From NCBI GenBank assembly GCA_964199315.1, contig OZ116705.1, positions 16,120,001-16,184,000 of the forward strand: 64,000 nt of DNA, read 5' to 3'. The notes under the pieces were generated by a model, which was given only the letters and a program-made list of their open reading frames with translations, did no database searches and was not told the DNA's origin. This document shows, piece after piece, positions 1 to 64,000 of this stretch (position 1 is the stretch's first letter; each line of letters opens with the position of its first letter). This DNA comes from Orbicella franksi (taxonomy: Eukaryota). The translations under genes were made by a program, and so were the position numbers.

Positions 1-154
1 TCAGTCACTCAATCATCCATCCATCAATCAATAAAAAGTAATTGTTCCAAATTGATTGATCACTGCCATTAACCGTGTTAGTTTATCTGAGGTGTGAGAC
101 CAGATTAACGTAGTTTGTTTAACGGCTTAGTTTTGTGTTTGTGTTATTTTACAG

Positions 155-210
155 AAGGCAATGGACCTTTAGAGCTTGGGCAGTTTGTTGCCCTATTTCA
201 GACCATGTGA
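155..210 (+). CDS. Possible terminal coding exon of an upstream gene lying mostly outside the window (..EGNGPLELGQFVALFQTM*)
   Basis: T-rich tract and ttttacag acceptor at 145-154, then a 56-nt phase-1 frame ending TGA at 208-210. The peptide loosely resembles an EF-hand-like C-terminus, but it is too short to be sure. Confidence 0.3.
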
Positions 211-526
211 TGATACTCTTGAGAATTCTTGCTTTCAAATTTTCAAATAGTCACGCGTACATGAATGATTAATTTTTAGATCGATAAAAGAACAATTCCT
301 AAAAGATATCACGTGGTCTATAATAGGAACACAAACCGCTCAGGCTGAAAAGGTCTTTTTTCCTAACCTGTAGCTCCTCTCTTTTAGGAATATTAAGTTA
401 AACGGCAGGATATTCTCAAGACAGCACATAGCGGAGTTCAAGCAAGCCGCACAAAACCCCCATAGAGTCTGGGTGTGAAATCAACCGACTCACCACAAGA
501 AATATTGAAATCCAAACTGCAGAGCG

Positions 527-2493
527 ATGAATTACAAAAGATGTTTCTGTTCGACATTGTCAGCTGTAGTTTTTGCGAGCTGTGTATTTTTATCAAGTTA
601 TGTTCTCAACAATTCTTGTAGTTTTCTGTCAAATTGCAGACTTGACATTACTTCAACCTGGCAGATGGACACTGACGAGATACTCAAAGACAAAGGGGTA
701 ATATTAACTGAGGAAAACAACCTCTTGAGACTGAATTCAAAACACCAACACGACTCCTTTAATGTAACGGACCTGGTTCTAAACGAACTTCACAAAGGAT
801 TCTTTGCTGCGATAAGTGAAAACGAGGCCAGCGGTTCATCGTTGGACAGTGTCGTTTGTGTTTCGGAACCAACAGTCTTAGAATGCCAAGAGGCTGGATT
901 TGCTGCACTGCTATTGGCCACTTTAGATCACGTGTCGTACTGCCTCACGCTTGGGATACGCAAGGTGACGATTCATTGGAAAAACTGTCAGTCATCTTGT
1001 ACAAAAGACCCGCGGATAAATTCATGGCCGGCATTTTTTGAGCCGATGAATGCGGGGACTGAGCTGAGTGCTGACAAAGTCATTTGTTTGGGAGGCACCA
1101 TCGTCGGTAGAGTTCTTGCGCGTGAATCTGCTCGCTCTCTGACGCGTTTGAGTGCGCAGCAAATCAAACAGTTCAACATAGTTTCCAGGGAAAGCTCTCT
1201 TCTGGATGTTGGATTTAGGAAACGGCAAAGTCTGCCAGGCTACGAAGAAGGCGCGATAATTACATCAGAATTACGAAAATGGGCCTTCACTCTCATCACT
1301 GAACATTTTCGACCACAAAAGATCATTCTGACACGAGTGAACGAATTTTACACGAATAAAATGCGGGGATTCAGTATTCTCGGGGTCCATGTGCGTGCGA
1401 CAGATCATACGGCTGAGACTGAAGATCACACTTTGCCCACAATGGAGAAATGGATTCACGATGCTGAAGCAGTATTTGAAACACTGAGAGAACCTAAGAG
1501 AATATTCCTGGCCACTGATAACTATGAGATTATTGTCCGCTTTGGAGAACATTTTGGAAAGAATAAGGTGTGACATGAAGATATTAGAAAATTCTGGTCT
1601 ATATGACTTGGGCTGTGTTTTTCAACAACAACAATAATTTTTATGAGCTCGGAAGAAAAAAAATTCCATGAAAGACATTAAGTAGTCATTAGAAGTAGAT
1701 TAATAAGATAGAAAGAAAGTACAGTGAAACTTGTATTAAGCGGACCCAATATTAAGCGGACACCCTACAGCCGCTGAAGTCCCAAAATTTTCCTCCCGCA
1801 TTTACTGTAAAATGAACCTACATTCAGCGGACACCTCTGTTAAGCGGACGCGGACACCAATATTAAGCCATTTTGTTGCACAAAACCTGCAATAAGCGGA
1901 CACTTCAAGGGCTTTTTACTTCTAAGAGTTCAGCTATAAAAGAGTCCTTTAGCATTGTTCAGTGATGTCATTTTAAAGCTAAGTAGATTGTTCCAGATTG
2001 ATACGCTAGTCTTTGATCTTACTCTCTGTTACACTGTGTTACAAAAGGGTTAATAGTTAACTATTATTGCACAACATATTAGAACATGCTTAGAGCGGAC
2101 ACCCGGTATTAAGCGGACACTGCTGAGGGTTTCATGGGTGTCCGCGTAATACAGGTTTCACTGTAATTTTTTTTTTTCTAAAGAGAGCCTAGAGGCTAAA
2201 AGAACCGTTACGTTTTCGAGTTAGCACCTATTAGCCATTTAATGTTATTTTTATAACATCATTGCTTTAAGTAAGCTTTCTATATTTTTCCATTCATGCA
2301 TGTCAAACAAGACGCATATAAATAATTTCAAGATTTCAGTTTACTTTCATTTTGTTTCAACTGTCAAAGGCGCGGAAATTGTATTCCCAGGATCACGATT
2401 CTTTAATCTTTTTTTCCGTTTCTCTCACTTTTAGTGAAGCAGTGGGTTACGGGGGAGGATATCTGCTTTGATTGTTTGACAGCGAACAGTAAA

Positions 2494-2524
<31 letters not shown>

Positions 2525-3302
2525 TAGCTTGAAAACAGTGTTGTCTACTAGAGACATCCTGTTTGGGGAAACCATGCACCTTTTCTAAAACTTTCCTCAT
2601 AGGAATCAGTCTGCTTCCAATATTGAATAGAGGGGGTAAGTTTCTAAAGAAACTGTGGTTCTGCGTCGGTGGGGAGTATAATTTGGTTTTGTCAACTGGG
2701 TTGATAATGTGAATTGGCCACCGTAAAGAGATTTGAAAGCTTTCGAATCTCTTTACGGTGGCCAATTCACATTATCACATTATCAGAGTGTGACCGTGCG
2801 ACTAATGTGTAACTTCCCAAACACAAACGGCTAGTAGTACGCAAAGAAGTTTGTAAACATTTTCCATTTCATTTCAGGTGATTTACACTGCTGCTGTCAG
2901 GGCAAGCAAGTACTACTCCAAGCATCCAATCACCGGTGGGTTCACAAACGACACTAGTCCTATCGAGATTGGTTCCCAGGTTCTTATCGACATCCTGCTG
3001 TTGGCCAAATGTAATCATTTCCTCCATGGCGAGTCAAGCGTGGCGACTTTAGCTTCCCTTTTCAACCCAGAGATGAAACTTTTCTTTATTGGAAATTTAG
3101 GACAGGATGTTCTTGTGGTAAGTTTTCAGTTAGGGGGAATAAAATAGTCAGATTCGGATTAGATTCCAATTGATTGTGCCCCCAGTGTAGAGTTTGTTAT
3201 TGGCTATCGCCTTGCTGTGATCATGAATTGCTGTTTTTCCAGACGAGTCTGTGTTCAAAAACATTTTTGTTCAAGAAGGCATACAAACAAAGCGAAAGAT
3301 GA
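527..3302 (+). CDS. NodZ/FUT8-like (GT-B fold, GT23-like) fucosyltransferase, type II membrane protein
   Basis: Exon 1 is 527-1567 (AAG|gtgtga, phase 0). Exon 2 is 2878-3117 (atttcag|GTG...GTG|gtaagt). Tentative exon 3 is 3243-3302 (ttttccag|...TGA); otherwise read-through stops at 3147. N-terminal hydrophobic anchor (AVVFASCVFLSSYVL) and the three GDP-fucose motifs GVHVRATDH, IFLATDN and VLIDILLLAKCNHFLHGESSVA. Confidence 0.8.
1722..2163. mobile_element. Tc1/mariner-type MITE in intron 1 of the fucosyltransferase
   Basis: TIRs CAGTGAAAC(T/C)TGTATTA...TAATACAGGTTTCACTG, flanked by TA on both sides. Internal TAAGCGGACAC repeats. Confidence 0.85.
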
Positions 3303-3500
3303 ACACAATACTTGATTAACTGACGCTTTCGTCTCTTTTGCATTTCAAATCGCTGAGAATTGCAATAGCAGCTATTTTTTTTACGCAAAAGTCCCCGTTA
3401 TAGTCAGAGAAACCAACTACCCGAAATATGTTGAATTCTGGACTTGCACCCACCTTACGATTTAGTGCATTTATGCCAAAATTGCATGATAATGAGGTGC

Positions 3501-3820
3501 AAGGATGTGCAAATAGATGACAAGCACCTGGTACTTATTGGTTTTGAAAATGACTGGGCAAAGCAAAACAACAGCAACAGCAAAACAAAAACAAAACAAG
3601 GGTGTGCACATAGTTGATAAGCACCTCGCATCCATTGGTTTTGAAAATGACTGGGCAAAACAAAACAAAACAACAACAACAAAACAAAACAAAAACAAAC
3701 AAACAAACAACAAGGATGCAAGGGTGTGCACGTAGTTTAGAAACACTCGCATCCATTCGTTTGGAAATGGCGCAGCAAAAAAAACAACAACAAAAAAACA
3801 AAAACAAAAACAAACAAAAT
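3501..3820. repeat. Three imperfect ~100-120 bp tandem units with (CAAAA)n-rich spacers
   Basis: Units start aagg(a/g)tgtgca at ~3501, 3598 and 3720. The first two share ttggttttgaaaatgactgggcaaa. Confidence 0.8.
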
Positions 3821-4045
3821 AAATAAAGAAATAAAGAAATAAACCAGATTGAAAGTTAAACTTAAATTACAGCATAATATATTATTACAAATGAAGGTAA
3901 CATTTACTCAGAATAACTAAGAAGCTAATCTGAAGCTAAGCTAAAAGCTAAGCTGAGTAAAACTAAGTAATGTTTACATATCGGATGTAGGTTGGCGCTA
4001 AAGCTTGAATAAAAGAGGAAGAGACAAAAAATAATAATAAAGAAT

Positions 4046-4095
4046 GAATAAATAAATAAATAAATAAATAAGATAAATAAATAAATAAATAAATA
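4046..4095. repeat. (TAAA)n microsatellite
   Basis: Direct reading of the sequence. Confidence 0.9.
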
Positions 4096-4740
4096 CCAGT
4101 TGAAACCTCATGAGCAGTAAGACTGTAAGATATTTAACTTGATTTTTTTTTAAACGTTTTAAGGGGGAGGTGTTTGATACTTTCGTCAAGAACAAAACAA
4201 GGACTCATGAGACGAGAAAGGCGCGCTTCCATATGTACCTCTATTCCCAGTTTACTTGAAAGTTGTTGCTCAATGAATATACAAAAACGGAAAACATTCG
4301 ATAAGATGTTTTTTTTTTTCTTTAGGACGGCGATTCCAAACAAAAATCTCACTCTGCCATAAGTGACAGTACAGCAATACAGAAAAAGGAGTTAGGAAAG
4401 CAAGGTCAGATGGTTAATTGGTATTCCAAAACCAAAGAATCTTACGGTACTTGCCCAAACATGGCCATACGACGGCTGATTGGCCCGAAGAAAGTAAGAG
4501 CTGAATTAAGATAAAGAGAATTACAGGAAAGTAGAGTTGCAATCCATAATTAGATGTCGCTTATTTCCAATTCATACCCCATTGTCCATTCTTCGTTTTG
4601 CCTGAGAGTTTTTCTGATCGTAGTTATGAGCGTTATTGACGTGTTTATTTTGAAAGCAACATTCTCGTAATTGCGCACTGATTGCACTTTTTAATTCGGA
4701 AAACGTGTTACTGTATTGCAGAACATTACTGCTTCACACT

Positions 4741-5089
4741 CACCGTATTCACAAATGGCGGCCCTCCTGGGGCGAGCGAGCGGTAAAACACGAAAACGAG
4801 GCGTTGTAGGATGATCGGAGAAGTGACGGGGCTAACATGTCTGTTTCACTTTGTGAGGACGATATTCCTGGCTCATCTCTAGCTGGCAGAAACCCAGCAG
4901 AGCTAAAAACTGAAGAGTCACGTTTTTGGCGCAAATGCAGAAACGAGCCAGCGAAAGGACTGCGGACAAAAGCTCATGTTCACCCAGTAACGTCTCCGAT
5001 CATCTGTAATATTTTTAATCCTACAACGCCTTGTTTTCTCGTTTGACCGCTCGCTCGCTCCTGGAGGGCCGCCATTTGTGAATACGGTG
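4741..5089. mobile_element. MITE with long terminal inverted repeats
   Basis: caccgtattcacaaatggcggccctcc at 4741 is the reverse complement of ggagggccgccatttgtgaatacggtg ending at 5089. Pairing continues imperfectly for ~70 bp. TSD unclear. Confidence 0.8.
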
Positions 5090-6516
5090 CATGCGCATGT
5101 AGAATATAGTTGTACCATAATAACATACCGATCTCCCTTGCAGCGAGTTCACTATTTCGATTACCACCATCACCACTGCTTGTGTAATATTTCTCAAACT
5201 TACTAATAATTACCCGGTCTTAACACGAGAGACAATGTTTCAGCAGGATATCCAAACACTGAGAAGAAAGTTGAAACTACGAGCACGGCGGAGTATTTTT
5301 GACGAAATTCGAGGTGTTTGGATAGTCGATGCAACACTGTCTCGAGTGTTTTATATATCTTCTCAATCAAAATAAAAACTGTGGAATAAACGTACAACTA
5401 AAATCGTCAAAATCTATGCTAATTAAGACCGGATATCCAAACCTCCTTAACGGTTGTGATTTTCTTTATTTTAACTTGATGAATTATTAATGTGTTTGAG
5501 AATGTACTTTTCCGACTACTTGCAATTAAGGATGATTTTCAGTCCGTACTGCGCCCTCTGGAAAGTTTGTATACGTTTTATTTTCATGTAAAACATCACA
5601 AATGTGAACATTTCGCAACTACTTACATGAAGGAAATTCAAAGTTTCATGTCAACCGCCATTACGGATGCGAGGCTTTTTGCTTCGTTCTTTCTCATATC
5701 ACTTGATGAAACAACTTCGCAGCTGTAAAAATCAATGAAGCTGTTGGGAAAAGAACTTGAAAAGCCTCAAAGATAACGTATGTCGTTTGTAACGAATAAC
5801 AACGATTCGCATTCCATCGAGTGAGACATATAACGTTTATAAACATTAGGGTGCTGAGACTGCGCAGTACGGACTGGAAATCATCTTTAAGGATCAACAG
5901 CCATTAGTAAGTACAAAATGCAAACAATCAACAAACAATATTGTTTTTCTTTTTCTAGAGGGATGGCGATTTAAAAGAAAAACCTTTTCCCGACAGTAAA
6001 TATAGCGAGGAGAAGGAAGTCGAATGGGAAGATGGATGGGAAGATCAGCTTCAGAGCCTTGCTGGGTGTTTCCAAGCTAATGGTCCTTATAGTGCATGCC
6101 CAAATATGGCCAAAGGACGACTTATCGATTCAAAAGAAGTCCGGTCATTTTTAGCGAAATAAAAGTGAATAAAATTATGGATTAAACAGAGACTTTTTTG
6201 CGTGCTCTTGTAATCTTGGGAAAAACGGCTGCTTTCTCAGCTTGAACCGTTTATGTACGCTTCGACGGCATATCAAGCGAGTTTGTTAACCCAGTGTTTG
6301 TATTTTTCGAGCCAAACATACGAGCCCGACAGGCCGCCGGAAGCGCACGCTATTGGCGATAAATCCGGTCATATGAGATTAGTGAATGAATATTGCAGGA
6401 TATCAGGGACCGATTGAACGAGGGGGATATATAACCCTTTCTAGTGGATAAATTGCTGACAAGTGGATAAGCATTAGCCAAAGAAACGACTGTAGACCCC
6501 ACTGTAGATAGATATA

Positions 6517-7472
6517 TCGTAAATCTTCGAATTAACCCCCCCCCCTCGAATAAGCGCCCCCTTCGAATAAGCGCCCCTCCTATCGGCCAAATTTAAAATA
6601 AGCGCCCCTCATCGAATAAGCGCCCCCCTCCCCTCCCCCTATTTTGTGGATGAGTAATGAGACAACAAAGGCTGTATTATTTTCGTCGTGTAGTATTAGG
6701 ACAAACAATAGACTGCAAGGCTGATACTACATGAAAAACGTTTCTAGACACCAACATGACAAGAACCGATAAAGTAGGATCGCAACAATGGACAACTGTT
6801 TCGCCCTTCTTGGGGCTCGTCAGCACTGTGTAGCGAAGATATGTAACGCAAGCCCAACAGCCAACGCGCATAAATTGCAAAATGACCCGTTCACTATATC
6901 AAGTTCAGTACTTTGAACTCACTTGCGCCTCGAAACACGCGTTGCCACATCACGTGTTTCGGGGCGCAAGGAGACAAAGTGTCAAGATTGGTGTCTGGCA
7001 AAACAAAAGAATAAATGTGGCTGGACAAGGTCAGCCTAAACATTTAAACATTCAGCCGCATGGCCAGTACCATGCTTTAAAAACGCAGCGTATCAGATCT
7101 CTTGTAGATCCTACATTGGCAGCGTTTGTCGTATGCGGTCCCTTGCAGTTTCTGGTTTCTCATTGTAGTATTAGATTTGCACATTGTTTCAATATGTGAA
7201 CACGTTAAGTGAACACGTTGAACACGTTGAGTACTGACGGTGCCGTGATTTAAACTTTAGGATCACAAAGATCAGCTTTTTATGTCGATAAACAGCTTAT
7301 GTTGTTGTTTACGCGCAGATGATGTATTGGAAAAAAATGATCCTGCCAGGCCACCATTTGGGAAAAATTAAATAAGCGCCCCGCCTCGATTAAGCGCCCC
7401 CTCGAATAAGCGCCCCCCATTTTCTCCTAAATTTGAAATAAGCGCCCCGGGCGCTAATTCGAATATTTACGG
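6517..7472. mobile_element. Tc1/mariner (pogo/Tigger-like ends) non-autonomous element just upstream of TRMT11
   Basis: TA|(t/c)cgtaaat(c/a)ttcgaatta ... taattcgaatatttacgg|TA. Subterminal AATAAGCGCCCC repeats at both ends. Confidence 0.8.
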
Positions 7473-7587
7473 TATTCAGTGGACGGCCATATCACAACTT
7501 TTCAATTAGAGGACTGGAAACTAGTGAAGCTGTCGGCAAAACAATCCATCGTGTCAGCGGAAGCTCCCTTCACTAGCATAATTCAAA

Positions 7588-10500
7588 ATGGCGGACGAAC
7601 TGACTATTCCGGGCTGTGTAGAATATCTGTGTCTTTTTGCCCAAGAACACGTGGATTTTCGAATATCGGTAAGTGTATGCAAACTTTAATATCTAGCACA
7701 GAAAAATTCTTCTTTAATACCAGTGAATTGGAGAAATTTTGAGTTTTATGAAAAGTTTCCTTGCTTAACACAATATTTTAACCCTGCACTCTTGCTTACA
7801 AAACTGAGAATTCCCAGTACTGGCAGAAGCCTCCTCTAGCATTTTTCATGTTCCTCTGATCACGTTTTCCCCAATCGTTTTGAGTCCTCTAAAATACCTT
7901 CATGTTTCACCATTGTGTGATATCCACGATATGGATAACAGTTAGAAAGAGAAAAGAAATCTGCAAAATCAACGAAGACTTTAAATTGCTTTTTTGATAG
8001 CTTTGGAAAGAGCTATTTAAAATGGCTTCACAAGGAGCCAACTTAAAAGTGTTTTCAAGCTTTTTACGTATGAAGAAGAAATAACTTAATTGTTCTCATT
8101 TGTAAGTTTCTGATTTTACTAGGCTTTGAATCAATCAAGGTCATAGAAGGGGTGGTGAATGGTCCTTCAAAAACCATGGGCCTTGCAAAATTTTCACTGA
8201 ATTTCATGTGTCTCACAGTCTCGTTTTTTAGTGGTTATGTGCGTCTCGCAGTCTCAATTTTTCTCACAAAGCTGCCTCTTGCAATTAAAGAAATCAAAAT
8301 TTCTCGGGCTTGCTAAGAAAAATGCTAATCTTGTCGTCTTGCAAAGTCTTGCATTTACCATTCACCACCTCTCATAGAGTATGCGACGTTTTAAACGCAC
8401 CATTTTTAAAATTACAACAGTTTTGTTAGAAGTGAGAGTTGTGAATGTTTTTGTTCTTACTGCAATTTGAGTTCATTTGTATCCATCTGTATGATTTCCA
8501 CCCTTGCACAATGTTTTGGACAAGAAGGTCACAGTCCCGCAAGTCCAAGGGGCTTCACATGCCTGTGCATGCACAGTTACTATACAGAAGCTGCAAAGAA
8601 AATTATCTGTAAAGAAATTCTATCGAGAAAAAAGTTAACTCTAAGCTAGCATACAGTATAGAGTCCAAGGATACAAATTGGAGCATGAAGTTTCAGCGAA
8701 TACCCTCAAACCATGAACCCTTGACTTTTTTTTTTTAAACATTTTATTTTTGTTTACTATGGGATGAGGGATCTAGTGTCTTTACACTGTAAAAATGCTA
8801 ATTTTGTATATTGTACAGTGTATGAAGAGCACTAATTCTATAGTCACGGAAAAAATGCGCAAGGTGTACAGTACTTGGTTCAAGTTTCTTTTCTGTATAT
8901 TTATCTTGAATTATAACATAAATTTACATGTAGGTTTTTTTAAAAATCCTCTAGACCAGATGTCTTTTTATATGCATGCTTGTACAATGATACGTTGATT
9001 ACTGGATGATCTTGTGTTTTTCTAGTGGGATTTGGTGTTATCCTCGAAGATTGGAGGTAAACCATACCCTGTAACACACCCAGCCAATTAAATTCAAGCA
9101 TGCATTATCCAGTTAATACTCCCCCGCCGTCTTCCTGCAATTTTTACATTACATCAACCAAACAAGCAATGCATCATCAGGGTGTTGTGAACAATTCCAA
9201 GGAATAATGTGAAAATGAATTGATTAAAAATCCATTTTCTCCTGTGTGTTATGTTAGGAATTGTTATCAGTGTCCACAATGTTTAATTTCAAGATACTTG
9301 TGCAATACCAGGATCACAGGAAAGAAGTAAGATTAATGAATTGATATATCACTTAACTAGATTAACTTCTGAAGGACAGAACCTTCTCAATGTTCTCTTC
9401 GTTGGACAGATGTTGACCACCACACCCTCTGTTAGATATCTGTTTTAGTAGGTTACATATCAATAAGGGACTGAATTAAAAAAAAAAAAACACAAACAAA
9501 CAAACAAACAAACAAACAAACAAAACAAAACAAAACAAAACCAAAAACAAGCAAACACCTTTTTTCAAAGTCAAGTGCAATATTTCATATATAATATTTC
9601 AGCTTTCAGTCTTTTTTGCAAGCCTGGCATGAGGAGACAAATGCATTAAATGCAATATTGAGCACAATCATGAATTAAATATTTACTTGCAAATTTAATG
9701 GAGTTATTCCGCTTGTTTCCTGTAGAATCCTCATTTGGTGGTATGTTTGCCTAATGAAAAGTGTGCAAGGTACCTGCTATCCAGAGTTGTTTCTATAAAG
9801 TGAGTGTTCGTGAATATGACATTTTAAACTTGTATGATTACATGCATTGTAATGACTTAAAATGTTTTGACTAATCGTGCTGCAGAAAGGCATAGCTGGG
9901 AATAAATAGTAAATATGTATCATTTACTAGGTAAAAGGTCCAAATCTATGATTAAAAAAAAAGGTGGTCCATATTACAAGAAGTTGGACTGGCTACGAGC
10001 CAGTGATTAGCCAATCAAATTTGTGGATTTATGATTCTGGCCCACTAAGATACTTCAGGAAAATAATAAAATGTATTAGAAAATAGCCCAAAGAAAATAT
10101 GTGTGTTGAATGGTTTAAGATGAATTCCGCTCAATGTTCGAGCAATAACTGCAAAAATTATTTAGTAATAATCACTCACAGCACTGTAATGTTTTGAATA
10201 CTATTTCAAACATCTCACTGTAATTCAGTTCTCTAAGTGACCCCGCAGTTAAATCCCTAGGCATTCTTGAGAAATTTAATATTAAACCTCGTAAGAGTGT
10301 TTAATGCATGTGTTACTGTGTTTTCAAAAACACAAAACGCCCATTTTTATTGAAATATGGATGACTTCAAGTTCAATTTTCTCTTGTGGGGTGAGCTTGA
10401 GAGCTTAATTCTCAATAAGATCTTCTTACCTTTATTCAAAACATTACCATGCTATGAGATTTTTTTGGTAGCTTTATTTTTGCCATTATTGCTCGAATGT

Positions 10501-13500
10501 TCTGTGGAAATCATACTTGTCTTTCTATAACTCAATAGGAACACAGAACTATTACTAGCACAAGCTGTTGACTTGAAAAAGCTATGGAAACACTCCCCTG
10601 TTGGCCTGTGTTAATTCCCACAGCATGTCTCGTTCTCCCAAACTTGGACTCGTGTTTCTATAACATGTTAGAAATATGGTACATGTATGTTTTACATTTC
10701 TTAATTAATAGGTATTATAGACTGCTTGTCAGGTTTGATTTGTCAGGTAAATCCCATTTCATTCATGGCCAGCAGCAAGCACATACTTTCTTTGATTGTA
10801 TTTTTTTCTGTATCTACATGTACATGTAGGTCTGTTTATGAACTCTGGGGGCAAGGAAACAATATAGAAGATTTGAAGCAGTGTGTTCTCAAATATCCAG
10901 CCAAGAAAATGGTATGATATTTAGATGTATTTAAATTTGTTTTACAAACAAGCAAACAAATAAACTTGTACAGTGATAAACTTAATGCACATAATTACAT
11001 TGATGATAGTGTACATAATTAATTCCCCTGAAATGAGAGCATTTTGTTGTTGTGTATAATAAAATATGTGACATTTTAAATGTTTTCATGTCATCCAATA
11101 GTTTATTGTAAAAGGCATCCTATACTAAAGTACATGTATAGTTGAACCTGTATTAAGTGGATATCCTCGGGAAATGGCTAAGTGACTACTTAATACAGAG
11201 TAACCTTGCAATAAAAACTGTTCAAATACAATCAGTGCTGAAAAGACATTTGACCTCAATTAGAAACATTCATTTCTGGCGTTTTAATGATTTGCAAAAA
11301 TAAGTTACAGGGAAATCATTTGTTGTACCTCTTGTGTTACATTTTTTGAAACTGTACGAACAAGTAACTGACACTGTGCCACCGTTAAATACAGGTGAAG
11401 ACAATAGAAAAAGTCCTGTTGGGACTTCACAAATGGTGACCTCTTGATAGAGGTCAACATTACAGTAATTAAGGGAAGTAATTTTTGGGACTTTGAAAAC
11501 TGACTGCTAATACATGTAGAGGGTGACCACTTAATATGGTGCCGCTCAATACAGGTTCAACTGTTTCTAAATTGTCACGGAACAATAATATTATGACCTA
11601 CATGTACAAGTACACTGTGCTACAGTATGATCAACATATTTTGATTCATTTGCCTTGAGAGACAAAGTATTAATAAAATAAATAGATCACAGGTGTGTTG
11701 CATCTTTGAAGTACATGTATCTCAAACTGAGGAAGTTTGATGTTGCTAAACAAATATATATTAATTTTGTTAAACAACTGGAATTTTTTCATCGTTTCTT
11801 ACAGCAAGCTTTCACCTCCAGTGGCTCATCATTTAAAATAAGCATTGAATCATTTAATAAAAAGCTGACAGTAAATCAACAGAGAGAACTCATTGATGTA
11901 AGTATACAACTTGTGAATTACTCCCATGTAGCTTAATAACCAGATCTGGCATCACTTGGAGAGGTGTGATTGTAAATAATTGTTAGTTCATTAGTATTAT
12001 CACTTCTGTTTTGTTTAAGCCTGGTTTTCACTAGAGACATAAGCATAAGCACAAACACAAACGCAAACACAATAATTCTTATTTCATCGTAAAAAGCAAG
12101 GGCCTTAACACAGGCATAAGCACAAGCAGAAGCAGAAGGATCAAATTTTTTTCTTTTTCTTGTGCTTGCACTTATGCTTGCATTTGCGCTTCAACAAGTG
12201 AAAATGAAATACCACTCAGGCATAACACAAGTGCAAGGATATTTACCATACATGGTTATGTTTGGCCAATGAGAACACTGGATCCATATTACCTTACACC
12301 TAAACAGTTTTCACAATGGCAAAAGGTTCTGATTATTTTGCTTGTGCTTGTGCTTGGGTCGAATTTCATTTTCACTTGGGTCATCCCTATTGCTTGCATT
12401 TGTGCTTGCGCTTAAACCAGTTTGTGCATGTGCTTGCATTGCTAGTGAAAACCAGGCTATAATGCTTTCCACACTTGAGAGATCAGTTGTTTTTATTAGT
12501 GAATGAATCTCACAATCTTAATTCACACCCAATTCCGCAGCACTTAATTGATTTTCATTACTTTGATGTAGTACAGCTGTACTTAGGAAGATTGAAGCCA
12601 CAGTACACCTTGTTATCCACAGCAATTCCAATTCCTTCCTTTTCAAGGCCGTGTAAACCTGACGGCTCCCGATCATGTGTTCTCCTTGCTGCTGGATTAT
12701 GGAGATGACTCTAATGAAGCCCCTGCCACTCCAGACAGGCTGTTCTTTGGTCGCCTGGTAAGAAGAGAGTTCTACATGTAAGTTGCTAAAAGCAAGGGGG
12801 GTGGGGGAAGGGAGAGAGGGGGGTGTGGAGCAGCATTGTTGCTGTTTTTCACAACACCTCCAATGTTATAATATTGATTACCAGTCTTTGTTCAAAAAGT
12901 GAGCTCAAGCAGACTCAGCTAGCACTTCTAAACACTTTTACACTACCTTTGCATTAATCTTATATTTAGTAGAATTGTACTTCTGTTCACTGGTACATGT
13001 GATGCAGTCTGATTTGGCTGAGCTATAAATATTATACAATATTGGCCGCTGTTGTAATATCGTCTCGAGCTCGCAAATTGTTTGATAGAATTCTCAAGCA
13101 ATGAAGCTCATTGTTAAGTAAATGACTGTTTTCTAAGATTTACTTTTTTTGCGTAACTGAAGGTTGGATACGGTCAGCGTCACTTGCTGAAACAGTATTC
13201 ATTGAAGACGAGGCAGTTCATTGGTAATACCTCCATGGATCCTCAACTGTCTTTCCTAATGGCAAATCAAGGACAGGTATGTAGTGACAACCAAAAGAGA
13301 CTAAGGTTACAGTCCTACAGTATAACTTGATCTAAGATGGTTTCTTCTTGACAATCTCCTTTGAGTACACAAGGTGTCGAAGTCAAGGACTAACCTTTTC
13401 AATGAAATGAAATGATTGCAAAGCTTTAGGTGTTGCACTTTTTCAAAACACTCTTTTTTTTTTTTATTTTGTTTGTTTAGGTCCGTTCAGGAAGTCTTGT

Positions 13501-13831
13501 CTTTGATCCTTTTGTTGGAACTGGTAAGCTCTTTTGTTTGTTTTTCATGGTTACTATTTCGTTTTTCTATAACGAATGGTACTTTAGATTTTCAATGTAC
13601 TTTTTCTAGGAACTAATGAGAACATTTTTTTGTTTTTGTTTTTGTTTTTGTTAGGTAGCGTGCTGGTGTCTTGCTCTCATTTTGGAGCCCATGTGATGGG
13701 AAGTGATATTGATCACACACTTCTTCATGGACGAGGTACACAAACTAAGAGTGCATTATTGTTTGTTTGTTTGCTTTTTTAAGTGTAACCACCAGTAAAC
13801 AATACGCTGCGTAAAATGCTTACAATATATA

Positions 13832-13898
<67 letters not shown>

Positions 13899-15382
13899 TT
13901 TTTTTTTTTTTACAATAATGCAACATCAACACTAAGTTTCAAACAAATGCCAAACAGTGCGCTACTATACTATTCTACTGTTCTATTCCTAGACGGAAAT
14001 TTAAATTGCTACATATTTTCAAATCACTTGGGTGGGGTTAAAAGTTACTCTTGTTATCATGACATCCTGCACAGGCGCAGACATTATTCAGCCCCGTCCA
14101 GAGCCGCTTACTCACTCGCTGTTCCGGTTGTGTCGTGAAGGCAAAATCGTCTTTAGTCAAAACGGTGGAACTTTGTAGTCATAGTTTCATACCTCTTACG
14201 GGTGCTAAGAGAATGTGTTGTAGTGTTGTCAGTACACATTTTCTGTTGCCTTTTTGGTCTCAGGTAGAAGCTCTCGAGCCAACAGAAAAGGCCAGTGGAG
14301 AGGTAGAAAACTACGCTATTCTTAAATTTTATAACTGTGTTATTCAGTCCGAGAAGTGACAAGGAGTGATTTACTAAAGCTGTAACTTATCTTAATCCAA
14401 GTAAGCATGTCAACTGAAGTGTTGATGATGTCAGGTGTAGTAACGTTGACCTATTAAATAAACATTGGGCCTACATAATCAACAAAATGGGACATGTAGT
14501 AGCACTCCAAATATACAATGTTGTTGATTACCAAAAAAAAAAAAAAAAAGAGAGAAAGAAAGAAAAAAGAAACAGGAGAAAAACAACAACAACAACAACA
14601 ACAGGTAGATTTAAATAAGGCTGAAGGCGGGAGGCGATTGACATTCCAGGCTACTGTATGACCCAAACTCGACGATATTGTACTCCAGTTCAAAAATACG
14701 ATAGTAAATGTGGATTTAGGAGAGTGCCAAACACATAATGTATCTATTCAGTTAAGTTTTCTCTCAATGATAAAAAGCTTTAGCAGTTTCACACATGGCG
14801 ATGGACGCGTCCTCGACACAGTCTCATTCTAGAGACATTTAATGCGTACCAGTACAGAATTTATAAGTTAGATTTCTGCTCCTACAATTTCCCCATCTTT
14901 CGATTTTCGCTATATGGTAAAGCTTAACGGGAGGTTGATGTGTATCGTTTTATATGTCCAAACATAGTTCAGATCACTATGTCCTTTTTTGTCACGATCC
15001 CTTGTCACACCTCGCCATCGATGTGTCATCATGCATGAAGTTGTAAAAGATGTCACTATCAACAGAATGTGCCGCAGCATTACTATCTTTTAGATACCCT
15101 AGTACAATAGTAAATGTGGATTTACGAGAGCGCCAAACACATAATGTATCTATTTAGTTAAGCTTGCTCTCAAATAATAACGTGAGATGTTTTAACTAAG
15201 CGATGTCTCTCTTTCTAAGCTCGAGACGAAAACTTTCGAGCAAACTTTGCTCAGTATGGACTTGGCAGTTATTTTGTGGACGTGCTAGTTGCAGACGCTG
15301 GAAGACTGGGTCTCAGAGAGGCGCCGTTATTCGATGCCATTATAACAGACCGTAAGTTACAATTATCGATACATTGTATTAT

Positions 15383-15427
<45 letters not shown>

Positions 15428-18400
15428 ATTAATTAATTAATTAATTAAAAAAGTAGTAATAAAAAAAAAGGGATCGCCGTGCTCTTTTTCGAGATAAGGT
15501 GCATTGAAGACCATGTGTTTGTAGAAGTTCTCGTTATTTTAAGACGATCTAATCTTACAACTTTCCGCAATAACAGAAGCTATATTTGTGAAATTTAGAT
15601 CAGTTCAACGTAATCAATTCGACACTACTCAGTCCATTAAGAAAATTGTTGCAGCTGATGTCATTCCTTGATGTAGAATAGGCCTTGAAAAAGAAGGTGA
15701 AGTTAACGCAACCGCTGCCATTCTTCCTTTTATTTCTTTCTTAGCGCGCGCTTGATGTACCAGGTGGCGTGACGTTGCCGCATAAATAGGGAGCAGCGCG
15801 CGCTAAGTAATAAAATGAACAATGATAAGGCAGATGGCCATTGCTATAGCTTTGCCTGGGTTTGACGATCTTGGATGTTCGGTGACCGCTACTTTTCTTT
15901 CCAGAAACAGATGTTATTTACAATTATCTCCACCTTGTCCAGAAATGAACAAAAAATCAATGNNNNNNNNNNNNNNNNNNNNNNNNNNNNNNNNNNNNNN
16001 NNNNNNNNNNNNNNNNNNNNNNNNNNNNNNNNNNNNNNNNNNNNNNNNNNNNNNNNNNNNNNNNNNNNNNNNNNNNNNNNNNNNNNNNNNNNNTGAGACG
16101 TCGAATTCTGCCATCTTGCGGCTGCAAGGCGCGTGAAACTATTGTCGCTAAATGCGAACTTGTTTTTTAAGGAACCTCACCAGTTGACTAAATTCACTTA
16201 ATAGCTCCACGTAAACAATATTTGGCGGAGAACATTTCACTTCAAAGATCTAATTGCAATATTTTTTGGGCTTACAGACACTGTGGCCTTATTCGCTAAC
16301 GAAGCCCGATTTTTTTCAGATTTAGGGTGTTCTTCCGAGCATGTTCTCCCCAAAACGAAGTCGGTGACCCCCCATTTTTTTTACATTTCTGACATAATTA
16401 ACTCATCATCTTACAGTGGTAAAAGTCTCAGAAAAAAATCACTGATGGAAAATTCTCGCACGAACGTCCTTAAGAAAACCACGACGGCAACGACGGCAAC
16501 GGGGAACGTCGCTAAACAAAAGGTTTAATGAGGAGAACTATGGCTGTGCACGTGCGTTATAATTCTTGGTACATTTCTTTGCCGTCCTCTTCAAAACAAG
16601 AAGGTGAAATGACCAGATTCTGTGTTGTCTGGAGAACGTGAACCACGACGGCTATTTTTTTTCAATTTTTGTTTCGAATTTATCGATCTGTCCTAGATTA
16701 AGTTTCGTGATAGCTTTGACAGTGATAAACAAAGCAAATGACTCTAGGGAACGGCGAGATTCGTAGGTAAAATGTAAAATCATTTTTTAATCGACGTCTT
16801 CCTCGGCGTCGCTGTCGTGGTTTCTTAAGCTTCCTAATTAATTACGTGTACAGGATGCGCAGGAACGATCGGCGCGAACGTCCTTGAACAAGAACTTTGT
16901 CTTTCATACTATTTTAAGCTTATTATAGGAACTATAAAAATAAATGTTTGTGGGATTAGAAATGATAGGAGTCAAGATGCAGGTGACCTTATTTTCTAAT
17001 TCCACTTGTCGTAGTTTGATAACCTGCGCTGATTAATTATTTTATTTAATTTGAAATCCGAGGACGGCTAAAATGGGACCAGGCTACTGGCTTAGTCTAA
17101 TTTGGCAGTCAGGGGATTTTAATTTCATCTAATTATTATTATTATTATCCGATTATTTCCAGACTGGACTAGGATGTCGTCGTGTTGCCTGTTGATTACG
17201 TGTATATACTGCGCATGATAACTTATTAATTTCAAGTTACTCTAGTCATATCCAATATTCACAAACTGTTGCGAGTCGAAAAACGATTTGTACAATTTGA
17301 CAAACCGTAAAAGACATTGTATACAGTCCGTATGTTTTCGGATAATTGCAACTCATTAAGTGGACTTAAGGGCACTTAGAATACAAATCACATCTCACTT
17401 GAGCAAGAGGTGAAACGGTTTAATGCGGTCTGGAAATTCCATCTCATTGACTGGAGGCCACTTGACCACACAAGCAACGCAATACACATATACCTCGTTC
17501 TTTAAGCCTGAACGACGAAGTGGCGTGTTTCACGCCAAGGGAAAAAACAACCGGAAGTCATGTCCTTCCCTTGCGTACCAATTGAAGAGGATACTTGATA
17601 GCAACTTAAGTTTTAAAACATCCTCTGACCTTTAAATTGGTTTGGCCCTCCGACTTTGTCCAATTTGGCAAACATACCCCACTAATATTCTATGTGCTTT
17701 TCGGAAAACATACTCGGTAGCAGGGCCGGGCAGCCTTCTTATTTTCCATGTTTTAATATTGTTTTATTAATTGCTGTAGCTCCTTATGGAATTCGAGAAG
17801 GTGCTCGGAAGCTAGATACCTGCGTCGATGGGTAAGATACATTCTATAACTTGTAATTATTAAGTTATATAATCACATGTATCACTTAAAATTACCTACT
17901 TAAGATTATGCAACCATATAAAATTATATAACTTATAATTATTAAGTTATATAATTAACTTGCAATTATATAACTTATAATTATTAATACGCCCAGTGAG
18001 AAGGCGCCCTAAAATCTCTACTTCTCCCTACTAGCATGAGCTGTGACCCAATGATCGCGCGGGTGAAGTTAATGTCCATTTTGATAATCGAAATAAATGA
18101 GTGATTTACCTTTCTTTTTCTCGATGTTTTCTAAAAGAAACAGAAAATAATTTCTCCGTGTTTCTATCGAGTTTACTGTAAATCTACTAGCGTTCTATCA
18201 CGAATGCTGTTCTCTGATTGGCTACGCTACTCACTATCTATTCTGGGATGGATAGTGAGTAGCGTAGCAGTGTGCCCTTGTTAACGAAATGACGGCCGCT
18301 TCTTGGCGTTTTCGAAGTGTCTGTGAAGAGGATTTCGATAAAGTTTCGAACGACTACGTGTAGTAGATTTATATTAAAAGAATTACTATAGATTATTCGC

Positions 18401-19977
18401 TCTCGATTTCTATGCGTGAAAGTTGACGAGGGCGCGCGATAGAAATCTCGAGTTCATAATCCAATTGTTTAATAGACGCACTCGTGAAAGCCAAGGAGAC
18501 GTCGAAAAAACCGTGGAAACACTCGCCTGCGGTTCATGTTCCCACAGCATTTTTCGTTCTCCCGATGGTATTCCTATGTTTTCTAAGAGACTAATGCACT
18601 TTTGATGTCTAGGAAAAGTACTGACCGCTCTTGCGTTCGCTAGCAGCTTATCTACATTATAATATAGCATGAAAACGGGGGAATGTTTAGATCTGAGGAG
18701 GGGCGGTAATTACGCTGATAATAATATACATGGAAAAAAAAATACTCGATTCTGATTGGCTGAGAGCAGTGCAGTTTAAGTGTAACACTAGTGCAAAAAG
18801 TGTAACACCAATGCAGAAAGTGTAACACAAGTGCAAATTACACATCGTAATGCTGGATTATGATTGGCTGAAAGAGAATAGAAAATTTTCTAAGCCAATG
18901 ATATCACGTAAAATGATGACGAAAATTTTGTGCGGAAACTTTGAAAAAAGTTTTCTCGAATGAGAAAAAATGGCTTCAAGAACGATCTTCCGGCACTTCC
19001 TCCACGCGAATTTTTTCGTGTTTATATTATTAATAAGTAATCATACGGTTTTTCTCGTTCAATTTGGAATCAATTTTCACTTGTGAGTTTTTCAAACAGC
19101 TGAAATTGCACTCCACGGAACGGCTCATGCAATTTCAGCTTTTTGAAAAACTCACTCGTGCAAATTAATTCCAAATTGAAATTGAAACCGTATGATTACC
19201 TATACAAACACAATAACCGGAACATACGTGCTCTATAGCAAGTAAATGACGGACGTTCAGCTCCAGTATGCTGCAGCTACATTAAAAATCCGTGTGTAAA
19301 GAATCTAGTGGTAACTAGTTTCTGGACCTGTTGGCAGAAATTTTCCATTTTAATAGCCAATAATATAAGAACCTGTTTAGTCAAGTAAGATCACGCAGGT
19401 TCTTATAATTATGTGTGATAAATTATGCATGAACTCTTGTTACAGTTAGGCTTATCATAATACAGTTGTGAATAAATACGCTATATTTAAGGACCAAACC
19501 CAAGTTTATTGATTTTGTGGTAATTAACAACTATATCTCCTTCGTAGAAATTAAGAACCTACACTGTAATTAAGAACCTACTTAGCGTAAATTGCCAATA
19601 ACTACCTCAAAATGCAAGGGCATATTTTGCCAGACTTCAAAAAATCTAGGTTCGTACACGTTGGTTTTTGCTGTATGTGCTAAAACTCGATACAAACACG
19701 GCGAGTGTTTCTATTTCGCAAATTGAGTAACTAGATCAGTTGTTTGATTCCTGCTGTGAACTTATTTTTCGACATGACATCTTTTTCTTGCGTTCTAGGG
19801 ATCAGACGCCATCATGTTCAGCTGTGCGAGGCTGCCTCTTGTCAGAAATACTCACAACATTGCTCGACCTGGCAGCGCGATATCTTGTTGTTCACGGACG
19901 ACTGGTATATTGGCTTCCAATTTATCGACCGAGGTGACTATTGTTATGTTGTTTGAAATGCCTCTGTTCAAAAAAAA

Positions 19978-20010
<33 letters not shown>

Positions 20011-21272
20011 TTCAAATGTTGTTGTTTATAGTGGTCAATGCGCTTAGCTACACCTAGCTAGTTCACAGGCATGCCACTTTAAATGAAGGAAACAAATATA
20101 TCAACTAAACGTGATAGACTTAAAAAGCCCAACCGGCGGGAGGCAGACCAGTTGGCTATTTACAAGCATGACCGAGGAGTTGAACTGGGGTCTACCGAGA
20201 AACAACTCCAGCTAAGTGGTCAGAGCGGGACTTGAACCCGCGACCTCCGCATTTCAAGTCCGGCGCCCTAACCACTCGGCCACGCTGCCTCCTAGAGTGG
20301 CTGCCTCTGTGTTTTAACTAATGAGAACTTGGGGTACCAAAAATATCTGCCAGTCAGGTACAAGAAAGAAATTGCTTGCAACCGTATTCGGGTTCCGTTT
20401 TTCCTCATTTGACACCGAAAGTCAAACAGAGTTTCTGCCTGACTCCGGTTTTGTACTATGATACTAGCTCTCCTTGGTTTATTACACCTTTTGCTGCCGT
20501 AGTGAATGAGTCTGAATGATTCGCAACAGCCTTTGTAAAAGTCTGGGGTAACTTCCGAACTTGCTTCTGGAAGATAAACCTTGCGGGGACTGTACGACTT
20601 TTCAAGCATAGCCTCTTGACGATTTCTCGAGAGTTCCCCATTAGCAATCATTTTTTTTTTTTTCCTTTGGTTTAATTATCTTTTGTAGCTATGAAGAAGA
20701 ATTCATTCCAAGTCATCCATGTCTGAGACTTGTGGCGAACAGTGAGCAGTGCTTGTCAAGAAACGTTTCGCGACGGCTGATAACCATGGAAAAAGTCAAA
20801 GAACACACGGTAAGGTAACAGAGAGTCAAGTGTACTGAAGTTGTTTCCGGGAGAGAAATACACGTACATTGGAATCGGTACGGGAGTTGTGGCAGCAATC
20901 TTGTGCTTGGTAGTTTCGAAGGCATACTCCATATTTGGGTACATAAAGTTTCATCTACATTGTCAAGTCATTCCACGCACATTGAAAATAGAATGGAAAC
21001 CAGATGTAAATAATGTATCCAAATGTTAATTGTTTGACCATGCCAACACAGGCACGTCTATAATCATTGCTTGTACTTGCTAAATACTGAGTCATCAATA
21101 TATTCTCTCTATACGCACGTCAGGCTAAATCCCAAAGTTTATGTGAACGCATGTAACAATGAAGATCGCCCTGTTGCAGATAAGAGGACCAAACCTGTCC
21201 GTGGTACACCAAAAGTTCCTTGACTCTTGCGACAACTTCAGGGATAATTACTTCAGCCAGCAGAGCTCGTGA
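7588..21272 (+). CDS. TRMT11: tRNA (guanine-10-N2)-methyltransferase TRMT11/Trm11 homolog, 15 exons, 447 aa
   Basis: join(7588-7668,9258-9326,9726-9799,10830-10911,11805-11897,12623-12757,13163-13276,13481-13523,13655-13735,14264-14302,15220-15351,17780-17831,19799-19933,20689-20809,21180-21272). All introns are GT-AG with compatible phases, total 1344 nt. Motifs FAQEHVDFRI, FIGNTSMDPQLS, FDPFVGTG (SAM motif I), GSDID, FDAIITDPPYGIRE, GRLVYWLP, SRRLITMEK. The last exon is the least certain. Confidence 0.93.
8148..8372. mobile_element. MITE in TRMT11 intron 1 (a partial copy of the same family lies at ~29892-30060)
   Basis: Ends ag(g)ggtggtgaatggt...accattcaccacctct. Close similarity to ggggtggcgaatggtccttcaaaaac at ~29894. 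Confidence 0.7.
11139..11563. mobile_element. Tc1/mariner-type MITE in TRMT11 intron 4
   Basis: (t/c)agttgaacctgtatt...aatacaggttcaactg TIRs. TA on the left flank. Same style as the 1722-2163 element. Confidence 0.75.
12019..12457. mobile_element. PIF/Harbinger-like MITE in TRMT11 intron 5
   Basis: TIR gcctggttttcactag / ctagtgaaaaccaggc, flanked by TAA and TAT. Internal GCATAA/TGCTTG repeats. Confidence 0.75.
13835..13897. repeat. (AT)n microsatellite
   Basis: Direct reading of the sequence. Confidence 0.95.
14701..15179. repeat. ~72-bp direct repeat pair (14701-14772 and 15107-15179) in TRMT11 intron 10
   Basis: atagtaaatgtggattta(g/c)gagag(t/c)gccaaacacataatgtatctatt... occurs twice, 406 bp apart. 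Confidence 0.8.
15963..16093. other. Assembly gap (131 N)
   Basis: N run inside repeat DNA in TRMT11 intron 11. Exon phases on both sides join without needing an exon here. Confidence 0.98.
16469..16838. mobile_element. MITE abutting a TTAA-terminated element
   Basis: ttaagaaaaccacgacggcaacg is inversely repeated as cgtcgctgtcgtggtttcttaa near 16807-16828. It is preceded by the end ...cgcacgaacgtcc|ttaa of another element. Confidence 0.65.
20100..20292 (-). mobile_element. tRNA-derived SINE in TRMT11 intron 13
   Basis: Minus strand begins GGAGGCAGCGTGGCCGAGTGGTTAGGGCGCCGGACTTGAAATGCGGAGGTCGCGGGTTCAAGTCCC, with pol III A and B boxes. A non-tRNA body and T-rich tail follow. Confidence 0.85.
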
Positions 21273-22982
21273 TCAGCGAGTGGGAGAGGCGAAAGAGAAT
21301 ATGGCATGGCACGTGTGCCACGTGTGATATGGTAGCATGTCTTCCGCGTCTCTTGAGATCGTCCACACTTAAGTTCAAAGAACTGCTAAGGTGTGTAGTT
21401 CCGGCTGGTTTCATTTTGACTGTCTACAAATTACAACATGGAGTAGATGGTAACAGATCGGCTAGACCGAGAGAGTCTCTGCTAGCTGGATTTCTTGAGT
21501 TGCAGTGAATGTAGTACGTTTGACACTGCACAGACAAATCATGGTTGTAAAGCATCGTGTTAAGAGCGATCGCTTGAATCAATGTTTGTACGAAACCTCT
21601 GAAAACATAGAAGAAGCTATGAACTAAAACTTTGCGTCAAAAGCTACAGACGACTGTTTGATTTCTTACTCTGTCAAACAACGCTCATTTACCGTCAGAG
21701 CCCGTCAGAAAACGGCTCAATAGGAATTATATGGGAATTCTAATCGTTATGTGGGATTTAAAAAGAAAAATAAGAAAAAATAAGGAAACGAAACACATTC
21801 AGGAATGAGGTTTCATAAACCCGAGAAAAGTCGGTGTACATGTTGATGAAATTTTTGGTGTTGTTACTGTCACTTTGTTTGCATTTTGTTCATCCTATTG
21901 CTTGCTTAGTTTGTTTGTAATAGTTGTTACTTTTTGTATGTATGTCTGTTTGTTTGTTGTTGTCGTCGTCGTCGTTGTTGTTGTTGTTGTTGTTGTTGTT
22001 GTTGCTGTTGTCTGCACATTGCAAAGAACATCTAAAGCGCTCCTATAATTTGGAAGTGGATGTTCATCGTCGTTGATATTCGATGCTTTTTTCCCTTCCT
22101 TTTCATTGGCCGAAAGATCACCATGTGACCTGCAAATAAGTGCTAACAAAGAATAGTCTGCTCATGCGCATTACCGTCTGACAATGATTTTGCTTCAAAT
22201 TATATTCTTCTCAGGTGTGGTCGTGTCCACTTCTGTAGGAAAAAAAACAGAAACAAAAACAACAACAACAACAACAAAACAAAAATAAGCAAAACAAAAG
22301 CAAATAGCAGGCTGTTCTTTTGAGCAGCGGAGAACGATTTCTAAATTTCTTCCAGACTTAAAACAGATTTGTTGATCGAAGGATAAAGCAATTATAAAAC
22401 TCACTTATGGCAAAGTATCGTGATTTGTCAGGGTCTCGCAGATAAATAATTGATCTGCGCGATGTCTTGCTCAATCTCGTTCAATAACTTATGCGCGTGA
22501 ACCCTTCACAAATTCAACATCCAGAGCTTCTTTATTGGTCCTCTAAATTGTTTATTAATTAATGGAAACTGTAAGATAAGCCAAAACGGACTGCTGAACC
22601 GCAGTTTCAGTTACGATAGGAATTAACGCGACCTTACACCGCTCATCACTACTATTGACGCGAAACACAAAATGCCCGCTGAGTCACTGTCAACTCGATG
22701 CACAAACGACAATAAGTGTAGTGAATGGTAAATACGAGACTTTGCGAGAAGGCAAGGCTAGCGGTTTTCTTTGCAAGACCGAGTATTTTGACTTTCTAAC
22801 GTCCCGTGGAGTTAAGCGGGAAACAAGTGAATATGTCGGCGGTTTCTAAAGTCAGTCTTTATTTGTAGCTGCCTTCTTCGCCTATCGTCAAGTATACGTC
22901 ACTAGAAACCATGATGTTTAAAATAGAACTTCTACCTTTACTCTCCAGTGCATATTTCTGCATGTGATCACAATTCTGCGTA

Positions 22983-23585
22983 CAGTCGAACCTCTATTAA
23001 GCGGTCACCCCTTATTAAGCGGCCAGTTATAAAATTGTTGGCGGAAAAATGCTCTACTGAAATAAAACCCCTTCTAGCCGGCCAACTCTAGTAAGCCGCC
23101 GCGGCCACTCAGTTTTTGGTCGTTCCCATGAGGGAGTTCTCTATTGTCCTTACCCCTTTTAAGCGGCCACCCAAAATTTAATACAAGTAGTTTGGCTTTT
23201 GATGACAGAAAAGAGACCAAACTTGAATTTGACGACTGATGAAAGCATTCTAACACAGGTTTTTACTGATTGCCTCTTGACGTGAGTCTATCTATGTTCA
23301 CGAAGCAAATACAATATACACCCGATGGTAAAAAAAAAAAAAAAAAAGTTGTGGTGTTCAGTTTAAAGGAGAATGTATTTTCGTGCCAAGAGAATCAAGA
23401 AGGTCGTGATAGGCTTTAGTATGTGCAAGAGTAGTAACAAGCATTGTTAGTATTTGAATAAACTGACGCTTTTCCTAAGCAAAGCCTCACGCTAATTCCT
23501 GACGAACCGCATATTAAGCGCCAATCTCTATTAAGCGGCCGCCTCCCATTTCCCGGAAGGTGGCCTCTTAATAGGGGTTCGGTTG
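22983..23585. mobile_element. Tc1/mariner-type MITE
   Basis: TA|cagtcgaacctctattaag ... cttaataggggttcggttg|TA. Internal TAAGCGGCC repeats. Confidence 0.8.
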
Positions 23586-23604
23586 TACTTGACAATAACA
23601 TGAA

Positions 23605-23890
23605 ACAGATAGACTACAAAAAAAAAATTATCTCAGTTTAGAGGGAATTAATGCAGGACTTGGTTGAAGCCGAACTCGCAAATTTCTCTCGTGACCCTAA
23701 CTCAACGATATCGTACCGGATACTTAATCGCCCCTTAAAACCTAGATTGTTCCGGAAAGGTACCCATACGTGATCTCTAAAGTGCAACCCAATATCAATT
23801 ATACTGATGTGGCACAAAAACAAAATAGCAAAAAGACCTTAACATATTTCAAAAAAAAAAGAAGAAGAAGAAGAAGAGGTCGGATACATA
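23605..23890 (+). repeat. Left member of an inverted repeat pair flanking the Pro-rich peptide gene
   Basis: 23651-23706 is the exact reverse complement of 29228-29283. Patchy similarity extends over ~290 bp. Confidence 0.8.
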
Positions 23891-24469
23891 TGGACCACGT
23901 TTTTTACTTGCATCACGCACACAATATTTCGTGTTTAAAATAGTTGTGTCATTTTGAACAAAATATGTTGTTCCTCGTCAAAGTAAACCCAGAGTTCTCG
24001 AGCTACATATGAGAGATGAAAGTGGTAAAGTCTAGGGACATACAAAGAGTTTATATGTCAGAATTCATCTGGGACCATCATATAGGCATTTTTGAAACAA
24101 TTGTTGTAGTCGTTGGCAAAACCGTATCTGTTCTTTTGTCCAAAGAGAAATGACAGAAATTTCATTTTTTTCACGGGACTTTTTCCCTGTTAAGAATTTT
24201 CACGAGCTGACCCATCCTCCAAATTTACAAACACTAAACACACTTGGGTGATAAGGGTCCAAGACCATATCGATCATATCTACACGTCTACACCTTGATG
24301 TGGTGGGTACGAGAAAAGGGATGATCACACACAATTTAACCAGCAAACAAGAGAATTTAACCCCTTTCTGGCCTAGGAATAGCTAATCACGGCCAGTGGC
24401 GATGGGTTTCCCATCCAGCAAGTAATAGGCAGGGGCCGGACAGATATTTCAAGAAACCATTGAAAATAA

Positions 24470-25336
24470 GTAAGACTATAGGAATTCTAGCCAGACTAAG
24501 ACACTGAAACTCTTTTAATGATTTATCGCTCGCTTATTCTGCCATATTTATCCTACGGGATTTATGTATGGGGTCGCGCAGCCAAGTCGTACATTGGCAA
24601 ACTACTTGTCCTCCAAAAACGAGCTCTTCGACTGATTTATTTTACGCCCAATGATGCTCATGCTATTCCTCTTTTCATTCAATCAAAGATTTTACCTGTA
24701 AATATGATCTATTTTGACACGATCGTGAATCTCATGCATGATATTTGGGAAAAAACTAGCCCCTTCGCCTATCGATCAGAGCTCTTTTCACTAGGTCAAA
24801 TGAAATTCATGGGTACAACATAAGGCATGGCGCAAAAGGAAATTATCTTCGGAAGGAAGTTAAGGCGGAAATTTTCAAACGCTCTTTTTCGAGAACTGGA
24901 GCAATATTATGGACTCAAATTTCTCCAGACTAGAGAGATTTATCTAAACAAATCTTTACGAAAAAAATCGTCGATTTTTATTTGAGACTCTTTCAGATAG
25001 GGATGACTATGTTGAAGTCGACACCCTGACTCAGATTCTTAAATTTAGTTCCTGATTAATTTCAACCCATAGTTTAGTTTTGTCTCTAGTAAACCATAGC
25101 TCCTAGTGTCAAGCAAAATATGTAAATGTACTTGTATTAAACGGTTTCGTAAATCCGTCTTGCATAACAATCGTATTTATGTATTAATGGTCTAATATAA
25201 ATATAGATGTGGCCCGCCTAAATTAGCCCAGGCTACCTGCGGGTTCGCGCTGTTGCTATTGTCAAGCTTTTTTTTAACTCAATGTGTATATATTTCTGTA
25301 AAACTGTAAATATGCGAGTCATAATAAAGATAAAAC

Positions 25337-25368
<32 letters not shown>

Positions 25369-25384
25369 GTAATAATAATAAATA
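24470..25384 (+). mobile_element. 5'-truncated LINE (CR1/L2-like) 3' fragment with probable (AAT)n tail
   Basis: Peptide IYRSLILPYLSYGIYVWG...KLLVLQKRALRLIYF...IPLFIQSKILPV is typical of the post-RT region of CR1/L2 ORF2. Frameshifted downstream. (AAT)n at ~25337-25384. Confidence 0.8.
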
Positions 25385-26364
25385 ACGTTGTTGTTGTTGT
25401 TGCTGTGTATACACTTCTATTAACATTTAAAAGAGGCTTAGTGTTCGCAGGATAACTATTATAACGTTATGAAGTTGTTACTCGAGGTTTTCGTCAAGTT
25501 AAAATAGCTACAAGAAAAAGTCCAGTGAAAGCAACTTGAAGCAAGTATTTAAAGGGGCGTTGCCTTGTCCCTGGTAACAGTGGCAGTGAACTGTAGGGAA
25601 GGCTTAGAAGAAATCATGATCCACAAATTAAGGTTGTATTTAGCACGTTCGCAAGATTGACCGGTCATAGCAGCGGAATTATGCGTGATTTTAAGATCTC
25701 CATTTTATTTCCAATTGTTTGCCACTTCCACTCATACTCTACTTAGGGTTGCAAGGGATGAGACGAGAAGTGCAGTTGAGGTTATCTCCTTCAAACAGCT
25801 TCAAATTAATAGCGACAACATTTAAATATCGTATTAGTCCGAAAAGTATATTATGAAAATGACAGGAATGCTGTTATCATGCAATCATATACGTGTCAAC
25901 CTCATTCGCAGGGTCTTCTCGACTTTCAAAATGGCTGGCGTGAGAATCTGCCGACGAGCCGACACTTTGAAATTGTCGAAGAGAAGGTTGAAGATTGCCC
26001 CCTGCATGCAGCTGGCGCGCTGGAATTTGAATTGACCAGTAGGCAGGAAAAACTGCACTGTCCAACTGTCGTTACGAAATCTGACGTCAATGTATGTTAG
26101 CAGGAAAGGAAATGAGGGGGCGAGGGGGAGGGGGGACGTTTTCTCACTGGAGACGGTATTGAATATTCACGAAAAGGGATTTATAATGCCAGAAACCATA
26201 TCAGATTGTAGAAGGTGGAAAACTGAATATGAAGCTTTAATTTGGGGCCAAAAATAGGTCACTCGCGTCAAGCAAACATTTTGTTCATCGTCCAAGTAAA
26301 CTCAGAGTTCTCGAGCTAATTCATGATAAGAAGAAGCCAGAACAACTTGAGCATTGTCTCTATT

Positions 26365-26370
26365 TTTATT
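26365..26370 (-). terminator. Candidate polyadenylation signal (AATAAA) of the Pro-rich peptide gene
   Basis: tttatt on + at 26365-26370, ~275 nt past the TAA at 26643-26645. Confidence 0.5.
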
Positions 26371-26642
26371 TGCTGCAGCGAAAAAGACTGTTATTCTGTC
26401 GTTTCGGTCGGGATAGCTCGTTTTTCACTGCTGCTCGTACTGTGACCGCAGCCACCGTATGCAAGGCCTGAGATATATAATATCATAAGAATACGAAAGC
26501 TGCATATATCACGCATCTAAACACAAAATACTCGAAGCAAGTGACGTGTTATTTTTAGAAATCCCTTAAAACACCATTACAATCGCTCTAACCATTTACT
26601 TGACAGGAAATCTTAAAACCGGTCGACTGAGCTGGATCAGTG

Positions 26643-27921
26643 TTACTTTTTCTTTCCCCATGGAAACCTTGGCTTAGGAATTCTTGGGATGGGTATTCTG
26701 GGTTTCGGAATACGAGGAATGGGGATTCTCGGCTTCGGAATTCGTGGAATTGGGATTCTTGGTTTCGGAATTCGTGGAATTGGGATTCTTGGCTTCGGAA
26801 TTCGTGGAATCGGGATTCTTGGTTTCGGAATTCGTGGAATTGGGATTCTCGGCTTCCAGTGGCGGCTCCAAAACGGGTTTGGTCTTGGATCTTCTTGTAA
26901 CTCATCGTTTCTGAAAAAGAAAACGTAGAAATTTTATCTCAGTTTTTCCGTGAACCACTTAAGCTCCTTTCACAAAGCACGTGAACAAACATAAAAAGAT
27001 TTACATGATAACTAGTGAGAATTATTGATATCTTCTCCGGAGTATTTGACCCTCAAGATGCTAAAACGTAGAGCAGAATATGTGCAGATTTTGGGCCAAT
27101 TATATTGCCATGTAGCCACGCTAAGGGAGTGACGATTAATAGCCGCCGCCTACACAGCTACTTCGTATTGAGCAAGCCACAGGTTGCCATGGCTACAAGC
27201 GAGAATCGCAGCAAAAATAGGGTACAGAGACACTATATTGTGATAAAATTTAAAAAGGAGCGATGTCTGCTTTAAGACGTTTCTTCTTATCTCTACTTTA
27301 AACTATTTGATGTATAAACCCGTCACGTATTCGCTTTAATCAGGATAAACGCGAAGCAATATAAAAAGGGTCTCCCTACAGAGCAATATTAAATGTTTAT
27401 ACTTTTGTTCATTGAAAGGATTCAGTTTTGTTAATCTTCGAAGAGTTGTAAAGTGGACGTTTTGTGCATTTACAGAAAGTTGTTCAACATTGTACAAGCA
27501 TTCAAAGTAAGGTCATTAGTTATGTTCAAACGAATAGTGAAGGGAATGCGCCGCAGCGGTGACATTAGTTTGGAAGTATGAAACAGCAAAAAGAGTGAGC
27601 AAAGGATTGCTGCTGAGAAAAAAAACAAGGCAAGAGCAATAATTGCCAAAATTGCCATTGGTAAAACATAAAAATTAGTTACCCTTCAGAATCTTCTTCG
27701 TCATCCACTTCGTCTTCGTCTTCTTCATCTTCGTCTTCGAAGGCGCTCTCATCATTCAGTTCATCTTCCTGGGCGACGTAGTCACTTGTTTCATCCCTGA
27801 CAGGAAAATCGTTTCCTTGCTCGTACTGAACTGCTGACTCGAATGGACCTTCCGATAAAACAGCTTGCATCAGAAGACCAAGCGAACATCCCACCACGGC
27901 GATCAGAACAAACTTGTTCAT
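26643..27921 (-). CDS. Secreted prepropeptide, 168 aa: signal peptide + acidic propiece + cationic (RIPIPRIPKP)x6 domain with C-terminal GKKK. Candidate proline-rich antimicrobial peptide precursor.
   Basis: Exon 1 is 27921-27683 (acaATG ... GAAGG|gtaact) and exon 2 is 26910-26643 (ttctttttcag|A AAC...TAA), joined in phase 2, 507 nt. Protein: MNKFVLIAVVGCSLGLLMQAVLS-EGPFE...EDEDEVDDEEDSEGNDELQEDPRPNP-FWSRHWKP(RIPIPRIPKP)6RFPWGKKK*. Gene structure is well supported; function is inferred. Confidence 0.88.
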
Positions 27922-27983
27922 TGTGGAGTCTAGTCGGGGGCTGTCGTCCGCCAACTGTGAACTGTTGCTTTCAGCGTGGCACC

Positions 27984-27989
27984 TTTATA
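27984..27989 (-). promoter_or_regulatory. TATA box of the Pro-rich peptide gene
   Basis: Minus strand reads TAGTATAAAGG, ~63 nt upstream of the ATG at 27921, implying a short 5' UTR. Confidence 0.55.
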
Positions 27990-29039
27990 CTAGAAGGACT
28001 CTGGAAAAACTCACGCCCCCAGCTAACGATATTGTTGCCTTCGGTATTTTTTTTTTTTTTTTAGACCTAAGTGGTCAACTAGTATAAATATCTTTATCTT
28101 GCACTAATAATCAATCTTATGGAGTCCTTACGTGATCGATAACATTCCTGGGCCCAATACAATTCGTATCGACGTCCGATTCGTATTGCCACGGAAATAA
28201 CAAGAGGAAATTATGATTGGTGGAATAAGTAAGTTCCCTATTACGCACGGAGAGAGTTACAATGTAATTACGAGCAAATAATTGGCACAAGTTTGGAAGG
28301 TATGCCGAGTTGTACGACAAAAAGACTCATCAAACAATTAAGCTGATTATAATTGCCGTGCTTAGATAAGTTTTCAACTAAATTATCTTTACTTCCGATA
28401 AATTACGAAGGATTGCTTTTCTAAACATGACATGGCAAGAAGCTTTATTCCTGTTTGTTCCTCACGTCAAAATAATTAATGTTTCCTATTTTATACACGA
28501 AATATTGTGATGCAGCTAACAAAACGGACGCCCATATACACCATCTAAGAATTTGTTTTTTTGTTTTGTTTTGTTTTTTTTTTCTGGCCCGAGCTGAATA
28601 ATTACATTTTTCTGCCGATTTTAGGCTGATAATATTCTTGTGAACATTCCTAGATTATAGCATATGACATTCCCGTTTTATTAGCCCTTGTTGGCGTTGA
28701 TTTTGGAGCCAGATCACAAACAATAACGCCTGGTATGGCACACAACCTCGTGCAGAAATGATATTACCATCGCACACATGGTTTGTGCTGCTGTTGAAGT
28801 GTTGTTGTTGTTGTTTTCTTTTTTGGCTATTTTTTTTTTTTTTTAGGTTAGAGAAAAGAAAAACTTTATATACTGTTTACTTAAAAACATGCAATTGTAT
28901 CGTATGTAAAAATTTTCAACACATAAAAATACATTCTTTTCAAAATTTCAGCCTGTGTGTTTTTCTTAACAATATGCTTAGAATTTCGGAAATTTCAACC
29001 TCGAAATTCTTATAACATATATTCCCATAGAAAAAAAGA

Positions 29040-29325
29040 GTGTATCCGACCTCTCTCTGTTTTTCTAAAATATGTCAAGGACTTTTAGCTGTTGCGTTCT
29101 TGTGCCAAATTAGTATGATAAATATTGGTTTACACTTTAGAGATAACGCATGCTTAACCTTTTTTCCCCGTAATATCCGGATCAACTTAGGTTTAAGGGG
29201 CGATTAAGTATTCACTACGATATCACGGTTGAGTTAGGGTCACGAGAGAAATTTGCGAGTTCGGCTTCAACCAAGTCCTGCATTCCCTAAAAACCTCAGA
29301 TGACATTTTCCTCAGTCTATCTTTT
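29040..29325 (-). repeat. Right member of the inverted repeat pair (partner 23605-23890)
   Basis: Reverse-complement match as described for the left member. Confidence 0.8.
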
Positions 29326-31145
29326 AAGAACAGATAATTAAACAGTTATGTTGTATCTGAAGTCTTCAGTAAACATTACGTCTACCGACGACCTAATAGT
29401 CACGTATACTTTGGGAAACGATTGCTCAAGAAGACAGCTAGTTTGAAGACCGACTTTAGGGGCCGTCATACTCACCTGTTACCCGTTTAAGAATCCACTC
29501 CAATAGAGTACCCCGTTTTATTGCCAATCACCTTGTCTTGAATCAGTGCCTATCGACGACTGTTCCGAAAACGCGGAGTGCAGAGTGTTCTTCATTTTTT
29601 TAATTTTTTTTTTTTTTTCCTTAAAGTGAACTGCTAACTGAAAATCGTGAGTTGAATATATTATTTTGACTGAATGAAATATATGCGATATAACAGTCCA
29701 CTTCAGGCGGTGTGAATCTTTTAATAATTATTATGTTTCGTAAATGTCTATTTCTAGTTTATCTATGTATCTAATTCTTCTTTCAATTCACTTATGATTT
29801 TTTTTTAATTTGTATTTTTTTAATCTTTCAAACTGGTTTGATTTTATTGGTCCCGGCTTTGATAACTGATTTGCAAAATCTACTTCTTGATAAGGGGTGG
29901 CGAATGGTCCTTCAAAAACTCTGGGTCTCGTAAAATTTTAGTCGAATTTCACGGATCTCGCAGTCTCGTTTTTTAGCGGTTATGTGCGTCTCGCAGTCTC
30001 GATTTTTCTACGAAGCTGTCTCGGAGTCTCAATTTTTCGCAAGGCTAAGGGTCTCTACGTCCCAATTCGTTCCTTTAACTATTTTTATAAATTACGTATT
30101 GTCTTTACGTGATATGGAATTTCAGTGAAGCAACTTACAAATTTTCTGAGATTTTTCTTTTTTGCCCCATTCAAAATTATTTGCAAAGAGAATCCAGTGG
30201 AGCATAAAGGAGTTAGTCACGATTTGGTCCACAGGTCATGCAACTCGATCACAATCAGTGTTGACCACACAAGACATGAAACTGAAGTTCAAGTGCAACT
30301 CACTAAGTGGTTTTTATTCGTGTCTTTTTCCCCTAATTGATTGAAACAGTTTTCTCTTTCATTCCATTTTAAGTGTAGCGAAAAACAAAGGATTAGCTCT
30401 GTAATTTGGCATCATTAGGGCTCTTCTGTTGATATTTGTTGAAGTCTTTTGTTCCTTCGACAATGAAATTGTATTTTTAACACAATTAAGTTGGAGTTTT
30501 TTTGTTTAACTTTTTTTTTTTTTCTTTTGTCTTCTTCAAATCAGGACACAATAAAGGTAAATTGGTTTTAAAAGATAGGAAATATGAACGTATTCAAAAA
30601 TCATACTTGAAATGCAATACTCATTTGAAATACTACAAATCAACACTTCTTGGTGAATCATCACTTATTGAAAGTCGTGTTTTCTATGTAAGCTACACCT
30701 TGCCGTTATTCATTTCTTTGTTTTTCTTGTCCTGGTGAGCATTTGTTCTTGCAGTCTGCATTTGTCGTCGATGCATTAAATTTCTTCTTTAGAGGAACAA
30801 GAATTTCAAAAGCTTGTAGGGTCACAGAGTTCCAGGTCTTTCAGAAAACACACGGAAAATATCACACTTGAGCGACGTCGAGTTAGCAGAGTCATTAGCT
30901 TTTTATTTCAATGATCACGTCATGGTTCAGGATCTTATTTTACACCGAATGAGTGCAATAAAGCATGGATTTACATCAAATTAGCTTTTTCTTCGGCGCT
31001 GTTGTAGGACATTTTGACAAGATAGGCGACACTCGCATTCTCTTGAGATATCAAAATCAAAATAAAACACACTCGCGGCTGGACATTTTTATATGTCTTT
31101 GGGCGTTAATCCTCTTTGTGTAGATAAGTCGACGGATTTTTAAGA

Positions 31146-31979
31146 TTAAAGGATTTTCTCATCTTTTGCGGTTCTGCTGTTTGAGTTAACGAAATTGGAA
31201 ATTGACGTGCCATTAACAAGACTAGATCTTCGAAGCCACAATGTTATCGTCCACTGTTCCATCGACTTGTGATTGTCTCTTTCGGCAAGAACACTTAACG
31301 CCCGCTTCTTTCTCTGTGTGTACATTTCGATTTGATCTTCCAAGTCTATGATTCGATTCTCGAGATAAGCTTCCAAGTTTTCGCGTTCTTGAGCTCGTGC
31401 AAGCGTTCGCTTTACCTTGTCCTCCAAGAGTTCGATTTGCAGTTCACGAGCGTTTCGAGATCGTTGCCGCTGTTCCAAGACGTACACTCGTTCCTGCATA
31501 TCTAATAATTGTTCATGTAGCTCCCTTGTGCTTGTCTCTGAACGTGTGCACCGTTCTCGAGCCCTTACCGTTTTTCCGAGCAAAGCGTGTTCTCTGTCAA
31601 CGTTCGCTTTATATTTCCTCTCAGCGATTTTCGCTTGCTTTGTGAATGTCGCAATCTTCGTATCGATTTCGCGAGTGTGTTGGCCACCATGTTTCTCTTT
31701 GGGCCCGGTGTTATTTGTCTCTTCGCGAAATCGAATCAGCGCTTTCCATTTGCTTTGTAGGCTGGCGATAAGCGTTTCGATTCTGTCCCGTTGCGAGTCT
31801 CGCTTGCAGATTTGATCTTCCAATTTCGCTTTCAAGCCCATAATTCTATTGAAACTTCCTTCCACATGATGCAGGCTTTCTTTGGCCTTCTCTGCTCTTT
31901 TATCCGCTGCCTGTATCTTGCTTTTTAAAGTAGCCAATTTCTTACGAATGGCGGTAGTGCCTTGAATGTAAAACGCCAT
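31146..31979 (-). CDS. Divergent tropomyosin-like coiled-coil protein, single exon, 277 aa
   Basis: Uninterrupted 834-nt ORF rich in E/K/R/L. N-terminus TAIRKKLATLKSKIQAADKRAEKAKE and late segment RAQERENLEAYLENRIIDLEDQIE resemble tropomyosin ends. Non-coiled tail of ~40 aa. Confidence 0.7.
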   Translation of the reverse strand: MAFYIQGTTAIRKKLATLKSKIQAADKRAEKAKESLHHVEGSFNRIMGLKAKLEDQICKRDSQRDRIETLIASLQSKWKALIRFREETNNTGPKEKHGGQHTREIDTKIATFTKQAKIAERKYKANVDREHALLGKTVRARERCTRSETSTRELHEQLLDMQERVYVLEQRQRSRNARELQIELLEDKVKRTLARAQERENLEAYLENRIIDLEDQIEMYTQRKKRALSVLAERDNHKSMEQWTITLWLRRSSLVNGTSISNFVNSNSRTAKDEKIL

Positions 31980-34900
31980 GTTGTTAGTAATAGTATTGCT
32001 TCCCGGCAGGTCGCTTGTTTTTGTTCGAGATATCTACACATATATTTTTAAAAAATCCCTTTGGCAAGATTGCCACTGTAAAGGGTTTCCCGTTGAGGAT
32101 AGACAACCCTCGTGGAACTCCGAAACGTTGACTTTGAATGGTGCTGTACAATATGTACAGAAGGATTTGTCGACTTAATTGCATGAGCTGAGCTTGATGT
32201 GTATAAAGACCCCTAGATGGCATATGTCATATTAACAAGCGTCACATGACCATGAAGTAAGGGTCATTTTCGTGTGAGATTAGAAGGTCTGCTATATTTC
32301 AGTGGCGAATATTTAATACTTATTCATCTTATACAGGAAAAAAAAATGCACTGAGAGAAGGATTTTCTCTTTATCCTTGCGGTGTGGAAACATAGAAACC
32401 AGCATGTCTGAAGGATCGTCATCCGTGGCGGTCGCCTGGTCTTGTTTGTGTACATATAGCATTTCAGCATCAACATGAGTGTATTTGGAGAATAAATTCA
32501 GTCAGATCATTGGGTGTTTAGGTGTTATCTCGGTCGATAACGTCTAAGAATGATCAAAATGTAAACATGAGGAATGAGTTATCTACCTAGTCGAAGCGAG
32601 GAGCTTTTTGAGACGCGGGTTTTCCCTCGGGATCACAAAATTACAAGTTCTTTGTTGCTTGATGAGCCGGTGGTATGCAAATGTTGGGACATTAAATTCC
32701 AGAAAGACAAAAATGTCCGTTGAAATCAAATGAATAAATAAATAAACAAACTCTAGACAAATGCAATGAAAGCTGTATAGGGAAGCTGTAGCATGTTCTC
32801 CACCGGTGTCTCCTAATCCCGCCCTCGTCGATATTAAAAGTGTAAACTGAACAACTAAGTGTTGTCATTTTATATTTCTTCAATCGTCACCAAGGCTCCT
32901 GCTGTTTTTTGATATTTCAGTAGGTCCGGGAAACACTGTTTGTTGTTCGTTAAGTGTGTTGTGATACCGAATACTCGACTCAACGCACCACTCCCCTGAA
33001 TTCATATCACGGCAACAGTCTGGCATTCTGCCACGAAAAAAAAGTTTCACTGTTTTCAGTGCTTATGAAAGCTGTCAAACTGTGCAATAAATTTTTAGGT
33101 GCTGTTGAATTCCCTGATTTATTTCCACTATCGGTCAGTCCAAAAATGGGCTGAAAACTTGGTCAATCGTCCGTTTTTGGCTCATTATTCACTGTCTCGA
33201 TGAAAACAATCTGAGCAGATTTTTTTCTGCTTGTTATGCCACACTGGTGTTTGAGGTTCGGAGCGGGGGATACCTTTATTATTTAGCCATATAGTGATGT
33301 GCAGGTACTAAAGGGTATGGTTTTTTAGCCGCATTAGTCTAAAGGAGAATAAATTTAAAAATTGCTGGTATAAAATAGTATTTATTTTGCACTTTGGCCG
33401 GGAATTATTACGTTTCTCCGTTATTAATTTGACGCCGTTCTCCTGAGTACCTGAGGCCTTGTTTAGAGACGTGTACTAATATGATTTTAAAGGTCTGTAA
33501 TAGCGCACAGAAAATCAAACATTTGGTCTAACTCTGTATAAACACTCCCTCGCCAAATGTTTCGGAAAGTACCTCTCCTCCCGCCCTACACCCTCACACA
33601 CAAATCCCTTTTGGGGTTTAAGGTCATCACGTTTGGGGGCAGTTCCAAATCTTCAAGCACGTAAAAGTGTTATTTTTGGCCATCATTGGCTTGCCATGTT
33701 GTGTCTGTCACTGCTTATTAGCTAAACGTCCAGTTCATTCGGCCCCCGAGAACTTGCTTTCTTATTGTGGAAACTGTAGATACTTTTCTCGCCAGAAAGA
33801 TTATTTTTGAACTACGTGTTAGGATATGATTTGCCAACGTGGTTGTTTTGATTCACAAGTGAAATGAGAATTAAGGAAAATATGATCTCAGGTGAAAGCT
33901 TTGATTTCAAGTCTCACCTCCCAAGTCAAGGCTCACGGCTGAAACTCCAGAAGTGTAGGAGCTCTTGAAAACTGCTGTTGTTTTATTATTGTAACAGCTG
34001 TTATCAGGTCTCAGAGCCATGTGCATTGTTTCTGTTGCCCACTGAAAAGGTTCAGCACGTGCTTTTCCCCTCGATCACATTGTAACACCGATCACTTATA
34101 GTTTGGGTGACAGAGGCCTTTCGTGCGCGGTTTCAGTTTTCGTTCGAATCTTCCTTTCTGTTTGTCAGCTTTGAGTTTATAATTCTGCTAAATTCATCAG
34201 TTACACCCCATTCATTCCCCTCTATAATGCTATTGTCAGGGACGGATATTTGTCATTGTGATCGTATTCACTTTGCAATGAGAAGATATTCTGGCAAATT
34301 GTTTTGTTACCGGCTGTTATTTTGTTTTGTGCCTGTTTTTTGTTTTGTTTTTTTGTACTTCAAAGACATTTTCTAAACTTAAAATCCACAGTTTCGCCAC
34401 AGTTCGTCTGGATATGACCGGTGGTCTATCAGCGCTTTTGAAAAAATCGTCTGTTCTAGTGACCTTTTCTTTTGTCCATTTTCAGGACAATACATTGGTG
34501 TCCGCCTTGTACAAGCAAACTGAATATTCGGCAAGTTTCCGTGCAGTGAGCTTGAGGGGCAAAAGAAAGTACTCGCTGTTTTTTTTTTTTTTTTTTTACT
34601 CGGTTTTAATTAGTTCTTTTTTGTGAATGTGTCTGTGTTTTACCCGTGTCATCTCATTTAAACCTACATTGGGAGGGACGGGACTTCCTTCCCCTTTAAT
34701 TTCTTTTCCCTTTAGTTTCAATTTTTATCTTCACAAGGTTTCTTGAAAGAAGCCTTTGTTTTCCACTTGCAAGCTAACAAAGCCGATTTTAGTGCCCGGA
34801 AGTGAATTATCTTCGTCTTGTAGAGTGAAAACGGCCTCTTGTATACTTATACACAGAACCTACGTTATACTTAAGTCCTCTCGCCGAGGATTATAATCTT

Positions 34901-35149
34901 TTCAGGGAAATATAACTGGGGAGAGAGAAAAGTTTAAAAAGTTAGAGTTTACAAGCACACTCAAAATCTGAGTCCCTATCTTTTGCTCGGTTTGTTAGTT
35001 GCAAGTCTTTAACTTTGCGTGTTTTATGCTCTTTTTTTACACGAGGCTGGTCCAGGGTACCGGTCAACCACTCAAATCAGATGGGCTTTTTGCTCACACG
35101 AGACTCTCTGTCTGTACCCCCTATGATGCTGATCCGATCCTTTTGGAAA

Positions 35150-35705
35150 AATGGATTTTCTAACAAGCTACAAAAGCTACGAAACCCTGCTGCACTAGTA
35201 ATAACTTCATCGGGCTATGACGTTGATGTCGATTCCTTGTTTCACAAACTGAGCTGAAAAGACTTGCAATCTCAACGTCAAATTCAGAAAGCCCTAATGG
35301 TTTTCAAGTCTTTAAACGGTCTGGTTTCCGAATATCTCACTTCTAAATTTGTAACTCGAAATGAATCAAATTATGTTCTGAGCGACTCGGTTAACAAACT
35401 CGTTTTTCCATTTCCGAGAACTAACTACATGAAAAATAGTTTTAGTTACAGCGGCGCAACCCTTTGAAACAGTTTACCCTGTAACATTAGAGAGTTTGGT
35501 TCATTAAATCAATTTAATCGCTTTCTCTGTCATAATTTTTAAACACACGGCGTTCATGGAAATCAGGTTTATAAGTAGAATACTGTTGTAAGTTAATATA
35601 ATGTTAGGATTAGATTTTTAGGTTTAGGATCTTAGACATTTTATTGGAATTAATTGTACCCGATGAATTTTTTACAGTGTATCAATAATGATTAAAGATT
35701 AAAGA
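35150..35705 (+). mobile_element. LINE (CR1/L2-like) 3' end fragment
   Basis: Decayed frame KLQKLRNPAALVITSSGYD...LFHKLS*KDL...QKALMVFKSLNGLVSEYL...PRTNYMKNSFSYSGATL*NSLP. Ends with a gattaaagattaaagat tail. Confidence 0.85.
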
Positions 35706-36347
35706 TGGAGGCTCGGTTTAGGAATTGTTCAGGTCCAAAGCTGGATCGGTCCCTTACAAGAACTAAGCCTGATTCGTAACTTGGCATAAGCGCGGTACAG
35801 CATTGATCCAGTTAATCACCGCTTCGTTTTTGTATAACAGTCTCCAAGACAATTAGAAAAATAACCTCAACTTCCTCACAACTAGATCATCCACTCTATA
35901 GTAACCGACGTTCAGTAAATTGGGAACCGCGGAGAGAAAAGCATAGAGCGCTGCAGCAACAACAACAACAACAACAGAAAACAACAACAAACAGCAACTA
36001 CTACAAGAACTTATATTTCACCCCAGAGTTATAAAAATTACAATTTCATAGAGTAGAAACGGAAAACAAAAGGGGTGCTATTCTACATGTTTAGGTCAGG
36101 GACACAAAACAAAGAAATACAGACATGCACAGAAAAAAGGGAAGTAAACAAAGTTAAGCTAATTACCAGTAGACTGAAATTCGCTGCTACCCAACTAACT
36201 GAATGTCTGGAACAGGCTATCCCGTCTCTTCTTAGGAGGAAAAGCCTGAGGGTGGAAAGTCTAAGACAGCATGTGGTTATGGTCTTAACCAGATTTATGT
36301 TTCTTTGAAATAATTTCATCCCAATCTGGATAATACAGTTCCTTCAT

Positions 36348-39300
36348 TCACTTGGCGTGTTCGTCAAGATTCTTTGCCTTAGACTTGGTGAGTAATGCAA
36401 AAGGACTTTCGGGACAATCCCAGGCGATCGCAGCGATAAAAGCAAACAGTGCTGCATCTGCTAGACAAGGCTTCTCTCCAAACAGGAATTTCTTGTGGCC
36501 CAAAATTTCTGAAACCGCAAGCAAATCTTTCTCTCCTATTCCATACACATCAGGCTCCGAGTGTCGACCAACGCCATGCGCCCACAGATCCTTTTTGCAT
36601 TTTCTTTGCCACATGTAAAATACCAGATGTTTTACTGGAAAGACAAGATGGCCGAACCACCTCTCTCGGAGGACTGGTGCATAGTCAGAACACCAACGGA
36701 AGTATACCATGGTCCTGTCGACGGGCGTAACAATCAAAAAGAATATGGGATGAGTTAATCGTCCTCAAATTCTAAACTGGGGACTACTTATCCTGCAAGT
36801 TGTCTTTTCCAGATGTTTTGGAACTTGAACAAATATTTACTTTTCATTTAAAGATGACTATTTTATAATACATAGAAAAAGGCGAAATGTTCAAACGTTC
36901 ACGATTTACGATTTATTCCCGGAAAATTGCCAGATGGACCTGACACTTCCTGGAGGTAAATCGTCTTTTGCTAACCTTCAGAAATTAAGGAAGATTTTTC
37001 CGATATCTTCCAAAAATGAAAACGAGAAGTTTGCTGAAGTTGGTAGTAGAATTGTATCATTCTAAGGCGGCCCTCCTGAGGCGGCCATAGAAGTTAACAT
37101 ACTTTCTCGATTAAAAGCTGGGGCCCGAATAAATGCCGGTGTCCCAGTTAGATTCCTAAATAGTTAAGACCCTCGAGGAATTTATAATCAAGACATAATA
37201 AACTTTAGGTATAAGTATAAGATATTTTGCTCTCAAAAATACCGAATGAAAACTCGAATAACCTCCCGGCTCGAATAAACTGCAAAAGTCAAATAAATCC
37301 CTGGCCCTGATCCCGAGTTTGAAATAAACGCCGGGGGCGTTTAATCGAGAAAATGCGGTACAATCAATTTGAACGACCGTAATGACCGAAATAAGTTGTT
37401 GAGAGCTTAACAGTATCTAAAAGTTCGTTGTTGGAAGAGATCATTTGCAAAATTTGATATGATTTCTATCTATGAACCCAGTCCATGGATCACCCTTGTT
37501 GACCTAGTCTCTGGACCACAGTTCAACGACCATCCCGCTGGATCCATTCCATAGACTGCCTATGTAAATCCAGTTCACGGACACACTCTGTGGACCCAGT
37601 CCCTGGACCACAGTGATGACAGTTCAAGGACCATCCCACTGGATCCATTTCATAGACTGCCTATGTGAACCTAGTTCAGGGACCAACACTGCAGACCCAG
37701 TCCATGGGCCACCCCTGTTGACCCAGTCCATCGACCACCCCCGTGGATCAATTCCATCGACGACCCGTGAGGACCTATAGTCGATAAACCACTTTGTCCG
37801 ACCCATAGAACACCTAAAGTTTATCTATGATTTCCGAAGGGAAATTTTACCTGTCAGTGTGAAGGGTGGACCGTGGACTGTGGCAAGGGTATAAGTACAT
37901 GTAAGCAATAATTGTAGATGATCAAATGATTTTGAGTGCAATTTGGAATAAATAAGCACAAGTAAATTTTCAAAGACGTCGAAGTCTTTGAAAAAGTTAA
38001 AAGTGTATTTTTTTATCCCAAATTGCGCGCGAAAAATCACTTGATTGCTTGTTAGCAATACACAATGTACATGCAATTTAATTCCAACTCTCTGCACTCA
38101 ATTTCAACATTTTGTACTGTTGGTGATAATTGACGTGCTCTCGGCCAATTAGTCTGCGGTCGGTATATTATTTTAAGCGAAATAAGTCTTTGTCCTTAAT
38201 GAACTTAATCGTTCCTATTCTATGTGGTGGCTGGTGGCTATCTTACTTGTTCAGTTCATGTACTTTGGATAAGTTACGTCATGTTTCAAAGAAAAGATGC
38301 AGGTCTTCTGCTTGTACCAGGGCGTCAGGGAAAAAATGAGCAACAAAAAGGAAGGGGTTGTGACTCAAAACGAAGACTGATCAAACCGAGATTTCAACTC
38401 AATAATAAACCTCAACATAAACCATGTTCCACCTCATCACTCTACTCGAGGCCGCGAAAGTGAAGAGGTTGGCGACCCACCCTCCCACCCAATGAGCAGG
38501 TCGGGCTTGATCTAGCTGTCCACCCCCAAATCGTTTATTCACTCCTCAGTATCGGCTCCTCGTAACTCTCCTCTTCACAATCTTTACTAAATCCATAAAT
38601 ATCCGTATCCGTATAATACTAAAACGAAAAATAATACTGTAACACAACACTGTAATAGCTTGCGTCCCTCCAATTAACAGCCACTATCGTGTAGCTTGGC
38701 CGGAAGCCCCAGTTAGCTCTTAAGAGTCTCGGCTTGATTCCCTTAGCCGGATTTCAAAATTCCACTCAGAGTTTTCCTAATTCCAGAAAATTTATCATTG
38801 GATGAGACGATCTTTCTTTTAAGTCCCACCATACGTGCAATGAAGAGCTTCGAATAGGGATTTCACCTACACAGTAGTTAAATGATAACGACAAAAACTA
38901 GGAAGTCTAATTGTACCGGGGCTCCAGACCAAGAGGGAGCGACTTCAAAGCGTCTGATTGCGGAACGTCTAGTGGCTACCGAGATATGCGGTATACCAAC
39001 AGGAGTTACTCACCCTGATCGCTACTCTAGTTCTAACTGAAGAAAATCACAACACCAGACACAGGTACAAATTCGCCATACCGGCGAGCCTCTCAAGAAT
39101 ATATCAGTACAAAAAAAAAATCACCACGCAGAAAAGCCCGTTAGGCATTATCAGAACAAAGAATTCGCCAAGCAGGCAGGCCACCCAGTAATTATCAATT
39201 CAAAGTTACTACGCTGGCACGCCTCTGATACAAAATTAGCCACGCAGACAAACCACACAGGCGTTATCAGTTTAAAAGCCACGCCGGCGAGCTACACAAA

Positions 39301-42300
39301 TATTATCAGTTCAAAGGCACTTAAGGTGGTATGGTACACTCAAATGGACCAAAGAGTTTGTTTAAATATGGTGAAGAAAGATCAATTGTGTGCTATTGCA
39401 CTCAAGAAGAGAAATGAAATTTCTAGAGCTTTACTCAAAATGGTTGCTATGGAAACCAGCCACAGCCTTTTGAAGTAGTGTTTTATAGTATTGACGTCAA
39501 CACTTCCTGCTCTTTTACAAAACAAGATTTGACTGTCAAATAAGCATATCGTGTAAGTTTCTGTTTTGTTCTGTGCAATGAACCTAAGTTTTGACGGTTA
39601 ACTCTTATTTTCAGGGCTTTTTTACAGGCTTTATTTGGAAATAACCTTATTTTTACCACACCCAGTGGACAAATCATCTCATGTCACGTGACAGACGTTA
39701 AAATGTTACGATTTTTTTGGTTTAAAACATCACGACACTATTGGTCTTTGATGAGCCCAAGTTTCGGGAATTCTCCCTTTAAGTAGAAATGTTGGCGCGA
39801 AGTCAGTCGGTACAAAAGTAAACTTTTGAGAAAAATGCACTTTAAGTTTCTTACGCGAAGTATTAAGCATTTAACGAGCCACAAATAGCAGGGGGGTGCA
39901 GACTGGATCTCGGGGGAGGGGGTGGAATGGTTGTTCTATTTTGAAAAAGTTACCGCAGTTGTGGGAAATATTCCTTTTCATAAGGGAAATGAATGAGCCT
40001 GTGATGGCAAAGCTTTTTACAACTAATCATACCAATCGAATTGTTCATGTCTTTGAAGTTTTTTCTAAATAGTTTCGTTCATATTTGTTAAAACTAAACT
40101 ATATTTTTGGTCACGTTCCTATAGCAAACAGTGGTTGCCATGGCCGTTACTACGTGAAAAAACTTATACCACTGTGTACTTTCCTTAAATTTCACACTCA
40201 TCTCGAAGAAAATTCGGCAAGATCGTTTCAGAGTTTTTTTGACAAGTCCTCAAGGGTGTTAAGTCTGGTATTTCCAAGAAATTGAGTTTTTCATGAACAT
40301 CGCCATATATAAGGGTACCATATCCCCTTAACGCCGGCAAAACCTCGCAGGCAATAACAAGAAAACATGCCACACAGGCAAGCTACACAGGATCTATCAG
40401 TTCAAAAGCCTACAACTATAACAGGGCAACCACGATGCAGTGAGCCACAACACAGTGAACCACAACACTGTGAACTACAACACAGTGAAGTACAACAGGG
40501 CCCGGGGGTACTCCTAGAATTTTTTCTTTTTTTGGGGGGGGGGAGGGGGAGGTGTGGCCCGTTTCCCAAAACCCTTACCCTTATGACCAAATCTGCAATT
40601 TTCCCTACCCTATTTATAAACCTGACCAAAAATTCGATACCCTGTTTAGGGACTGTGCATTATGGGGGGGCATAAAAGAGAATGACAACAAGAGAGAGGG
40701 GGAAATTTAATATGTGTGGGAATGCCTTGTTTGAAAGAAGACCATGTTCGTACTTCCTTGAGTACCTTAAGTTTTCCTGCACTCCAACGTGCGACGGATG
40801 CCTTAATGAAGGTTGGACAAGAGGCGTCAGTACCGTAGTACCTGTCTTTATTTCCTCTCAAAACAAACGTCGAAAACTCACAGTTCACAATGGGCTCAAG
40901 CTCAAAAGGTACATATCGACCGCACGGCCTCGGTAGAGGAACAAAGTCACAACAACTTGAATAGAACTCTTCGCTTCCATCAAAGGCATACGTGTGTGAA
41001 TGTATACGAAAGAGTGAGGTTTTCTGAAAATTACTAAAAGGTATTAAGTTCCAAATGCTTCTTTGAATAGCAAAGGCGAAATGTTAACTTACCGAACTGT
41101 TTGCTTCGAGCTAAACGAACAGCACAATAACAACTTTTGACAAACTCCTGCGATTCAAAAAACTCGCTTACTTGAACACATGGTGACTAAAGTCCAATGG
41201 TCACATCACATGACCGACAAAAAATCTCCCAAGAGGAGTCGGGAGTGACAAGAGGTGTCTCAGTCCAACGTTCTCCAGTTCCAACCCTAGATGCCACTTC
41301 GCCTGGAAAGTATTTACCATTCACTAAGGCAACGTCCACTGGAGACCAGATCGACAAGTTTCTCCTAATTGTCCAGATAAAGGGATTGTTCAACGAGGGA
41401 AAATTGCCCTCTTCATTTGAAGTGATCATGTACCGGAGGAAGAACTCCAACAAGTAAACTAGGTATGAGGGAATCAATGGGGGAGACTTTTTCAAGGGGG
41501 AGGGGGGGGGGGAGAGGTTTAGCCTTAATATTTTCATTATGTGAGCGGGGGGGGGGAGGGTTGAAATTAATTTTTGCTTAATGGGAAGGGGGTGTGATAG
41601 ACTACGAGTAGTCCCTCTTTCGCTTAGTCCGTCGTGCGTGACGCGAAAGAAAACCGCGAGAAAAAAATGGCCGCGCGAAATCCTGGAGGCGAGGAGCACG
41701 CGAAAGGAGGGACTACCGCCTAAGCTCAAGAGTTTGAATTATGCGTTGCTCTCACAACGCAAAAATATGATTGGCTTATGTTAGGAGCGTTGACAACGTG
41801 TTGTCAACATTCGAGATACCTGTGACGTCTTGCAGGAATGTTTTGGAACCGGAGCAAATCGAAGCGGTACCAGAGCAAATCGAAGCGTTGGAATCGCGCT
41901 TCGCAAGCCGTGATGTTCTTGCGAATCTGCCAACAGGCGCTTTGGAAAGATTTAAATTTATCCAGTGTTTTGTTTGGCAAAGCTTTCTGCCTCCACCCCG
42001 ACTGCGAGCGTGTTAGTGATTTCGCCGCTCAACAGCATCGTCTAAGTCAGCGAATATAAATTCACTGAGCTTGGCCTTTCTGCCGTCCATTTGAAAGATT
42101 GAACCGGACTCTCACTTGACACCGGACATTCACCTGAAATTGGATGATCTCCTATGTATAATGTATAATGTATAATGTAAATTCTCGGTTGAAACTCTGT
42201 TTCAACCAAGAACTCTGCAATAACTTTTAAACTCTGCAATAGCTTTTAGACGCAGCGAAAATCGTTACAACAGGCCTCATTCACCGTCTTCTTTTTAAAA

Positions 42301-43212
42301 CTTCTTTGACAGTTTCGCTGAACGAGCACTGAACGAAGATATACTTCTCACGGCATATGTTTTTGCCTGGCTACTTGAAGAGTAGAGTAGAGCGATTTTA
42401 TTCAGATTTCCCAGGGCTATTGATAACAGGCGATAATAAGAGGACGTCAAGATGAGAAACCCTACACCAAAAAATCACTCGGCCGTGAAAGGGCAAACTC
42501 TTGGGCTTAGGCGGTAGTCCCTCCTTTCGCGCGCTCCTAGCCCCCAGGATTTCGCGCGGCCATTTTTTTCTCGCGAATTTCTTTCGCGTCACGCACGACG
42601 GACTAAGCGAAAGACGGACTACTCGTAGTCTAGGGGTGTGACTTAGTGTTGGGGCATACTTCACCCATTTCCCAGCCTCCCCGCCCTCCAGGTAATTATT
42701 GCACAGTCCCTTATGACAGTTGCGGCTGACACAGTTGCCCTAAACATAGGTTTTGAAGGGCTTTTGCTTATGGTCTTATCGATAATGATGAAAAAGTGCC
42801 AGTTCTTTTAAACAACATACCCAATTCAAGACTACAGTGCAAAAACCATACCCTATTTATTACCAAAACGGCTGAAAACCATACCCTTTGGGGCCGCACG
42901 CACCTAACCACGATAAGTGAACCACAACACAGTGAGCCACAACTTACAATGAAAAAGGAAACAATGTTATTGTTTAGAACTCCGGCAGAAATGTCCCAAT
43001 AATAAGGAAGTACGAATGTTTCTATTGCTTATTATGTTAAATTTGTACTTGCTGCCATATGAGATTGTTATTTCAAGCGTGTTCGACCAGGGAAATAGGC
43101 CAGAGGTCACACCAGACGTTCTCTCAGCAGATTACGTGCTCTAAAGTGGTACTATGACGAAAATCGCATCTTTCTTATCAAAACGAGTTTTAAACGTAAA
43201 CAAGTAATCTGT

Positions 43213-43251
<39 letters not shown>

Positions 43252-43345
43252 GTTTCGTTCCAGAAATATTCCAGTTCTTAAAATATGCAAATTAGTCAAG
43301 TGATGACGTCATACACTCAACCAAATTTGATCAAATATGATGAAG

Positions 43346-43378
<33 letters not shown>

Positions 43379-44534
43379 TTGATTCTTTGCAGCAGTAAAA
43401 TTCTGCTAAATGTGTTCCACAATACGGGCTTAACAGTTTTGTTTCCATGGCAACGTACTGGGTTCCTGACTTCCCCAATATTAGAATCAAACCAAGTGAA
43501 GCGTACGCCTCAAGGTTACATTAATGAATTGGTTATTTGAATATTAAACCCGCTAGTCGTTTCAAGAATGCAATAATGAATTGATTATTGGAAAACTGAA
43601 CCCACTAGTCGTTCCAAGAATACGGCTAATGGGTTTAATGTTAAAAAAGAGTCAATTTAATATTGATTTTGGAACTCACAAGCGATCTACAGCGATATTG
43701 ATATATCAATTAACAATGCAAATTGATTTTGCATAGTTCTTTACCCATGAAGTACTGTGCACATGTGCATAACACATTCAGTTTTTTTAGAACTCATTGC
43801 TCAGTATCAGTAGTAAAAATCAAAACAGGTCGAGTGTTCCACCAAAATAAGCTTGATGATTATTCGTAAATTATGATTGCTGTAAAAATTTGCGCTGTGT
43901 CACGCGCGAGTTGGCTTAAAAGCTGGTTCATTCTGTGTTTTACAAACCAAGCTAAAATTTTCCCATGGACCAGGTCCACGAAATGGATCATGTTTTGACC
44001 CCCTATCTCTTGTGTTGTGTGACAGTCATGCACTAAAGTCTTTACAACAACTATCACAAAACCCACAGCATAATAACCAGGAAAACGACCAATGTAAAAA
44101 CTTAACACCTACCAATAAGTGTTTTCCTCCAACATGGTTCGTACACTGTGAGCTATGGCTTTCTCTTTGGCGCTCAAATGAGAATCAATATCCACTTGGA
44201 ATTCTTTGTTTAGAAACTGAATGCAGAAATTTGAGTCAGCAACTTCTTGTCCATTGAGCTCGATCCATGGCATTTTCCCTTTTCTGGAAAACATTAAACC
44301 ATATTCATTTTCGTACGGGATCTTTGTCATGCGAAGGAAAGTTTCCAACTTTAAGCACGGAGGACTTGCACTCACCACCACATCGTACGGCGCAAACTGA
44401 TGTAGGACAACTGTTCCTAAATTGGTGGACTTCTCGCACTTTTGTCCCTTTGGAAGTCGCTTCAAGAGAAGATAAATGACAACAAATGCAAGTGCAGCGA
44501 TGCCAACATATGGAACAGACGCTGAAATCTCCAT
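36348..44534 (-). CDS. FAXC: FAXC-like (failed axon connections / metaxin-like GST) copy A, two exons, with a premature stop removing the last ~21 aa
   Basis: Exon 1 is 44534-44113 (TM anchor YVGIAALAFVVIYLLL, LHQF, SPPCLKLETFLRM, KGKMPWIE, DSNFCI, MLEENTYW). Exon 2 starts at 36714 (gacag|G). TGA at 36350-36348 interrupts ..HAK*MKELYYPDWDEIISKKHKSG, whose paralog-equivalent stop is at 36287-36285. Family-level symbol, not proven orthology. Confidence 0.82.
37097..37358. mobile_element. Degenerate MITE with ends like the 6517-7472 element
   Basis: Right end tttaatcgagaaaatgcgg|TA. Left remnant tactttctcgattaaa. Internal CGAATAAA repeats. Confidence 0.55.
37478..37800. repeat. Imperfect short-unit tandem array (acccagtccatgga-like) with a ~105-bp internal duplication
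   Basis: Recurrent acccagtcca/ctggaccacag motifs. gaccatccc.ctggatccatt.catagactgcctatgt occurs twice. Confidence 0.7.
39325..40327. mobile_element. TTAA-specific (piggyBac-like) non-autonomous element
   Basis: TTAA|ggtggtatggtac ... gtaccatatcccc|TTAA. It splits a unit of the surrounding degenerate tandem array. Confidence 0.75.
40438..40497. repeat. 15-bp minisatellite (cagtgagccacaaca) x4, resuming at 42915-42943
   Basis: Direct reading of the sequence. Confidence 0.85.
40649..42710. mobile_element. PIF/Harbinger-type non-autonomous element inserted into a CCCGGGGG-ended MITE (halves ~40501-40648 and 42711-42905)
   Basis: TTA|gggactgtgca ... tgcacagtccc|TTA, a 3-bp TTA TSD. The host MITE's ccctattta(t)-type motifs continue across the insertion. 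Confidence 0.8.
41598..42632. mobile_element. AcademH-like non-autonomous DNA transposon
   Basis: ~139-bp TIRs starting TAGACTACGAG and ending CTCGTAGTCTA. Perfect 9-bp TSD ggggtgtga (41589-41597 and 42633-42641). Internal decayed RecQ-type helicase start (EQIEAL...RDVLANLPTG, then frameshifted FGK). Confidence 0.75.
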
Positions 44535-45982
44535 GGTTGTTACTTTTCCGGAAGGCCGAAGTGCGCGTGAAGAGTCCCACGTCCTTGTCACGCAGCCACA
44601 GAATCATTACAGTAATTTGCATCTGCCGAGTGTCGATATCGATGTCACTAATCAAGCATGACTTAGAGTATTAAGAAATGACTTTGATGAAAGACCGTAC
44701 ACCGGAATCAAGAGAGCGGCGGAAATCGAGTCTAACTAGCATGAGTGCACGAGACTAGGGTCGGGTTCTATTGGGATTAACCGTTTTAATCGCAACCGCT
44801 TTGGGATGATACGGTTGACGTTTCTCAATGGAACACTTTTCCAACCCTTTTCGGTTGAAACGAGGTAACTCCTGGGAATGCTCTTTCCACCGTTTCAACC
44901 TACTTTGAGGCCGGTATAGCAAGTCGATCAACCAAACCAACCGAAAACGATTTTTTTTCCAATAGAACACGAAAAGAACCCACCCAACAAGAAATATAGT
45001 TGATCCTCATAGAACACGACCGAGGGGTAATCAGGGAAATGGGTTTAATTGGTGCTCTAGCCGCTGTAAGCTTGCAATGATTGGCTTTGTATGTGTTATA
45101 TCTTCAGACTCTCGATTGCAGACCTGTACCGTGCAGAGATCAAGACGGGAACTTGGAAGAAGATGTCTAACAGTTCAGACAAGTGAACAGGTCATACAAA
45201 CTTCATCAAGAAAGCCGGGTCTGGATCTAAAGATGCTGATCGATTCTTTCGTACACTTATCTTCCATTTTGAGGACGTTGTAGCATTGTTTTTCTTATTT
45301 TGATTAGTTTGAGTCATCTTTGGAAAACTCGAAAATTCCAAGATGTGGTGGCTGTTTATTGTATATATATATATTAGCTTACACAAATTTGACGTCATCG
45401 TCTTATTTTGGTTACCTTGAAGGCAACATTTTAAGCCCTCTAAGTTAAATTAACAGTTCTAAAATATTTTTGAGGTTCCGGCCGGATCGGTAGAATATTC
45501 GCGAATATTTTTGAACTTCCGAAGGGAGATTCCCCATTTGTTGAAGAGATAAGAAAAAAAAAAAATAAAAAAGTTCTGTCCAAAGAGGAATAACTAGAGT
45601 TACGTAACAATCCTAGGGGAGCACAGCGATGAAAGCAAAATATCGCTGCATCAGCTACTAGGCTAGGTAATTAAGTTTTCTGCAAACAAAAGCAATTTTG
45701 TGGTTTAAGATTCCGAGACCTCAAACAAATCTCTCTACCCGTTTCCATATACTATGCTTTTGTAACAGTGGTAGCCTCATGAAAATCGTAAGTGGGAAAA
45801 TCAGGACCGATAGACTATACAGCTGAGTGTCAATCATCTAGTGAGATCTAGCTATAAATGAAAAAAAATAAAAAATAAAAAAATAAATAAAAAATAAAAT
45901 AAATAAAGTCGCGGATAGAAGGAATATATATACGTCCATGATTCAATACGTTTAATATGTTTTTTTCAAATATCACCTCTGT

Positions 45983-46392
45983 ACAAAATGATCCAAAATG
46001 TTTTAATAAATACATTTATTTATGAATAAATGAATAAAGACACAATTAATTCTAGAGAGGAACGCCAGCATTTCAATCACTTATAAAATGATCCAAAATG
46101 TTTTAAATAAATACATTTATTTATGAATAAATGAATAAAGACACAATTAATTCTAGAAAGGAACACCAGCATTTCCATCACTTATAAAATGATCCAAAAT
46201 GTTTTAAATAAATACAGTAATTTATGAATAAATGAATAAAGGTACAATTAATTCTAGAAAGGAACGCCAGTATTTCAATCACTTATAAAATGATCCAAAA
46301 TGTTTTAAATATATACATTAATTTATGAATAAATAAATAAAGACACAATTAATTCTAGAAAGGACCGGAACGCCAGTATTTCAATCACTTAT
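45983..46392. repeat. ~101-bp tandem repeat x4 forming the proximal 3' flank of FAXC copy B
   Basis: aaaatgatccaaaatg recurs at 45985, 46085, 46186 and 46287. The array ends at the stop codon of copy B. Confidence 0.9.
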
Positions 46393-47710
46393 AGATTCCT
46401 TGAAATGATTTTATCCCAGTCTGGGTAATACAGTTCCTTCATTCTCCGAGCGTGGCTTTCAAGATTTTTCGCTTTAGACTTTAAGAGTACATCAAATGGA
46501 CTTTCTGGACAGTCCCAGGCGGACGCAGCAATGAAAGCAAACAGTCCCGCGTCTGCTAGACAAGGCTTTTCTCCAAACAGGAATTTCTTTTCGCCCAAAA
46601 TGTCCGAGACCGCAAGCAAATCTCTCTCGGCTATCCCGTACAGATCTTGATCCGAGTGACGCCCGATGCCTTGAGACCAAAGGTCTTTTCTGATCTTGCT
46701 CTTCACGCGGTGCACCAGAAGGTGTTTGAGTGGAAAGAAAAGATGACCAAACAACTTTGCGAACAATTTCTTCCGTATGCTCGCTCCGTAGTCAGACAAC
46801 CAGCGGCAGTGAACAAGGGCCCTGTGAATGGACATTAAAACAGACCGGTAAACATCAATTCTCGGGTCCATGCGGCCATTGAAAATAGAAACTGCTCTCC
46901 AATAGCTTTAAAAAGCAGGCGAACGATCCATAAACATACAGGAAATTATGTCGTTTCCCTTCTTGTGTTATCCTTAACACTCGGCTAGTTATCAGCCGCA
47001 TATCATGAAAATAACCAAACTTAAGTTTCAGACGATAAACTCATGTAAGACGCGGGAGAACGTGATAGTACCCAATGATGCATGAACTATACTTTTCATA
47101 GTTGGGTTGTCATACAGAACCATGAAGATAACAAGGTTAGCCGGTATCTCGAGAAAACCCAAACAACTTTAATTTCAAAGTCGTAGGTTGGGCTAGGCTA
47201 GCCATTATTCTCGGGTTTTTCCCACCCTCCCGCTGTTACGATCGACCCCACTGACAGAGAACCTGGAACTAGCTAAAGGCAGACTTCTATTTCAAACTGG
47301 CGTTTTATTATTCTACATGTACCCCCGGCCTTAAATCGAGAAAGTGCGACATACACCTACCAATAAGTGTTTTCCTCTAACATGGTTCGGACACTGTGAG
47401 CAATGGCTTTTTCTGTGTTGGTCAAATGAGAATCGATATCCACTTTAAACTCCCTCGTCAGAAACCGGATACAAAAATTAGAATCAGCAACTTCTTGCCC
47501 GTTGAACTCGATCCATGGCATTTTTCCCTTCTTGGAAAACTTCAAGGCATAATCATTTTCGTACGGGATCTTTGCCATGCGAAGAAAAGTTTCCAGCTTT
47601 AAGCATGGTGGAGAACCGTTCACCGATAAATCGGTTGGAGCGAACTGATGTAGAACGGCTGTACCAGGCTTAATGGATGTCTTCTTCTTGCTCTTCTTTG
47701 AAATCTGCAT
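46389..47710 (-). CDS. FAXC: FAXC-like copy B, 260 aa, apparently without an N-terminal TM anchor
   Basis: Exon 1 is 47710-47361 (TG|gtaggt) and exon 2 is 46821-46389 (tcacag|G), with an intact frame. In-frame TAG at 47734-47732, 7 codons upstream of the ATG. Family-level symbol. Confidence 0.85.
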
Positions 47711-50545
47711 AACTTTTCGTAGCAGTAGTCGCTAGTCGCTTGTCACTGACGATGTGTGTTGTGAAAGGTATACTGCTGAAACTTCACACCTCCGCCTCAA
47801 GTCGACACTAAACGCTAGAGCTGTGTAGCAACCCATTTTATAGCTGCAATCGAAGTCTATATATGGTACATCCGCTACTTAACTGATAAATTTGTAAAAC
47901 TACGCGATGGTAAGGACATTTGTCAGACTTTTTCCTTGACATAACCACAATTGGGTGTCATGAGATAAACGGAACACGAACGGTGACCCGCTGGCTTCAC
48001 GAAACACACTAATAACACCTTATAACGGATGAGCATCGACTCTTGCTTATAAACACTCGCCGAAAAGACAAAACTTCTTAAAAAGTAACACTTTTAGAAC
48101 TCGCATAATATTGCTAGAAAAATTAGTTTGTTCTCAATTAATTACGACAGAAATCCTGTGTCCGGAGCTTAGCGGAAGTGGGGAGTTCAGAACGAAACAA
48201 AAACAGGTGTGTACTGAAGCGTAATAGACAGATCGTGAGGATCCTTAGGGAGGACGAAAGGGTCTTCTTGTATCTTGCTGGCTAAAATCGAACATAAAAG
48301 TCAAAAAAAAAAAAAAAAAATTAACTTCTTAGCTCAAAAGCTTTCTGCCATTCAATGGAATTGTCCACTTTACAATATCATTTAGTAAAACGGATCATCG
48401 GCTAGTAATCCAGGAAGCGCAAGACACTTGTTAAGCCAAGGCGTGACCGGAAATGATGCTAGTGGTGTGTTGAAAGTTCTGACAATGATCAGTTACGTAC
48501 GTACACCAAATGGCACATCTTGATACTCCATAAGGTACGCTAGGTCTGAAATGCAATGCACCTTGCCAGATATAAGCCGCAGAAGCTTTTTTTTTTTGTT
48601 GTTTTTCTGTTTTTTGCTAGTATATATTAATTTAAAGCTGCCAATTTTTCCCTTGGTCTCGTACAGCTACGTTATCGTGACAATTGTTCGTGGCGTGATA
48701 TGCCTCATAGTACAGAACGTCCGTTACGCTACTTTATAGTCTCGCTTAAACGCACTTTAAAGCACTTCCTTTTCAGAGTTTTTTCCTTATTGCGCATATA
48801 CAAGTACGACTGGAAAAGTCCATCGTACAAACAGCCTTAAAATTCGTCCTTTTTTAGTAATTCTAAAATACGGATGCTACGCTTGCACGGAATAAAATGT
48901 CATAATAAATCTTGATGAATATTTACATAGAGGGATCAGGTTACGTGTTCATGAAGAGAACGTCAATCCGATTGCATCTGATGTCGTGCCTAATGTAATA
49001 TTTTGGAGCTAAAAATACAATGTTATAGCATTATCCCCCTTTTGGTGCAGCTTGCCTGTTTCTGTCTGTGACAAAACTTTATTACAGGTGTAATCGAAAT
49101 CCACACATCTAAGAGATTCGCACTTTTACTAGGTAGCTATTGCTGAAAACAAACAAGCTGAAACAAGCTGAATATACAGAGCAGGAAAGCAAAACGAAAT
49201 ACAAATAAAGTAAGCAAAAGTGACGAAAAAATAACGAAACTTACAAGATTTGTGTGGCGACTACGACGACTAAAACATAATGAAAACGACAACTAGAAAA
49301 CTAACTGTAGAAGAAGCTACACCAAACAATAGAAACAACGGATGAAAAAATGTACACGAAAATGTGAATCGTTACGTAAACGAAAATAACTGACGAAACT
49401 AATTAGAATAAGAAATACACGCGGAATAATTGAGAAACAGAAAACAATGGACAAAAAGACGCAAAGCCACAACAAAATAGAGGCGTCGTGACTACAACAG
49501 GAACATTGGATCTCATTTGCGGTGACTTTATTTGTTTTTCAAAGTAACTCGTGAACACGTATTTCCGGTCACTCGTATTGCGCCTCTGTTTAACAAGGTA
49601 AGTACAACGTGTCCGGGCTTATTGTTTAATATAAGTTGCTACATAAGCGGGAGTCAAGAGTTTCTTACAGACTGTACATCTACAAGCTGATTAGTCCAAA
49701 GTCAATTGAAATTGGCCATCTGCAAAACTTGCGTGTTATTGTCCTTACTATACAGAATCTATACATGTGCATGAATGGTTTTAAGACTTTTAAGTTCAAG
49801 GAGAACGATTTATTTGGCCGTAAATAGGCGAGAAATTCTTGTCATGAACATATCAGCAGCCCGTTGTGCCCGACAGTCAAGCCGTTGGGTTTTAACCCGT
49901 TTATATTTACTGCAGAACTGACCACAGAAAAGGCAAGAGATAAATATTTATATATATATATCTAATATCAGTTAATCCCTAAGGAATATGTCACACAAAC
50001 TGATGACGTCAAAGGTGGTTTTTGGGTTAAAACCCAACTACTAGACTGTCCTATACAGAGCGATTCAACTTTCCGCCTCTGGAAATGTTCTTGTCGGGAA
50101 CTTTTTCGTGCATTACGTCTAATAAATTCCCCTCAATGATGACTACAAATAGAAAAGGTTGTGGTTAGTTGGCTGTAGTCTGAGGGAAAAATCCCGTAGT
50201 AAATTTATAGAGCGTACAGTGCGATCCCAAGTTAATAAATTAACGTCAAGAAAACGGAGCTTTTCGAAAACGATGGTGTCACGATACTCATGTGATCTCC
50301 CTGACCGAGTTTTCCTCAAACTCAAACGAATTTAAATTGACCGGTGATTTTTGCGTTTTGAAATTCCTCTGGCGTACTGTAGACAGAAAACATTTGATGT
50401 GTTTTTAGAGTGAAACCTCCGTTTTCAAAAAATCTCCGGCGCAGGGTGGACGGGGCCTTATTTGAAATAAGTCCAAAAAAAAAAAAAAAAAAAAAAGCTA
50501 TTGCGAGGCTGAAATGAAACCCAAAATGCAAGCCATTTGCTAATA

Positions 50546-51045
50546 CAGTGGAACCTCGGGTTGCGACCACCTCCTCGCCGGTAAGCGACCACCCCTCCTC
50601 AGCGACCAGTTTTCCAATTAAGCAACCAAACTTTTCCAAGTCAAATCACTATATTTGGAACCTCTTGTAATTGACCACCTCTCGCAAGTGACTGCGACCA
50701 CTGCTGGAGCTAAACATTTGAAATTTTCTTTTGTTCTTAACCTCCCGTAAGTCAATGGACAGATAATAGAGCGAAAATTGCATAATAAGGTGTTGGGCAT
50801 TATCGCATTCGTTGGATAGTACAAGAGACTGAAATTTCTCAATCGGAAGCACCAGATTGTTTTTTTCAAAATTGACTTTTCACATGAATAAAACATTTAA
50901 AACATAGATAGGTCTCAACAGTTACCTTATACTAATGAGGCAAACTTTTGACCCAATCTGATCTAAGCTCTCGTAAGTGATCACTTTCCGTAAGCAACAA
51001 CCTAGGCTTGACATTTTGGGTGGTCGCTTACGGAAGGTTCGACTG
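50546..51045. mobile_element. Tc1/mariner-type MITE just downstream of the FAXC copy C stop
   Basis: TA|cagtggaacctc ... gaaggttcgactg|TA. Internal GCGACCAC repeats. Confidence 0.8.
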
Positions 51046-51139
51046 TAACAATAAAATGTTCATCACGTTTTATAATGCCTGAATGAATAAATGGACGTGT
51101 CGCAAAGAATCCGAGAAAGCAGATAACATCGTCCTTAAC

Positions 51140-53679
51140 TTAGTCAGATTTATGTTTTTTCGAAATGATTTCATCCCAGTCCGGATAATACATCTCCTTC
51201 ATCCGCTGGGCATGCTCCTCAAGATTCTTGATTTTAGACTTGGTGAGTTCAGCGAAAGGACTTTGCGGACAGTCCAAAACAGAGGAGGTGATGAACGCAA
51301 ATACGGCAACGTCAGCCAGGCAAGGTTTTTCACCAAACAGAAATTTCTTCTGGCCTAAAATTGCTGACACAGCAAGCAAATCCCTCTCAGCTATTCCGTA
51401 CAAATCTTGCTCCGAGTGACGACCAATGCCGTGCGACCACAGATCCCTTCTGACCTTTCTATCTACCTTGTAGCATGCGAGAAGTCTGAGAGGCAGGACA
51501 AGATGACCAAAGAAAACCTTTCGCATGTGCTCGGCGTAGTTAGTGCACCAGCGGTAGTATACAATTGTCCTATAGAGGATCAAGGAGACGGAAATTAAAT
51601 TATCTCATTTGTCCTATCGGAAATATGATGCCTAATGGTAAGTATCGAGCGGTCTAAGGGCCTGTTTCCAAGGAGGGAGTGTTACCCTAGCGAGCGGGTT
51701 AACCCTAGCTGGAAGGCAAAAGATAGCCGAGGTTTACAAGCAAAATTTCACTGGTAGGGTAACCCTAAAACCAGGGACATTTTAATGCGCGGTTACACTC
51801 AGAGTCTGGGAACAAGTAGAAAGTTAACCCGGGTAGGCGGGTTAACCATACCTGGAGTGTTTACAAGGGAAAAGAGTTAACCCGCCAGCCAGGGTAACCC
51901 TAGCACGCAGATAGGGTAACCCGCCTACCCGGGTAACCAAAGCTGCCTAACTGCCTTGTAAACACGACGAGTGAGTGAGTGCTAGGGTCACCTGCTTGCT
52001 AGGGTAACCCTCTCTCCTTTCAAACAGGCCCGAAGTCATTATATGTTCCCGGCCGGGAATGTTGTGTTATACTTTCAAAGCGCCTCTTTCTACCCAAGAG
52101 TATGCCCCATTAATTAATCCAATTCATCGTTTAATAGCGACATACCTGGACAAACATGTGAGTCTGATGGACTCTTGGCCCTTATGCAGTTTTTAGATTG
52201 CGTTAATATAGAGCGGTTTTCAACTGAGTGTCGTAAAACCAAAACCAAACCAATTACTTACCAATTAGACTACTAAGCCAATCTCAAACCGTAGTAAAAC
52301 CAAAACCACAACCAAAGTAATTATCTAATTACTTTCGACACTCAAATGAAAACCGCTCTATTCAACACAATTCAGCATATTTAATTTATCTCTTTATATG
52401 TCCGTTACTATTAGAAACTGAGAAAATGCAGGTTCTTGTCCTTCATAAAGACATAAAAATATTCAGGTTTGAAAGGGATTCGAATCCATGACCTCGGCGA
52501 TGCCGGTTCAGTGCTCTTCCAACTGAGCTATTAAGCCAAGTGGGAACTGGTCAAGTTTAGGGTTAGATAAATTATGCCGGCGTATTTTCGAGCATAATAC
52601 TATGGTGCGAGCATCGAGCTCAATGCCAGCATAATAGTCATGTCTAGGAGCATAAAAGTTGATAAAATTATCCTGCTAATAAAAACATCAAAATAATGTG
52701 TTTAAAAAATATCAATTGTGGGCTTTTTGGCTGCTTTATGCTGCTTTCTTGAAGGCCTGGTTTTCTGTTTGAAGGCCTGGCTACCTTACTTTATGACTGG
52801 CTCCCCAGGCAGTTTTCACTTGTCATGAACCCAACTGAAGAGACTGCTGACATTTAGCTCTTGTTGCTCCGTACTAAAGCATTCTATTTCAAAGGCGTTG
52901 TTGTTATTTAAAAGAACGACATTAAATATTAGATATGTTAGCACCTATTTTGTCTTTTTTTATTTCCGCAAAATTCACCCCGCATCCTTGAGCATAATGC
53001 TAGGGCACGAGCATAATTTCGAGCATAATGCTATAAGTTTAGGAGTGACGCTCAAAACCATAATACTCAAATTTTCGAACGTAATTTATCTAACCCTAGT
53101 CACGTTGTGAGGTGACTCCAAGTGGACACGTGACCCGATCAATTGACAGTGATTGGGACTGGATATGTTGATACGCTTGTTTTAGAATTCTCGCTGTAAT
53201 AATTAAACGTAACGGTCAAATAATAATAATAATAATCTCTTCATCGGAACATAAGACTGTGTAACTCACCAGTAAGTGTTCTCTTCCAACATGGTGCGAA
53301 TACTGTGAGCAATGGCCTTTTCTGTGTTGGTCAAATGAGAATCAATATCTACTTTGAACTCTCTCTTCAGAAACTGAATACAGAAATTGGAATCAGCAAT
53401 TTCTTGGCCGTTAAACTCGATCCAAGGTATTTTCCCCTTCTTAGAAAACTTCAAACCATATTCATTTTCGTACGGAATCCTTGTCATGCGAAGGAAGGTT
53501 TCCAATTTTAAACATGGAGGGCTAGCATTTACTACCAAATTGGTTGGAGGGAACTGATGTAAAATGACCGTACCAGGCCTCGGCTTCTTGGTTTTTTGCT
53601 CTTTTTTAAACATCTTCACAAGGAGATAAATGACAACAAATGCTGTGGAAGCGATGCCAGCGTATAGAATAGACACCAT
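51140..53679 (-). CDS. FAXC: FAXC-like copy C, intact, 279 aa, with TM anchor
   Basis: Exon 1 is 53679-53270 (accATG ... TG|gtgagt) and exon 2 is 51569-51140 (ctatag|G). Motifs LHQF, ASPPCLKLETFLRM, KGKIPWIE, HGIGRHS, FLFGEKPCLAD. Family-level symbol. Confidence 0.9.
51658..52031. mobile_element. Harbinger-like MITE in the FAXC C intron
   Basis: TAA|gggcctgttt..aaggag.gag.gttaccctagc ... gctagggtaaccctctctcctttcaaacaggccc|GAA. Many internal GGTAACCC/GGGTTAACC motifs. Confidence 0.75.
52209..52361. mobile_element. Short MITE (tagagcggttttca ... tgaaaaccgctcta)
   Basis: Terminal inverted repeats read directly. Also present in the duplicate near 63785-63937. Confidence 0.75.
52463..52557 (-). 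mobile_element. tRNA-related SINE-like repeat interrupted by a hAT MITE (continues at ~53099-53115)
   Basis: Minus strand has TAGCTCAGTTGG (A box) and GGATTCGAATCC (B box-like). Confidence 0.7.
52558..53098. mobile_element. hAT-type MITE
   Basis: TIR tagggttagataaatta / taatttatctaacccta. 8-bp TSD gtcaagtt / gtcacgtt (one mismatch). Internal GAGCATAAT repeats. Confidence 0.8.
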
Positions 53680-54313
53680 GGTTTAACTCGTCGCAACTGT
53701 AAAGAGTGAATTCCCATGCGTTTTGTGCATGGATGGCATGACTTGGCACTTCTTTGTCACGCAACAAATCAAATCTTTATCGAATTTGCATATCAATGCA
53801 GCATTCATGAAAATTAAGCAACCATGACCACGTTTTGTAGAATAAAGCGAAGAGTATTCTAGATATATAGACTCTAAAGGCCAAGAGGAAGCAAGGAGTA
53901 TCCTTTCTAAAACTAAAGTTTGGTACTTGAGTTCTTCAGGTAGACAGCCGTTTCCACAAGAAATCGGTCAATTTGAATTTTAGAAATACTGCCATGATCG
54001 TTACGACCTTCTAGATAATGTAATAGTCACATTTTATTACGAGTGAATGTGCGCGTCATCCCTGACCTAGTTGATTAGTTATGCAAAGAAAAGGGAGACA
54101 TTAGGCAAGTGTTCAACAGGCTTTTCATAGTGAGAGCTCTTCAGCAATACTTAAATGTAAAATTGATTCTTCTCTTAGCCTGAATCTTGCAGATGTATGG
54201 GTTTTTACGGTGACAGAATGTTAGAGACTTAAAATATGCGAATTAAAGCCAAGATTTTGCTTTTGAGCGCGGCCGAGATCAGGACCGACATGCTGAGGTC
54301 TACGAAGCCGGTC

Positions 54314-54349
<36 letters not shown>

Positions 54350-56784
54350 GAACGTTAGAGTTTCTGGCTCCAGCAGCGCGAAAGGCTCGAAAATTGCGAA
54401 GGCAAAATAGCCAAATCGTACTGCAAGTCATCCGTCTACTAGCGCACCTGGAAAGCAAGAAAGAGACGGTGAGATTCATCTTTCTTTAAAAAGATTTATT
54501 TTCGAGTCTGGCAATATGCAGTTTCTCCAGTTTGTAGACAAATCTATTTTTACAGGTTTTTCAGACAAATCTATCTGAAACCTGAAAAAGACCCAAGCAA
54601 AGTCTTGTCAGGTATAACAAGAGAAAATGGGTACAATTATTTTCTAAATTGTTGCGTTTCAAGTTACGATGACTGTACTGTACATCTAAGACTACTTGAG
54701 AACCAACATTTAGCTGGCATAGCGTAACAAAGACATGGCACAAGCCTCAACCCTGACCTCTTGTAGGGTTCATGCGATGTTTATACAAGACTCATGCAAA
54801 GCTGACTTTTGGGGTTGGATCCGTTAGGTCTCTCAATGCTAAGCATGCTCAGTGAGGCTAACTATGCAAATTGAAAAATATTTACAAAACCTCCCACGAC
54901 AAGAATATGTTGGACTCTCTTTGACTGATGACCTCAACTGAATTGGCGAATTGTTAAACTGACACCGGCGGACCATCTGGGTTCCGAAATCACGAAATTA
55001 AAAGAACACTTTCCAAAAGGACAAAACGTTGAGGGTACGGTAACATTATTAAACTCTTATAAGATATTTCAGTCGTCGTCTGATCTCAATTATGCTACCT
55101 CCGGCTCTATTCCCCCCCTTTGCCAGGCGCTTAGAGAGAGTAGGGTAAACGAGAGGAAATCTCGAATTGAAACGTGCTCGTGTGAGTGGACCTCGGAGGG
55201 TGGAATAGGACTTGGCTAACTGCCCTCAAAATCGGTCATACAGGTTAAACTTCTTATCTGGTTAAATTTCCACCCTTCACCTACTCATATTAAAGTAATT
55301 AGTCAAACTGATCATCAGTGTCGGTTGTTTAAAGTTTATCCGGGATTACACATGATAAGCTAAGGCGTAACCGGAACTGATACTTGGGAAGGGTCTCAAG
55401 CATCTGTCACGTATCAGCGCCAGATGAGCCATCTCTTGTTTTCAATTCCCTTGGAGCTGGTTCAAAACTGATCTTATTTAACAAGGTTTCAATTGCACTC
55501 GTCTTTTAACTATGTTGACTTATACCACCATCTCACTTCACTGTTAAAAAGACTACATATTTCCTCGGTCTCGTTTACAGAACGCCCGACGTAACTCCCC
55601 GCACGAACTGTTCGGTAATCGACCTAAATCAAACTCAATCGAACTTGTCGAATACTTGGTTCGATTATGTTTGGCAATCGAGCTAAGTCGAACCAAAAAA
55701 TGTGCGAGGGCTCGATTGTGAACTATATCGAAAGTAACTGAACTTCTTCGAATGTTGAAGCCATTACTCGAAGTAGACGAGATTTCTGAAAAGTCTTTAG
55801 CAAGTACGAACAACAAAGAATTGAATGAAACGAACAATAGAAATTATGTAACAAGAAGCTAAGAGCAACGCAGTGAGCTGAAACGAGGCTGGTTCAACAG
55901 TATAATGTTCAAAAGTGTAGCTGCTCTCGTCCCCTCCCGGGGGAGGGGGGGGGGAGGGGCAACTCAGATATAAAAAGGACGGAGCCGCTAAGAGGTACCA
56001 AGATCCTGTTTGGTGGGAGTGGCTTGAAAGTTTATTCTGCCCTAAAAGATACAAATCATCCATACCACATTATCTCTTGTCATATTTTTTTCGGCTCAAC
56101 GCCTTAAAAGGTACTGCAAAAGCTTCCGCTGTGGACATTAGTGAGGCTAAGCACCCTAAGAGGTAGCAAAACCGCTTTTTTTTAACCTCTAAAAGGTACG
56201 ACGAGCACCCCGGTCCTTTTTTAATTTGGGAAGCCCCCCCCCCCCCCCCTCCCCGCCTCCTTCGGGCTCTCGAAAGTTTGTAATTCTTTTCATTGTCAGC
56301 AGCTGTTTTGTTCTTGGGCTAGGGACATTGTTCCTGTTGTTTGTTCTATGCTACTCTCAAAGCCATTCATGATGTGAGACCTTACGAGAGCTGACTCCAC
56401 ACATAATGTTCTTCGTAAGACAGCCTAGAAAAACAAAACATTCAGAAAAACATTATAACTCCCGTTTTTAATCGAATGTATTCCAGATTCGACCATCGAA
56501 CTTATTCGAACTCAGTCAAAGTGCGATTGCGTTCGATTAATATTACTCCATTATATTTCTTGCGAGTTTGATTGTGTCTGATTGCCGAGCTCTATCGAAC
56601 CTAATCACTCGATTAAGTTCGATCAATCGAACGTTTGATTTAGTTCGAGCAGTTAAGTCGAAAAATGCGACAGAGGGGCTCAATGACGTCAGCCATGCAT
56701 TGCCACTCACGTCATTCTCGCTACCAGTGCCCGCGCGTTTTGGATCAGCGGTGATTGAACTCGCAACGCACTCGACAAAATAAA

Positions 56785-56953
56785 CAATAGCCCTTTTCAC
56801 GGTTAATTTTTCTCACTTGCATTACATTGTAATCCAATGTGGATGCGAGGCAATTTCGGGCTAAGACTAAACAATAGCCCGAAATTGCCTCACATAAATG
56901 CTAGATTTTATTGTAATGCAAATGAGCAAAATTAACCGTGAAAAGGGCTATTG
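56785..56953. repeat. ~169-bp foldback palindrome
   Basis: caatagcccttttcacggttaattt...gcaatttcgggcta / 11-nt loop / tagcccgaaattgc...aattaaccgtgaaaagggctattg. Confidence 0.85.
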
Positions 56954-58018
56954 GAACCCAAAACGTCTGCCTCCGGGTTTGATTTGCGCTTGCGCTAAAG
57001 TGGAAAATAGAATCAACTGTCCTTGTTTAATCATTCTAACTGGTATGCACTTCCACCACGCAATTTAATCCACCTTTGGAAGTAGTTATTTTCATAGCAA
57101 GAGAACATCAATGACGTGACATCCGCTACATCGACAGTTTTTTCGGTGAATGAATATGTTTAGTAAACGCTACCTGTTCACTTCTGAATTTGGACAAACA
57201 TAAAGATATTCTAAACGATGGTCTGTCAACAGCTGTTTCTTTATTCTTTCTTTTTTCCTTAGAGACAATTCGCAATTTTTATTTGTTTGACTTTCCGCTG
57301 TAATGAACTATAAAAGATATATCAGAGTAGAAAAATATGCTATGGCGGGTGATAAATAGCGAGGACAGCAAGAGCCAGGAGTGTCTGACTGTCTCCACAT
57401 CTTTACTGGGAATCTCTCAGTTTCCAAAAAATAACAATAGAATAAAATAAAATAAACTACTACGAAAGTCGCAAAAAACTACACGAGCCAAAACTACTAA
57501 AGTCGTAATGTCTTCATCTCTGAGGAGTCATTCAATCAAAAGATATAGCCACGGTGGCTAGCATACGTTAGTTATATAAGACGACATTCCCCTCTTTCGA
57601 CTCGTTACAACGTAAGTTTTCTCTAAACACGATATTTACATGAACGTGGAAGAGAATATTTTTTGCAATTGCTGGCTACTCAAGCAATTACTAAGAACTT
57701 GAGAAAATGGAATAGAAATGGAAACAGAAATAGAATTTGGAAAGACCATACTTAAAATGTGAGCCGCAATACGAAACCGGAAACGAGTAATATATTAAAG
57801 CTAGTACTAATGTGATATTTAAAGGAGTTCAGTCACAATATTTGGGGTTATTTTGGCCATGCTCAAAATTACCTTTAAATTGAAGTAAACTTGAAAATAA
57901 TGGTTTACTAAGGATAGAAAGGCACTTACGAGAAACCGACAAAGGAAAAAGGATGGTAGAGGATGGAGAAGATTAACACAGGCTAAACGTTTCAAGATGC
58001 GCAAGGCGTGACCTAATA

Positions 58019-58394
58019 CACCTTTTGCTGTTCATTTACAGAAAATATCCATTCATTTGAGTCCAAAATTGATTGTGAGTGCTCATGCAAATTCTATTAT
58101 TGAAAGTCTTTTGCTGAAAAAGGAATGTCCAAAAGTGTAAATGATTGTCGTTTCGTGACAACGAATTTCATTTCGACAAAAATGAGAATACATTTACAGC
58201 CAATGAATGCCAAAGGAAGGTATTGTTTATCTTCTGATGATTTTGATTGTTAATACATAATCAAGTGTTATTCTTGAACGTTCCTTACGCGCAAATGAAG
58301 GTCATATTGGTGTTAATGAGAGTATATTGACCATAATGAAACAGATGTGGACTCACATGAATGGATATTTTCTGTAAATGAATAGCAAAAGGTG
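58019..58394. mobile_element. MITE with ~45-bp TIRs just past the FAXC copy D stop
   Basis: TA|caccttttgctgttcatttacagaaaatatccattca ... tgaatggatattttctgtaaatgaatagcaaaaggtg|TA. Confidence 0.8.
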
Positions 58395-58474
58395 TAGTAA
58401 CTCTTTTAAGATAACTGGTCTATATCGAAAGAAGCTGTTGCAGGGAAACCGGAGAAAACATAGGGTATGTCATC

Positions 58475-58907
58475 TCAATCAGATTTGTGCTTCTTCTTTG
58501 AAATGATTTCATCCCAGTCTGGATAATACATGTCCTTCATTCTCTGCGCATGCTCCTCAAGATTCGTAGCCTTGGACTTGGTAAGTTCAGCAAAAGGACT
58601 TCTGGGTAACTCCCAAGTGGATGTAGCGATGAAGGCGAATACTGCAGCGTCAGCCAGGCAAGGTTTGTCTCCAAACAAGAATTTCTTCTGGCCTAGAATT
58701 GCTGACACAGCAAGCAAATCCCTCTCAGCTATTCCATACAGGTCTTGTTCGGAGTAACGACCAATACCGTGTGACCAGAGGTCGCTTCTGAACTTTCTTT
58801 GCAGCCAGTAAAATAGCAGATATCTGATTGGCAGGGAAAGATGACCGAAGAATGATTCTCGCACGGATCCGGCATTATCAGATAAATAACGGTAGTAAGC
58901 AATGGCC
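58475..58907 (-). CDS. FAXC: FAXC-like copy D: intact exon 2 only, with no matching exon 1 before the next copy
   Basis: ttgacag|G acceptor and open frame AIAYYRY...HGIGRYS...FLFGDKPCLAD...YYPDWDEIISKKKHKSD*. No exon-1 sequence found in 58908-62715. May be an orphan or an alternative last exon. Confidence 0.7.
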
Positions 58908-61900
58908 CTGTCAACGAACAACGAAAAAGAAAGACAGTTAATGTAAGTTCATTGGTCTTAGCAGATTTGGAGGCATTCTTCACGGAGCTCGTTTGACAAC
59001 AAGGGAGGGAAAGTACGATGTTCTTACTCGACATTTTGAGGTCTTCTGTGATCTATTACTGAACAGACGCACGGCAACATTAGAATCTACTTGTTTTATA
59101 TAATGCCGTAATGATTCGATTTAGCGTCCTCCTTTCATAAGCGCCACCTCTCCAAAAAGCATCCCTGTTCAAATGTGTTTTTATTAATAGGCGTCCCTAT
59201 TTCAATAAGCTTTCCCATTCAAATAAGCGTTCCCTTTCCGAATAAGCGCTCCCCCCCCCCCCTTAAATGTGTTTATGAATAAGCGCCCCCTTTCCAATAA
59301 GCATCCATATTTTAATATTATAATATTTTCACGCGACAAGTATCCTTTTGATAAAACATATATATTAATGACGTCATCCATGCGTCTGTTCTCCAATTGA
59401 TCATAAGTAAGAGCCGATCAAAATGAGAGAATAATTCGACATACCATAATTATAAATGTTAATTGGTTATTGTTACATGTCAATATTTCTTTAAAATCAT
59501 GGCAAAAACTTATTAGAATCTAAGTGGAATTCAGGTGTCTATTGGGACTAACTGGTGAGTTATATCTCATGGTCATGCAGTTGCTGATTTTATATATAAT
59601 GTAACAGACTCGGTCATTCCACAAAACCATCTTGATACTACATGTGCAAGGTACATCATTCTGTAAACGACGTCCTCTGCGGTCGCTTAAAATTTATGCC
59701 GAATCGTCAATGCAATATCATCAAGCAAGATATCTATATTACCTTATTCATTATTATATATTAATTTTCATACCTTTATCTTTCTAATGATTGCCCTCTC
59801 AATTGTAGCCTTTAAACTCTCAAATATAGTGAAATTTGCAAACAACTCTCAAACCGAATGGAATAAAAGTAAACATATCCCCACTCAGGTACACACTGCG
59901 GATCTATTCTAATTAGTAAGCTAGGGATTGTATTGTCACGCTTTACTCACTGTTTAACAATGGAAAATAAATCGTTTAGAAATAGCGAGCCGTGACTGGC
60001 GTAGCCTTCAGTGCAGGCGTTTTCCGTGTGTTCACGAGTTATCGGTATTGTTGTCTCTCTTTTAGCCTCACGTCTACTAATTAGGACCCCTTTTCGTCTC
60101 TTGCGAGATGGCGCTCATCTTATCAAAATGCGTGCGCTCGCTCGCCAAAAGAAGAAGTCCTTTTCTTTTTTTGGTAGTGTATATTAATTTAAAGCTGCCA
60201 ATTTTCACCTTGGTCTCGTACAGCTACGTTATCGTGACAAATGTTCGTGGCGTGATATGCCTCATAGTACAGAACGTCCGTTACGCTACTATACAGTCTC
60301 GCTTAAACGCACTTTAAAGTAGTTCCTTTTCAGAGTTCTTCCTTATTTCGCATATACAAGTACGACTAGAAAAGTCCTTCGCACAAACAGCCTTAAAATT
60401 AGTCCTTTTTTAGTAATTCTAAAATGCGGATGCTACGCTTGCACGCAATAAAATGTCATAACAAATCTTGATGAATATTTACATCCAGGGATCAGATTAT
60501 GTGTTCATGAAGAGAACGTCAATCCGATTGCATCTGATGTCGTGCCTAATGTAATATTTTGGAGCTAAAAATACAATGTTATAGCATTATCCCCCTTTTG
60601 ATGCAGCTTGCCTGTTTCTGTCTGTGACAAAACTTTATTACAGGTGTAATCAAAATCCACACATCTAAGAGATTCGCACTTTTACTAGGTAGCGATTCGC
60701 TGAAAACAAACCCACATCAACAAGCTGAATATACAGAGCAGGAAAGCAAAACGAAATACAAATAAAGTAAGCAAAAATGACGAAAAAATAGCGAAACTTA
60801 CAAGATTTGTGTGGCGACTACGACGACTAAAACATAATGAAAACGACAACTAGAAAACTAACTGTAGAAGAAGCTACACCAAACAATAGAAACAACGGAT
60901 GAAAAAAATGTACACGAAAATGTGAAACGTTACGTAAACGAAAATAACTGACGAAACTAATTAGAATAAGAAATACACGCGGAATAATTGAAAAACGTAA
61001 AAAAATGGACAAAAAGACGCGAAGGCACAACAAATTAGAGGCGCCGTGACTACAACAGGAACATTGGATCTCATTTGCGGTGACTTTATTTGTTTTTCAA
61101 AGTAACTCGTGAACACGTATTTCCGGTCACTCGTAAAGCTTATAGCTGCGCCTCTGTTTAACAAGGTAAGTACAACGTGTCCGGGCTTATTATTTAATAT
61201 AAGTTTCTACATAAGCGGGAGTCAAGAGTTTCTTACAGTCTGTACATCTACAAGCTGATTAGTCCAAAGTCAAATGAAATTGGCCATCTGCAAAACTTGT
61301 GTGTTACTGTCCTTATTATACAGAATTTATACATGTGCATGAATGGTTTTAAGACTTTTAAGTTCAAGGAGAAAGATTTATTTGGCCGTAAATAGACGAG
61401 AAATTCTCGTCATGAACATATCAGCGGCCCGTTCTGCCCGACAGCCAAGCTGTTGGGTTTTAACCCATCTATATTTACTGCAGAACTGACCACAGAAAAG
61501 GCAAGAGATAAATATTTATATATATATATCTAATATCAGTTAATCCCTAAGGAATATGTCACACAAAGTGATGACGTCAAAGGTGGTTTTTGGGTTAAAA
61601 CCCAACTACTAGACTGTTCTATACAGAGCGATTCAACTTTCCGCCTCTGGAAATGTTCCTGTCGGGAACTTTTCGTGCATCACGTCTAATAAATTCCCCT
61701 CAATGATGAGTACAAAAAAAAAAAGGTTGTGGTTAGTTGGCTGTAGTCTGAGGGAAAAATCCTGTCGTAAATTTATAGAACGTACAGTGCGATCCCAAGT
61801 TAATAAATTAACGTCAAGAAAACGGAGCTTTTCGAAAACGCTGGTGTCACGATATTCATGTGATCTCCCTGACCGAGTTTTCCTCAAACTCAAACCAATT

Positions 61901-62120
61901 TAAAATGACCGGTGATTTTTGCGTTTTGAAATTTCTCTGGCGTACTGTAGACAGAAAACATTTGATGCGTTTTTAGAGTGAAACCTCCGTTTTCAAAAAA
62001 TCTCCGGCGCAGGGTGGACGGGGCCTTATTTGCTATCGAAATAACTACAAAAAAAAAAAAAAAAAAAAAAAGCTATTGCGAGGCTGAAATGAAACCCAAA
62101 ATGCAAGCCATTTGCTAACA

Positions 62121-62621
62121 CAGTGGAACCTCGGGTTGCGACCACCTCCTCGCCGGTAAGCGACCACCCCTCCTCAGCGACCAGTTTTCCAATTAAGTAA
62201 CCAAATTTTTCCAAGTCAAATCACTATATTTGGAACCTCTTGTAATTGACCACCTCTCGCAAGTGACTGCGACCACTGTCAGAGCTAAAAATTTGAAATT
62301 TTCTTTTGTTCTTAACCCCCCGTAAGTCAATGGACAGATAATAGAGCGAAAATTGCATAATAAGGTGTTGGGCATTATCGCATTCGTTGGATAGTACGAG
62401 AGACGGAAATTTCTCAATCGGAAGCACCAGATTGTTTTTTTTCAAAATTGACTTTTCACATGAATAAAACATTTAAAACATAGATAGGTCTCAACAGTTA
62501 CCTTATGCTAATGAGGCAAACTTTTGACCCAATATGATCTAAGTTCTCGTAAGTGATCACTTTCCGTAAGCAACAACCTAGGCTTGACATTTTGGGTGGT
62601 CGCTTACGGAAGGTTCGACTG
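62121..62621. mobile_element. Duplicate of the 50546-51045 MITE
   Basis: Same TIRs and same insertion context. Confidence 0.8.
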
Positions 62622-62715
62622 TAACAATAAAATGTTCATCACGTTTTATAATGCCTGAATGAATAAATGGACGTGTCGCAAAGAATCCGAGAAAGCAGAT
62701 AACATCGTCCTTAAC

Positions 62716-63145
62716 TTAGTCAGATTTATGTTTTTTCGAAATGATTTCATCCCAGTCCGGATAATACATCTCCTTCATCCGCTGGGCATGCTCCTCAAGA
62801 TTCTTGATTTTAGACTTGGTGAGTTCAGCGAAAGGACTTTGCGGACAGTCCAAAACAGAGGAGGTGATGAACGCAAATACGGCAACGTCAGCCAGGCAAG
62901 GTTTTTCACCAAACAGAAATTTCTTCTGGCCTAAAATTGCTGACACAGCAAGCAAATCCCTCTCAGCTATTCCGTACAAATCTTGCTCCGAGTGACGACC
63001 AATGCCGTGCGACCACAGATCCCTTCTGACCTTTCTATCTACCTTGTAGCATGCGAGAAGTCTGAGAGGCAGGACAAGATGACCAAAGAAAACCTTTCGC
63101 ATGTGCTCGGCGTAGTTAGTGCACCAGCGGTAGTATACAATTGTC
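62716..63145 (-). CDS. FAXC: FAXC-like copy E exon 2 (same sequence as copy C); exon 1 expected beyond the window
   Basis: Same translation as 51140-51569, at offset 11576. Confidence 0.85.
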
Positions 63146-63233
63146 CTATAGAGGATCAAGGAGACGGAAATTAAATTATCTCATTTGTCCTATCGGAAAT
63201 ATGATGCCTAATGGTAAGTATCGAGCGGTCTAA

Positions 63234-63607
63234 GGGCCTGTTTCCAAGGAGGGAGTGTTACCCTAGCGAGCGGGTTAACCCTAGCTGGAAGGCAAAAGAT
63301 AGCCGAGGTTTACAAGCAAAATTTCACTGGTAGGGTAACCCTAAAACCAGGGACATTTTAATGCGCGGTTACACTCAGAGTCTGGGAACAAGTAGAAAGT
63401 TAACCCGGGTAGGCGGGTTAACCATACCTGGAGTGTTTACAAGGGAAAAGAGTTAACCCGCCAGCCAGGGTAACCCTAGCACGCAGATAGGGTAACCCGC
63501 CTACCCGGGTAACCAAAGCTGCCTAACTGCCTTGTAAACACGACGAGTGAGTGAGTGCTAGGGTCACCTGCTTGCTAGGGTAACCCTCTCTCCTTTCAAA
63601 CAGGCCC
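63234..63607. mobile_element. Duplicate of the 51658-52031 Harbinger-like MITE
   Basis: Same sequence at offset 11576. Confidence 0.75.
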
Positions 63608-64000
63608 GAAGTCATTATATGTTCCCGGCCGGGAATGTTGTGTTATACTTTCAAAGCGCCTCTTTCTACCCAAGAGTATGCCCCATTAATTAATCCAATT
63701 CATCGTTTAATAGCGACATACCTGGACAAACATGTGAGTCTGATGGACTCTTGGCCCTTATGCAGTTTTTAGATTGCGTTAATATAGAGCGGTTTTCAAC
63801 TGAGTGTCGTAAAACCAAAACCAAACCAATTACTTACCAATTAGACTACTAAGCCAATCTCAAACCGTAGTAAAACCAAAACCACAACCAAAGTAATTAT
63901 CTAATTACTTTCGACACTCAAATGAAAACCGCTCTATTCAACACAATTCAGCATATTTAATTTATCTCTTTATATGTCCGTTACTATTAGAAACTGAGAA

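Follow-up and report, generated by a model that had tools for sequence, protein, structure and literature searches.

The locus considered here lies on the minus strand of a 64,000-nucleotide stretch of Orbicella franksi DNA (the window), and it raises the question of whether a proline-, arginine- and isoleucine-rich repeat belongs to a real gene for a secreted peptide and, if so, what such a peptide would do in a coral. A sequence-only reading had proposed a hidden two-exon gene, joined from 27683 to 26910 and coding for 168 residues. The sequence agrees with this model, in which the joined exons form a CDS of 507 nt that translates into 168 residues, and the exact junction is found in an independent public metagenome contig (L015, described below). 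That the ORF track displays exon 2 in the wrong frames only had also been pointed out, and the program-made ORF list bears this out; the list misses the true exon 2 frame because in that frame the upstream stop is not followed by a start codon. Such a peptide family is split or overlooked by standard gene calling. The TATA box and the polyadenylation signal are likewise in place, and poly(A) ends were found just after the latter. At the DNA level the repeat has a period of 30 nt, with 6.3 copies and 86% matches at 26668-26856 (Tandem Repeats Finder). The features of the gene are collected in Table 1.

Table 1. Features of the two-exon gene, in window coordinates; a slash marks an exon-intron boundary.
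Feature	Position	Strand	Remarks
TATAAA box	27984-27989	minus	~63 nt 5' of the ATG; kept in relatives (L013 copy)
Start codon ATG	27921-27919	minus	
Exon 1, coding part	27683-27921	minus	signal peptide and most of the acidic propiece; phase-2 donor GG/GT
Signal peptide (predicted)	27921-27853	minus	residues 1-23, MNKFVLIAVVGCSLGLLMQAVLS
Splice donor	27683 (last exon 1 nt)	minus	GAAGG/GTAACT
Intron	26911-27682	minus	772 nt, phase 2, GT..AG; polypyrimidine tract 5' of the acceptor
Splice acceptor	26910 (first exon 2 nt)	minus	TTTTTCAG/A
Pyrimidine-rich acceptor stretch	precedes the exon 2 start at 26910	minus	TTTTCTTTTTCAG/A
Exon 2 start	26874-26910	minus	final propiece residues (G)NDELQE, then DP-RP-NP ladder
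Predicted 72-residue payload	26658-26873	minus	FWSRHWKP(RIPIPRIPKP)x6RFPW
Repeat array	26670-26849	minus	six RIPIPRIPKP
Gly-Lys-Lys-Lys and stop	26643-26657	minus	predicted amidation donor and basic cleavage/trimming site
Stop codon TAA	26645-26643	minus	
3'UTR	26351-26642	minus	~290 nt; AATAAA at 26370-26365; poly(A) addition ~26351-26363

The precursor is divided sharply by charge, and a recount returned the numbers given in the earlier reading. The propiece of 65 residues holds 32 acidic residues (18 Glu and 14 Asp) against a single Arg, for a net charge of about -31, and the C-terminal region holds 25 Lys/Arg residues and no Asp or Glu, for a net charge of about +25. All six RIPIPRIPKP units are perfect at the protein level. 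The 72-residue payload contains 26 Pro (36%), 18 Ile (25%), 14 Arg, 7 Lys, 3 Trp and 2 Phe and is free of acidic residues; the sole Cys of the precursor lies in the signal peptide, and Cys is absent downstream of it. The GKKK-stop at the end of the precursor corresponds to the Gly-plus-basic C-terminal site of cnidarian preprohormones. AlphaFold2 predicts a helix for the signal, disorder for the propiece and, at a local pLDDT of ~82, neither helix nor strand for the repeat region; it gives the precursor no overall fold (pTM 0.19). For the repeat region of the payload, this prediction agrees with an extended rod of polyproline type.

Transcription of the locus was followed in public runs labelled as coral metagenome or carrying coded coral species names, in which the locus is present and whose reads or contigs were placed on 26350-28030. 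In a single-cell RNA library (X11), the summed word depth is 6e4-3e5 across exon 2 and the 3'UTR, ~4e3 in the bin containing the acceptor and zero across the whole intron. Loose ends of RNA contigs carrying T runs or adapter at 26351 and 26363 mark the sites of poly(A) addition, at most 19 nt past the AATAAA. A poly(A) metatranscriptome (X1) yields exon contigs at depths of 34-170 and one unspliced contig at depth 16. Two raw-read RNA runs (X23 and X24) have zero reads over 26350-28030 and hence have no bearing on splicing. RNA contigs extend past the TATA box to at least 28030 and through an A16 run at 28050-28065, which leaves the transcription start uncertain; the ORF is unaffected by this uncertainty because no further ATG occurs between 28030 and 27921.

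The spliced transcript predicted by the sequence-only reading is supported by the zero depth of the intron in X11 and by an exact junction. Among the Logan contigs placed on 26350-28030 none spans the junction, because both the acidic and the Pro-rich repeat interrupt these assemblies. The 28-nt exon-exon junction has one exact match among JGI metagenome contigs, Ga0099802_1020628 (L015), which is collinear with the window at 28030-27691 and 26911-25698 and from which the 772-nt intron is precisely missing. This contig carries an ORF of 187 residues that starts at the ATG of the window gene and represents a different allele, with one additional acidic unit, seven repeats in place of six and FWGRHRKP in place of FWSRHWKP. 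It also includes sequence 5' of the TATA box and ~650 nt past the poly(A) site, and because its flanks reach that far it is a merged assembly, not clean mRNA sequence. Only two sampled index words fall in the 71-nt segment that has the junction at its centre, and both occur in 20 runs; these are mostly RNA libraries from several studies, with four guessed to be DNA, and the result is supportive of splicing and not decisive. Taken together, splicing from 27683 to 26910 is well supported, and the gene is functional, very highly expressed, spliced and polyadenylated and codes for a secreted prepropeptide.

Relatives of the propiece and of its junction with the payload were found in other coral assemblies. 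Searching 5.8 billion proteins with the protein of exon 1 returned 19 clusters, and a profile built from those returned 33 (65-141 residues), so that the family has at least this many; all are unnamed and come from assemblies in ENA, Logan or JGI. Nearly all of these proteins stop where the frame reads past the donor into GTAA, and exon 2 could be located downstream on most of the contigs fetched for them; it was not found in L010 (where the contig is too short), L016 and L019. Together with the window gene, ten further spliced loci gave a set of 11 family models, each of which has retained signal peptide, acidic propiece (net charge -16 to -42) and, at the same position, a GT..AG intron of phase 2. 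Directly after the last Glu, E-[D/Y]-P is found in 11/11 models, and Gly followed by three basic residues and a stop (G-[KR]3) ends 10/11. The architecture emphasised by the earlier reading, a signal peptide, an anionic propiece and a cationic C-terminus ending in Gly and basic residues, is thus kept across the coral family. The payloads of the models are 50-97 residues long, carry charges of +17 to +29, contain 20-38% Pro and are built of R-I-P-x-P or R-I-R-I-P pentads. L011b lacks the amidation site; elsewhere in the family the residue that would be amidated is W, F, L or I. In L013a the dipeptide ladder reads DP-KP-NA, with Asn-Ala as the third dipeptide instead of Asn-Pro, which would still fit X-Pro/X-Ala dipeptidyl trimming. 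Charges of propiece and payload are uncorrelated across members (Spearman 0.08), which gives no sign that the two are finely matched.

Among the family loci, L012 contains tandem duplicates and L011 an inverted pair, and L013b is a pseudogene copy in which the start ATG has become ATA and an in-frame stop is present. The tandem duplicates and the one pseudogene copy indicate that the family evolves by birth and death. Upstream of the gene, the window as well as L013 and L014 have a coiled-coil ORF of 277 residues that matches tropomyosin weakly, and because they have this ORF in common the three loci are taken as orthologous. The exon-1 clusters come from coral assemblies, and the family is coral-restricted, conserved and largely unannotated.

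What selection has kept in this family is seen most directly in the repeat. The six units differ at nine nucleotide sites, and 9/9 are synonymous (eight third positions and one CGA/AGA difference); random change would be expected to be synonymous in 28% of cases, which gives P ~1e-5 for all nine. In pairwise Nei-Gojobori comparisons against relatives, dN/dS is 0.06-0.15 for the payload (where possible misalignment of repeat units would inflate dS) and 0.3-0.8 for the propiece. Compared with L011a, the most distant locus that could be aligned as DNA, the exons show 72-75% identity and the intron ~44%, which is the random level. Because the exons align and the intron is random, what is being kept is the protein sequence of the cationic repeat. 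These substitution patterns indicate strong purifying selection on the payload. Such constraint is as compatible with a conserved target, a structural role or a binding role as with host defence; it is unusual for antimicrobial peptides engaged in an arms race, and to that extent it counts against the host-defence reading.

No described family was found to contain the precursor in the Pfam, PDB, protein and literature searches, in agreement with the earlier remark that the combination was not recognised as a described family. The Pfam search of the precursor returned no family and no match to Apidaecin, the acidic stretch giving nothing beyond noise below the threshold, and the PDB sequence search returned no chain at E up to 10. 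A full-length search with the ORF of L015 gave no match at E <=0.01. When exon 2 was compared by phmmer with 1.84 billion representatives, 609 matches were obtained, nearly all of them translated low-complexity repeats; the relevant ones were only a coral ORF spanning intron and exon 2 (P0026) and a bivalve protein (P0065, KAL4218008.1). The matches of the exon 1 and exon 2 protein searches did not include arminin or periculin, and the ShK-like domain and post-signal Cys residues of coral antimicrobial peptides are absent from the precursor by Pfam and by composition. In a protein atlas, the feature neighbours are acid-rich calcium-binding and matrix proteins, with an apidaecin cluster at rank 2 (score 0.68); all of these scores are below 0.7, under the level of kinship, and serve as leads only. 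A literature search on the repeat string found nothing relevant. Pro-Arg-Pro is absent from the payload of the window, the sole PRP in the precursor being that of the DP-RP-NP ladder, and some relatives in the family carry PRPRIP.

A mechanism can be proposed from these features. The signal peptide would be cleaved after about residue 23 and direct the precursor into the secretory pathway, where the anionic propiece (~-31) may neutralise and chaperone the cationic C-terminal part (~+25) during secretion. The propiece would then be cut off at the conserved Glu-Asp-Pro junction, possibly with stepwise loss of X-Pro/X-Ala dipeptides, while the C-terminal Lys residues would be trimmed and the Gly converted to an amide on Trp. 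The predicted product, FWSRHWKP(RIPIPRIPKP)6RFPW-NH2, would have ~72 residues, a charge of ~+21 and an extended, polyproline-II-like shape. Once released into mucus or onto epithelia, its Arg and Lys residues could bind anionic microbial surfaces, and its Ile, Trp and Phe side chains might insert or translocate, with membrane damage and an intracellular target both possible. The high content of Ile and Trp points to activity on membranes or to penetration of cells no less than to ribosome targeting. The analogy drawn earlier to proline-rich antimicrobial peptides (PrAMPs) that target the ribosome has no support in the sequence, as the payload has no Pro-Arg-Pro and no similarity to Bac7, oncocin or apidaecin in PDB or Pfam. 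The broader description of the payload as PrAMP-like holds in part: its Pro content, cationic character and linear form agree with it, and the motif and any homology to described PrAMP families do not.

Host defence is the most likely role of this candidate antimicrobial peptide, a reading to which we give about an even chance. A wider proposal is put forward more tentatively, with somewhat less than even confidence: corals may make an undescribed host-defence class of linear, Cys-free, amidated Pro/Arg/Ile repeat peptides, which would be the first cnidarian PrAMP family. Such peptides would be encoded by conserved, duplicating two-exon genes with very high expression and would have an extended, amphipathic polyproline-type structure; their action may differ from that of lytic helical and of ribosome-binding types, and the similar design in a bivalve would be independent. 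If true, corals would have a further major candidate effector of mucosal immunity and of control over the microbiome, with relevance to research into coral disease (Vibrio) and bleaching, and mechanism studies would gain a new peptide scaffold based on repeats. Should it not be antimicrobial, the peptide is still a secretory product, abundant and unannotated, that belongs in the gene models used for coral single-cell and transcriptome work.

Other readings of the locus start from the same features. One holds that there is no gene, only a translated minisatellite beside a chance ORF. The repeat is indeed a 30-nt tandem array, and many of the database matches to it are translated low-complexity DNA, but the spliced contig L015 and the pattern of expression, the wholly synonymous repeat variation with its low dN/dS, and a two-exon design kept across divergent loci whose introns cannot be aligned all speak against it; splicing, expression, synonymous variation and family conservation refute this reading, and its probability is negligible. 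A structural or polyanion-binding secreted protein is a more serious contender, though still an unlikely one. The precursor would then be an acid-base diblock polyampholyte, acting intact or cleaved in mucus or granule packaging, in coacervate adhesion, or in the cnidocyst or skeletal matrix, where the acidic half could bind Ca2+. Having 32 Asp/Glu within 65 residues recalls acid-rich matrix proteins, the atlas neighbours include clusters of calcium-binding, osteopontin and bone-sialoprotein type, and a strongly conserved repeat sequence with variable copy number is typical of structural repeats; very high expression and the extended, rod-like region in the AlphaFold2 model point the same way. 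However, the conserved C-terminal Gly with three basic residues and the E-[DY]-P junction point to processing in the manner of a peptide, the product is small, and the propiece evolves faster (dN/dS 0.3-0.8) than the payload, which makes it a less likely functional part of a matrix.

Less probable again, at perhaps one chance in eight or so in our judgement, is a venom-like or a cytolytic or cell-penetrating peptide used against prey, predators or competitors and made in gland cells or cnidocytes, with a precursor logic like that of promelittin. Promelittin has an anionic X-Pro/X-Ala pro-region ahead of a cationic, amidated peptide. The coral precursor shares with that logic its X-Pro/X-Ala ladder and a high hydrophobic content (18 Ile, 3 Trp and 2 Phe in 72 residues), and its design is the same as in the host-defence reading; yet known cnidarian toxins are mostly Cys-rich or have pore-forming folds, and no similarity to a toxin family was found in Pfam or PDB. 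The precursor also follows rules known from cnidarian preprohormones, namely a Gly-plus-basic site and an acidic or X-Pro N-terminal context (PMC7523074), which would suit a signalling peptide, neuropeptide- or hormone-like, that acts on a receptor through a Trp-amide C-terminus. Its C-terminus would be Pro-Trp-amide, and a Hydra neuropeptide that is also antibacterial is described in one report (PMC5614986). Against this, the precursor carries one long payload where preprohormones normally carry many copies of peptides of ~6 residues (PMC7523074), the C-terminal residue varies within the family (W, F, L or I, with no amidation site in L011b), and the transcript is extremely abundant. We hold a signalling role to be very unlikely.

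The closest known systems include the PrAMPs of mammals and insects. Bac5 is C-terminally amidated, and apidaecin and promelittin have acidic pro-segments with X-Pro/X-Ala before a cationic peptide that is Pro-rich or amidated. Like Bac7 and Bac5, the payload is linear, Cys-free and cationic, about one-third Pro, made of short tandem repeats and C-terminal in its precursor. Unlike them, it shows no homology, its prepro part is not cathelin-like, it has no Pro-Arg-Pro, and it is much richer in Ile and longer. A 2024 review records PrAMPs from annelids, crustaceans, insects, molluscs and mammals and none from a cnidarian, and gives a range of Pro content of 14-49% (PMC11678341), within which the Arg-rich, linear payload falls with its 36% Pro. 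At 72 residues, with 25% Ile plus Trp and Phe, it is longer and much more hydrophobic than typical PrAMPs. In comparison with apidaecin, it has no match to the Pfam family Apidaecin, and each precursor carries one payload and is not a polyprotein.

They also include antimicrobial peptides of cnidarians. Arminin consists of a signal, an anionic part and then a cationic C-terminal region that ends in Gly-Lys-Lys, and the damicornin precursor combines an anionic proregion with an amidated C-terminus. The coral gene resembles the Hydra arminins and periculins in being cnidarian and taxonomically restricted and in its order of signal, anionic and cationic C-terminal parts (for the layout of periculin, PMC11767717). 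Compared by description only, arminin is alpha-helical and periculin Cys-rich (PMC11767717), whereas the payload is Pro-rich and cannot form helices. Ten cnidarian antimicrobial peptides are listed in that 2025 review, and among those described in the passages considered none is proline-rich (PMC11767717). For stony corals three such peptides have been described, only damicornin and AmAMP1 being known before digitiferin, and all three are Cys-rich and ShK-like (2025, PMC12496222). Damicornin, AmAMP1, digitiferin and the payload are all coral secreted peptides, the payload being the one that has neither Cys nor such a domain.

The processing signals can be compared with those of cnidarian neuropeptide preprohormones, in which Gly followed by basic residues leads to amidation and acidic residues or X-Pro occur at the N-termini of the peptides, for which reason exact N-termini are hard to predict (PMC7523074). 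The coral precursor has the Gly-plus-basic C-terminal site and the acidic, X-Pro-containing N-terminal side of these preprohormones; it differs from them in its single long payload, which has no internal Gly-basic sites, and in its variable C-terminal residue. One other protein of this layout came from the exon 2 search. The hypothetical protein KAL4218008.1 of the clam Mactra antiquata has a signal peptide, an acidic propiece and a 69-residue cationic peptide of (RIPIP)n type that ends in Gly-Lys-Lys, but it is encoded in five exons against two, has 8 Cys in its propiece and carries a KARKK cleavage site. No similarity of signal or propiece was found between the two; homology is rejected on account of the differences in exon structure, propiece and cleavage site, and the resemblance is probably convergence. 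Set beside these systems, what is new is the Pro/Arg/Ile repeat payload of a coral-restricted family, and what is of a known kind is the secreted precursor that joins an anionic pro-part to a cationic amide.

The peptide gene varies in length between alleles. Contig L015 (JGI Ga0099802_1020628, from a merged assembly), which carries the exact exon–exon junction, contains at positions 110–673 an allelic length variant from the same species as the window or a very close one. This allele encodes an extra 9-residue acidic unit and seven payload repeats, compared with six in the window, and the N-terminus of its payload differs by two substitutions (S to G and W to R).

Related corals carry the gene in more than one copy and in more than one arrangement. 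The second, tandem copy in L013 is a pseudogene: its start codon has changed to ATA and exon 1 contains an in-frame stop, with exon 2 still open. Both tandem copies in L012 are intact; one has a single repeat unit more than the other, and their introns measure 1048 and 1235 nt. In L011, the copies form a divergent inverted pair, one encoding RIPLP/RIPKP repeats that end in GKRK; the other encodes RIPYP/RVPRP repeats, lacks an amidation signal at its KPRF-stop end, and is less strongly acidic in its propiece (−16). The gene's upstream neighbor in the window, a coiled-coil ORF whose match to tropomyosin is sub-threshold (score 27 bits, cutoff 38.6), is also present in L013 and L014, and synteny is thus conserved at the peptide locus.

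Three RNA contigs extend past the TATA box (TATAAA, 27989–27984, minus strand) on its upstream side: record 5 of the poly(A) metatranscriptome X1, record 13 of the single-cell RNA library X11, and L015. The sequence 5′ of the TATA box in these contigs may mean that transcription truly starts farther upstream, or that transcripts of the upstream gene run on into this locus. On the plus strand, one X11 contig terminates at an A run at window position 26530; this end may be artefactual, or it may stem from internal priming or weak antisense transcription. Elsewhere in the window, which contains 131 N, a run of N at ~16000–17000 was treated as an assembly gap or mask.

Features at the peptide locus, in related corals and in the clam
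Feature	Location	Strand or source	Remark
Coiled-coil ORF, 277 aa	window 31146–31979	−	~3 kb upstream of peptide gene
A16 run	window 28030–28072	−	~60 nt upstream of TATA box
Second, tandem gene copy, pseudogene	L013:13096–14316	related coral	
Two intact tandem copies	L012:2264–3848 and L012:8001–9754	another related assembly	5.7 kb apart
Divergent inverted pair	L011:4690–6459 (+) and reverse-strand copy	both strands	
Clam gene, five exons	L009:3001–9438	Mactra antiquata CM103831.1	protein KAL4218008.1

A gene of similar design is found in the clam Mactra antiquata. Its product, the hypothetical protein KAL4218008.1, consists of a signal peptide, an acidic propiece that contains Cys, the motif KARKK, and a 69-aa cationic peptide of the (RIPIP)n type with a GKK end. 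The resemblance to the coral precursor design appears to be convergent.
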